In this document: positions 1 to 64,000 of the stretch, piece by piece
How the letters are laid out: each line of letters opens with the position of its first letter
How positions within the stretch are numbered: position 1 is the first letter of the stretch
From: Patellaria atrata CBS 101060
Taxonomy: Eukaryota
Reading direction: 5' to 3'
Assembly (NCBI GenBank): GCA_010093705.1
Contig: MU006112.1
Span: 186,001-250,000 of the forward strand
Length of the DNA stretch: 64,000 nucleotides
The notes under the pieces: model-generated
The model's database searches: none
Seen by the model: only the letters and a program-made list of their open reading frames with translations
Told to the model about the DNA's origin: nothing
Translations under genes and position numbers: made by a program

Positions 1-1165
1 ACTAAAGCCGAGAGTTTAGAAATCCAAGAAAGACGAAGAAACGCTCCAAGCCAACGGCTTGCCGACGCCCATATCTTGTGCGTAGCTTGGCGTAGGATTG
101 AGGGCCCAGCGTCGAACCGTCTGGTCCCCCGTAACTGGCTGTGACGCTATCCGCAACGTACCGCATAACCGGTACAGACTTTGATGGTGGTAAAAGCAGG
201 TTCCCGCGTGGTTAATATAATAATGATAGATACAGAAGGTACGAGAGACGGAAAAATTCAAACTGATAAAGGTCGTACAGTACTTCAACTCTTGAGACCA
301 AATCAACTGCAGGCCGGTTTAGCCCTCACAACCGCAGAAATAAATCCCAAGGGGGTTGAACAGGAACGCTGTCCGCGTAGATAACGATAACTGAGTAGAA
401 TAATAATGGAATGCACCGTTCTTCTTAATCTTGTTTTACTTGGGAGGCTTTTGCAATCGGATTACCGGTGCGCCAACTGGTACTGTACTGTACACAAGTA
501 TTCCAGAGCTTTGCTTCTTGTCCATAGTTACACGGCACATGTGGTTAAGGGAGACGAGAACAAGCCTAGAATTGAGGAGGCGTCAAGAGCCTCGCCGTTC
601 AGCTTAGTTTAAGCTTGGCAAGCTGAAAGTGATGAGCGGGTGGGACGGTGTGGGAGTGTGGATGACACAGAAAAAGCTGATCCGTGTTATGAGTCGATAG
701 ATTTGGGGCGCGATTGGACCAAGGAGATGCATTGACAAGCTTTTGCAAATGGAAACTAAACGAGAGCTAAACTCTAAGTTAAAATGGACCCAGCCACTAG
801 TCTGTGAGCAATTGATTTCCCAGGTTAGTTGACATCGGGGCTGTGCTGAACGGGGACCTGTTGGATTGAGTTTTGAGTCGCTTTTTGGTGAGGAGGATAG
901 GAGGTGAGAGCCGGAGTTAACAACGTCTCTTCGCTGTTCCATGGACGCATCTACCGTAAGGTAGTTCTAGGCAGCAGATATCAGTGTAACAAACCATTTC
1001 TTTCGATACAACACTTGACTCTAGAACTTGTTCGTCGGCGTGACTAAGGAGGTGTGAGGTGTAGGAAAAGATAGTACTCCGTACCTTAATGTATTCAGAC
1101 AAGAACATGGTGTGGTCGTACGCTGGTAAGGTAATACAAACATAAGGATTATGCGAGTTTTGCAG

Positions 1166-1488
1166 TAGGGTGGGCAAATTTCATGTTACCAGCGTTACTA
1201 ACGTTACTAACTCCGTGTACATGCGCTAACGTAATCCAGCAACACATAATCATAAGAGCATATGTTAGACTAGACTAGTTAGTCACGTGCCTAGCCTAAT
1301 AAGGCTAATATCATAGGTATACGAGGCACGTGATAAGATGGGCTGGAGAATATATACCTATTTGGGCTAGTTCATACTTATTCTAGTTAGTCGTTACTAA
1401 CGTTACTAATGGTGTTTTAATAGTCCCGTTGAGTAATTCACGGACTAACGTTAGTAACGCGATTCGTTAGTAACGATTGCCCACCCTA
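1166..1488. mobile_element. Non-autonomous hAT-type DNA transposon (MITE), 323 bp
   Basis: Perfect 12-bp terminal inverted repeats TAGGGTGGGCAA (1166-1177) / TTGCCCACCCTA (1477-1488). Flanked by an 8-bp near-duplication TTTTGCAG (1158-1165) / GTTTGCAG (1489-1496), 7/8 match. Multiple subterminal CGTTACTAA/TTAGTAACG motifs and no ORF. An 8-bp TSD and TIRs starting TAGGG are hAT hallmarks. Confidence 0.85.
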
Positions 1489-2299
1489 GTTTGCAGGGCA
1501 ATATAATTTAAACACTGCTTGTCCGTTCTTAAGCTCTTAACCAGACTTACCCAAAGATAAAAATCCCAAAGATCGAGCAAGGTTAAACTCTAAAAGTTGG
1601 CTCGCAAGGCTACTGAATGCTTGTCCCGGCCTTGACGACCTTGGACTCAATTACACTATCTGGAACGCGCACCAAGCCCCGATCGCCTCGTTAGTCGTTA
1701 CGGTAGGGTTGGCTTAAAGACACATTCCATCCTTTCCCATCCTTTCCCATCCTTGAACGTTTGCCCAGTCAGTCAGTCGCACCTGCTCCCTCAACCACAT
1801 AACCCCATAAACCACCCGAGGGAGCCGCACCTGCCCTTTCTTACCCATTACCCATTACCCATCTCAATTCACCCACAACGCCCGCCCAAAATTCTCCTCA
1901 CCTTTCTCTCCTTCTGCAGAGGAACGACAAACTCTCAACCTAACTCACGTTCATCGACGCCATCTTATCCGTACATAAAATACGAGCAAGAAGAATCCTT
2001 GGCCGTGGTCTGATCGTCGTATAAGCGACGCGTCATAGGAACGCACCCTCGTTATTTGGTTCCAGCTGTCACTAGAGCGAAAAAGAAGTGGGTTTATTAA
2101 GGTAGTAGGTGGTAAGATCAACCTTATTTTAAGCTTCATGCCTTACCCATTTCTTTTTAATCTTAATACTTTTAAATTCCCAGATCATCTTCCCGCTTCC
2201 TCGCCTCTACCAATCTTTTTCTAATCAGAAATCTAGCAACTCATCATCGTGCATGAGGGAAAGGAATAGAATTTCATTCACACAGGCTGTTTCTACGTC

Positions 2300-3772
2300 A
2301 TGGAGACGTACAATGGCCATGTGCGGACTCCGCAAGATGCTATAATCTTATTTGAAGCATGTCGGATCGGGCAATTACCTCGTGTGCAGCGACGCTTATC
2401 AGAAAAGGAAAGGCAACAGATCAAGTCAGGATCCGTGTTTGTCTGGGATGAGCGGGAAGCAGGAATGAGACGATGGACTGATGGAAAATCATGGAGCGCT
2501 AGCAGAGTCTCTGGAAGCTTTCTCACGTATAGAGAAATGGAAGGCAAAAGAGGAACTGGCTTCGCACCTCCACCCCAAGCACCTCGAAAATCCGGGAGCA
2601 AGGCTCCAAGCGGAACGGGCTCGAATGATTCTGATGGAGATGAGGGACCGGATGGTTACCGCTACAAACCGGATGGATTGATGAAACAGTCTTTTAGTAT
2701 TACCACGCAAACTGGTCAGCATCTCCATCTGATTAGCTATTATGCCCGCTCGTCTCCTGGTGCACAAGAACTTATGCAACCGTCGAACGATCCGGCTCTT
2801 CGACACATAAGACCACAAAAAGGCATGTATCCTGAATCCACGGTCAATGAAGCATCGAGCGTACCGGCTGTCACACGGAGTCCTATGCAAGGAAGTCCAT
2901 ACGCCCCATCACCTCATCAAATGGCAATCGGTTCACCATACGCGCGGTCAGGTCCTCAGCATCCCACTGGATATATCGCTGTGGCACCACAGCCCACCCA
3001 AGGCCATGGTTGGCCACCTACTCCTCTTGGTACTCCCCCATATGGATACTATTATCCAACGGGTGCCCACATACCGCCTCCTGGACATTCTCCAATGCAA
3101 TATGGGCACGTTACTTACGCACCTCCTCCTCATTTCCAATATGGAGCTCCGGTTCCCCCTCCGACGAGATTTGATCAACCACCTGCTCCGTTAAGCAATA
3201 GCAACGGCTTACCTCCACCGCCGCCCCAACAGAATGGTCCTCCTCCACAATACGCGCATCATCAACATCAACCTCAATATATCGCGAATCCCTCTCCTCG
3301 TGCACAGGCTCCTCCAATAAATCCTAATCACCATCCTCCTACAAATTCTAAGGGACCCTTGATCGATCCAAGGCTTGCGACGGGTTCATCAAACGGCGAG
3401 CATAGTCAAGGACCACAATTACCACAGTTGAACGGAGATCGACGAGATTCGCCACGTCCGACATCGTCCGGAGCGCCTGCGACGAAGCCTGATGGCTCAA
3501 ACAATCTAGCGATCCCTGAAGTCAATGGTTCGACTAACGGAAACAACGCACCTTCACCAGCGAGTAAAATCCCTACCATTAGCGCACTTATGAACAATGC
3601 ACCTACCGAACATTCCACGGATAATAAGAGTGAAAAGAGTGTGAGTCGAGCGGGAAGTAAAAGTCCCAACAGCCTAATGCAACGTACGGCAGGAGAGCTA
3701 AATAAATCTAAGGCTGACCTTCACGAGGACGACAGAGTTTTGAGGCGGCTTGATAGAGTTTTCGTGAAGTAA
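2300..3772 (+). CDS. pac2: Gti1/Pac2 (WOPR-domain) transcriptional regulator, Pac2 type, 490 aa, intronless
   Basis: N-terminus METYNGHVRTPQDAIILFEACRIG...SGSVFVWDEREAGMRRWTDGKSWSASRVSGSFLTYREME and YKPDGLMKQSFS...HLISYY are the two WOPR segments; Pro/Gln-rich C-terminus. Confidence 0.93.
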   Translation: METYNGHVRTPQDAIILFEACRIGQLPRVQRRLSEKERQQIKSGSVFVWDEREAGMRRWTDGKSWSASRVSGSFLTYREMEGKRGTGFAPPPQAPRKSGSKAPSGTGSNDSDGDEGPDGYRYKPDGLMKQSFSITTQTGQHLHLISYYARSSPGAQELMQPSNDPALRHIRPQKGMYPESTVNEASSVPAVTRSPMQGSPYAPSPHQMAIGSPYARSGPQHPTGYIAVAPQPTQGHGWPPTPLGTPPYGYYYPTGAHIPPPGHSPMQYGHVTYAPPPHFQYGAPVPPPTRFDQPPAPLSNSNGLPPPPPQQNGPPPQYAHHQHQPQYIANPSPRAQAPPINPNHHPPTNSKGPLIDPRLATGSSNGEHSQGPQLPQLNGDRRDSPRPTSSGAPATKPDGSNNLAIPEVNGSTNGNNAPSPASKIPTISALMNNAPTEHSTDNKSEKSVSRAGSKSPNSLMQRTAGELNKSKADLHEDDRVLRRLDRVFVK

Positions 3773-4460
3773 TGAGACGGCCGGGTCACTATATCAGACT
3801 ACTATATGGGGCGAACTCGGTGTTACGATGTTATCATATCAAGTGGAATGCTTGTACGACCTGTGTGATAAAATTGTTGTGATCCCGAGAGAATGGACGG
3901 AAATTGTGCGTTTCATGCATTAGCGACGGTTTCTCGGGATGCATTTCAAGGCGTTTGTCCGAAAACATAATGGATGGACTGCTTTTTCTGCTCACCAAGG
4001 CCAAGTGCTGGCCTTTATGAGATTTTGATTAGGGATGGATCAAAATGGGTTTCATATTTTCTTTGATTAATTACGGTATGGGTGGAAATGTATGAGTACT
4101 ATCAGTCTGATATCAGTTAACTATCTAACATCCATATGTTATTAACATGGCTCTCCATTCGACAAACCAATACGAAATGTCGTGTATGTTGCTGAATATT
4201 CTCTATATCAACAATCCTGCCAGCTGATGTTCATTTAGAATTTTAAGCTTCTTAAGCTTTCCTCCTTGTGGTAAGGAAGAGACACGCATACTGGAACCTC
4301 GCAGAACCCAAACAAGGCCAATATCTGTAGAGACGGAATATTTGTTCGTCCACCAATTCGATATTTCAGATATATATGACGCTTAGTTTTCGATAAAATT
4401 ACACAAATAGCCAATCCTTGCTATATATACACATCCTTCCCATACATACAACCCGTACCA

Positions 4461-4896
4461 TTATAACTTTGCCTCCTCCTTCAACGTCCCAACTTTAAGC
4501 TTCGGCGCGTACTTCTTCAGCACGTTCTCGTTGTGATACTGAGATACTCAAATCAGCAAATCGATTCCCTAACTCATATCACAAAATTGTCTGTATAACC
4601 CCGCTACCCTCCATACCCATCTCTCTACAAAACCAAACCCCCAAGCGATTCATAACACCTTCGCCTTCATCAGTCCGCAACTGAACCCCCAATATATACG
4701 CACGTTGGTATCCACCTACCTTCCAAAACTGCTTACTAGCATCCTTACCCCCAACTCTCTTCAGAATCTTCGCCCCGCCTGGATGCTCGTCCATGAAGCT
4801 CGATAGGCCGTATACGCTGCCGTCGATGATGATGTAGAGGCCGTTGTCTACGGTGTTGTGCTCGGCGACTTGCTTTGCGGTGAGGGATTCGCTCAT
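4461..4896 (-). CDS. Small cytochrome b5-like heme-binding protein, ~84 aa, 2 exons (4896-4720, 4538-4461)
   Basis: HPGG heme motif (YIIIDGSVY...[26 protein letters not shown]). GTAGGT...CAG intron 4719-4539 joins to [25 protein letters not shown], which supplies the second His ligand. Confidence 0.9.
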
Positions 4897-5661
4897 GGTG
4901 GGTATATAGTTTGAAAGGTAACGGGAAGGAGTGGTTAAATGTAGGATGAAGGAGATGTATGGTGTTAGGGGATAGGGGGATGGTATGGGTTATTTGGGAT
5001 TTGGTGCGTTTTTCTAGTTTTGTATAGTATGAGGAATATAGGATATTGAGATGAGTGATGCTGAGATACCGAGGTTGATTAATAATAACGTCAGAGGTTT
5101 GGAGTCGGTATGGATAGATCGGGTTGTTAGCGCGACATGGTTCGTGGGGACCTCCCACTTGTCCCGTCGCGTCTTTCCTCTCTTTGTACCGTATCACCAC
5201 TCGATATCAGATATTACCCTATTGTTTACAACTAGAGAGGCTAAGAAAATAGAGCGACCGAATAGGCGCAGCTACCATTATGAGACAGCAATCTTGCAAG
5301 TATCAGCTCGTATGAAGATTGTTGTCCCTCAAGTCTTCTATTAAGTTCCTCAAATCATGAAGTATCTCATAAATTGTGCATTACAAGACCAGCTGGGGTC
5401 GCAGTCACCCTCATAAATGCAAGTTTACCCTTACCCAGCGCGATTTCCTTTCGTTCAGATGGGCACTACTCTCTCGTTAGTCTCCCTGTCTTAGAAGAAA
5501 AATTGCTGTCAAACAACCATCTTCCCCAATTGATACTCTTTTCTCTCTTCCATTCCATTGGACAATATCAACTATCTTCTACCTTAATCCACAGTATACC
5601 AGGACGGTATTTTCTTCGTGAACCTGCGCAATCATTACTTAACTGACCTCTACTCTGAACA

Positions 5662-7740
5662 ATGAGCCAACTAGTATTAGGCATCGGCAAACTTGCAAAG
5701 CTGGGGACGGATCCTTTGCTTATGGTTTTCGATGAGATAGGTGCTGTCACACCTTTCCCCGTGAGCAGATTTTTCCACACGAGACTGTTGATCACAGGCT
5801 AAGATATATACTAGGGAGAACGGCTCCACTACCTCTATCATGTATCGTTGACATGCAAAGCCTTCTATTGGTTTTGTGTGCCGTTACTGTATAGAGACAT
5901 TTCCATAGTCGTCGACCGGCCCTGCGAACATATTCGCTTGTTTATTGGGGGAAAATTGAAAACTTATCCCAAATGTAGGATGTCAACTTGGCTGCTTAAG
6001 AGACTTATAACTCCTAATTCTTTCCTTCCGTCATTTATAAGGCACCTTACCCTGGATCAATATTGTGATGGACAGAAGGATCTCGTGAAACACCAGGAAC
6101 TGTTACTAAAGAAACTTAATGTCCTGAAATCACTAACCTGGACTGGGAATCTTCGCATGCATAGGTACCTCGTACGATTTATTGAGGAAAACTCTTCAAA
6201 GCTTCGACTATCGATCCACTATGAAAACTGCTGTTTCAAACACTTCAATGCGGAACCAGACGTACTTTGCGCTCCTTCATCACTGCAATCCTTTTCTCTC
6301 AATTTGGATAATTTCCGTGGCTTAGATACTGAACGTACGAGGATCATGCAGTGTTGTGCTGACATACTGAGCTCCTGTTTACAATTGGAAACGCTCGATA
6401 TTCTAGCAAGCAATGATAAAGATGCTATCGACGAAAACTTTGACAAGGCCGCAATCAAGTTTGAACCCGGTTCCAAGATCCCTCGACTGCGGGCACTATC
6501 TCTACCACGCTCCAGCGCGATATCGTGGTGGGATTTGGACCAGTGGGCTAGCCTCGGCGGTTGGAGTGATCTCAAAAGTCTTCAGCTGCAAACCCTTGAC
6601 CACATTAAGTTTTTTGCCGGTCAAACACCCAAACTCGAATCCTTCATCCTGGTGTTCAAATCTAGTTCGAATGAGCTCCAAAAATATGAGACCCACCTTC
6701 TTCAACTTGGACCTCTACGTGAGCTTCAGATAGTAGGCCCAAATTTGCAAGTACCCATCAAAATCTTATCTGCTTATTCGGTGACGCTGGAGACGTTAGA
6801 CTTAGGAAGCCTCGAGCCCGACTTCCCATGTCTAGATACATCGTACAGCGTTCTGTATCAGTTGGTCGAGGTGTGTCCAAACCTTTCTATCTTGAAATTG
6901 GTATTACCAGTCTACTGCGGATTGGTACGCTTCTCATTACTCTATGCAATGTACGACATAAGATTTACTGACGTCTAGTAGCCCTCCCCTACGCTAGAAA
7001 TCTTGCTTAGATTTGAGAAACTCAGGTTGTTAAAGCTATCATGCTTTATTCATGAATTTGGTTTCGACCTGAACAGAAATTCAATCGATGCTGCAGCTGC
7101 TGATGAGATTGAAAAAATTTTGCTGAATTACGTACTCAATACTAAGGGTTTCTCTTCGCGTACTGTGCAGATAACAACACGGACGTACTTGTATTCTCCT
7201 GGTTTTCAGGGCCCACTTGAACACCGCAACGCAAATAACGTCCATACCTTCGAGCTAATGTACCGGTTGGAGCCGAGCTCTAGGACCATCCACCGATACT
7301 CAAAAATCGATTCCCTTATTCCCAGCGATGAAATTCCATGGGGAGGAATCTGTAGCAGATGGACTCTATTCTCGTATGTTCGCAGACGACTTAAGGAGTT
7401 TGGTAGCTCCATTCCACATCTACGCCAAGTCGCTTTGCGTCTGGATCCAGATTGGGCCAAATCGGAACTCGGATCCTTCGGGATAGAACGTCATATTTCG
7501 CGATCGGAGCAGGAGTGGGGAGAAAATTCTATAGACCGAATGACCACGCATTTGAAAAATATCAATAAAAATCGATTAATAGACTGGAAGGACCATAGGG
7601 AATACATCCTAAGGACCCTGTTCTGTCCTTCTATGGAGCGAAGATACACTGACATTGAGACTTTGTATGAGCAATGGTGGGTAGGCCTTGATCAGAACGG
7701 GAAGAAGAAGTCCTTGACTCCAACGCTGGTGGAGGGCTAG
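5662..7740 (+). CDS. F-box-like / leucine-rich (RNI-like) fungal protein, ~655 aa, 3 exons (5662-5760, 5815-6924, 6982-7740)
   Basis: Phase-0 introns GTGAGC..TAG (5761-5814) and GTACGC..TAG (6925-6981) join ORFs 5848 and 7003 in frame. F-box-like N-terminus (LAKLGTDPLLMVFDEI...VSLTCKAFYWFCVPLLYRDISI) followed by LxxLxL repeats (LKSLTW, LETLDI, LRALSL, LKSLQL, LRELQI). Confidence 0.72.
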
Positions 7741-7905
7741 TGGGCGGTAACGAAACTGATTCTTCGACAAAGGAGCATACTCGTATGACACTCATTGCAG
7801 CGCCGGCTGAGGATCACAAGCGTTCATTCATGTCGATAATCACTTGACGATTGCCAGTAAAATTTATTGGGTAGTACATCACATGGAATTCTCTGATAGA
7901 TGTCT

Positions 7906-8097
7906 TTAATGAATCCAGCACAGTTCACTTCTCCATGCCTTCTCCTCCCAACTATACCGCGAATCTTCCATGATACAATATATAGAGGTCTGCCTATATT
8001 TCACACTTGACAATTCACCGATAATTTCCCCAAAATTATATAGAGACAAGGAGTGCCAACCGTGACAGGGAATGAAACGGATCTCAATCGTACACAT
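7906..8097 (-). CDS. Possible 63-aa Cys/His microprotein (MCTIEIRFIPCHGWH...C...CWIH)
   Basis: Good start context (AACAATG) and the same MC-x7-PC start as the divergently oriented ORF at 8384; otherwise unsupported. Confidence 0.3.
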   Translation of the reverse strand: MCTIEIRFIPCHGWHSLSLYNFGEIIGELSSVKYRQTSIYCIMEDSRYSWEEKAWRSELCWIH

Positions 8098-8383
8098 TGT
8101 TTCGGGACATCCCCTTCCTACAGCACACCCTGGCGCAGTACTTTGACAATGTAGGTTTGACCTACACTTAAAAAGCTAACCTATCTCTTCATCCCGTTAA
8201 CCATATATCCTTTTCTCCAGAACCACATTCTGAACTCATTACATCCAACCCTTGCGTGTAACGGATACCAACTCCGATACTCGCACACATCGAACGTCAT
8301 CCCATCCCTTTATCAACACCAAACTCACCTCTACCCAGCCATCCCCGCTTCCCGGACACCAATCGTTTGACCACCTAGCTACA

Positions 8384-8644
8384 ATGTGCATCGTGGCGTT
8401 TCTCGTCTTCCCCTGCTGCCACGCCCTGCAAGGCGACTACGAGGTCAATAGGTGTGCGACGTCGTACTTTGGCGCGCAGGGATTTGCGTGTCGATTCCGC
8501 GAAGATGTGACTTTGGAGCGGGAAAGGGGGCTGTGCTATGCATGCGGGAAAGACGGAGCGAAGGTTGGAGATGGGGAGAAAGTGAAAGGGGCCCCGAGGG
8601 TAGTTTCTGTTGCTTGTGCTCTTTCGAATATGTCATTGGACTAA
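8384..8644 (+). CDS. Small cysteine-rich protein, 86 aa, putative zinc-binding
   Basis: ATG in CTACAATG context; MC-x8-CCH-x10-C-x11-C-x14-CxxC pattern; same C-rich to G-rich composition as neighbouring real genes; converges with dph7. Confidence 0.55.
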   Translation: MCIVAFLVFPCCHALQGDYEVNRCATSYFGAQGFACRFREDVTLERERGLCYACGKDGAKVGDGEKVKGAPRVVSVACALSNMSLD

Positions 8645-8752
8645 AAATTTAGGAAGGGTATAATGGGAATCTGGATGATTTCCTCTCATTCTATTGTACA
8701 GTAGCTAGGTTAATGTAGGATGTCCCCTCAGGGAATCCGAGTCAATTGTTGC

Positions 8753-10118
8753 TCACTGCGGCGAATAGCGCCACAAACAAATCAATCGATCATAGAAACT
8801 CGTCGAGAGAATCAACTTCCCCGTGCCGCCTCCCCTCGCGAGGACATCGCTTCCGTAGTTCATACTCTTGTGCTCTTCGAACCTCGCTACGACCTCAATG
8901 TCCCACTTACCCTTCTCATACCGCGTGACTCGGACAATTCTCGCACCCGCGTGCATGCAACTCGCGAGTATCAGCCACGTTAACTCCCTGGCACCGGGGA
9001 AAGTTAGCCTCGGAGCTTCTATGGCTTTCAGGCGCCACACACCGCCTCCCAGGTTCGCCTCGGCGAACACCTCCCTGCGTCCGAAACTCGGCGTCTTGAC
9101 CACGCGGACGTGGTCGTCGTAACTCCCTGTGACCGTCACGCCTTCCATCAAGGGCAGAATGGCGGTGACTCCGGCCCCGTGGAGCTTCCGCTCGAGCCAT
9201 TGGCTGCTGGTGTTTCGATCCACATAATTGTGTAAATCGCCGGCCTCGGAGATGAGCGAAGAGCGCAGCTCCCGGTATTGGAGGGAGGAGTCGTCGCCGC
9301 CGGAGAAGAGACCTGTGCCGTAGGGTGTGAAGGCGAGGGTCCAGGCTTCGAGGGGGTGATCGGTGAGTGTGGCTTGATCTGTGTTTTCGTCGAAGGTGGT
9401 CTCTTTGTCTTTGAGCGATGGGACGTTGCAGATGTTGGCTTCGCCGCTTGAGAGGGTTACGCCGACTATATCGGCGTCCATGGGATGCCAGTTGAAGGAT
9501 AGGATGAGAGTGGAAGGATGTTGGATTTGAAGAGTTTTCACGAAGGTTAGGGTAGGGTGGGGTTGGGGTTCTGTGGCCGGATTTTCGGTAGATGTTGGGT
9601 AGGAAAGAGTATACACTACGAGAGATCCGGTGGATGTGGCGGCAATTAGCAACTCGGAGTGATTATCGTGAGGAGAGAAATGAAGGTCGAGAATCGCATA
9701 TGGTGTTGGACAAGTTTGAAGAATGGTTCTTAGAATATGATTAACAGCAGTCCCAGTGTATATTTTGGTGCAGATAACAACAGCTGCACTGGAGCAATAG
9801 AAAGAAGGCTTCCTACCAAATACACCATTTCGAAATGCACCATTTGAAGTACAACATATCACCTCGAATCAATATATCTTACATCATCAACACTTACATT
9901 CGCTCATTCTCCACAGCACCAAGAACCAGACTGCCACTTCGCTTTTGGTCTTCGCTTGTTGATGGAAGGTCATCGTTCGTTCTCTCTGTTTTGTCTGCAT
10001 CATTCTTTTCGAGAAAATAGGTTCCAACTACGAAATACTGAGGAGACTTAGGCCATACTTCGATGCAGCTAGGCGGAAGGTCTATAATCAGACCGTGCAA
10101 GGACGGTAATGATGCCAT
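8753..10118 (-). CDS. dph7: Diphthine methylesterase Dph7/Rrt2 (WD40, WDR85 family), 2 exons (10118-9898, 9728-8753)
   Basis: DLPPSCIE..P..PQYFVVGTY, HPLEAWTLAF, FSGGDDS, HGAGVTAILP, TGSYDD, LGGGVWRL, LASCMHAG, FEEHKSMNYGSD and STSFYDRLICLW motifs; intron GTAAGT..AAG 9897-9729. Confidence 0.92.
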
Positions 10119-10856
10119 CTTGTTTGGTAACTTTCACTAGCCGAAGCTACAATTTGCTTCAATTTGTGCTGATGCCGTGAGACGTCTTTCTTCACGTCGA
10201 GGAGCGTAGATAATCTTTACTGTCTATTCTGCAGACATGAAGGCATCATTTCCACATGCGTGATGATGGCGGTTGGTGTGAAGTGGATCTTAAAATTGGT
10301 CGTTAATATAAGCCCTCAAACCCTGTTCCCTACACAAACGGCTAGCGCAGCCTGGTCAGACTGCTTCTTTCAACGTCCTGAAATGGAAACTGAGCACGAA
10401 AGGTAAGGTATCTTAATTTTGATTTAATAACCTTGAACGAGGATATTGCGAGGGACCTCTCTATATTACATCAATGGTAATTAAATACCAACCTTAGTCT
10501 ATTTTTGTTGGAAGGGAGTGTTGGTGGTGTATTAGCCAGGTAGGTGTACAATCTCGATTTTCGAGGTATTTGTTCACTATTTATAAGAAATAAAAGGTAT
10601 ACCTGTTTCTTCTACTATTTAATCAAATAATATCATGGTGAGATCCTTGGCTGAGCACAACGAAGGATAGTTGTGAGGAATTGAAAAGCCACCTGGTAAA
10701 ACTATCAACGCAAGAGTTCTCCAAAAAAGATATGATATCCACTTCCAGTCCTCATACCTTACTCTATTACATCAAAAATCTAGGCAAATCAAAGGAGGTA
10801 GTAAGATAAAGTGCAGGAAGAGAAGATGAAGAAATAAAGGGCAAAAAAAAAAGGAG

Positions 10857-11045
10857 AAAAAAAAGGAGAATCCTCTAATACGGCCCGCCCCTCCGTATTC
10901 CCTCAGCGCACTTTCCTGAGACCCCTCCCCATTCTGGCCTTTTGGCAACGCCGGGAATCGAGCCCATGGCACCGTGGAGACCGCGACGCTTGGGTGACAG
11001 GAGCGAACACTAAGGATCACACCACTTGACCACCGCGTGGATTTA
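10857..11045 (-). ncRNA. Candidate RNA polymerase III (type 2 promoter) structured non-coding RNA, ~180 nt, not a canonical tRNA
   Basis: Minus strand: TATATA (11078-11073), A box TGGTCAAGTGG (11032-11022), B-box-like GGGCTCGATTCCC (10965-10953, T54>C), then T8 (10864-10857) and T10 (10852-10843) terminators. GC-rich island in AT-rich DNA with extensive 5'/3' pairing. Confidence 0.6.
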
Positions 11046-11903
11046 TATGAATGCTAATTCCTGCACAATTAGTATATAAGGACTCATTTGATCTTCGGTA
11101 CGGGAACTTGTTTGGAACGGCATTATTTTACTTCAAAAATCCCGTTCAACCTAACACCAATAAAACGATAAAATAATGAAGCCTTACTTACGACCTCATG
11201 GGAGTATGAATTGGTATTATCTATAAACATCATATTCTATGATCGTCTAAGTCCCAATCCATAGAAGTACAATATACATGCGGAACCATGTTCGTCTTCC
11301 AGCCGATTCCTCTACAGCGAACAATTTCTCAAATAACGGGATAAATTGCTATATCACTACAATCATAAGAGATCGGTCTCCCGAAGCAGCGATGGGCCGT
11401 GATCTTCTGACAAACTCCAATCCCTTCAGAGTAACCGACCCGTTTCCGACTCGTATCAGCTGTTTCTACCGACCGGTCTGCAGTTTGAAAGCCTTCCACG
11501 AGACATGTTAGATGGTGGAGCTGTTGGAGTATTGGTCCTACCGGCGGCGACCAGGGCTAACGAGCTACTCGCTTATGTGGTATCAGCGTAACCAGGGTTA
11601 CTAATCTGATACAGTACTATCTTTTAGTGCTTACTGTTGGTGTCCATATTTACTGTTTTCTAAGACAGATTTCATACGGTTCCGTCCGTTTTGGTACACA
11701 CCTGCAGTATATAACAGCTAGATAGAGCCACTCTTTTGAGAATCAAGCGATATATTCGGTGCACCTGCAGGTCCAGTTTAACTAAAAAGACACGTAGCAT
11801 TTCTTTCGGATTAGAGGCTAGAAGCCACGCGATAAAAGTTTACCATTATCCTTACTCTCCTCTCACATACCAACACCCAACACCAGCTGCGTAGCATACA
11901 CGA

Positions 11904-12635
11904 CTAACCCAAAGAAGGCGCCCGCAGATTTCCGTCGAACGTCTGAGAGAGTTCACTTTGCTAAGAGCGCAATTTAGTCGAGTTTAGACTGAAATAGCAA
12001 TGATTGATACCGTCTCATTAACGCAATACTGCAAAGCTTGGCAAAGTGAACTTCCTCAGATGTTCGACAAAATTATGCAAATGTCTCTTTTGGGCCTAGG
12101 GCATCGACGAGATGAGGTATGCAACGGTAGATGATTTTTCCATTTCAGATAATGTGACCCTCGATGTCCTGCTCATTTCTAATGGTGAACAACTCAGTCT
12201 GACACTCCAAGACAGTCCCAGTCCTTAGAAAATTGAACTCCCTCAGACGTTCAACGAAACTGTGCAGGTGTCTCTTTCGGGCTAGAGAGATAGATGCACC
12301 GACATTGAGAATACAAGAATACAGCCCATGTTTCAGGATCAGGCGAGATGGTAAAAAAAACCAAGCTTCAACCCGTTGCCCCTCACAACCACAAACGTTC
12401 GACGAAAATCCGTAGATGTCTCTTTCGGGTTAGAAAGCTAGGAACAAACGGCCTTGATGTTGCAAGAGCGTGGTGGGTAGTTTGCCTAGATTAGGCGATG
12501 GCAGCTCGTGCTTGGTGAAGACTCCGCGCGTTGCCCCCGGCAACGGATACCATCTGACACCTGGAGGCGTGGCTTGGCGAAGTGAACTTACGTAGATGTT
12601 CGATGAAGTTATGCAGGTCCCTATATTAGGTTTAG
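11904..12635. repeat. Array of degenerate ~60-bp repeats with unique spacers; first copy inverted
   Basis: Consensus about CTTRGCAAAGTGAACTYCCTCAGAYGTTCGACGAAANTNTGCAGRTGTCTCTTTYGGG at 11965-11904 (minus), 12037, 12224, ~12390 (partial) and 12573. Hand alignment of the inverted copy to the next two gives 43/58 and 45/58 identity. Confidence 0.85.
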
Positions 12636-12973
12636 CCTGGAAATACGTCTGGGAGGCATGAGGACGCGATGTGGTTGAAGGGACACTGCGGGAAAGCACC
12701 TTGAATCTTAATCACTCCCTCATTCTCACCTTATGGGATTCGCTCGAGTGGGAGGTTATAGCACGCCACAAGTTCTTTTCAAATGAATTTCAAAGTCTGA
12801 TTTCCCCTAACCTCAATATCTACAATAGTCCTTTCAGCTATACGAGAAGATATCACTCCCAAACGCCACCGCAATGCCATCATTACCCAAGTCCCATTTC
12901 ACGCTTCCTGAACGCCATGCTAACGTCCCTATCACACATCGCAAAAATCAAGCAACATCTAGATCGTTACCGC

Positions 12974-15314
12974 TCATCCCACAATCCCACTTCTCATATT
13001 CTCCACTGTCTTAAAACCCACCCCTCTCAACCCGCCCAACTCCTCTAAAGTCGTTACTCCGATCATTCCATTCCCATCCATTTCCACGAGACAATTCACA
13101 ATCGCTTCTGCTTTTTTCGCGCCTACGCCCTTTAGCAGCTTGATCTGCGCCAAGTCCCGTGTGTTGATGATACTCAGGATCTGCCTCGTACGTGGACTTT
13201 GTAGGTCAGGGTTTACAGATTCCTGTTGGGTGTCGCGAAAGACTTGCACTTTCGACTTGGTGGGTTTACGGGAGGACTTGGTGCGGAATTTAAAGCTGGC
13301 GTCAGATTGGTAGGCATCGTCTTCATCATCCTCATTTGGAGCTACGTATGAAGTATCTCTCTTATCGGGAGTTGGATCTTGATGGATTTTCTTCAGCTTT
13401 TTGGAGACTAGACTTGTTGCGATAGAGTGTTGCGGCGGTGGAATAGCGATCGGGACCGGTTTAACTGGGTCGGAAGCTCGCGTTGGGACGTAGGATACCG
13501 TTGAGATATATGAGAGGGCATTGTTATCACGTTTTAACCTGAGTTTCTCCTGTAGAGCGAGCATCTTCTGCGCGAGCTTTTCGTTCTCCGGGAAGTAGGG
13601 AAGGGCAAGTTGGTACATCTTGAGAGCACTGGATTCCTCACCACGAACCTGGTGCTGCTTTGCCATCAGGAGGTACTGCAAACCTTCAGCACGACTATCC
13701 TCTTTCTTTTCGATCCGCTGCTCGAGTGCGTGCAAGCGCTTCTGAAGATCTTCTGGTAATAAGGGTGCGGGTGCGGCATGTTCGTCCCTCAAAGCTTTTT
13801 CTGCTAATTTTTCCTCGATTCGTCGTTCGATCATTTCTTCAATACTGGCTTTTGACAATGTAGGCTCGTGGGCGGTTTTCCCAAATCTCGAAGTTTCGCT
13901 TGGTCGGACAACCTTAGTAGGTCTACTAGAGAGAGCAGTCGTAGTATCTCGTGCTCGTTTTCCGGGACTGGATCTCCGTGCTACCGTGGTGATTGATGGT
14001 CTTACTTGCTTGCTCTTGTCTGAGTATACTGAGAATGCTTTGACCGGCTTGTCAACTTTCTTATCTTGATCTAGGAGATTAACATTCATCGACGCTGCTA
14101 GTGGCTTCAGAGGTTGTCTTTGAATGTTCCCACCCATAATACTGGCCGTTGTCCGTGTTGGTGCTGCGGTCTTGAATATTGGCTCATTTTCAATCTCGTT
14201 AACCTCGATCTTCCTGGTCCTATTCGCAAAGTTTAAGGAGCTGAGTGTGTCCTGGTGATATGATCGGACGGGCGCAAGATTGAGTATCATTACTGTTAGT
14301 CCATTGTTCTGGCCGAGGGATAATATGCGGGTCATTTTTGATTCTCTGTAGGGTATGCGCGACTGCTTCTTGCTAATTGCCTCGACACACTGTGCTAGAA
14401 CAAACAATGACTTGTTAATCGCCGAGGATTCTACAAGTCTCTCCTTGTTATTATCCGTTCTACGGTTGTCCTCAGACCCTGCTAAGTCAATGGCGGATGC
14501 GTAACTGATGCGCGTTTGAGTCTCCGTGGTCTGGGTGATCTTAACACATAGGATAGCATGTGATCGGGATGAGTGTGCGTTTAACTGTAAACCCGGATAT
14601 CAGTGGTATGTCACCTTCCATCCAGTTTGTAACCCTACCTTAGTTGCAGATGTCGACCTGTTTACGTTCGCCTCATCATACAGTTTCTCAAACTCTTTCA
14701 GAGTAGTACATGGCCGTTCTGTCAATCCTACAACAACAGTTTTGCCGTTGTTATCTCTTATGGGTAATCCAGCAGGGGTTCGCTTCTCAGGTGCCTCAAA
14801 CAGATCATACACACGGTCATTATAGATCTCGTAGTAGCTCATTGCAACTTCTACTCCGGTTGCACCTGCAGAATCTTTTTCTATCTTCCTGCATCTTCGA
14901 TATATGCTGCTCAGTAATCGGGGGATGACACCCCTTTCCTGTAAAGATTTCCCACCGCGCATTGTGTGTGTTTTCCCAGTCCCTGTAACGCCGTATGCAA
15001 ATAGAGTAACGTCGAAGCCATTGAACAAGTGTTTGACCGTAGGAGCAACTATCCGACTGTCAATTGGGCTGGCTTAGGTACTATACTACATCCATACCTT
15101 CGTGATCAAAGATCTCTTGTTGCGTCGCATTTTGATCGTACACACTGTTGAATTGGAAGCTGTAAGATTCCGCTTCATTCTTCGGATTCGGTATGCGAAC
15201 GATCGTTGGACTGCCGGGAGTTTCCTTGCCAATTGAATCCGATGTAACTATAACATCTTTGTCGAGTTCGAGCTTTAACAGGGGACGTATACGGGCGACA
15301 ACGCGAACACTCAT
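12974..15314 (-). CDS. Kinesin-10 (Kid/KIF22-like) motor with C-terminal helix-hairpin-helix DNA-binding domain, 3 exons (15314-15098, 15048-14639, 14584-12974)
   Basis: MSVRVVARIRP start, P-loop FAYGVTGTGKTHTM, YYEIYND, NAHSSRSH, IDLAGSE, IPYRESKMTRIL; C-terminal LKGVGAKKAEAIV and LRGVGFKTVENM HhH motifs. Confidence 0.93.
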
Positions 15315-15840
15315 GTTGATATAGGGTACTGGCCGACAGTTATGATAGGAAGAAATAATAGTCTCAAAGGGTCGGCCAGTATTGTAATGGAGCAGCACTG
15401 TCAAAGTACTTTGGTACTTCTGTAAGGTACTGTGTAGAAGTTTTTGCAGGGTTGGAGCTTTGGGCACTGTTTAGCGTACGTTGGGTTGGCAGAGCAACAA
15501 CCGCTGATCGGCCCGACCACCGCCATAATCCGAGATCTTGGCATGAAAATGCCCTTGATGTTTTCTTTCAAAGGGTGTGGATTTTTTCGTTCATTTGCTT
15601 CACGACGGGAAGAAGGAGAATTCGATATTATTATCTATAATCTCCATAAAAAAATCTCGTAGATGTATTTGCGACATAAATTTTTGGTCCAGTTTTCTAC
15701 TTTGTGAAATGCGGAGGACGTGAACGAAAGTCGCGTTGCGCTAACCGTATCTGTAAGCTTTCCATCTAGATTCTTCACCCGACCGACATTGATCGAAAAG
15801 TCTTCACGATTTCACAGCGGTTGTATATTGACCGTGTCGT

Positions 15841-16260
15841 ACGCGTTTCTGTTGTTTTTCCAGTCATATTCTTTGAGATTCACTTATCATCTGATCTACC
15901 AGCGATAGTTCATCATCTCGACGTTAGCGATATTTTCATCAAGACTCGGCATTCTATATTATAGCTTTGATAACTTCGCCTAATCGTGAACATGATATCC
16001 TCGATAGAACTCACGCGTCTTTCCGTGCCGTACTGACTCTCATCTTTTTTATTCGATATAGTTCTATGGACTATTTATCGAGGACATGAAGTGGAAATGC
16101 GACTGGCTTTCCATCTTAGTATCGACGCTGGACTGAATGCTAGGCCTACTTTGGAATAACAGTTCGCATGAAGCGTAGACCGATGATCCGGCAATTGTAT
16201 TATGCAAGGCATCGCCGTCCAATATTGTTTGGCCAAAACGACTTTGGACGCGTCGCGAAA
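15841..16260. promoter_or_regulatory. Cluster of MCB-like (ACGCGT) and SCB-like (CGCGAAA) cell-cycle elements upstream of the kinesin-10 gene
   Basis: ACGCGT at 15841, 16013 and 16248, the last followed directly by CGCGAAA (16254-16260). Function is inferred only. Confidence 0.35.
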
Positions 16261-16804
16261 AGTTGAGGCTCTTACAAGACTTTGATGGTGTTTCAAGTTT
16301 TAGCCAATCAGCATACAGAAGTATCCTCATACACGCTTTCGATGAAATCGAACCGCCAGGCCATGTCAAGGCTTCGTTTCATGTCCGGCCTCAACATGCT
16401 CTGAAAACTTTTCGGATATACGATTTCATTTAGTATGGTCCCTAGAGTCATCTCGAACGATCTCCCTCAACCAGTGCGTTTATTGATGCTATTTTCGTGT
16501 AAAACAGCGCCTAGGTGTGCCACCTCAAATACAGACGAACACCATGAATGAAAACTTTACGATATCTGACTCCCATTGCGTGCATTCTCGTTTCCTCAGT
16601 TTACGGTTTGTAGCGTTCTTTTCTTTTGTTCTCTCTCTTTAGGTCTCTTTCTGTCAAACAATTTCCCTTTAATCTTTTCCTTTTCCTCTTTCTACAAAGA
16701 GATCCATAGACTTTCATTCTCCAGCGGCGTGTTGACGCGCTTGCTCGAGCCCTCAATATCTTTAATCGTTCTACTCTCCTTTATCTTTAGGAAGTTTAAT
16801 TAAT

Positions 16805-18384
16805 ATGCATCTTTCATTTGCAACCATGCTGCTGGCAGCGCACCTATCCCCAATCATGGCCGGCCCGGTGCCGGTACGGGTTCCTCGTCAATTGTAAGAT
16901 ATCCATATCTACCTACAAGTCAAGCACGATCTCACATATGTAGCTATCCTATCTTCTTTAATGAATCAACAATCGCACTGCCCGAATCGGAAACGACCAG
17001 CGCAGTTTCTACTACAGAGACACTCTTGGAGACAACTACTACACTCGCCACAGAGATACTGTCAGAGATAACCACAGCGGCTCAGACCGAAACATTCACT
17101 GAGACGCCAGCATCAGCTGAGCAGGCAACTGGTACTGCTATCGATATCATTCCGCTTGAGCCAACGGTCATCTTAAGTACAAAATCACCTATAACCTTTG
17201 AGGATCCCCAAGGAAATCCAGTAGGAACAGTACCGGGATCCGTCGTCTCCTTAACCGAATATATTACTCAAACTCCTCCTGCTCCGACGTCTGCACCTGC
17301 TCCAACCACGGAGGAGAGTGATTCATACACCACTTATACACCTGTGCCTGAGTCAACGTATGATGCTGCTGCAAGCTCCGTCATTCCATCTTCTAGTAAC
17401 CTTAATGGGGTTACCAGTGACTCTCCAACCCAGTCAACTGGCGCTTCCTTCTCTTTCGATCCCGAACCAACACCAACACCGCGAACTATGACGGATTTCT
17501 TCTCTGGTGCACCGGAGGAGACTACTGCGGAAACACCTATTGAAACACCTATCCCGACTTCTGCGGAGTTGCCCGCATCATCATTCGAAGAACCAACAAT
17601 TCCCGCGACTACAGAGCCCGTCATATCTTCCCCTCTTCCCGAGAGCTCTTCTACTCCTGCCGAAGCCGCGCCATCAACTCCTGTAGAGACATTCGCAACC
17701 TTCCCCGCAGACTCAGCCATCGCACCAACCACCGAAATCCCAGTACCAACGAGCGCGCTAGAAGCCCCACCTTCTGACTCAAGCGTCGAAGCTCCCTTGC
17801 CAACTGCCGCACTGTCCTCTCTTCCTCTGCCCAGTATCATCATCGTCTCCTCGACGGTGTTCCAGACGCAAACAGTCTACTCCGAATTACCGTCTGAAGC
17901 TCCCTCATCCTTGGCTTCAGACGTCCCGTCCGTGCGCACATCATCAGCTGTCGACTCCGAAGTCCCAACAAGTCCTCTAGGTGTGGTCTACCTGACGACA
18001 ACAATGTACACAACAGTCACACCGATCGCAGACTCAGAGCCAGCACCCACGTCTGCGCCGGTACAATCGCCCGCTCCCTCACCGGAGCTATCGGCATCCC
18101 CAGAACCCTCGCAATCAGCATCGCCGGAACCAGCTCCAGAGCAATCACCACCAGCTTCCGCATCCCCGGAGCCGGCACCCGAACAACCTACGCCCTCGAC
18201 CCCGCTCGCCACCGTCCCCGTCTCCGCGCCGGTGGAAGAGCCGACGCCGACTTCGGATGTCCCCGGTATCACTATCGTCCCGATCGATCCGGATGAGCGG
18301 ACCGTCACCGTTACGATTACGGAAATGGTGCCAGAGGCTACGGCTACGGTTACCGAGAGGGTTACTGTCACTGTTAGGGCTTAG
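16805..18384 (+). CDS. Secreted Ser/Thr/Pro-rich mucin-like protein, 2 exons (16805-16893, 16944-18384)
   Basis: Signal-peptide-like MHLSFATMLLAAHLSPIMAGPVP; GTAAGA..TAG intron joins in frame with ORF 17026; S/T/P/E-rich body with SASPEP repeats and a terminal TVTVT motif; no obvious GPI tail. Confidence 0.8.
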
Positions 18385-19794
18385 AAGATGATATAGGAGG
18401 GGGGAAGTAGGAAGGAGGGGATTTTCGCTTCGTGGGTGGGCTTTTGCTTGATAGATAGTTGGATTTTTAATACCCCTTTTGTTGATTCGTGTTGGTTCGT
18501 TTTGTGAGGTACGTGGTCAAATAGATAAAGAATTGACTCTATCTTTCGCTGTGGTTGGGTTGGTGCGGATATCGTGAATCTGGAGTGACTGGTTAATGTT
18601 GTGGACGATCTTGGATCGGGTAAGGGAGGTATTTGTTTGATTCTGTTCCTTACAGGACTCATGGGGATTGTATAGCTGGTTCCTATACATCGCATACACG
18701 GCTAATAATCGTCGAGAACGGATGAGGTACAAGGGAATAAATCATCACTTGTCTATATGTACTAGGGACGGGGGGATATCAGATAGCCCAACACATCCGC
18801 CGACGATACAAACCCCAAGAATGCAGAGCGTAGGAGTCACGTGTGAAAGAGATGGTCAGGGGAGTTTCGTTTCGGTTACGCGGGTTCTTTTGCGTGGAGT
18901 CCTGGGGAGAGTGGAGGTGCGGAGGAGGGTATATCGAGGGAGAAAATCTTCTGGGAGTGTAATTAGCTTGGGGAGTAGAGGTGTGCAAGGCGAAAAGGGG
19001 GTATAGATGTGTAAACCTAGTAGACATAATCAAAAAGCCTCAATAATCACAAAGATAAACGGGAGGAGCAAGGGCGAGGATTAGGATCAAGACCAACTTC
19101 AATTACGCAATCATCTCATCAAATATATCACAAGAACTCAAAACTAACGAGTTAAACAGCCCCAAGAAACCTCAAACGGAGCAGGGAGAAGTGAACAGCA
19201 AGCATCAAAAAGCATTCGATTAAAACAAACCTCAAGAAGAAAACCTCCCCTGGTATCTCAATCTAGTTACCCACGCTTAGAGCCGCTGAAAGAGCCGCTC
19301 CCAGACTTCCAACTCTTCTATCGCCATCCAGAATGTGCTTCGTAATTGCCGTCCAGCGCCGTACTGAAAAATAACAAAGAGAACATGCATTGCGTTGCGG
19401 TGCGTAACTTCATCGATGAAATCATTACTGATATGCAAGATATACCACCGTCACAGCATAACATCACGGAATATCGGAAATCCGTTTCGTCCTACTGGGT
19501 ATCATAGCGAAACGGACGCGAATTGAGAACTAAGGAAAGATGTCCGCGTACTTGGAATAATGGAAAGAAATAAAAATAAATGAATCGTAAAAAGTGAAGA
19601 GCCATGAGGGCGTCAAATCGTACATCGGCGTGATCGTGAGATAGGTGGCTGATTGATGGTGGGTTCGATGAGACCGGATCTGAGAGTTCGAAGTGCGTGT
19701 CCGATTTCCGTTGTCGTATTTGTAGTACAGCTCTATGAAATATCGTAGGTGTATTCTAATGAATACTGCTAAATTCATATAGCACATCATTTCC

Positions 19795-22100
19795 TTACCC
19801 TCTCGAATGCACAGCCTGATCTTCCCTAGTAGCAACAGCCACGAGAGCATCCAGTCTTGTCGTGTCACTCACTGATGCGGGAGGCGGCGGTCGTGATGGA
19901 AAATTATTTGCGAAGCTGCTCTGGCGGGGTGGAAATGTGAAGTTTGTCATAGGCTGGTAAGCTTGAAGCGGAACAGAGTGTTCATGGGCCGATGGTCGCC
20001 TGGAATGAGGGGTTGCAATCTTATGGCTGTAATCAGCAGGCACGGTATGCGAGTGCTGCGTGTGACCCTCAACATCCCCATTACTATGAACGATAGCAGG
20101 GTTAAAATGATCATGAATGGTTCCGGACGGAGTAGGGACGCCCTCGCTGCTACCCGAATCATCTGGTGACGTCCGCTGAATACCGTACCCCTGATGGCTT
20201 GCTTGCTGGAATTGAGGTTGCGTAGGAAGAGGACCATTGTACCAGGCTTGGCGTTTATTCTTACGAGGTGTGACTGGTGGCGGTTGGGAGTGATGAGAAC
20301 CTTCTGGCCGTTGAGTCTGGATAGGTGGTGGGGGAGCATTTATGAGGTTTTGAACCGGTTGAACTGGTTGAAGGCCGGATGTAGGGTGTGTGCTAGAATA
20401 GGAAGGATGTTGTGCTTGCATGGAGACCTGTTGTGGTGACGCATTCCCTTGGGGTTCCTTCGTAAGGTCTAACCTTACCAATCCTCTATTCAATGAATTA
20501 TCCCATGATACCCTATTATTGCGATAATCGGGAGCAGGAGGAGGTTGGATGCTTGATTGAAGTGTAACCGGTCGACTTTGCTGATCGACTTGCATTGGAC
20601 TAGGTTGCCGAGGTTGTAGGACAGTTGGTGGTGGAGCATGGTCGAAAGACTCGATACCTGGGAGGCGAGTTACCTGGGATGCAGCGGGTTGATTGGAAAA
20701 GGATGGTCTCGGAGCGTCTACAGTCTGTTGATAACTAAGACCACTTGTAGCTGGTCGTGGGCCTATATTGGTGTAGGTTCCAGGGTGCCAGGTGCGTCTT
20801 CTCCAGTCCGAATCCAATCCTGTGGAATCGCGACGTCCTTCGGAGAATACAGAGCTAGTAGGACTTGCAAAACCACTTCCACTGGGCGAAAATGTCGAGG
20901 ATGTGGAAGATGGTAATGGACTCATGAACGGTTGTGAGTAAGTGTTACCTGATTGGGGTGACTGGAACGGATTGGCACCGGAAGGTACAGACAGTCTACG
21001 TCCAGGAGTCCTGCTTCCCCACGGCATGGTCATTGGAGAACCTAACGTAGCTGGAAATCTTGGACTTCCTGGACCCGTTGAGAAAGTGGCAGATGTGGGC
21101 GTACTAAACCCACCTGGTGATTGATTGCCATATGTAGGATACGCACCACTTGAATTTCCAGGGTTGCGAGCATTGTATGTGTCTATACTCAATCCTGCTC
21201 TTGCTGTTCCGTCGTTCGCCATTGCCAGAGGTGGTGGACGACGTCGATTGTCCACGGGTTGGCTCATAGTGCTCACAGTGCTCATAGTCGAAGCAGTTGA
21301 AGCGATACTAGAAGTTGAAAGATTCCTGCTGTGGCCACGACTATGACCACCTTGACTGCTTATCGTGGATGCTCTGGAGCGCCCACTCGGGGGACGTACC
21401 CGATCCGTCCTTATCTGCCTTTGAAATCTAGTACCTGTAGCGGCTAGAGAATCTCCGGGTATATCCTCGTTGACGTGAACAGTCTGCGCATGTTGTCTCA
21501 GATTGTCAAGGCGCGAAAATCGTCGAGAGCAATGACACTGGAACGGACGTTCGCCCGTGTGTTTGCTAATTTATCATTAGCTCATAGAAATGCAGGTTCG
21601 AGATGTCTAACATACCGTATGTGTCTTGCTAAATGCTCACTCCTTGTGAAACTCAACGTGCATGGAGGGAAATCGGTACAGAAGAATCTTTGCCCCTTTT
21701 TCTTCTTTGCTGGTCTTGACTCACTCGAGACACTATCATTGTCAGAACCATCCTGACCCTCTTCCTCATCTTCCATATCGATGTCCTGAGAGTCTACAGA
21801 TTGGGTCGAACGATGCGAATTGCCCCTCGTCACACTAGCCCGACTACTGGGTGTCTGAATCTTATCCTGCGCTGGTGTAACCGGCGAGCCTGGCAACGGC
21901 AGCTGACCAGTTACTCCCCCGAAGCTTTCTCTTGTCGGTGTTTTAACGCCGGATTCTTCACCACGTGGTTCCGCTGTGGTGCGTTCAGGCGGGAAGAATG
22001 TGCCCGGCCGGGGCGTAGTCGGCGTGGTATCCTCACCCATCCGAGCAGGCGATGGCTCTGGCACGGTGAGGGTGGTATTGACAGCTCGAAAGGACGACAT
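19795..22100 (-). CDS. dvrA: C2H2 zinc-finger transcription factor, Usv1/Bcr1/DvrA family, 2 exons (22100-21616, 21565-19795)
   Basis: [55 protein letters not shown] across a 50-nt intron; RRRTWHP motif; C-terminal RLDALVAVA. Confidence 0.85.
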
Positions 22101-25100
22101 GATGGGGCTAAGGCAGTGGAAGTGAGGCCCTGCAGATTGCGATGACCTGGTGCGGCCCGATGCCTGGTGTGGTGGGAGGTTATCGACTATGGCAATATGG
22201 AGCGATAACTGTGACGCAAAATGCTCGGTGTATTTCGAAGGCGCAATATAGATTGCCTTCGGTATAGCCGGTATGAAGATCTGGAGGGTAGAGAGAGCTC
22301 AGAAGATGGTGCGGGGTTCCTGAAGGCTTCGCAGAGGATGAGCAATCGACCTGGAGTAAGAGATGAGGCTGAAACTCAGGATGCGCGGAGGGACTGGAAG
22401 GGGCCGGCTTGAATGAAGACATCAACTAAGTGTTAGGCATATGCTAAGTTAGATCGTAAGCGTCAAGAGTACCGGGAATAAAGATGTTGTTTAGGTCGTC
22501 TCTTCGTTAAATCATAAAACGTATGCAATACTCGGTACATGCAGTGAATCTGCTTGTGGACGAGTTGGTATGATAGAAGAAGAAGATAAAGAGGAGGAGA
22601 ATGGTTCGGAAATGGATGAAGTCGACAGTCGTCACTGGATTATCGCAGCCAGTAGAACTAAACAGTATGGCAGGCTTGGGGACACCTTTTGGGGACTTTG
22701 GACCACTGAGAGCAAAGGGGCGGCGCTGTTTGGTGAGGTAGAGAGGATGAAACCCCCGCCACCTCGAGGCAGATCACAACGCCGAAGCTGCAAACTGCAA
22801 ACTGCAAATGCAAGCAGGCACGAGCAAGGCAGGTATCGAATCGTAGACCGACGTTCACAGGGTAGCAAGTCCAAGCGTTTTCCAGTAAACGCGTGGGTGA
22901 GTAACAGCTCGGTTTGAGATCTCCAGGCACCGTAGGAGAACGCAGTCAAAACGAAGAGAGAGGGGAAATGGGGGGAACCGTGAGGATGGGACGAAAAGAG
23001 AAGAGTAAGTGGAGGTGAAGGCTGTCAGCAACTCAATCAAAAGTCCTGAACTGGTGATGATGATGAAGGAATGTGAAAGCGGGAAAAGGGCCATGCGAGG
23101 GGTAGGGAGGAGGGGGGTTCAATGGGTAAGGTGTGGTTAGGGTAAGGTAAAGTACCAATACTAGGCAGGTATGTGTGCCTAGGTGCTCTCCTTTAGATCC
23201 AAACGGGGGATCGCAGGACCAAGCAACCAGCAGGAGCAGGTAATTATATCGGGCCTGCAGATCTGTGTCGCAATTATCGTTTACTGGCTATCGCGGCTGG
23301 CGTCTTAGTTCTATTCTAGCCTTGCTTGAGGGGTGAAGAAGCGCCAGTCTTTCAAAATCTCCAAGCCCACCGTCAATGTCTGTAATACCAATCTGTAGAA
23401 CTATATAGAGATGTTGGAGGGGTACGGCTGAAGCCGTTAGAGGAGAACAGAATTGCTCCGACTTCTGTGACTGTTACTGGAGCGTGAGACGGAGAATAGC
23501 GCGGACTCTCGAAGCCCAACAGCTGCAATGTCGAAGTGGATGGGATGAAGATGCTTGCTCAAAGAAATATATTCCGCGAGATTCATCACCACCTGTGGCA
23601 TTGCACCCTCTGCAAAAGCAGTTGCAGGGACCGGGCATGGGCAAATCCACAACAGACGCCTACATACCATCATCTTGAGGCGTTGCTGTAAGCATCAAAA
23701 TGGCACCAGAGGCGCCTGAAAAAGGACACCTGGGGAGCTCCCCGCCATGACTCCTTGCTTCCATACCAAGGTGGAGGTTTCAGGCCCTGGTTGGTGTGGT
23801 GTACGGATACATATCTCTTGTTGATAAACGATAAGTCTACCATGATGTCTAGTATGATTCAAGACCTGAGGTAGTATCAAACGTCTGGTGATCTCCCCAG
23901 CTTATATTATATATACCGTAGAGAGTAGTTGAAAGAGAAGGCGGCAAAAGTCCGTATGGAATTCCATAATACGCCTCTCAGGCCACTTCCGCCATGCTCT
24001 CCAGAAACAGAGACGGGGGAAGCGGCATATTCGAGAGAAAAGAAAGCAAAATCAAACGACCAGTGACAGGAACTAGTTATCGAATCTGTGGCATCATCGG
24101 CTTTAGAGGTCATCAGCAGGAACGCCTATTACCAGATCAGTGACCGCCTTTACGACTTGCGCAAGACTGGCGCGGTCTGCGCCAGGCCAAAATGCGACTT
24201 GGGACAGGGCAACGATTGGTAAAGCGGGCATAGACGGCGTGACATGCATAGACTTTGAAAATGGTGCAAGCATTCAAACATGGTATCCTGCAAGGGGTCT
24301 CGCTCACTACCCATCTAAACGCTGACGAGGGGTAGACTAACGATAAAGTCGATGAAGACTTGTACCTTTCTAACCTTTGTACAGCTACTTTGTACCTTGC
24401 CGTAGCGAGATAGTCTAGGCGCCTGTCATGTGAAAGATCGTATAGACCGCCATGGGATACGGTATGTGCGAATATTCAGATGTGCTCAGGAAATGTCCGG
24501 GAGAAACTAAATCTGGACACGAGCCAGTCATCGACAAGTAGAAGTAATAAAAGTATTTGATATTGCTTGAGTTCTGCTGGTACCCGACGTCAGTTATATG
24601 TATAAGTTCTTTTCCTACACACCTACAACGGTATTATCTCCACTTCCGCTGAACGTATGATTGATGGAGGTCTTTCTTTTTCTCCCGAGCGGAGTTCGGC
24701 ATTTCGCATGGCCAGATACGATATGCTATGCGCTTAAAGGATCAATATTCCGGTGAAATCTTGCAGTGTCAATAGATACTACTTTCTGCAGGTGATAAAC
24801 TCTCTGTTCGTACTTTCATGTACGATTGTTAGGACCTGTGCAACTGTTACAAAGTAGGTTGGGTGTTAGATTAGAAAAACCTGCCTCATGCACCTCAGTG
24901 ATCTACCGCTTTCGGGAGAAATGTTATAAAACCGACGATATCCGCTCTTGCATCCTTATAGAAACTGCGAAAAAGCATGCTTTACATTAATATGAAGATG
25001 CTCAAGTCGCACCATCAAAAAGATTTGGCTGGTTCAACAATGTCGTATACCTCCATGGTTACTTGATGAAATATGCTTTTACGCTGTTGTCATTTGTACT

Positions 25101-25226
25101 ACTTAGCAATCAATCAGACATCTTTCGCCGCCGACGCTCTGTGCATGCAAAAATTGATAGCGACAACGTTGGCCGCTGATACATAATACCACACTCGATT
25201 CTAAACTCCAAAAGCAGCTGCACTTT

Positions 25227-28014
25227 CTATTGCACGACCTAGGACGAAGTATTCAGCACTAGTCCGGCCATGTCGAAAGTATGAGTGGAGGGGGCGGGGG
25301 ACTAACCTTCTCCCTCAACAAACCCATCCATTGCTGATAACTGACGCTTTGGTCTGCTCTGTCCTCCACCAAGAGTGTTTGCGCCCATAGTTTCAAGCTT
25401 GGTTCTCCGTCTTCCCTGATGATGTATAACGGTGGGTAGATCCAACTGCCTACACTCTTCGCCTTATGATCCTTGCTCTTTTCAATAACAGCGCGTACCC
25501 GCTCGTTGAATTCGTTATCAAGAACTGGCATCGTTGTCTTCCCCTGTTTGACCGCATTACGGTCGTCAGTTCCAAATACATCTAGTAACAACGCAGGTAC
25601 TGCGTCTCTTCCAATCCAGAGGAATTGATTCTGTCCGTCATCTATAAGGTACAGACCATATGGAACGATTCGTTCTGAGGAGAGATTGAGAGCTGGAGGT
25701 AAAAGGATCTCTCCAGTCGTTTCATCGGGCACACCAGCACTATCTGGCATGTCGTGGAGTGAATAGAACTTTGGATGTATATACTGAATCAGAAGGTTGA
25801 GAGGTAGGGTAGAGAGTAGGCACAGGGCTGCAGATCTTAGATCACTTGGTATTTGTGCAGATTTCCGGAGTCCGACCTGAATAATGTTAGTTATATGTAT
25901 TGACAATTCCGTATTGTGTGGTCGACTTACATGCTTAATTAAACCTAAGAACAACAATGGTAGACCCCTGAGATTTTGTGGCAACTGGATTCCACCGCCG
26001 CCCATGTTCCCACCTGCCAGCTCCTTCTTGTAGGTCTGCATTATTTCAATAATCTTACCCTGTAGAGCCTCCCGAGCAGCTTCAAGCCCATTACCAAGGG
26101 CCCTCTCAACTGCCTTATGGCTGAAGTACGCTGTGATTGCCTGCTGATCTGCTGAGGCGTAGACGGCGGAAAGGATCTCTGTTGTAGGTAGTGCCAGTGT
26201 TAATACCCGTATCCTTCGTTCTCCATTGCATGTGGTGTGAAGGACCGCAGTTTGAAGGCATACGTAGGGTTTGGTGATAGTCTCATCTATTGCAACCTCG
26301 ACGACGTAGCTCTGATCGCGGGGGAATGCAGGGAATGCGCAAAGGTCCGAACTACGATTGAAGAAGTTTCCATAGAAGGTACTCATTCGAAGACCAGTAG
26401 TAGCCCGGACGCGAAGAACTGCTTCAAGACCTATCTCTGCAGAAAGGTAGTCGCTAAACTCACGAGCAAACATGATAGCATCTTCGCTCCTTGCCGCATT
26501 CCAACCAGGATAGAAAGTTGTTTGACCTCCAGTGTACCTTGGTAGATTACTGAGAGTAGCCACATCCTGATACTGTGAGGAAAATAGGAACATGTCGATA
26601 GAGATTTGAGCTTTCGAGCACTCCACGGCAAAGCTCTTGTAAAAGCTATTTGCAGTCTGTAAAAGAGTGCTTTCCTTGCTTGTACCAAGTACCTTTTTAT
26701 CTTCTCTCATTTCCAGCTTGCCGTATCCCATATTGGGGAGAGAAGCTGATAAGACGACCATTTTGCCTCCTACTGGAGAGATAAGCTTGTGACCAGAGCG
26801 CATTGCAGACCCCATAGCAGAGCCTGCATTTGTCGTATCTTGAAACATGGGCTGCAATTTGTTTAGGAAATTTTCAATGTTCGCCCGGCATTCTGAAAGA
26901 TTGACAAGAAGGTCTTCGGGGGTAGGCAGGAAAGGCTCGTCCAAATCACTGACAACTAGCATGGTAGGCTCAGACGCTTCACCGCCGTCACGTGGAATAG
27001 AAAAAAAGTGTAAGCTGGAATCAACCGCTATAAATCCCAGCCTTGTCCGGCGATCCGCATTAGGTATCCGATCAAGGCTTTCCAGAATGCATCTAGCACT
27101 CGTAGCCAGTAAGCCATTCGTAACTGCGGCGTAACTTACATCAAAAAGGAAAAGATAGACGAGAGGTTGAGGTGGCCGAACCATATATTCTTGAGGCGCG
27201 ACAAATTCCACGACGGAATAGTTCAGTTCAGGACGTTGCCACCGGTCAATAGCCTTCTGCGCTGTCGCATCCCAATCGAATGCCTGAGGGACGTCATTTG
27301 TAAGGTTGCACATGTTACATCTCCACCGATGCCCATGGTCTAGAAATGTAGCGAAGGAATTTATATAAGATCGACACCTCCGACATCTTGAAATGACCTG
27401 ATCTGGAACAACTGGAACAGGGTCCTCTGCATCGTGAAGTGATGTGTATGGCTGTATCACGAGCGCAAATGGAAGTTTACTTTTCTTAAGGAGGGAATGG
27501 GTTGTAGGTACTGTGTTCAATGTAGAGCGAACGTATTTAGGTGGACAATTGGCGTACGGAGATGGTGTTACGCTAGTCTGGGTATAAGGGATTAGCGTTT
27601 ATGATGGACGCGCCAGGAGAAATCGCAGATACTCACATTTGGAGGTAAATTGATAGGAGGAGGAGGTAGATCAAGCTCGCGGACATCGAATGGTTGGCTT
27701 AACAGATCACTCCCGTAGAGTTGGTTCAACTGTGAGGATGGCGCCTGCGCCGGTGGTTGCTGAATCGGTTGCTGCCCCGGAGCCAGAAGATTTGGTGACA
27801 AGGGTTGAGAATAGGAAGGCTGTTGATATGATGGCTGCTGCCCGCTTAGGCTCATCTGTGCGAACTGCGGTGCCAATCCATCTTGAACTGGTGCGTTTGT
27901 GGGAGGTTGCATAGATGGAGTCCCTGCGGCATTTCCGCCAAAGTCGTAAGCCTGAGCAGCGTAGGCACGCTTCTTTTTGTGACCAGCTTGACCCGCCGCG
28001 CCATCGTATTCCAT
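25227..28014 (-). CDS. sec24: COPII coat cargo adaptor Sec24 (Sec24A/B type)
   Basis: Zinc finger [10 protein letters not shown]...[30 protein letters not shown], vWA/trunk domain, [16 protein letters not shown] and gelsolin-like C-terminus. Introns near 27636-27577, at 25930-25877, and before terminal VVQ*. The 5' end could extend further. Confidence 0.95.
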
Positions 28015-29899
28015 CTTCGATTATATCACCGTCGAAGTCAGGGATAGCTATAGCAGTGGTTGGGGAGGGAATGATTGTGGTGGAGCAGGATAAGCGAGGA
28101 TCTGGGAATCAGCTACTTAAAAGTTGCCATCCGGTGCCGACGAAAAGGAGCAGATCTGAGAGTCAGTCAATTAAAGAGAAAGTAAATGCGAGAAGAGGTT
28201 CGAGTCGTTCTAAAAGATATGGAATGTTGCAGCCTTGAATTCATAAAATCCATAGTTTCACCCGCAAAGAGTATGTGTTCAGAAGATGCCGCAGCGGATC
28301 CGGAATAACGAAAAACCGGTCCTCAACTCTCCAGCGGTAGGAGATCTTCACCGACTTCAATTTTCAAGCTGAGAATTGCCAACTTTGGTCTTGATATTCG
28401 CTATGAGCAACCGGCCGTAGAGATCCCTTGTCCAGAATATGGTGATCATAGTACATACTGCTTGAGAAACATATTATACCACCTTGTAAAAGTCTTCTCA
28501 TTCTCCCCCTTTCTCCTGATAACTGCTCATTGTCCACCTTTCCCTATGCATCAAGGACTGAAATCCCATCTGTCTCTTTCAAGTATATACTGTCCGCCAT
28601 TCAATGATTGATCTAACCTGTCTGTTCACACTGAATGTTGGTGATAAAGACCGATTGCGAATACAGCATCAATTCTATCCGTTCCAGGATGATTAAACTA
28701 CCATATACGAATTATGGAAATTAAGATATCTGATGCTCCTTACGGAAGCTTTTACGGACGTAAGTGCCCCAGAGATGGTAATACTGAAGTATTAAGTTAC
28801 CGACAGATATTCTACTTTCATCAAGTCTAGTTCTCAACACCATGTCCATAAAAGACTCTTCACAGCAGGACTAGATGAGATAACTGATGACCAGATTAGT
28901 TGTAAGCAGTTAGTCTAGACCTTGAATATGACTGTTAACCATAAGCGAGACCGAAAAGCGAATGTGAATCGGCTTTCTGAATGGACACTAGGGATGTGGT
29001 GAATAAGCTTCAATCTAGCAGATCAGATTTTCCGAGTTACTCCATATACACCTTATATCATACGATATTAGCCAAATGATAGTACTTTGAGGAGCTTATA
29101 CAGAGTATGAGTCTAGAAAAATGTTGAGCTACAAAAGTATATTCCACCAGAACAAATATTTTGACTCACATTGCTCCATGATAGCAAACAACTGCTGAAC
29201 AGTATACACGTGTGAAGATCTAGTATGACTTTGTCTGAAGTGTGTAAACACCTAGAGTCAGCTAGCAACAAGGAAACTGAGGTTCCCTCACCAGCTTTAT
29301 GCACGTGTGCTTACATAACTTACTCATGGACGGGAAAGCCAATTGCAATCATCCGAGCTATTTGAGCTAGACTAAAAGCATTCACCGAGTTAAGATGGGA
29401 TTCAGCTTGATCATAACTACTTTCATTGTGAGCTTCTTTTTGAAATCCAGACCGTTGATTATGACATGCAATTGTCTTGAGTATTATGTATACTTTGTTT
29501 CATCAATTCGGCCCGTAGTCTCACGGCAATCACTTCGTTTAGTCCTAAATCTCTTGTTCTGTAGTGACTTATATAAGCCTACTACCGCAACTCGCAATTG
29601 ATGCCTATCCTTAACATATCACGATGCCTGAATACCCTCCACACCCTACTCAAGAGCAAAATGCTGAAGTTATCAATCTCTCTCCTGTTCCCCTCGACGA
29701 TGTCCCCAATGGTCAACCGGGGAGTTCGTATCTGCAATATCAGTATGATGGGACTACGTACTATTATACATCCAAGCAAGCAATTGAACAATGCTGATGG
29801 ACCACATATAGAATTGAGCGGAACTCGAAGGTATGGCATACGGAAGTCGAAGGCCCAGAAAATCCAAGCCAACACATAATATCTGAAGACTGGCAACGC

Positions 29900-31897
29900 T
29901 TGTTCTACTTAGCCGATACGATTCGTCAACAAAACAGTTCGAATGGTTCACTTTCTCACTTCAGAACTACCGATGAGTATTCATTAGAGAACTTTTCTGC
30001 ACTGGAAAGCAATGCTCCTTCCCTGTCTGGCTCATCTGACCAGTCTATGGACGAGAACGTATCGTCAGCTTTCGACTCCATCAATACTGGAACAACTGAC
30101 ATCAATGGCTTTCTACCAGACCATGCTTTATGGCACGCAGACAACTGGATTAGGACCCTACCCTCTCCACCCATTGGAGCCGATACAAGTGTAGCAATGC
30201 ATCACACGTTTCCGATACTGGACACTGAGCAGAACGGTGCTATTGACTTCCCATCGATGAACGCTCAAGAGTCTACCTTCAGCAGCTTAACAGGAACCCC
30301 GGAGGCTGAACATGACCTCAGTTCGCTATTGGAGTACCAAATCACTGACCCTGATATCGGTTATGCTCAATCGTTCCCGGTTACGGGTAATGAGCAAGCA
30401 GCTGCGGCGGATATGTGGCTCAACGGGACTGGAGACTACATCTCTTTAAATCATTCACCAGGCACGGATTACGCGATCCAATTTCCCGACCTCTATAGCC
30501 CCTTACCGACCCTCGATCTTCCTCATGGGCAACTTGTACCGCACGTTAACCGGTTGAACTTAGACATAACAGCGAACAATAAAGTCCAAAAGGAAGCTGC
30601 GGAAGGAATATCTGAGAGAGAGGGGTCTCTTACTCGTAATGCCCATACGAGTCCACTTAAAATCGTGCAACAAGACGGCAAAGGCAATATCACAGCGAAC
30701 GCAGAACTAGCCCGACCAGCTGGTGGCCGAAGGGGTCCCTTACCCAAGCACAAGATTAAGTCAATCACCAAGACACGAAGGGAGAAGTCAGTATGCATCA
30801 AATGTCGATTGAGCAAAGTATCCTGCACCGGAGGTAGTCCATGTGAACGATGTCGTAACATCTCGCGAGCTACAGTTTGGGAGCAACCATGTCTCAAGGC
30901 TCATTTTCATGAGATTGTCCGCAGTGGAGCATGTAACTATGTCTCTCAGCGACAGATACATCATCTTACATCTGATGGCAACAGCCGAGTTAATATGCCG
31001 ATTGCAGATACTTTTGCGTTAGGTGATTTACTGTCCCAACTCGAGAACAAACAGGATCAATTCAACATTCGCGCCCGGTCCCTATGTTCATGTGGACCTT
31101 TATATACTCTAGATCTCTCAAAAACCTACCGCTTTCTTTCGAGGATACAACGCCGTCACAACATCTCACGCGACATCAAACTTCAAGACTTTATCAACAC
31201 CATGCTCCACGACTCGACCGGATGGCAAAAATGCATCGACGAACCGAACAACACAGCGGACGTTCTGGTAAGTACCAACCATGCCATTCCCACACAGAGC
31301 GAAACTGACCCTTGGCCCCAGAATCTCCTTTTCTGGTGGACCACCATGCCCAGCCGGGCAATCTACGACCGCGTTCCCCTCTCCACCACCTCAGCTCCCG
31401 AACTTATGGACATCGAAGATTCCGCCCAAACTTCCGATATCCTCCTCGCCGCCCAACTATCCCGCATCATCATCCGCGCCCTAGAACTCCAAGCCTTCGA
31501 AACCCTACAAAAGAACCTCAACGCCTCCGCAACGTCCGGCGCGGGGGATCTCCCAAAACTGGTCAGACAACTCGGCCGTCTGCTCCTGACACTACGGTGG
31601 CGCGTCGCGTGGTGGAAGCTGTATGGCGATGGTAGCGGGACGGATGAGGAGGCTAAGATGCCGTTTGTGGAGAGGGCGGAGGAGTTGGTTAAGGTGCTGT
31701 ACTTTTACTATTGGGGAGCACGAAGGAAGTTGCCGAGTTGGGTGGACGAGGGAGAAAGGGGTTTCGTGCAGAGCTGTTATGGGGATGCGAGGTTTGTGGC
31801 TGATCGGTTGCCGGGGAAGGGGACGATTGAGGGGTTTGAGGCGTGGATGAGGGAGGGGGAGGGTCTAGTGGAGGAGACGAAGGCAGTGCAGAAATAG
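29900..31897 (+). CDS. Zn2Cys6 (Gal4-type) zinc-cluster protein with an internal DNA-binding domain; 5' exons unresolved
   Basis: CIKCRLSKVSCTGGSPCERC..C at ~30794-30892 preceded by GRRGPL..K; 54-nt in-frame intron 31268-31321; C-terminal LLLTLRWRVAWW. Candidate upstream exons at 29623-29830 could not be spliced unambiguously by eye. Confidence 0.75.
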   Translation: MFYLADTIRQQNSSNGSLSHFRTTDEYSLENFSALESNAPSLSGSSDQSMDENVSSAFDSINTGTTDINGFLPDHALWHADNWIRTLPSPPIGADTSVAMHHTFPILDTEQNGAIDFPSMNAQESTFSSLTGTPEAEHDLSSLLEYQITDPDIGYAQSFPVTGNEQAAAADMWLNGTGDYISLNHSPGTDYAIQFPDLYSPLPTLDLPHGQLVPHVNRLNLDITANNKVQKEAAEGISEREGSLTRNAHTSPLKIVQQDGKGNITANAELARPAGGRRGPLPKHKIKSITKTRREKSVCIKCRLSKVSCTGGSPCERCRNISRATVWEQPCLKAHFHEIVRSGACNYVSQRQIHHLTSDGNSRVNMPIADTFALGDLLSQLENKQDQFNIRARSLCSCGPLYTLDLSKTYRFLSRIQRRHNISRDIKLQDFINTMLHDSTGWQKCIDEPNNTADVLVSTNHAIPTQSETDPWPQNLLFWWTTMPSRAIYDRVPLSTTSAPELMDIEDSAQTSDILLAAQLSRIIIRALELQAFETLQKNLNASATSGAGDLPKLVRQLGRLLLTLRWRVAWWKLYGDGSGTDEEAKMPFVERAEELVKVLYFYYWGARRKLPSWVDEGERGFVQSCYGDARFVADRLPGKGTIEGFEAWMREGEGLVEETKAVQK

Positions 31898-32000
31898 TTG
31901 TAGCGGTAATAGGGACGTGCTACTTCTGGATCTAAGACGCTTCAACATTGGTATAATTTTATCTCCACCAGTTCAATATATTCAATATATCCGACGACTC

Positions 32001-34386
32001 TCATCGCACCTTGTTGTTTCCATCATCTTCTTCATCTGTTGCCACATCATCACCCTCTAGAAACTTCATCTCCTGCGCACTCCATAACTCGGAATATACC
32101 CCCTGTCTATCAATCAGCTTATCATGTGTTCCGCTCTCGGCGACTTGGCCTTCCCTCAAAACGATAATGAGGTCGCTATCGTAGATCGTGCGCAGCCTGT
32201 GCGCCACGAAAACAGATGTTCGGCCTTTCTCCTTCAATATACTGTTGATGTTCGACAAAAGTGCTGCCTCGGTATGCGTATCTAACGCCGAAGTCTATAA
32301 ATCATCAGAATTTGTACAAACCTACAGCAGATGAGACAACTTACAGCCTCATCAAAGAAAAGCAACGGCGGATCCTTGAGAATTAGTCGGGATATTGCGA
32401 GCCGTTGCTTCTCCCCTCCGGAGATCATCATCCCGCGCTCGCCAACCTTCGTCTTATATCCGTCCGGGAAGGACGTAATAATATCATGGACCTGTGCTCT
32501 CTTAGCCGCAGCATGAACCTCCTCCAGTGTCGCTTGCATATTTCCATAATGAATATTATGCTCGATATCATTGTTGAACAGCGGCGTATCTTGCGGTACT
32601 ACTCCAATCGCCTTCCTAAGGCTATCGATACTCACGTCGCGGATGTCTTGTCCATCGATTAGGATGCGGCCTTCCTGGACGTCGTAGGAGCGGAAGAGAA
32701 GCCGGAGGATCGTGGATTTTCCGCACCCACTGGGACCTACGACCGCGACCTTCTTGCCGGCAGGGATGGTTAGGTTCAGGTTTTTCAGGATGGGACGATG
32801 GGGTCGGTAACCGAAAGTCACATTTTCAAACTTGATCTCTCCACCTGTAAGACGGAGTGGTTGAGCGTTCGGTTTCTCTTTAATTGTCACGTTGACTTTT
32901 TGGAGGTTGAAGAGGGTCTCCATGTCGAGTAGACTCTGTCGGAGTTCACGGTATACGGAACCCAGGAAGTTCAGGGGAACGGAGAGTTGGAAGACCAGTT
33001 GATTAACCATGACGAGATCTCCAACAGTGAGATTCCCATTAACGACACCGTCGGCCGCGAGGTACATCATCGCTGTAAGGGCGCTGGAGAAGATAATGTT
33101 CTGGCCCGAGTTGAGCAAGGCTAGGGATGTTGCGACTTTGATTGAAGCCTTTTCATAGGATTGTAGGGCCTTGTCATAACGCCCGGCCTCATACTTCTCG
33201 TTATTGAAATACTAGGGATATTAGTGTAATAGGGATTTATCGGAAGAATATATATACCTTAACCGCTTCATAGTTTATAAGAGAGTCCACAGCTACCGTG
33301 GCTGCTTTATTGTCGGCGGCATTTGCCTGTTTACGAAATTTTGTCCGCCAGGAAGTAGTTAAAATTGTGAAAGCAGAATATGCTATCATTGTTGTCCCAG
33401 TTATGATAGCGAATTTTGCGCCATAATTGTATGTCTATAAAAATGAGTGTTTGCTACTTATACCATTAGCGGATACTCACCAGTATACCGCAGACCATGG
33501 TTATTTCCAAGGCTGTGGGAATAATGTGGAAAACCATAGAGGTCAATAGAAAGCTAATCCCTTTTGTACCCCTATCAATGGCACGAGTGAGGCCACCGGT
33601 TTGACGGGAGAGGTGGAAGTTGAGGTCTAGTCTGAGGAGATGCTCGTAAACACTTCCAGCAACCCGGCGGATAGCTTTTTGAGCAACACTTGCAAAGACA
33701 GCATTTCTTAATTCCTGTGCCAAGGTCGCTCCTATTCGGGTCACACCATCTAGGGAAGTCAGATACAACGCGGCTCATCACGATTGAACCTACGCACATG
33801 CAAATATCATTGACCCTGCAACGGTTGCTGCTGTACCCCCAACAGCGGCAAAATCAATGTTCATAGCATCAACTATGTTCTTAAAATAGAATGGAACTTG
33901 CACATTTAGTACCTAGCTATCATCAATGGAAGGCTATCTGGTAGGGTCTAAGAACGAATTCACCTTTGCACCGATGAGCAGTCCAACAGAGAGACCAACA
34001 CGTAGTCTTGTGCCTAAGTTATCTTTTGGCCAGAGGTACTTGCCCATCTCCTTCAAAATCGCCCAATCAGCCTTTCTCTGCTCCTTATTCGAGACGTTTT
34101 TCTCCAGAAGCAACGGGTCATCCCCCGCAGCTGTAGCAGGTTTCGCCTTTTGAACATCTTCTGGTTTTACGCTCTCTTTCGCCTCAGGTTTCTTATCTGC
34201 CTCCTGTTGTATGGCCTGTATCCTTGGATCATCTTTCCTATGACGAGGGGTAGTCGTGAATACACGTGTGGAAGTCTGGGGTAATAGAGAGTATCGTGCT
34301 GGACTCCAGAACCTAGTTATCGTAGACCTTGCTCTTGTCGGAGACGGTGCAAAGCACACATTCTGCAATAGCCCGCTCTTTATCAT
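32001..34386 (-). CDS. atm1: Mitochondrial ABC half-transporter Atm1 (ABCB7; Fe-S precursor export), multi-exon
   Basis: Basic presequence, [54 protein letters not shown], Walker [26 protein letters not shown] and VAHRLRTI. Confidence 0.96.
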
Positions 34387-34699
34387 CTTGATGATCGATG
34401 TTATAGAGCGCAGCGTTTTCAGGTTCCTGGTAGCTGCAATTGCATCTTTCTACGGATGTAGACTGGCAACCCTGATGGTCGAGTGGACCTCACATACGCA
34501 AGGCCTAATACGAGATTCTCCACCAAACCGGTGTACATGTATATGGTTTTAAGCTCAAGGGGTTGGGACGGGAAGCCAGTTGATAGCTCGTCATCCGATT
34601 GCCGGATCGCAAGCTTCAGCCCTACGGAGCAAAGTGCGGCGGGGGCAGCTTCGCGCAACCAAGCTTGGGACAGGTTGACAGACGACTTCCAATTCCGCA

Positions 34700-36115
34700 A
34701 TGTCACAAATTTCGCGAAGCTCCTTAAGGAGCTTTCGCAATGTTGTTCGATCTCAGAGATCAAAAGGAAGCTCAATTGAGCGTAGACTTCTACAGATTCA
34801 TGCGACACCTTCCGCCTCATCACCCACAATCGACCAGGAGTCTGGAAATGGCACTTCCACATCAATTCCAGGTACTACTCATTCTCTCCTCTCAGTTATC
34901 ACCTATTGACCCGTTATAGATGCTCGTTTTGAGGTCCTAGGCTCTCCATACTCGCTTCTTTCGGTCTCTCTCTCTGCATCACAGAATCTTTATACTAGGA
35001 AAGGATCATTAGTTGGATTAAGTGGGAAGGCAGAAAATGTACGTGCTATCAATCAATGTGATATCAACAGATCTGAACATAGAGAAGACTATCTCCACTC
35101 TCTCAATACTCGAACCTTTCCGGCGATCTTTACTTGGTATACCCTTCCTTTACCAGAAGGTACCTGTAATCTTACATCTATTTGTAAACGGGTTATTCAC
35201 ATAAGCAGATTTCGTCAACGAGCCCTATTTCAGCCTTAATATCAACGAAATCCCCCATATCATCATTCGCCGTAGTACATCTCGACGGTCGTCTAGATTG
35301 GATAGTCGCGCAACGACAGGCGCTACTAGCATGGACAGGCCACACACTCAAAGTGTCTCCAAAACTAAACACTCAATTGGTATGGTTAAATTGGTTGATC
35401 CATACGGGACGAGCGCTAACTATTGAAGAGTTTGGCTCATTGGGGTAACTCCCATGTTTCTGGAAGAGGTCTCGTCGGTTTAGCGGGAAAGGGCCAAATA
35501 TATCAGATCGCCTTGAAGGCGGGCGAGCAATATGTTGCACATCCTGGGTGAGTGTAGCAACTACCTAATTCACAATTCCGTACTAATGCTTTCTATAGTA
35601 ACGTTATTGCATACACCTTAAATCAACGCCCTCCTCTACCGTACCGTTTCAAGTCGACATCTTTCCGTCTACAACTACCATCGGTTAGCACTTGGCTACC
35701 AGATACGAAGTTCTTTAGGGAGTTGCGCCATACTCAAACTTGGAAGAATCTCAGCCAGTTCCTCTTCACCTTGAGGACATGGGCGCGGCGGACCATTTGG
35801 GGAGACAGAGTAAGTAGCTTGTTCTCCTTGATTCAAACTCTTCTGACCCATATCTAGCTATTTCTTCAATTCACTGGTCCAAATACTATTCTACTGCAAT
35901 CTCGAGGCTCTCGCCTCAGGGATGTACTCACAACAAGGGACGTCAATGAGATTGCAGATAGTCCTGCTGGCGCCGTCCAGTCTGCGGTAACCTTGGATCT
36001 TCGGAAAGAGAGCGGTCATGGATCCACCTCTACTTCTACTCCTCCAAGTGCCTCTACACGAGCTGTTTATGCGACAGTTGGGAGTGGTGGTAAAGTTCGG
36101 TTCGGGAATTCGTGA
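34700..36115 (+). CDS. aim24: Mitochondrial Aim24 (altered inheritance of mitochondria 24), 7 short exons
   Basis: Manual splicing gives an Arg/Ser-rich presequence, then [137 protein letters not shown]; stop TGA at 36113-36115. Confidence 0.88.
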
Positions 36116-36315
36116 TTACTATTGTACTGTACTGTACCTGGAGATATTCTGTAATATTATTGTAAAGTAGGAATCAAAATAATATGTCATTATACTCATT
36201 TCGTTTTCCAGTATTAGACAATCTTTTTCTCCATTTCGACAGAACTTTTCGAAAGAAAGCATCACCGCATTTGATTGGTGGGTTCTCTGCACATGAGTGC
36301 GTATTTGCCAAGAAA

Positions 36316-36327
36316 ACGCGTCGCGTT
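36316..36327. promoter_or_regulatory. Tandem MCB elements (ACGCGTCGCGTT) ~90 bp upstream of rad54
   Basis: ACGCGT overlapping an inverted ACGCGA; DNA repair and S-phase genes are typical MBF targets in fungi. Confidence 0.55.
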
Positions 36328-36411
36328 GTGGCGAGCGCTCATATCACTTACCAAAGCTCCTGTAGCAACAACAATTTCCAAGAACAGCTTTTGCTCGCCG
36401 TATTACCTGAG

Positions 36412-39002
36412 ATGTATGCATTCTACTGAAAATTTCATGCTCATATATCTAACTAATGTCCCACAGGCACCGGCCTAAATTTCGTACGCTCAGTGAAAAA
36501 AAGGAAAATCAAACACCGGTATCTCTAAAAGCATCTCGACTATACGGTGGGACTCCCCAGTCTGTCGACCGTCTAGTAAAACCCTTCAAATGTCCAAGCT
36601 CGGCCACAGCCTCGAGAATATCAGAGAAGCCAGCACGAAAACGACGGAAGATCAGTTATGCAGATGCAGACGGTAGCACCGAGGATGGAGATAAGGCATA
36701 CACGAACGAGGATCGGCTCGCCCTCGCAACAAGAGATGTCAATAGATACCCAGTCTTCAAGGTGAAAGATAAAGAGATGGCGTTTAAGCAGCGATTCTCG
36801 GTACCATTGAAGAATAAGGACACTGGAGCTTATAACGCGTTTAGACCCGCCCCTTTGCTCGGGATGCGCATGGGAGCTGTTTTTGTTGCGAAACCGCTTC
36901 ATGATCCTAGTGGAGAATTCGCTATAGTCCTATATGACCCTACAATTGACGATAAGCCGGTCACTGCAGAGGATGTCGAGAAGGCACCAGATGGGAAGGA
37001 AATCGTCAAGGTGGATGGCCCGTTGGTACATAAGAGCTTAGCGGATTTGTTAGGTCTTAAGAAGAAAGTAGAGGAGAGACCCAGAGTACCTGTCGTTATT
37101 GATCCCAGGCTGGCGAAGGTGCTGAGGCCACATCAAGTCGAGGGTGTTAAGGTACCCCTCACAATCCTTTGCCTGAAGTTCAACTGCTGATTCAACCAGT
37201 TCTTATACAGAGCCACGACAGGATTGATTGATGGCAATGCTAATGGATGCATCATGGCTGATGAGATGGGTCTTGGGAAGACGCTTCAATGTATAACTTT
37301 GATGTGGACCTTGTTGAAACAATCCCCAGACGCTGGTAAATCTACAATACAGAAATGTGTTATTACCTGCCCATCCAGTCTTGTGAAAAACTGGGCGAAT
37401 GAACTCGGTATGTCTAATCTCAATAGTATTTGGGGAAGTTGCTCATCCTATCTAGTAAAATGGCTCGGTAAAGATGCTGTGACACCTTTTGCCGTGGACG
37501 GAAAGGCCTCTAAAGAAGAACTTGTCTCACAACTGCGACAGTGGTCAATTGCTAGTGGCCGTTCTATCGTCCGACCAGTGTTGATTGTGTCTTATGAAAG
37601 TCTGCGTCTGAATGTGGACGAGTTGAAGAATACTCCAATCGGTCTCTTACTATGTGATGAAGGTCATCGCCTAAAGAACGGTGAGAACCAGACGTTCACT
37701 GCACTGAACGGGTTGAACGTGCAGAAACGAGTTATCCTCACCGGAACACCTATCCAGAATGATCTCTCCGAATATTTTTCACTCCTTAACTTCGCGAATC
37801 CCAGCTACTTAGGAACTAGGGTGGAGTTCCGCAAGAAGTTTGAGATCCCTATTCTGCGAGGGCGTGACGCCGCTGGAACAGATGCTGATCGAAAACGAGG
37901 AGACGAGTGCCTTGCAGAACTTCTTAATCTCGTCAATAAATTCATCATTCGACGTACGAATGATATTTTATCGAAATATCTTCCGGTAAAATATGAGCAT
38001 GTTGTCTTCTGCAACCTTGCTCCCTTCCAGAAAGATTTGTATAATCACTTCGTCCAGTCACCGGATATCCAGAAACTCCTGAGGGGAAAAGGAAGTTCTG
38101 CACTAAAGGCGATTACGATTCTTAAAAAGTTATGTAACCATCCCGACTTACTAGATGTGCCGGTCGATCTTCCTGGCTCAGAAGAGTGTTTCCCAGACGA
38201 CTTTGTTCCCAAAGAAGCAAGAGGTAGAGACAGAGATGTTAAACCTTGGTATTCCGGGAAAATGCAGGTCCTCGATCGTATGCTTGCGCGTATTCGTCAA
38301 GATACAAATGACAAAATCGTTTTGATCAGCAATTACGCGCAGACGCTTGATGTATTTGAGAAGCTCTGCCGAGCCCGTGGTTATGGAAGCCTCCGTCTAG
38401 ACGGATCGTTACAGGTGGGCAAGCGTCAAAAGCTAGTGGACAGATTCAACGACCCAGAAGGATCTGAGTTCGTGTTTCTGTTATCAAGCAAAGCTGGTGG
38501 TTGTGGTATCAACTTGATCGGTGCGAATCGCCTAATTCTCTTCGACCCAGATTGGAACCCAGCAGCAGATCAGCAAGCTCTTGCTCGTGTCTGGCGTGAC
38601 GGACAGAAGAAAGATTGCTTTGTCTATCGGTTCATTGCGACTGGTACTATTGAAGAGAAGATCTTTCAAAGGCAGTCCCACAAGCAATCACTATCTTCTT
38701 GTGTCGTAGACTCTGCGGAAGATGTCGAGCGTCATTTCTCCTTGGACTCGCTCCGCGAACTCTTTCAGTATCGGGACAATACGCGAAGCGACACACATGA
38801 CACATTTAAGTGTAAGAGGTGTAGACCTGATGGTCGGCAGCATATTAAAGCCCCTGCGATGTTGTATGGAGATACCAATACCTGGAATCACTTCGTTAAT
38901 GACGGGCCTGATGGACCGTTAAATAAGATACAAGATTTACTGTTGAGGCAGGAGACGGCGGAACATGATGTCAGTGCTGTGTTCCAGTATATCAGTCATT
39001 AA
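36412..39002 (+). CDS. rad54: Rad54 SNF2-family DNA translocase (homologous recombination); introns 36414-36466, 37152-37199, 37408-37455
   Basis: Rad54 N-domain (KPLHDPSGEFAIVLYDP, VPVVIDPRLAKVLRPHQVEGVK), ADEMGLGKT, CDEGHRLKN, TGTPIQNDL, LLSSKAGGCGINLIGANRL and QALARVWRDGQKK. Confidence 0.97.
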
Positions 39003-39290
39003 ATAGTTTAGGATACGGTTGGAGGTGTTGGATTTATTATTGAATGAATATTCAGGATAGCTTAGGATAGCTACAACCTATCATTATCAGCAATGGATTA
39101 ATATTCTTTACTCATTGATCGATCGTACAAGCATTGAACGAAAGTAATTGTAATGTAGAGGTTTGAGTATGGTCACTTACCGTATTGTTCAAGGGGTTCT
39201 ATTGTGTTACGTTTCGCCGCCACAGCACTAGTCTCATCTCCATCAACATCATCGTGGGAACGAGTCAGTTTCAACATCAAATCCATCAAA

Positions 39291-41366
39291 ATGGATCAAG
39301 AAGGAGTACGGCAGCGTACGACAGCTGTCAAAGAATCTCAAGCTGGGGGATCTATCAAACCTCTGCCCGAAAGCAAAAGACACCCTAACGCGTAAGCTAA
39401 AGCCACGGTAGTCATCCCAACCTTAATCTAACCACAACCACAGTCCTTACACCAGGACCACATATGCAGAACCAATTGTAGTATTCTACGTCTTCTTCGC
39501 AGTAAATACCTTTGCTGCCTTGTATGCACCAATTCAGGACTGTGACGAGGTCTTCAATTACTGGGAACCCTCCCACTACCTCACTCATGGCTCGGGCTTG
39601 CAGACATGGGAGTTTTCCCCGGACTACGCAATCCGCAGTTGGGTTTATGCCGGTATACATTCAGGCATCATCGCAATAGGGCGCTTATTGCCATGGCCTG
39701 GAAAGGTCTTTGAGTTCTACTTTTTGAGAGTCGTGCTGGGGTTCGTATGTGCGGTTTGCGAGACGAGGCTATTCTCGGCCGTTGGAAAGAGCTTGGGAGA
39801 GAGTGTCGCAATGCTTTATGCGTTCGTGATGATTGCTAGTCCGGGCATGTTCCATGCGGCTGCGAGCTATTTGCCGAGTAGTTTTGCCATGTATACGACT
39901 ATGCTGGGCATGGCGGCGTTCATGGATCCGAGGGGACGGAATCGGACTGCTTGGGGGATCTTCTGGTTCGCGGTTGGTGGGGTGATAGGCTGGCCTTTTG
40001 CAGCTGCGTTGGTCATCCCGTTCATCTTAGAAGAGTTTCTGGTCACGGCAATCACGAGAGATGTGATACCAATGGTGCAGCGGATGCTAGATGGGACGGT
40101 GAGATCGTTGATTGTTCTTGTAAGTAGATCCATAGCGCAACATCTACAATATCAACTTCGTATATTTACATTCTCAGGCTCTTCAATCCATCGTCGACAC
40201 GTTCTTCTACAAGAAGTTCGTCTGCGTCCCCTTAAACATCGTCCTCTACAACGTCTTCAGCTCCTCCTCTAAAGGTCCCAACATCTACGGCACGGAACCC
40301 TGGCACTTCTACCTGCGTAACCTTCTGCTGAACTTCACCGTTTGGTTCCCGCTCTCCCTCCTCTCTATCCCAACCATCCTCATCGCCCACATCGCCCGCC
40401 GCAGCAGCACCACCTCCCCAACAGCGAACGGCCAAACGCTTCTCCGTACCATCACCATAGCATCCCCCCTCTACCTATGGCTCACAATCTTTACCCTCCA
40501 ACCACACAAAGAAGAGCGCTTCATCTACCCCGCCTACCCCTTTCTCGCCCTCAACGCCGCCCTGACCCTGCAGCCCCCCCTCTCCCTCCTCTCTAGCAGC
40601 CCCCTCTCCCTCCTCCCGCCCAAACTCCGCAAAGCCCTCCTCCTCCTCAGCGGCCTCTTGACACTCGACCTCGCCCTCCTCCGCATCGCCGCCCTCGCAA
40701 CAGCCTATTCCGCCCCCTTGCAAGTCTACACGCCCCTCCAAACCCCCAACGTGGCACGCGCAGGCGACACCGTATGTCTTGGCAAAGAATGGTACCGCTT
40801 CCCCTCCTCCTACCACCTTCCCGCCGGCGTCCGTGCAAAGTTCATCCGCTCCGCCTTCCGCGGCCTCCTGCCAGGCGAGTTCAGCGAGGCGGTCGAAGGC
40901 TTCGGCTTCTTTCCCGGCGCGTGGCTCACACCGGCCGGGATGAACGACGAGAACAGAGAGGACGTGGGGAAATATGTGAGTGCTGTCTGCTATTTTTTTT
41001 GCTCCCGCCCTCTGTGAGTGATTGGTGGTTGGATATTATCCCAGTCGTTATTTTGGAGGTTTGGGTTTTTGGGGGAATGGGTGCTGATGTATGCAGGTTG
41101 ATGTCGAACATTGTACTTTCCTTGTTGATTCTTACTTCCCCTCACATGGCGAGGGAATGGAACTAGATCCGCTGGAGCCGCCGTACGTGTTGCAGACTGG
41201 GACGTGGGAGAAGCTGAAATGTATTCCGTTCCTTGATACGGCGGCTACGGGGACGTTAGGGAGGCTGATCTGGATTCCTGAGGCGGCGTGGGTGCCGGAT
41301 GCGTTCAGGAGGAGGTGGGGGAAGTATTGTTTGTTGAGACGGAAGGGGGGGGTGGTGAAAACTTGA
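39291..41366 (+). CDS. alg9: Alpha-1,2-mannosyltransferase Alg9 (GT22), 4 exons
   Basis: YAPIQDCDEVFNYWEPSHYL, GLQTWEFSPDYAIRSW, YLPSSFAMY, GWPFAAAL, YGTEPWHFY, QPHKEERFIYP, VCLGKEWYRFPSSY and GMNDEN; introns near 39392, 40121 and 40976. Confidence 0.94.
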
Positions 41367-41669
41367 TTGTTTGGGTTGGAGGATTGGGGTTTACATAGGG
41401 AAGGATTGATTGTGTAGGTTAGAGCAAATATGGGATAGCAAGTAGAGTTTAGGGATGATTGAGTAGGAGGAGTAATTCTAGACTCTGGTCCATTGATTTC
41501 ATTCAACATTCTATTATACAATGATGATTTTTTGGTCTTTGATGCTTTTGTGAAATGTCCATGTGTATCCTACAATCCATCCCGCTCTCACGGTATCATC
41601 AACATTCAGAACTCAGCCAACCAACCCCACGAATCCATCCCACCGCAACACAGTCCAGACCAACGACCC

Positions 41670-42782
41670 TCACTCCTCCCGAGGCCGATTCACCGAATAC
41701 CACTTGAGCACGGCATACACCGTGCGCACTCCAGCAACGACCCTCGACGTATTACCACGGATGCCTAGTGCGGAATACTCCACATGGTGCACACCGTGCA
41801 AGTTGAGGAGGTCCTCACTCCCCTCGAACATCTCCACGATGCTGGACATGATCTGCACGAAGAGGGCGAAATTGCCGCTTCTGAACTCGACGTCGGCCGC
41901 CTGAAGCGGGATGTCCAAGCCAGGCAGCGAGTGCACGATGAGCTTGTCCCAGATCTCCGCGGTCCAGAGCGCCCATTGGAAGAAGAGGCGGAAGGCCGCA
42001 GTGTATCCGAGCTCGCGGAGGATCTTCTTGCGCTCGTGGGCGCGTTGCATGTTTGCCGCCATTTGGGCGGGGTCCGACTGAACGTTTCCTGTTGTGGTGG
42101 TTAGCTGTGCTTGTTTTGACTGGGAGTGGGGAAACCGACGACGGAAGAGTGGGATCCAGAGGGGCGGTGGGGCCACTTCTCCAGGAATATCGATAGGATA
42201 GATACGTATCACATTCCCTGAAAAGTTGTTGAGTCTTTCGAATCGCCAAAGAAGGAGTCGAAGCTCCGCAAGCTTGTTGTCGTCAAAGGCGGCAATGAAC
42301 TCAATCGCCTGCCAGAGCTTGCTCGTATTCTCGAAGAGATTAATGCCGGTGACCGGTGCGATCCGGGGCGCCTGAATGTCCACCAGGTTCTGGAGGTTCA
42401 GCTTGAGGTCCCGATGTAGCTCATAAAACCGAAAGTTATTGACTGCAGACAAGGGGAGACCCAGTGGTACTTGAATACGGATCTCAAGCTTCCGAGCTTT
42501 CATAAGGTGCCAATACTGGGGGTCGTTGATTATTCCCCTAGGCAGAGTATACCCACAGCATTTGATCCCTTCATGGTTTATAAGGACATCGTATGTCATC
42601 GAGTGGAACTTGTGTCGTTCACCAGCCGCAGACAAGGCTCTGCATGTATACATCAGATCGAGAAACGATCTATTGAATTCCTCGTCCGCTCGAATGTACG
42701 TCGATGTTAGGTAGCCAAAAATCATATCTTTGACCTCGAGAGGGAGGCGTACTAAAGCACCGGAACCAACGGGCGCACTCAT
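41670..42782 (-). CDS. Orphan protein with F-box-like N-terminus, 370 aa
   Basis: Long ATG-initiated ORF; LVRLPLEVKDMIFGYL...LMYTCRAL resembles the fungal F-box-like motif; remainder unrecognised. Confidence 0.6.
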   Translation of the reverse strand: MSAPVGSGALVRLPLEVKDMIFGYLTSTYIRADEEFNRSFLDLMYTCRALSAAGERHKFHSMTYDVLINHEGIKCCGYTLPRGIINDPQYWHLMKARKLEIRIQVPLGLPLSAVNNFRFYELHRDLKLNLQNLVDIQAPRIAPVTGINLFENTSKLWQAIEFIAAFDDNKLAELRLLLWRFERLNNFSGNVIRIYPIDIPGEVAPPPLWIPLFRRRFPHSQSKQAQLTTTTGNVQSDPAQMAANMQRAHERKKILRELGYTAAFRLFFQWALWTAEIWDKLIVHSLPGLDIPLQAADVEFRSGNFALFVQIMSSIVEMFEGSEDLLNLHGVHHVEYSALGIRGNTSRVVAGVRTVYAVLKWYSVNRPREE

Positions 42783-45700
42783 GATGAGTTTGAGAGAGAT
42801 AGTATGTCTGTGGGGAAGATGATGACGATGTGCTTAGGCTGGTAGGTGGAAGCGCAAGAGAGTAGGAAAATGTTTGTGGGCGATGGTGGAAGCCAAGACA
42901 AGAAGCTCTCAGGTAGGCGGTAAGTGCATTTTGCAGTTCTACGTCGTGGTAGAAGGAGATGAGTGCGGGTTGCCTGTCCTTCCCCTAGGCAAGGTCTTGC
43001 GCTCTCTCAGTTGGATTGCTCGGTGCAGGAAAGTGAAGATATCTTATAGAGGAGTAGTAGACTATTAAGGAGCTTTGAGTACCGTGAGATGCACCCGCAA
43101 ATGATAGGGGGGGTGCTATTGTTGTGCAGTTGACGTTGCGTGCTATTGATTGTCTGTAAAGCCAGACAACCATCGACGTGCGGAAATAATCTTGAGATTT
43201 TCTTTTCCCTACCAACTCTAAGAAATCCCCGACTTCTCATGAGATGAAGTACGAGCAATTAGAGCCCGTGAATAATCTCATGGTGAAGCTTATGTCCCTC
43301 AATTTCAAACCTCCCAACTATTCGGTCTTCTGTGCGGCCAAGCTGAGGTCAGATTCGGAGGCGCGATAGCAACACAACTGCTTGCACAATCCGCAGTCTT
43401 CGCCTACTACCCCTCCCTTCTACAATGCAAAGCTTCTTCAGGATATGAATGAGAATCCACTCTTAGATCGCAGCACCACCTAACACTCTTATGACGAGGG
43501 AGTACCGGGATTGGTAGAGGTCAACAAGCAACCAGACAAACTTGCTGACGAGAACACAACAACAAGCAATGAAGACCCTTTGTTTAGCTGAGAGCTAAAA
43601 CACCCTGGGATTGTAGACCATCCTAATCTTTCGGGGTAGTAATGCATCTCGCTTGGAGGAATATGTCGATTTAGGATACCAACAAGCAACTTAATAAATT
43701 TCTCGGCCAGAACACCAGCAACGCGAGACCCCTCACCTTTAGCCAGTTGAAATCAGGACTTCTTGAGCATATGAGCAAGCTTGGTTTTTTGAGATAGCAT
43801 TACACCTCTACAAGGAGAACGTCGATTCAAAGAAGCCGACAAGCGACCAAGCAAGATCTCACGTCCTAAGCCCCAAAGGGGGCAGAAACACACAGATTTA
43901 GAACATTTCGAGCGTATGATGGCTCACTCCCTATTTTGAGATAGGTTACGCTCCTGACAACTTGAAGGATACCGATCATCAGAAGCTGACAATCAACCGA
44001 CAAGGCCTCGCATGTTGAATGCCCAAAACGTGCAAGAGCACACATATTTCGGATTCTTCGAGCGTAATAGAGAGGCCCGCCTTCCGTTTCAAGAAAGACT
44101 GCATGCTAGCGCTGGGCCAGGATATTGTATCTTGTATCTATCATTCCGGTTCAAAGAAGGACGAATACGTATCCGGCGGAATGAAACCGATTGATTAAAG
44201 CCGACAAGGAACAAGAGAGGGTTAGAGAACGGAAAACCAAGAAGTGATGGACAACTACACCGGATATCTCGAACAAGTGATCGAAGTTCCAACGTTTAAT
44301 GTGGTCTCATTACTTCCCCGATGGGAAACCACTCAGGGTGCCGGCGGAGACACTCAACCACACAAGACCTTGCTCTTAGATATAGTGACGTCCATAGACT
44401 GTATCCTCAATTCGCACTTATGGCGAGGGGTTCTCAACATATGCGGATATATTTGAATACGGCAGAGTTTTGCTAAAACACTCCATTCGACCAGTCGCTT
44501 GGGTTGAAGTAACATGCCACGACGAGACGCTCTACCGGAGAGTCACGATAAGATCCGGAAGCGCCGTGCAGCTGGTATAAGTGGGTACCCATATGTTATG
44601 TGTTTCCCGAAACACTTTCAGATGTATCCCGGCGCAGACTGAGTAAGAAATGAAGGGACGATACAAAGCAACAAGTACTCAGTATCCGTGAACGGGGGAC
44701 TTGAAAAGGGGACTTGACTATTACTGATTCTGGACACCGTGACATCTACATAATGACCGCCGCATTTTGTTTCAATTGGACGAGAGTCCGACCACTGCCG
44801 GTTGAAGAGGAACAAAATGACTGATAAAAGAAAGGAAAAACTACCGTGAAAGAGCTAGGACAAATCATACCCTGAAACTGACAGTCAAGAAAAATACCGT
44901 AAGGGGCGGAAACCATGCAGATGGATGTAGTGCCCTGAATATGTTGAAGGTTAACGTGTGTTGATACGACGGTATGAATAGAAAGGAAGCCAGACGGAAA
45001 GCATCAACCTGAAGAAGCGAGTCGGAGATGACTGTAGCCACGGTAACCACACTTCAGACCCCGAATAGTAGCCGACACAAAACACAAGATATAACCGGAG
45101 TACAAGCATGCCCTTTACTTCTGGAGCAAATTTGTAACAAGACACTGAGGAATTGGCACACACGAAAGAGCCACTCATCGTAGCGACAGACCTGGAGTCG
45201 CTTCTATAGAGAAGGATGAAGCCTATCATGATGCTTCGGCTAGATTAAAATGAGGGTCTCATATAACAAGAGCGGTTCAGTTGCCTTCAGGGATTCTGAA
45301 GGTAGTGACATCTAGGGGTTGTGCTTTTAGAATTACTGCTTTGGTTCTGCTTAGGAGCCGTCGTGTAATGCTGGAAGACCCTTAGAACGTGTATAATGGA
45401 ATCGCTTGGGAGACCACAATGCTAGTGGTGGCAAACAAGGTGGTTGAGGGGAGGAATACTATAGTGCTGATGCATCAATAGGAGATTAGATTCGACAACT
45501 CAAATCGCCCCGCCTTGGATTATGGACGAAAAAGAAGAGAGTAAGGATACTCCATACCTTTTACATGGAATATGAATATATCTTTCGCCATCTTAAGTAA
45601 AGGATAGTTGGCATCTCGATTTTGCAGTAGCATATCAGAGACGGCAAGCCGGAAGTCGCCAGTGATACATCCCAGGAATCAATGCTGATACCTCCTAGTG

Positions 45701-48700
45701 AACGGAAGAATGAATTCTGAAACAAAATCCAGTGGAGAACCCAGAAACGTTTCCAAGGATTCGGTATCCAAGGAACTAGATATAATGGTCACGAAGAACG
45801 TGACAAAACCTTTGGTTCTCTGATATGGCGGTAAGACGTCCAGGGACATTATTCTTCTGCTACGTTGTCGTATTGCTCCGGCCTCCCATCTCTTCTAACC
45901 TTATTAGGTTCTATCTTCATATTGCCTATGCGGCCGTCACATCAAGGACAATCTGTTCCTCAAATCTCACCCCTAGGGGTATGCCATCCTTAGAATACAA
46001 TTGCCACGGAATGTGTGCAATTGTTCTTCAAAGCATCAAGAATAATAGTTTGCCTGACCTTTTACTCTCCCTATTCCCTCAAGCTTCCTTATCATGCAAT
46101 GATTGCTTAGAAGCCAATCACTCGAAGTTCTCGAACTTCTAGTAACAGCTCCTTGTAAAGGGATCTCTAATGGAATATCACTCTACACAATATTGGTCCT
46201 TTCTTCCTCATTTCCGCAGAACTCTTGAAAGTCTATACTATCGGACTAGTGGGTCACGGCGGGTGAACGGTATACCAGTTCCATTGATAGTAGTACAGTC
46301 TTCTAAGCTTGCATACTTGGGAGGTAGCCTTTTTCGATGCTTGAAAGCAGGTTAAGAAGATATCCGGATTACTCCTTCACCAACTCTTCGACATGTTCTC
46401 GACGGTTACCTCGTTCAGCATCAACAGTGCATGAACTTAGAGGAGTGAAGCACCATCCCAGGGTTTATCGGACCAAGCAGGCCTATGCTAGACGCCCTTG
46501 CCTCAGAAGATACCTAGCTAGGACACACATCATACCGAACATATGTTGTGTTGGGGATATATTGCAGCCAGAACACATCCCATACTGAGCATACTCCCCA
46601 CCCTGGAAGTGGTCATAGCACGTAATGTGTGGTGGATGCTCATCGACTCATCTCATCATATACAGCATGTAATACCCCGCATTTTACACATAATAACTCG
46701 ACTCATGATCCATAGACCCTGTTTACGCGTAATATCTGGTTGCTCATGTAGCTCTAGTCAACAGTTTTGGTGTAAGCACTGGGACAACAACGGGTTGAGC
46801 GCAGATTACGTCGTAGGAAAGTTGTATGAGAGTGGGAGGAGATAATCGGAATGCGTAGGAGGACGGAGAGGGTATCTAGAGCAATCACAACGTCAGATCT
46901 CGATTCGACAAGGAACCGGGGGGGGGGGGGGGCCTCCCCTTCAATGGTCCGTCCTGGCTACCCAGAATGCAATAAATGCTGAATGCCTTCACAAATTGAT
47001 ATACACGACACCGGTTTTCTCCATTCACATAGCGACACTGATTATTTGTTAAATGGGAAATGACTCCATAGAGTTCAAGCCGAGATAACAAAGAGTTGCC
47101 GCAATACGCAAGGAGTTGTGCTAGAGCCATTCCCCCAGCGACAATCTGGCCCATAATATATTCGCGAGAACATCAAGGATATAGCATTAGACGCAGACCG
47201 CTGTGGCGGATAGCAAGATATCGTTTAAATTCTCGACAATAGCGCAAGAACATCGAATTTTTGTGAGCGAAACACGTAGACCTATGCTGGACTTTCCTTG
47301 GCTATGGAAAAAGGTTCAACTTATTGTGACAGCGAGCCATCATCTCTGGCAACGACTGAAGGATAAGCGAGATATGATTCTACTAGTTGTCCTCTTATCC
47401 TGGGATTATAATTTGATGCGGATAACTGTTCCAAACATGGTCCTGCTTATGGATGATGGAGGCGTTGATTATCATCGAGGCTGTCAATCACGACTGTCGC
47501 ATAAGTGCTCTAAAACGGCTTTCGAGGACTGTTGTAGGTGGAGTCACCCTCTAAGTCCAGGGCAAGGCGGCCAGAGGAGAATGCTGGTGGTAGAAGCAGA
47601 TGCGCCGCTACCTGTCGTTAGATCCGAAGTAGTTGTTGATCCTTATCTGACGTGGAACGTAAAGACCTACGCATAGTAAAGTAAGAGTGGGTGAATTGAT
47701 AGTGAGCCTAAGGATACTCGGGAAGGACTTCAAATGGAGTTTCGGGGTTCAAGGCTTGAGGCGGTACTGTACAGTACATGATAGGTGATCGCTGCGGGAA
47801 GAGATGGAAGGGGGACAGATTTCTCTGCGGATGCAATGCAAAGACTCGAAATGAATATTGAGGCATTCCGAGATGATCATGAAGAGCGGGAAAGATGGTG
47901 CAAATGGGAAAGATGGGTGGAAGTGAGAACAAGGTGTGGAGGCTAAGCTATTCGGCTGGTGAGGAGTTACCACGATCCCAATGCAAGGGGGCGCTTCCCG
48001 AGAATCCCGACCCAGATAACCGGCTCACGTCAACGGTGCAGATACAACTGCACGGGGGTCCATAGCAGTAAGGTACCAATACAGTATCCAGGTCTAGCTT
48101 AGGCTGCATAGCCGTATCACTGAACTACTGCCCCGGTAACAGCACAAGATAGTTCTAATTATGGCTTCTATTCTACTGTTCGGCATACTCTATGGACAAG
48201 CTATAGGTCGAACTGTTATCCAAAACACGAGCATACTGCTGCTATTCCCTTGATGCTCGAGTACCTTAACCCAGACAGTAGTTGTGGACCACCGCAGAGC
48301 TGCCCTCGGCTGGGTGTTACCTTACCCTTACTAATACGTATAATACCTTAACGGCTTGTCACTGCCCCGTTAGGTTGCACATGGCCTGCTTTACCTTACT
48401 GGACTTGGTTAGCCCGAATATCCTCTAGCCGAATTTGAGCTCTGAGCTTTGACGAGCTTCTTCTGCTTCCACTTCCGCACTTCTACCTTCCTCTCTCTTA
48501 TTCTCTTCAACCAACCTCACTCGACGCCTTTTTCCGTCGTTAAAAGGCTTTAGCATTCATCATCATCTACTCTCAACCTTCAGCATTCTCATTCTATCTT
48601 GGCTTATCTCCAACATCAAGCACCTGAGATTTGTGTGAACCGTCAGCCGACAGGGCAGGCGGCTTCGTCTCGGAGGCTGGTGTCGGGCCGGGTTGAAGCT

Positions 48701-48829
48701 AAGTTACGCACACAAACACACAGCCCGAAGCGAAAATAGACCCACAACAACACCCTCCACACAAAACATCTCTCTTTGTCCTTTACTTCCTCCATTTTAC
48801 AACCTTACAGGCTATAGTCTACAGGCTGT

Positions 48830-48905
48830 CTACTGTCTACTGTCTACTGGCTACTGTCTACTGGCTACTGGCTACTGGCTACTGGCTACTGTCTAGTGTC
48901 CACTG
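48830..48905. repeat. 7-bp tandem repeat (CTACTGG/CTACTGT) x ~10
   Basis: ctactgt ctactgt ctactgg ctactgt ctactgg ctactgg... read directly from the sequence. Confidence 0.9.
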
Positions 48906-49277
48906 TCCGCATTTCGCAAGCTGCACCTATTTACCTTACCGGTTCGGTTACCTTCAGGTTACCTTCAGCAACAATCACAGGTTTTACAGAGCTTTAGTCG
49001 CGTCCATTATCAAGCTACTGCAAACCTCACAGCCTGCAGCAAACCCACCTTAAAGGCCTAACTAGGAGCTACCTTAGTTTTCCCCACGCCCTCCCCGGCT
49101 TTTCTTGCTGCTCCCAGACTTTTGGTTCGCTTTTCGCCAAGAAGAAAATAAATTTTCTAAATCCAAACGGTCCGAGCTTCACCCTTCACCAACCACAACT
49201 ATCAACCTGCACCACTACTTTCTCTCCACTATTATCTCACTTCTACCTACATTCGCTACAGTCTATGTTTCTTCATC

Positions 49278-52127
49278 ATGCCCGACAGTAATATCGACGA
49301 CACGGAGAGTCCATTGGACAAAGCTTTCCATCAGTTATTCCCTGAGGAGAACACATCTAAACAGCATACCCAAGCTGCCGCACAACAACGAAACCATGTC
49401 GAAGAGGATACTATCCCAGAACACACACCTCAAGAACACCCAGCGCAAGAACATAGAGCCGAAAAGCGCCAAGGATTTCCTAAACCGCCAGGTCACCAGC
49501 TTACCGCGATGGAGCGTGAGTTCCTTCAAACTGCCATTGAAAATAAGGGCGATCCTGAGGCGGAGTTCGAGTTTGACTCTGAACCAGCGCTCGACTCGGA
49601 CGGTGAGGGATTTGTGAACGGCAACTTCACCTCTGCTAGTAATCCTTCCGGGTTCATCCCTTTTCCCGACGATGATGTCCCTAGTTCTTCTGACTCTAGT
49701 GACGACTCTGAGGGTAGCTCAGATGATAGTTCAATCAACAGCTCTGATAGCGGCTCTACCGACCCCTCATATAGTAATTCTGATGACAATTCCGACGAAG
49801 ATTCTGATGACAGTTCCGCCGAAGATTCTGATGACAGTTCCGACGATGATTCTGACTCTAACGCAAAGTATGCAGCCATAGGAGCTCCCGATACCCTGTG
49901 CCCGGAAGAAATTTCTTTCGGAGATGGTGTAACATCTGCAGCATACGAGGCTCATTTTGGTCGATTCGACTACCCGAAACACATTCGTGCTATGGTCAAA
50001 GCAAAGAAAGAACTTCTAGCTCGCAAGCCTAAGAAACTTGTGAAGAAAGCGGCGGACAAAGCGGTACCAAACCCTAAGGGCGCGTCTGTTCAGCAGCCAC
50101 CTCGCTTACCATATAAACGCTTACCGGATGACTGGATCAATCCGGAGAATATGCCTAAGTGGAAGCAGCCGAAGCGAACGGCGCATGAAGTAGTGGAGAA
50201 GTTTTTCTGGCCACCACCCATACAATGGGTGGATCAGCAAGATCTCCGGCCACTTGGGCATGTCGCGCACACAATCCCCCACCACGCCCAAGTGGTGATC
50301 AAGCTTAACGGCACCGCCCGCGAAAAGGTGATAGCAGACGGCTCGCTGCTTTGCTTGGAGGACGGGCGAGTCATTGGCGCAGTTTCAGAGGTGCTTGGGA
50401 ATATCGATCAACCTCATGCCACTGTAAACTACCCTGAGGCTATTTGGTTGGACCGACTGGGTCTCCCAAGAAACGGAGGTACCCCAATCTACTACTCGGA
50501 GGAACACTCCAAGTTCTGGACGTATGAGCAGATGAACGAAGAGGGAATCAAGCATCGTTCGGATGCGTCCAACGCCTTCGATGAACCAGTAGACCCGGAA
50601 AAGAATCCATTTCACTCTGACGATGAGAAAGAGAGAGCATGGCGAAACAGAATCAAAATGGAAACTAATACCAAGTTCTGGCAAAAATCGTTCCTAAAGC
50701 GAGGGTACACTCATCCCAAACAGGTAGCATATGAGGAGAAAGAAAGACGCAAGGAACAGGCACGCCAAGAGGGTAGACCTTTTGATCAACGAGTCTGGCG
50801 TGGTCGCGGTAACTACCGCGGAAGAGGACGAGGGGCCTCGCATTATGACAACTTCCAGCGCCCGGATGCAAAACGCCAGCGTAGCTCAAGCATCAAGCAA
50901 GAGCGTGATGAGACTCCTCAAGTCGAGGCTTTCAACCGTCCGCAGAAGTTCCATCGTGGTCATAGCGGCCGTGGCGGCCGTGGTGGCCGTGGCGGCAGGG
51001 GTGATAACCGCGCCTGGCAGGATGACCGTCGCCAGGACATCTTTCGTCATCCATCCACTGTAGATTATCAGAGTCGCGCACACAGGTCTTACGCTTCGTC
51101 GCGTGATTCAGCGAGCCAGGAACATAGTTCGCGACGACCCTCCATCGAGTCGACATATAGTTCTGATCGAAACCGAAATGGTGATCGCGACCACCATGAG
51201 CGCCCCAGCTCTTCCGCCTATAGTGCCCGCAGCAGTGAGTCCTTGCGTCCCAGTTCGAGCAGTGAGCGTGGTGGTTACCATAACAGCACGCAGGATCGAG
51301 GCGGATATCGCGGTGGCCGAGGAACATATCGTGGAGGCCGCGGCGGAGCAGCTGCGTCGTTTATCGACCCAGCATCGACTCCTTCATTGCCACCGAAGCC
51401 ACCTGCTGCATCTGATGCTCCAAACGCACGGCAACGTAGTTATCGGTCGTGGTACGAAGCAAACAGAAATCGTACCGACGCTGCTCCAAGTTATGGGACT
51501 CGTGCCAATACCGTGGGTCCTGTGAACGCATATCAGGCTCCTGCAAACCCCACCGGACCTATCTCTACATTTCAGACACCATCTTATCCCGTGGGTTCGA
51601 CCACAGGATTTCAAGCGTCCACGCCGTATGCTGGGAACTACCAAACGCCAACTCCAGGTTTCAGCGGCAACACTGGCTATCAGGCTACGGCCTACCCAAT
51701 AGACCAGTACAGTAGTAGCAGTAGATATGGAGCGGCCCCGTCTACCGGATACCGAGCCCCAACATATGCCCCAGCGGAGAACGCTGGGTATCAGGGTCCA
51801 AACTATAGCACCGTTCCCTCCACGAGCTACCACGCTCCAGCGTATACCCAGACTCAAACCACTGGGTATCAGGCTCCCAGTTTCGGTGGTTATAACCAGA
51901 CCACATTTGGCTCTACTCAAGTCCAGCCTACTCCACCAATTCCACATTGGGCTCCAGCTCCACCTCGCCTATTTCCCAACCCAGTGCAATCTGGAATTCC
52001 ACCCCCTCCGATCGAGCCACCTCCATCTTCACAACCACCTCCACCTTCTGGACCTCCACCAGTTGATGAGCCTTACGATCCTTATAATTTCACGCCAATC
52101 CAGAAGGAAGCCTTTCGTAAGACATAG
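49278..52127 (+). CDS. naf1: Naf1-like (Gar1/Naf1 domain) H/ACA RNP assembly factor, divergent, 949 aa, intronless
   Basis: Acidic Ser/Asp tract, then LGHVAHTI..VVIK...DGSLLCLEDGRVIGAVSEVLGNIDQPH and SDASNAFDE...FHSDDEKE (Naf1 core), followed by RGG boxes and a Tyr/Pro-rich low-complexity tail. Confidence 0.78.
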   Translation: MPDSNIDDTESPLDKAFHQLFPEENTSKQHTQAAAQQRNHVEEDTIPEHTPQEHPAQEHRAEKRQGFPKPPGHQLTAMEREFLQTAIENKGDPEAEFEFDSEPALDSDGEGFVNGNFTSASNPSGFIPFPDDDVPSSSDSSDDSEGSSDDSSINSSDSGSTDPSYSNSDDNSDEDSDDSSAEDSDDSSDDDSDSNAKYAAIGAPDTLCPEEISFGDGVTSAAYEAHFGRFDYPKHIRAMVKAKKELLARKPKKLVKKAADKAVPNPKGASVQQPPRLPYKRLPDDWINPENMPKWKQPKRTAHEVVEKFFWPPPIQWVDQQDLRPLGHVAHTIPHHAQVVIKLNGTAREKVIADGSLLCLEDGRVIGAVSEVLGNIDQPHATVNYPEAIWLDRLGLPRNGGTPIYYSEEHSKFWTYEQMNEEGIKHRSDASNAFDEPVDPEKNPFHSDDEKERAWRNRIKMETNTKFWQKSFLKRGYTHPKQVAYEEKERRKEQARQEGRPFDQRVWRGRGNYRGRGRGASHYDNFQRPDAKRQRSSSIKQERDETPQVEAFNRPQKFHRGHSGRGGRGGRGGRGDNRAWQDDRRQDIFRHPSTVDYQSRAHRSYASSRDSASQEHSSRRPSIESTYSSDRNRNGDRDHHERPSSSAYSARSSESLRPSSSSERGGYHNSTQDRGGYRGGRGTYRGGRGGAAASFIDPASTPSLPPKPPAASDAPNARQRSYRSWYEANRNRTDAAPSYGTRANTVGPVNAYQAPANPTGPISTFQTPSYPVGSTTGFQASTPYAGNYQTPTPGFSGNTGYQATAYPIDQYSSSSRYGAAPSTGYRAPTYAPAENAGYQGPNYSTVPSTSYHAPAYTQTQTTGYQAPSFGGYNQTTFGSTQVQPTPPIPHWAPAPPRLFPNPVQSGIPPPPIEPPPSSQPPPPSGPPPVDEPYDPYNFTPIQKEAFRKT

Positions 52128-52414
52128 AAACCTCGAGTGTCTCACCGTGCATAGGTGCGATGATAGTTTGTGCCATGCCAAAGCGGTTTTATCGGTGTGA
52201 TGATTCGTCGTGTGACGTCCTCGTGTGGCCTATCTGGATTTCTTCTTTCTTCTCTCGGTGTGCCTGTTCCCCCTTTCCTTTTTGTACTACTATATGGAGG
52301 CTATTTTCTGCTTTGACATAGCGTGGAGTATTCACGACGGTTTGGACCCTCTCCATTTGGAAAAGGGCAAGAGCAACGAGTTATGATGTACGAACACCTT
52401 TTTCCTTTTCTCAG

Positions 52415-52620
52415 TTACAACGGTTTACCCAATCATCATGTCTGCAAGCTTACAATAGCCGTCTCAATCTTCATGTCGGTCGTTTACAACGGCTATCTCA
52501 ATCTCCATGTCGGCTGCCTACAACAGCTGTCTTAATTCTCATGTCGGCCGCTTACAGTGGCTGTCTCAATCTTCATACCTGGTAGTCTGTGGCAGTCGTC
52601 ACAATCCTACTGTCCGGCAG
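52415..52620. repeat. 34-bp minisatellite, ~5-6 degenerate copies, downstream of the Naf1-like gene
   Basis: Units ttacaatagccgtctcaatcttcatgtcggtcgt / ttacaacggctatctcaatctccatgtcggctgc / ctacaacagctgtcttaattctcatgtcggccgc / ttacagtggctgtctcaatcttcatacc. Confidence 0.88.
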
Positions 52621-54021
52621 CTTGTTGCGGCTTTTCTCGGTTTTACCGAAGCAACGTGCCTGCGAGGTGTTTATCATGATTTTTCCCGATTTTCACGAGG
52701 GTTATGCTTCGTGGCGTATCGCTTTATTAAGCATTAATGTAACTAGAGGTGAATAGAAAGGTGTTGAAACCCCACATGATGCTCAATAGTGTTCTTTGAC
52801 TGATGTGATCAACATGCATGCTATATTAATGAGTAGAGTTTCTAGGAGTTTGTAAATCACGTAGGACTTTAAAAGGTAAGATGTAGTAGATTGGTATATA
52901 GACTCGCCATTGGGATTCCAGGGTTTGGAGTTCACGGGAAGGGGTGATAGGATTGCTACTTGAGCCTAGGATGCTATTCTTTTATGCTTCTGAGCCATAA
53001 ATTTCACGCTGGAGAGGTAATCAATAGTCGAGTTTCTGTTTATGAATGCGCATATCCAGGCTGGTCGGGTAAGAGTCACATATCAGCTTATGTTGGAATC
53101 CAAAAAGAGTCACATGGAAGAAGATGGTGTAGATTCCAAAAGATGGTACAGGGGCTGACTCTGGATAGTTCTAATCCACAGTCTAATGCAGACTCTTAAC
53201 ACTCTTTCTATTTACTATGCCCCGTTTAGAAGTATGACTCTAGGTATGCAAATCCAACAATCTATGCCATGTCAAAGGGAAGCATCGGTATCCCAATTCA
53301 GCAGGACAGAACGGCAGTACGGTACAGAAGATGCTCCGGTTGCCGACTATGAGTCGTATCTAGGTTATGATCTTTCTACTCCTTGAATTCGGTATTCTCG
53401 GTTGAGTCGGTTATATAAACCGTAAATGGAAGAGCTTGCGAACTGTTACGATGGATGAGTGGCTTAGACAAAAGCCCCAGGTGAGGCCAAGCCAAGTTGG
53501 ATGTAACGGATCAAGGACCGCACAAGGGGCATCACATCTGCAAACCAACTCCAGGCACCAAAAGGTACCGTTTCCAAATCTAAACGATACCATCCTCCCA
53601 TATCAGATGCCAGTCCTCGTTAACTCCGACATGATTTTACGCTTGTTATACGGTCGGGATGACGTGAACGCTGGACGGGATCCATCCGCATCGCCCTATT
53701 CCCCCTTGCCCAACCGACTGGGAGTCTGGGAGACGCGCCATATTCTATCTGCCTGATTAATTGTCGTAACTAGTGTTTCGTCTCTGACTGTTCATGCTCT
53801 GACGATGACGAAGATAAACAATACAGCGTCGTCGATGGCTTGACGGGGAAACGTATGCCTTAACGTATGCCTAAGGGCGAAGTATCGTCAACCATTTCGG
53901 CGAATCCAATTCAGACCTTATCTTATACTGAGTGTCTAGGACGGCCTGACCCGTTCACGCGAGCCTGATTTCTCATGTGAACGGATTATCTTCAAAATCC
54001 TTCTCTTTCCTGTAAACTAAT

Positions 54022-56145
54022 ATGGTGTATACGGGCAAGCCAAGTCGAGGTTGTCAAAATTGCAGAACGCGAAGGATAAAGGTGTGTTTACTATCCAATC
54101 CGGGAACTATTGCGACTCGTCCATCGCTCCCGCAATACCCCACATATAGATCTTCCGCTTACTGTCCCTCGTTTATAGTGTGGAGAGGAGAAGCCTGCAT
54201 GTAGCCAGTGTGAGAAGTCTGGACGAGAATGCCCAGGTTACCGGGACGAGTTCGATCTCATATTCCGGGACGAGAATGTTGCAGTTGCGCGCCGATCAAA
54301 GAAATCGAATTTTTCCAAAAGTGCATCTAAAACAGCCAAGCCAAAGTATGCTCTTTGAGATCTCATTTGTGGAGAGAATGTCTCAAAATCGGTTGACTGC
54401 AAGCTGATATGGTAATCAAAAGTCTCACTAACTTATGTTGATAGAGCATCAGCGAGTTGCGAATCTGTAGGAAGTTCGCCATCAAATAGTCTGATAATTT
54501 CTAGGCACCGCTCTATCTCTTCTAATAATTCTGATCTTCCAACCGACTCATCTCTATCATGGCCATCGCCCCGGACAGTAGCAGAGACATATTTGGAGGG
54601 CCCCGGTGCCTTACAGTCAGAACCCTCCCCAGAGGCTATGGACAGAGCTTATCAATGGTTTCTTCAAAGAATGAAAGTCAAGTCTAGTCCATCACCATCT
54701 ATGGAGGACCTTGCTACTGCATTCTTCTTCCGTAACTTTGTTCTATTCCCACATCATTCGGACAGCACGCGGGGCTTCCTAGAGTTCATAGTACCTATAT
54801 ACAACGAAACGAGTAGCGATTCGCTTGTCCATCAGGCTACACATGCCCTCGCAATGGCCATCTTTAGTAACTATCCAGCACAATACCACCTACTGAAGGA
54901 TACTCGTACACTTTACAGTAGCACTTTGGCGCGCCTGAGGACTGCGCTTAACGATCCAGTTGAAGTGAAATCGGATGGGACGCTACTCACGGTATTATTA
55001 GCGTCTCTCTACGAGGTACGGGGATGTCCTAGTCCGTTACAGTTTACACCTGATGTTGATATCCTACAAAGGCAATCATGTCGACAAATGGCTCCATGAA
55101 AGGATGGGTCAACCATGTTGATGGAGCAGTTTCCCTCGTGAAGATGAGAGGTGCAGGTGAATTCAATACCGAGCAATCTTTTAACCTATTTCGAGCCGTC
55201 AGAAGCGTCATGGTAAGATAGATCAAGTTCTGTACCCTAACCCATCCCTTCCCAACCGTCGAAACTCGAGACCCTAACATCTCCCAGCTCACAAGCAGTA
55301 TCGCCCGGCATAAAGACATCGAAGACTTCCCCAGCCCCAACGGCTGGAGACTCGTCGACGACCTCGAAGAAAACGCCGCGAACCGCCTAACCCTAATCTC
55401 GATGTCACTCCCTAAGATCCGCACCAAAGCCCACACCCTCCTCGGACAGCCCAAAACCGACTCCACCCTCGCTTCCGTCCTCGAACTCATAGAGCTCGCC
55501 CAAAAGGTCGACCGCGACCTCGATGACTGGTTCAGAAACGTCCCTCCCTCCTGGGGCCACAGAACCATCTCCGTATGCCACAACACCGCAGCCGAAGACA
55601 TCGCACAAGCAGAGGAATGGCCGGGTCCCATCCACACCTACGAAGACATCTTCATCGCGAGCATCGTCAACGACCACAGGGTCGGTCGCATATGCTGCCA
55701 ATCCGTCCTCGTGGCCGCAGCAGCCTGGCTTGCGCCCAAAGCCGCCGTAACCGCCGATCCAATGGGCCAAGCGGCCTCGTACCAGGTCCAGCAGCTCGTC
55801 GATGACATCTGCGCCTCCGTCCCCTTTCACATGAAATACCACTATCAGGCTGACGCGCTGCTGAGCAACCACGATCAAGGAGGTATGTCCCCCCGCGCGC
55901 GTGAGAAAGCTCTGCATCCTAACCCGCGCACAGCGGCGGAGGCCATGGGTGCCTATTTGCTCGTCTGGCCGCTGTATGTCTGTTTGAATGTGCCGACGCT
56001 CGAGGAACGGCAGAGGCTGTGGTTGAGGGGTCGCATGACGTTTGTCGGGAAGGAGTTTGGGCTTAATCAGGCGCAGGTGTTGCTGTTGGCGCAGCGGCAG
56101 GTTTTGAGCTCTGCTCCGGATTTTAAACCTCCGTTGGTTGTGTGA
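54022..56145 (+). CDS. Zn2Cys6 transcription factor with a fungal-specific C-terminal (Fungal_trans_2-like) domain, ~6 exons
   Basis: MVYTGKPSRGCQNCRTRRIK|CGEEKPACSQCEKSGRECPGYRDEFDLIFRDEN; later ALNDPVEVKSDGTLLTVLL, HVDGAVSLVKMRG, LVDDICASVPFH and GAYLLVWPL. Confidence 0.88.
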
Positions 56146-57091
56146 GGTCGGCTGAATGACGAGATATGGTGGGTATGGGGATTAGATGGCTGGGATTATT
56201 GAGGCGAGTGGGGGGTCTGCTGTATGATATGGGAGTACATTGAGGGGGGAATGTAAGGCGCTGGTAATAGGAGGTAGAGATGGTCTGGAGAGCGTGTATT
56301 TGGACTAGCTGAAGGGAGATGATTCATCTCAGATAATAGAGCTCTCCCCGCTTCTTTGGCTCGATAGATAGAATAGAGAGTGTAATCGTAATTTTCTCGC
56401 CTCCTTCTTAGGTTCCTCCCGCGTCTGACTTGACTGTGAATGCAGGCATTTAGATATAGACGTGGGTAGAGTCGTAGGTTTAGTAGAAATAAATAAACGT
56501 GTTTCTTTAGGGTTCCTACATGTTAAACTCGGTCCTTCACAGCATTTTTACCGGAACTAGGTAAGCAGTTGTAGGAGTAGGGTTTCTGAAGCAGTATATC
56601 ACACACCACACAGCAGATTTCCACCAAGTACGACAAAGTGATAGCTCATACGAACTGTACATCTGCCCCCAACTTCAGGTGTTTAGAAGCAAATGATACT
56701 ACATAGCGCAAACTACAACCTCATCCACCGACCACCGGACCCTCTACCAAAACGGAGTTATCTCTTCCTGACATGATACGCTAAAAAGGCACTCAGGCAC
56801 TCACCCATTACCCACTCGACGATACATACGCATAGGAAAACTAACCCCCGTTCACTAACCCCAACCCGTTAGGAAATATCTTATTTCTAAACAGCACAAG
56901 GGTTACTAAGTCCAAAATAAACGCCCCCCTCCCATCCAAAAAGAAAGCGGGACAGCCATATCCTAACATAGTAGAACAGTAAAATAGCAAAACAAGCATA
57001 AGCGACGTGTACTCCCGGTAGACGTAGCCTTTCCCGCGAGCGCAGAGTTCACATCCGACATAAGTGTATACAGCGTATATTGTCATTCTCT

Positions 57092-57188
57092 GTTTTTTTT
57101 TTTTTGATGTTTTTGTATTTGATGTTTTTGTATTTGATGTTTTTGTATTTGGTGTTTTTGTATTTGGTGTTTTTGTATTTGGTGTTTC
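57092..57188. repeat. T-run followed by a 15-bp tandem repeat (TGRTGTTTTTGTATT) x ~5.5
   Basis: Three TGATG-type then three TGGTG-type units, read directly from the sequence. Confidence 0.9.
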
Positions 57189-57981
57189 GTTGGATGGGAG
57201 CGTCACTTAGCTCCCAGGGAAGAGATACTGGATTGGTGCTATGATATAACTCCCACTGCTTCCTTTGGTAGCTTTATGGGATATACTTGACTGGCGACAT
57301 CGAAACCTAAGGGACGATGAGGTTGTGGTTTCGAGGCAGATGGACGTGTGGTTACAGGGTCTGGATTTTGAGTGTGGGTTGGGGGATATAGTGGAGAGGC
57401 GATATCACTTGTTGGACAGGGGTATTTTGGGGGTATGAGTGACTTAGGGAGTAAGGTTTATAAGATGGCTCTAAGGGACTCTGGTCGAGGATAAATTCCT
57501 TGTGGGAGAAGTAGAATTTTATAATATACTAGTAAAGTCGTCTATCAACAAAAAAGTGGTATTTAGAAATAGAGTTGTGAGCGTAGACAGATACACGTTT
57601 CATGACATACTGAGATTTAGAACTTACCATCTCTCTAGCTGGGAGCAGGGTTATCAACGAGGGCCACAATGACCTACCTAAAAGGACGACGACAGTCGGT
57701 TCCGTTCACGCTAAATGACTTACCTTGACTTCACTAGGAAATCTCAGCTCACTTCACAGGCTCACCAACCATAATCTCATCCGGTCACTCATCCCAAATT
57801 CAGGCGCTTCCCAACAACAGTTGAGACAAAGGTTTGTTCAGGAACGGCATCGTTTGATTGATCTATCACACGAAAACCATCCCTCAGCCACCACGCTGCA
57901 AGAGCCAACGCCAAGCCAGGCGCGCCCTAAAGCCCTTTTTATCAAACCCACTATAACACAACAAACCCCCTAATGTATCAT

Positions 57982-58435
57982 TTATGCGACCAATTGGCAC
58001 ACACCGCCAGCCTCCTTGATTTTCCTCTCCGCCTCCTTACTGAAGAAACGAGCGCGAACGACGATAGGTATCTCGGGCAAGCGACCCTTGCCGAGGACCT
58101 TTGAGTAGCCGAGAGGGAGGAGGTCGAGGACGGGCGCGGTATCGGTTTTCTTATCCTTGATGTACGCGTCGCGCTTCTCGGCCGGGACGAGAGACCATAG
58201 CTAATGTTGTCAGTTTACATCCACTCCACCATCGACCCATCAATCCCCAACTGACCTTGTCCAAATTGATGACCGGTCTCCAGAATTGGTTCTGAAGTTT
58301 GTGAAAGTACCTCATACCAACCTTTCCGAAGTAACTGTGCGTAGTCATTAGTTTGGGGTATGCTAGAGGTGTCGAAGGTATAAGTACCCGGGATGGTATT
58401 TGTCCATGTTCGTTCGGTGATGATGTTGACCACCT

Positions 58436-58473
<38 letters not shown>

Positions 58474-58688
58474 AACTCCTGAATTCTAGTTTAATATATG
58501 AGTCCAATCGTAGAGTAGGAGTGTACTAACGTCCATGACCGGCGGAGACGTGACCGCGGCTGCGCATACATTGTCAGCATAAGATCCTCGACAATGATGC
58601 GTCGTATCTTCGGAATCACATAATTTAACGATTAACGACTGAATAGTATTACTTACTGCTTGCGGGTCTTTGTTAGACGAGTAGGCAT
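57982..58688 (-). CDS. rpl28: 60S ribosomal protein uL15 (yeast L28 / L27a), 5 exons
   Basis: Spliced product [63 protein letters not shown]...KVLGKGRLP...[13 protein letters not shown]; four GT-AG introns. Confidence 0.96.
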
Positions 58689-58791
58689 GTTGAATGTGAA
58701 TTTGGTGGTTATTGATACCTCTCCAGACTCTAGAATTCAAGGAAGTTTCGTGATCGCAAATGTTAAGCGAAATGTGTGGGCTTGGCGAGTT

Positions 58792-58799
58792 TCACGTGA
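58792..58799. promoter_or_regulatory. Palindromic E-box TCACGTGA (Cbf1-type) ~105 bp upstream of rpl28
   Basis: Exact motif present; Cbf1 sites are known in ribosomal protein gene promoters of some ascomycetes. Confidence 0.35.
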
Positions 58800-59030
58800 T
58801 AAGGGCAATATTTGCCAAGAGCTTTCAAATGTGTCTGAATAAAAATAATTTTGTACGGAAAAGTTGCGTCCAGCCAGTTCTGATGACCCTTGATCCTATA
58901 TGTACATCCGCAGCTATCATTCATGTGATCGCTCTAAAGCTTACACCAAACTTCGAACCCTTCGCTAGATATTGAACGGGACGAAACGCCTTACAATGCA
59001 TCAAAATCAAACGCCTGTCATGTCAAGTCT

Positions 59031-62000
59031 TTATCCCCAGTAGGGTGTCTTCAAACCAGCAAACGTCGACGATACTGTATTCATCGTATCGCCGGTATCT
59101 TCTTTCTTTCTTTGGCCTGCTAGCTGTAGCGGGATACCATTAGCTCTTGACCCGTAACTACAATAGAACTCCACTTACCTCAAGTTGAATGTGGCGGTGG
59201 ACATGCACCAACCAATCCACGTAACTTTGAGCCTCATTGTTGCGATCTTCATATAGAAGTCTCGCGAACTCATACTCCGCTCCATCCAACCCTTGTCTGG
59301 CCATTTGTAGAGTCAGCGCCTTTGAACCACGATTGGTCTCTAGATATTGCAAAATATTGCGGACTTGAGCGTTGAGGTGAGTCTGAAGAACTGGAATGCT
59401 AGATTGGAAAGCATCCAGATCTTTAAGACTGCTAATACCTTGACCGAATAGGTCTTCAAGAAGGTTTGGCGAGACCTGACTGTGTAACCACAGAAGACAC
59501 ACTTGCCCGTTATCAACTATGTACACACCCCCTTCTTCGACTTTCGAGAATGATGCTCGAATCGCCTGGGGCATGCGCAGATGGCCATTCTCATTTGCGA
59601 ACCCGTCCTTTTCGTTAAGGTTGTGGATCGCTATGATGCGTGGATAAAGGTAAAGTGACAACTCCAAAGATCCCATTGACTTGATGAGACGCATATCGTG
59701 GACACGACGGTCTATAGGTTCACGTCCGCCCTTGAGACAGCGTGACTTGATCAAACCGAGTGTGTACATACTGAACTCTTTCAGATTCTCGGGTAGTACC
59801 AGTTGACCGGGGGGATGTGATCCGGAGAAATTCTTTCGGTAACCTGCAAGTATGTCGATCGTTTTCTCGGTCAAAGCTGCTCTGATATCCTTCAAATTCT
59901 TCTCCGGCATACGAGCAGCCGCCTCTTTAGCGATGATGTTCACTACAGCGTCCTGATCTACAAACTTCATTGCTTCGAGTGCGCCTTCACTGACGCTTGC
60001 CACGATGTTACTGCATCGTACTCGTCGCTCACCACTTGCGGTTGTGTATAATAGAGCACTCTGGAAGTGTGCATCCAGTTTAGGATCTAGTTTGCCATCA
60101 TAGCTGAACATGACGCCGACGGCTTTATCGGCGTCAATGACTCCAAACTCAAGATCGGCTCCAAATGTGTGATGAAAAAAGTTGCCATGATATGCTGAGA
60201 CTTGAAGGCCATTCGAGCATCTAACCTTCATTAACGCTTGGAACCCGGTTTCTCGGGTTACCGTGTGCTTGATCTCCTTCGAAAGTCTCAAGGTATCACG
60301 AGGAGCATGGAAGTTAGGATAATAGTATACTTCACCTCCAGTTGTCGCAGATGCATGACCTATGTTACCGATCAGTAACATTCAACTAGAAATGGAAAAG
60401 TGCCATACCAATAGTAGCGATATCAAGATATCCACCGCTTGGTGCAGCCAAAAAGAAGTCCACTCCGACACCAGTTTCTACCATCTTTTGAGCTATCTTC
60501 CGCCAACCTGGATGTTCAGTAGTAAAAAGCTTCTTCTCTCCATCTGTACCGTGTACCTTCCCATCATCCCGTAGGAACAGCCTACCTGGTCCCCAAGTGG
60601 GAAGAGCTGCAAGGGAACATATGATTTTACCACCTGTAGTCGTCAGCGCTGATAGTGCAGATGTTATTGTAGGCAGTAACGCTGGCTCCGGGTTTTTTAT
60701 ATTGGCAAACATGCTTGGAATCTGACTCAATAATGCAGTGATTACTGCTTTCGATTCTTGAGGATCAACGAAAAGCCCTTCGCTAAGTGGAACGAACGGA
60801 TCTTCAAGATCTGGCATCACCATCATCTGCGCCTTGTCCAAGTTTGGACTTAAATTGTAGTAATGTATCTCCTTGTCATAGGTCACAATACCGACCTTGG
60901 AGCCAGTAGGAAGCGTCCGTCGACTCGAGTCGTTAGCAACAGAGCTATCCTCTGTTTCTGAGCTCCCGAAGAGAGCATTGATTATGCCTTCACAGAATCC
61001 ATCAAGGAAACCTTTATTCGATGCTTCCGCGGTGACATCGATGAGGAATAGCCATCTAAGACCCGTGGGTTCTTTATTCCAGTATTCTTTCGGAACAGTG
61101 AATTCCACAGTTCCTTGTGTTAATTCTGGTCGCTGATGGCGATCGACGCGCGTACCGGATGGATCTGTAGGCGCAAAATATTCCGGAGTAACATCATTTG
61201 GAAATGTGCACATGTTACACACAAATTTATTGCCGCCGGAACGGAAGACCATGAACGGGTTAATGTAAGTTCTACACCGTCTACAACGAGGAGGCCCTAT
61301 GTCCCCAAAGTCCAGTAGTGGGATTGCTTGTTCACCTTCTTGTTGACATGCTAATGGTTGGACGACTAGACCAAGGGGGAGAGCAGTGGATGCAAGCGCA
61401 TCTGCAGATGCGGGAATGTTGTTCAAGGTCAGACGCATGAAACGAGGAGATGCATTGCCCTGATCGAATGCGACGAACGGGACTGCAGCTGGGGGTGGGA
61501 GACGTAAGTCCATAGTAGGATATACATGGTCCAAGTAGTACTCTGCTGGACCATCCCTAGACCTTGGTATGCTTGGGATTTGCTCTGGATCAACCTTGCC
61601 TTGTGCTGACGACGCCGGTGAGCCAGTTAGAGGAGCTCCTGGCCGCGCAGCATGCTCGTAGGTTGTGGCTGAGTGTGCGGGACTGAATAATGGATTTGCG
61701 GGCACGGGAAACTGCGACATCGCTGGTGATGCCTGTGAGTTTGCATATGGTCCTTGGATTCCACCCTGATTCAAAAATTGAGTCGGCTGCCCTGTTGCTC
61801 CTTGTGGTATACCATTGAAAGCTTGAGAGCTTCCTGCTGCTTCAACCGTGTGATATGCGTGTCTATCTTTCTTTCTTCGTGGAGGAGCAGAGCTATTGAG
61901 CTGTACAGCACCCATTTGTGTGGCTAGTCCACCCATAGCGCCATCATATTGTTGTTGTCCCTGCATCGGGGACACGGGCGGAAAATAGCCTTGCTCTTGT

Positions 62001-62197
62001 GATGCTTCTGTCTGCTGTTGCGATGTTGGATACTGATTTGGATTGGTGTTGTTGACAGTCGAGCCAGATTGTTGGTATCCGCTAGGACTTGGGGCAACAG
62101 GAGGACGAAATTGTGGTGTATTCGGTTTCGTTCGGGGAGTACCCGGTTGACTAAGACCAGGAGAGGCGATCCCCCGGTACATAGAAAATTCAGACAT
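59031..62197 (-). CDS. sfb3: COPII Sec24C/D-type paralog (Sfb3/Lst1-like), 3 exons
   Basis: DQGNASPRFMRLT, GPPRCRRCRTYINPFM..FVCNMC, QRPELTQGTVEF, GFQALMKVRCSNGL, ALLYTTASGERRVR and GQLVLPENLK; introns at ~60407-60362 and ~59178-59124; ends ...KTPYWG*. Confidence 0.94.
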
Positions 62198-63036
62198 ATT
62201 CCTGAGTTATACTGGAAAGTCTAAGAAAGAGACTGAGGGGGGAAGTAGAGATACGCGGTTTACACGTCGCGCCGAGTTGAGAATTTCTGAACTACGTAGT
62301 CCAGGGATGATATCATATCATTGAAACATAAAGGTCAAAAGTTAGGTCCTGGAATCGTCTCATAACACCGTCGACCACATTTTCTCAGGAAAGATGTGAA
62401 CACTTTGCAGTCTAACAGAACAATTGGCACTATCGCGGAAATGTAGGCTCACCGCCCGCCAAGGGCAGCCACATCTCCTTGATCCTTCATTTCAGGAGTG
62501 ACTTCCACCCAACCTCAAGTAGGGAATAATCTTGCTTACCACCTCATCTCCTTATCTTCTATCTTGAGCTCACAAGATTGCTATGTGACGAGGGGAAGGG
62601 TAAGTTGGCCCTACTAACCTCACATTGTAAAGTCTATCCTTGCGCTGGGAAATGTTCTTGTTCATCTTTCATGAGCAATTCAAGATGAACTCATAAAGTT
62701 ATAGACACAGATTGGCTAAGCTGCGCCTCTCTAACAAAACAAATGAAATTGTGGTGTCCACCTCAGTACTACGCATATTCAAACGCTAGAAACCATCGAA
62801 GCCCCTTAAAAACACGCCAACGTCCAACGTACCAAACCCTGTACAAAAGGCAAAATTCAAAAATAAAGAAGCAAAAGATCCAAATCGCTGTACAATATAC
62901 AGCCCGTCAACATAGAACAAAGTCAATATCAACTCCACCAGTACAGAACTAGCACAAAGGTATAGAACTGTACAGTACAAACCCTTCCTACGGGTAAACC
63001 GCCAAAACCAAAGGAAAACTTGAATAATCAATAGGA

Positions 63037-63939
63037 TTATAAGTTCCCATTCTCATTTGGCCTCACTATCTTCTTGATACCATCCCAGCATCTCTTTCCA
63101 AATGGTTTGACCACATCTTGTTTCTCTTCCTCCTTCTTTTCGACCGACGTGGAGCCCCTCTTCTTCTCCCGCTTATCTCCTCTTTCTTTTTCTAGCACTT
63201 TTGTACCAGTTTCTTCAATTGTACGCTCGTTTGCTTCCTGCTTCATGACCTGCGCAGCGAGAATCTGGTCGTACTGCCTGATCTGCGCATTCCAATCCCC
63301 ATCTGCCCAAGAACCCTCTTCCCAGTTGTCATCATTATTGCACTCCCACGGTACTTCTCTAAAGATAGGAGCCTGGACAACTTCATTCCGTACAACAGTT
63401 TCCCTCGTTTCCGTTGGTACAGCATCTTCTTCGACCAGGAAATTCTCACCCGGCGCAAGTGGAGAGTAGTCTTCCAAGCCCTCAGCGTACGTCTCTACGT
63501 ATTCCCTTACACGTGTCATCTCCTCTTCTACCTTATCGCACACTTGTTCGCTATGGCCAGCCTCGATGTCTTGGTGGGAGTGTACAGCACCGCGTGGAGA
63601 CTTTTGATGACGAGCTTGCTCGCCGCAAAGCTGTTGGCGTGGTATCAATGAGAGTGTAAACCTCATTCCGCCCCGCGTGAGAGGTATCAATGCGCAATCG
63701 CATCGTACATCGTCTGGTTGCTGTACATCATCGTCGGCAGGAGAGGTCGAGAGAGGTGGGGTTGAAGAAGGTAAGGAGGGAGGAGAAGGAGTAGAAGAAG
63801 AAGAACGGGAGGATGGAGGAGGGGAGGGTTGTACACTTTCGGTATCACGTGCCTGGGAGGAGGTGTAGTATCTTATACGGGGCCGGCGCGTAGAGATGTT
63901 GGCTGCGATAGCAGCTAATCGGGTTTGTACATTTCCCAT
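63037..63939 (-). CDS. Orphan hydrophilic protein, ~300 aa, starting MGNVQT (possible N-myristoylation)
   Basis: Open 900-nt frame from ATG 63939 with a Ser/Pro tract and an acidic/charged C-terminus; no recognised domain. Confidence 0.55.
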   Translation of the reverse strand: MGNVQTRLAAIAANISTRRPRIRYYTSSQARDTESVQPSPPPSSRSSSSTPSPPSLPSSTPPLSTSPADDDVQQPDDVRCDCALIPLTRGGMRFTLSLIPRQQLCGEQARHQKSPRGAVHSHQDIEAGHSEQVCDKVEEEMTRVREYVETYAEGLEDYSPLAPGENFLVEEDAVPTETRETVVRNEVVQAPIFREVPWECNNDDNWEEGSWADGDWNAQIRQYDQILAAQVMKQEANERTIEETGTKVLEKERGDKREKKRGSTSVEKKEEEKQDVVKPFGKRCWDGIKKIVRPNENGNL

Positions 63940-64000
63940 TGTGACCGTTTCCACAATCGTATTGTGGTTTTACGCAGAAAGTGATTTCGTATAATTTCTT

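Follow-up and report, generated by a model that had tools for sequence, protein, structure and literature searches.

The question raised by this locus is whether a compact minus-strand unit carrying the promoter and terminator motifs of a Pol III gene gives rise to a new, unusually folded RNA or has a more ordinary origin. In the first-pass annotation, it had been taken for the gene of a highly structured RNA that is not a tRNA, possibly of vault/Y-RNA-like architecture, with a SINE source gene as the fallback. The answer obtained from the window, i.e., the whole 64-kb stretch of DNA that was analysed, is a divided one: the motif architecture is real, whereas the claim of an unusual RNA structure is wrong.

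The element sits in a spacer of 2.85 kb between the kinesin stop codon and the WD40 ATG, approximately 725 nt upstream of the latter, and has the same orientation as both genes. The genes of the surroundings are as follows:

2300-3772: Gti1/Pac2 gene, a neighbour in the window
8753-10133, minus strand: WD40 gene, with its ATG near 10118
12974-14962, minus strand: gene for a kinesin with helix-hairpin-helix motif

The DNA is fungal. Named proteins most similar to the Gti1/Pac2 product share only 51-54% identity with it across the full length and come from Dothideomycetes, Lecanoromycetes and Leotiomycetes, which places the organism in the Pezizomycotina, with no close relative in the collection searched. 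The spacer itself is rich in repeats, comprising a segment at ~11506-11805 with roughly 40 times single-copy depth as well as five degenerate copies of a ~60-nt repeat, in both orientations, at 11904-12635.

Internal promoters of the type-2 kind are commonly recognised by an A box with the consensus TRGYNNAGTGG and a B box with the consensus GGTTCGANTCC. Read from the sequence in the direction of the minus strand, the locus consists of the following parts:

11076-11071, minus strand: TATATA, 38 nt 5' of the A box, a candidate upstream TATA element
11049-11041, minus strand: second TATA-like stretch CATATAAAT, adjoining the GC island on the upstream side
near 11048, minus strand: predicted start site, placed by the usual distance to the A box
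between the second TATA-like stretch and the A box, minus strand: CACGCGG
11032-11022, minus strand: A box TGGTCAAGTGG, fitting TRGYNNAGTGG at 11 of 11 positions, one of three strict matches in the window
11030-11016, minus strand: D-arm-like hairpin, GTCA and TGAT enclosing the 7-nt loop AGTGGTG, with one G-U pair
11000-10994, minus strand: CTGTCAC, apparently resembling a 7-nt anticodon loop, with T at 33, GTC as the central triplet and a purine at 37
10967-10951, minus strand: T-arm-like hairpin containing the B-box-like GGCTCGATTCC, with 4 of 5 stem pairs formed and C at tRNA position 54
10965-10953, minus strand: B-box-like GGGCTCGATTCCC, with the core GGCTCGATTCC at 10964-10954
10950-10865, minus strand: G-rich, tRNA-unrelated body of 86 nt with two short local hairpins
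10920-10902, minus strand: local hairpin CTCAG/CTGAG
10899-10877, minus strand: local hairpin AATACGG/CCGTATT
10864-10857 and 10852-10843, minus strand: T8 and T10, separated by CTCC, Pol III terminator-like, ~88 nt 3' of the B box

The distance from A box to B box amounts to 57 nt, and the core GGCTCGATTCC deviates from the B-box consensus in a single mismatch, the C at tRNA position 54. CTGTCAC, in turn, lies 8 nt too distant from the A box and, on reading of the sequence, is devoid of a flanking 5-bp stem. From the T runs, a long CT-rich tract continues (10770-10866). GC content reaches 53-64% over 10850-11049 compared to 28-42% on either side, which delimits a sharp compositional island of ~200 bases. 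With A box, B box, permissive spacing and a T-run terminator all present in the sequence, the locus is organised, as judged from its motifs, like a type-2 Pol III unit. The coordinates, motifs and distances given earlier for the minus strand were all correct: a TATATA approximately 40 nt ahead of the A box (38 nt as measured), a perfect A box, a B-box-like site some 57 nt past it and the T8/T10 pair about 90 nt further on were each recovered.

For an estimate of how readily such an arrangement occurs by chance, both strands of the entire window were scanned for strict A boxes and for B boxes with at most one mismatch, and pairs were counted at a spacing of 25-90 nt. Three strict A boxes and four such B boxes are found, and the only pair they form is the present locus, while ~0.007 pairs per window are expected from these motif counts under independent placement. 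Runs of T or A are likewise scarce, with five of at least 8 nt and two of at least 10 nt in the window, two of these being located at the locus. The 4-bp D stem after the A box is shared with 6 of the 43 loose A-box matches in the window, and the outer T-stem pairs formed at the B box (two of three) are equally present in 13 of the 46 B-box matches with at most two mismatches. Based on the sole A-B pair, the rare T runs, the D and T stems and the GC island, the locus is therefore accepted as a discrete element with type-2 Pol III anatomy. A scan of metagenome contigs for both boxes at 50-65 nt spacing yielded six loci that share nothing but this pattern with the element; most of them are GC-rich and resemble coding sequence, and in none of the six does ARAGORN report a tRNA. 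Hence, the bare two-box pattern does arise by chance in very large collections.

The element is not a tRNA gene in any form that common models recognise. ARAGORN with default settings detects no tRNA gene in the whole window, either with or without introns, and the Infernal tRNA model (RF00005) gives nothing on the 103 nt at E<=10, so that the earlier assignment as a non-tRNA stands. The three to four intron-containing "tRNAs" per 701 nt that ARAGORN returns at lowered thresholds are noise; the call of this sort over the locus, using a T run as acceptor and requiring an 89-nt "intron", was rejected as such. By reading of the sequence, just 3 of the 7 positions of CACGCGG can pair with the heptamer that follows the T arm, in agreement with the previous statement that this segment has no acceptor-stem partner. 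A search of the whole window against 4227 Rfam families gave no match at gathering score, which bears out the reported lack of a 5S, U6, SRP, RNase P/MRP or snoRNA signature. When the Rfam search was relaxed to E<=10 on 701, 206 and 103 nt, two, four and two matches were obtained, respectively, with 11-18 bits in relation to gathering scores of 42-100; these belong to unrelated families (miRNAs, a CRISPR repeat, ctRNA, snoRNAs), and neither tRNA, 5S, U6, SRP, RNase P/MRP nor any other Pol III RNA family is among them. A snoRNA was dismissed as neither a C box nor an ACA box is seen by eye in the 3' body and the Rfam snoRNA hits do not exceed noise. A coding exon was likewise rejected, the stop-to-stop frames over the locus (93 and 63 aa) having no Pfam match at E<=1. 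Finally, a text search of the literature for exact strings of the element gave no match.

The proposed structure was assessed by folding the RNA of 176 nt and comparing it with 200 dinucleotide shuffles and with 300 separate shuffles. Its minimum free energy (MFE) is -65.2 kcal/mol, and the corresponding fold differs from the panhandle into which the two RNA ends had been drawn. Every helix listed for that panhandle does consist of valid pairs; the assembled structure, however, evaluates to -39.2 kcal/mol and is absent from the MFE fold. More importantly for the description as highly structured, the 200 dinucleotide shuffles give a mean of -64.7 +/- 3.9 kcal/mol (z 0.08), 106 of them folding at least equally well, and the 300 separate shuffles a mean of -65.9 +/- 4.1 kcal/mol, with 51% as stable as the native sequence. 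When the C/U-rich and G-rich halves were shuffled apart, the mean was -65.0 +/- 4.1 kcal/mol with 45% as stable; according to the folding model, a G-rich plus C/U-rich composition of such kind pairs equally well by default. Parts of the RNA perform worse than their shuffles: the 81-nt 3' body (z +0.92, 166 of 200 shuffles better), the 98-nt tRNA-like part (z +1.83, 198 of 200) and the 41-nt "minihelix" piece (z +1.71), for which the pairs of the minihelix-like arm are valid although 198 of 200 shuffles fold better. The two local hairpins announced for the 3' half are present, but the 61 nt that hold them are not above chance (z +0.63, 148 of 200 shuffles better). As folding is no better than that of shuffles, the claim of a structured RNA is unsupported, and the vault/Y-RNA-like architecture, lacking also any Rfam match, fares no better.

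Copy number and insertion signatures bear on the alternative of a mobile element. Neither half of the element has a second copy within the 64-kb window. Depth was taken from two public runs of one sample in one study, probably DNA contigs and possibly the source of the assembly, and in both runs a 170-nt contig covers the element (10877-11046). In run 1, its depth is 425.6 compared to 450.6 and 475.6 for the adjacent contigs, and in run 2, 350.7 compared to 322.5 and 357. Judged by k-mer depth, the element is present in a single copy. Its occurrence in a contig of its own in both runs implies that the assembly graphs branch near both ends. The two bins over the element also show a summed depth exceeding that of the listed contigs; copies elsewhere that have diverged, variants of homopolymers or noise in the assembly may lie behind these observations.

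A pairwise repeat comparison additionally revealed a direct repeat around the element:

11141-11128, minus strand: upstream copy GATTTTTGAAGTAA
10780-10767, minus strand: downstream copy GATTTTTGATGTAA

The 14-nt repeat is identical at 13 of 14 positions (GATTTTTGA[A/T]GTAA) and bounds a 347-nt segment from 11127 to 10781; a 14-nt repeat with at most one mismatch was reached in 3 of 300 flank shuffles. Contrary to the assertion that no TSD is visible, the locus is thus flanked by a direct repeat, although its copies, 79 nt ahead of the predicted start and 62 nt past T10, lie beyond the predicted RNA ends. The 3' end is built of T8-CTCC-T10 followed by the CT-rich tract, and neither an A tail nor an A-rich or simple-repeat 3' tail is found on either strand beside the flanking repeat, as had been noted correctly; an inverted repeat is absent at either end of the 347-nt segment. 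Because the repeat lies outside the predicted transcript ends and an A tail is missing, it is not the footprint to be expected of a Pol III RNA retrocopy. Nevertheless, the flanking repeat is suggestive of an insertion event.

Taken together, the locus can be explained with moderate confidence as a discrete unit of Pol III type, derived from a tRNA whose fold it has lost and present in one or a few copies, either a SINE-like element or a tRNA-gene relic of the AfuSINE2 kind. From its motifs, we infer tRNA ancestry, factor binding, transcription and transcript ends. In such a unit, the A and B boxes, both close to consensus, would be bound by TFIIIC, which would place TFIIIB over the AT-rich, TATA-bearing upstream DNA; initiation by Pol III would then occur near 11048 and termination in T8/T10. 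The resulting RNA of presumably ~185-200 nt is predicted to retain a tRNA-like D arm and T arm, to have neither acceptor nor anticodon stem and to carry a G-rich body of 90 nt devoid of special structure. Most likely, the locus represents a by-product, a relic or merely a TFIIIC-bound site rather than a dedicated structured ncRNA.

This explanation draws on the single A-B pair of the window, D and T stems of the kind seen at 6 of 43 and 13 of 46 background matches, T8 and T10 in downstream position, the sharp GC island, the flanking repeat and the repeat-rich intergenic region. In the absence of any tRNA or Rfam match and with folding at shuffle level, the element looks like a tRNA-derived SINE-like relic and not like a new structured RNA. 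The AfuSINE2 features, too, are all matched at face value, although the definition of that class is loose and most of its members are single-copy. On the other hand, no second copy in the window and an element depth close to that of the flanks leave mobility unproven, the 3' tail and the position of the flanking repeat do not fit, and tRNA ancestry is deduced from the boxes and two arms, with the Infernal tRNA model silent. At the same time, near-perfect boxes, lost stems and an undecayed GC island are the pattern of a constrained functional unit as well. Of the earlier readings, the fallback of a SINE source gene or tRNA relic has the most in its favour. Should the locus be no more than a SINE-like relic, its interest would lie chiefly in annotation: relics of this sort imitate Pol III genes and give rise to false "novel ncRNA" calls, and SINE-like loci can recruit TFIIIC and affect chromatin or neighbouring genes.

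A rather unlikely alternative is a decayed tRNA gene, perhaps of the Asp(GUC) type, which would have been broken by small insertions. At present, it might at best still bind TFIIIC as an ETC-like site and have a chromatin instead of an RNA function. Here, D arm, T arm and the CTGTCAC loop of anticodon form do follow each other in the correct order, three insertions could explain the extra 24-25 nt between the boxes in a reading of the sequence, and no cloverleaf is detected. Several indels and the full loss of the acceptor stem would be needed, however, and yet both boxes are near consensus; moreover, the GC-rich 90-nt body ahead of the terminator would stay unexplained. ETC sites carry a B box without A box or terminator, which differs from the motif set of the present locus.

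It is unlikely that the locus constitutes a true single-copy Pol III gene, i.e., a lineage-specific ncRNA of ~185-200 nt exapted from a tRNA in the manner of BC1 or 4.5SI. No part of the predicted RNA exhibits excess secondary structure, it has no Rfam family, and no relatives occur among the metagenome-contig matches. Although no observation speaks positively for it, this reading is kept alive because the promoter boxes are near-perfect despite the loss of tRNA stems and because the GC island, which embraces the whole unit including the 90-nt body, ends crisply and exactly at the T runs. Permissive spacing, two TATA-like elements, a double strong terminator, single-copy DNA depth and the lack of an A tail are equally in line with it. 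Rodent BC1 is a tRNA-derived Pol III ncRNA gene with A and B boxes and an upstream TATA-like box. Rodent 4.5SI genes are reported also to combine boxes A and B with a TATA-like box, at -31/-24 (PMC10137851). Quite doubtful is the more specific proposal of a fungal counterpart of BC1/4.5SI, namely a single-copy, tRNA-exapted Pol III gene in an isolated filamentous-ascomycete lineage whose RNA of ~185-200 nt would function through its D and T arms and G-rich tail, e.g., by protein binding, and not through a global fold. Should the unit prove to be transcribed and conserved, it would join the very few type-2 Pol III genes of filamentous fungi that are known to encode something other than a tRNA, and would exemplify, outside mammals, the exaptation of a tRNA gene into a new RNA.

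Very unlikely, in contrast, is a chance coincidence of motifs in a GC-rich upstream element and pyrimidine tract of the Pol II promoter region of the WD40 gene: the T runs merge into a long CT-rich tract of a sort known from filamentous-fungal promoters, loose boxes are common in the window (43 A boxes and 46 B boxes with at most two mismatches) and the exact box pattern appeared six times by chance in the metagenome collection, but strict pairs are expected at ~0.007 per window, the base rates of D stem and T stem (6/43 and 13/46) together with the rarity of long T runs lower this expectation further, and the CT tract lies 650-750 nt away from the WD40 ATG.

Among known systems, tRNA genes and their pseudogenes share with the locus the A box, the D arm, the T arm with B box, a T-run terminator and an AT-rich, TATA-bearing upstream region. 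In contrast to tRNA genes, the locus has neither an acceptor stem (3/7 pairs) nor an anticodon stem, a distance of 57 nt separates its boxes, the terminator comes only after ~88 nt of additional body, and both ARAGORN and the Rfam tRNA model are negative.

A tRNA-like sequence that has kept its promoter motifs and lost the tRNA fold is also known from inside a short mobile element in fungi. Helenus (TRIMp3) elements are LTR retrotransposons of the non-autonomous type whose LTR carries a tRNA-like Pol III promoter; their solo LTRs show 5-bp TSDs on their flanks, and they are reported from Pucciniales and a few Agaricomycetes, not from ascomycetes (PMC10886601). A Helenus-like solo LTR was rejected for the locus, as no TG...CA pair with a 5-bp duplication is found around it: in the scan for Helenus termini, duplications of 4 bp turned up just twice, by coincidence and at distances of 662 and 726 nt, and 5-bp or 6-bp ones not at all. 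Furthermore, a second LTR, PBS or PPT is not present near the locus.

Like the locus, 4.5SI and BC1 are represented by single or few genes and combine internal boxes A and B with a TATA-like box further upstream; their 5' part derives from a tRNA and their product is not a tRNA, both of which are predicted for the locus too. They differ in that their RNAs are shown to be expressed and conserved within their clades, whereas the RNA of the present locus is a prediction. In the literature searched on fungal Pol III ncRNAs and SINEs, no fungal RNA of the 4.5SI/BC1 type was found described.

The closest likeness of the preferred SINE-like reading is to AfuSINE2, a group of tRNA-related SINE-like sequences from Aspergillus fumigatus Af293 (PMC5063351). 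Its members are 140-493 bp in length with degenerate A and B boxes, an estimated copy number of 1-5 and no cloverleaf in the 5' part; a tRNA-unrelated part stands upstream of an oligo-T tract, TSDs measure 4-14 bp, and RT-PCR was positive for five of eight sequences (PMC5063351). Transcription is thus demonstrated there, while the present unit is a prediction from genomic letters; its boxes are near consensus rather than degenerate, by-eye comparison with the eight members printed in Table 1 reveals no sequence similarity, and no link to a LINE partner is known for it. Otherwise, the correspondence extends over the filamentous ascomycete host, the size (a core of ~200 bp within the 347 bp that the flanking repeats enclose), the internal A and B boxes, the tRNA-unrelated part before the oligo-T, the 5' part without cloverleaf, a flanking repeat in the range of 4-14 bp, a copy number within 1-5 and the negative default tRNA search, all of which are permissive features and no proof of mobility. 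One member, AfuSINE2-4a (Table 1), likewise has a long T run that is separated from its repeat, in that case by ~50 nt (PMC5063351).

In the intergenic spacer of 2.85 kb between the kinesin stop codon and the ATG of the WD40 gene, which also contains the minus-strand Pol III-type element, two kinds of repeat and one possible tRNA remnant were located:

11506-11805, high-copy repeat, based on summed contig depth in runs X1 and X2
11904-12635, five degenerate copies (four direct, one inverted) of a repeat unit of ~60 nt
10994-11000, minus strand, CTGTCAC, shaped like a canonical anticodon loop of 7 nt and with GTC (Asp) in its middle

The first of these, lying 460-770 nt upstream of the element, reaches a summed contig depth of ~17,400 versus ~450 in its flanks in run X1 and ~9,100 versus ~320 in run X2, both being public runs, probably of DNA, from one sample of a single study. 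Numerous short variant contigs and loose ends occur at 11506, 11546, 11623, 11667, 11704 and 11736. A similar stretch was searched for in the rest of the 64-kb window and not found, and no similarity exists between this repeat and the Pol III-type element. The latter is assembled in both runs as a separate contig of 170 nt (10877-11046) at single-copy depth. In the bins 10738-11004 and 11005-11271, the summed depth exceeds that explained by the listed contigs; this excess may stem from copies that have diverged, from variants in homopolymers or from noise in the assembly graph.

The ~60-nt copies share 72-79% identity and a common end motif of 15 nt, which is also present at 11802-11816. Probably, they are remnants of a small repeat family within the same spacer.

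The CTGTCAC loop form may be a trace of an ancestral tRNA. Its distance to the A box is 8 nt greater than in a tRNA, and a 4-bp stem, CGCT/AGCG, is offset by 3 nt on the 3' side.

Two genes of the window were considered as well:

2300-3772, plus strand, Gti1/Pac2 gene, open frame of 490 aa
12974-14962, minus strand, kinesin motor gene, C-terminal part with a helix-hairpin-helix motif

Since the closest named relatives of the Gti1/Pac2 protein are only 51-54% identical over full length, the genome represents a poorly sampled lineage of Pezizomycotina. The protein's own entry in the protein collection comprises 288 aa, in contrast to the 490-aa open frame. Among its homologues, P0088 is a Gti1/Pac2 protein of fungal type labelled as originating from a Deltaproteobacteria MAG; its source contig is probably eukaryotic and mis-binned. 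Such a combination of kinesin and DNA-binding architecture is also found in chromokinesins.
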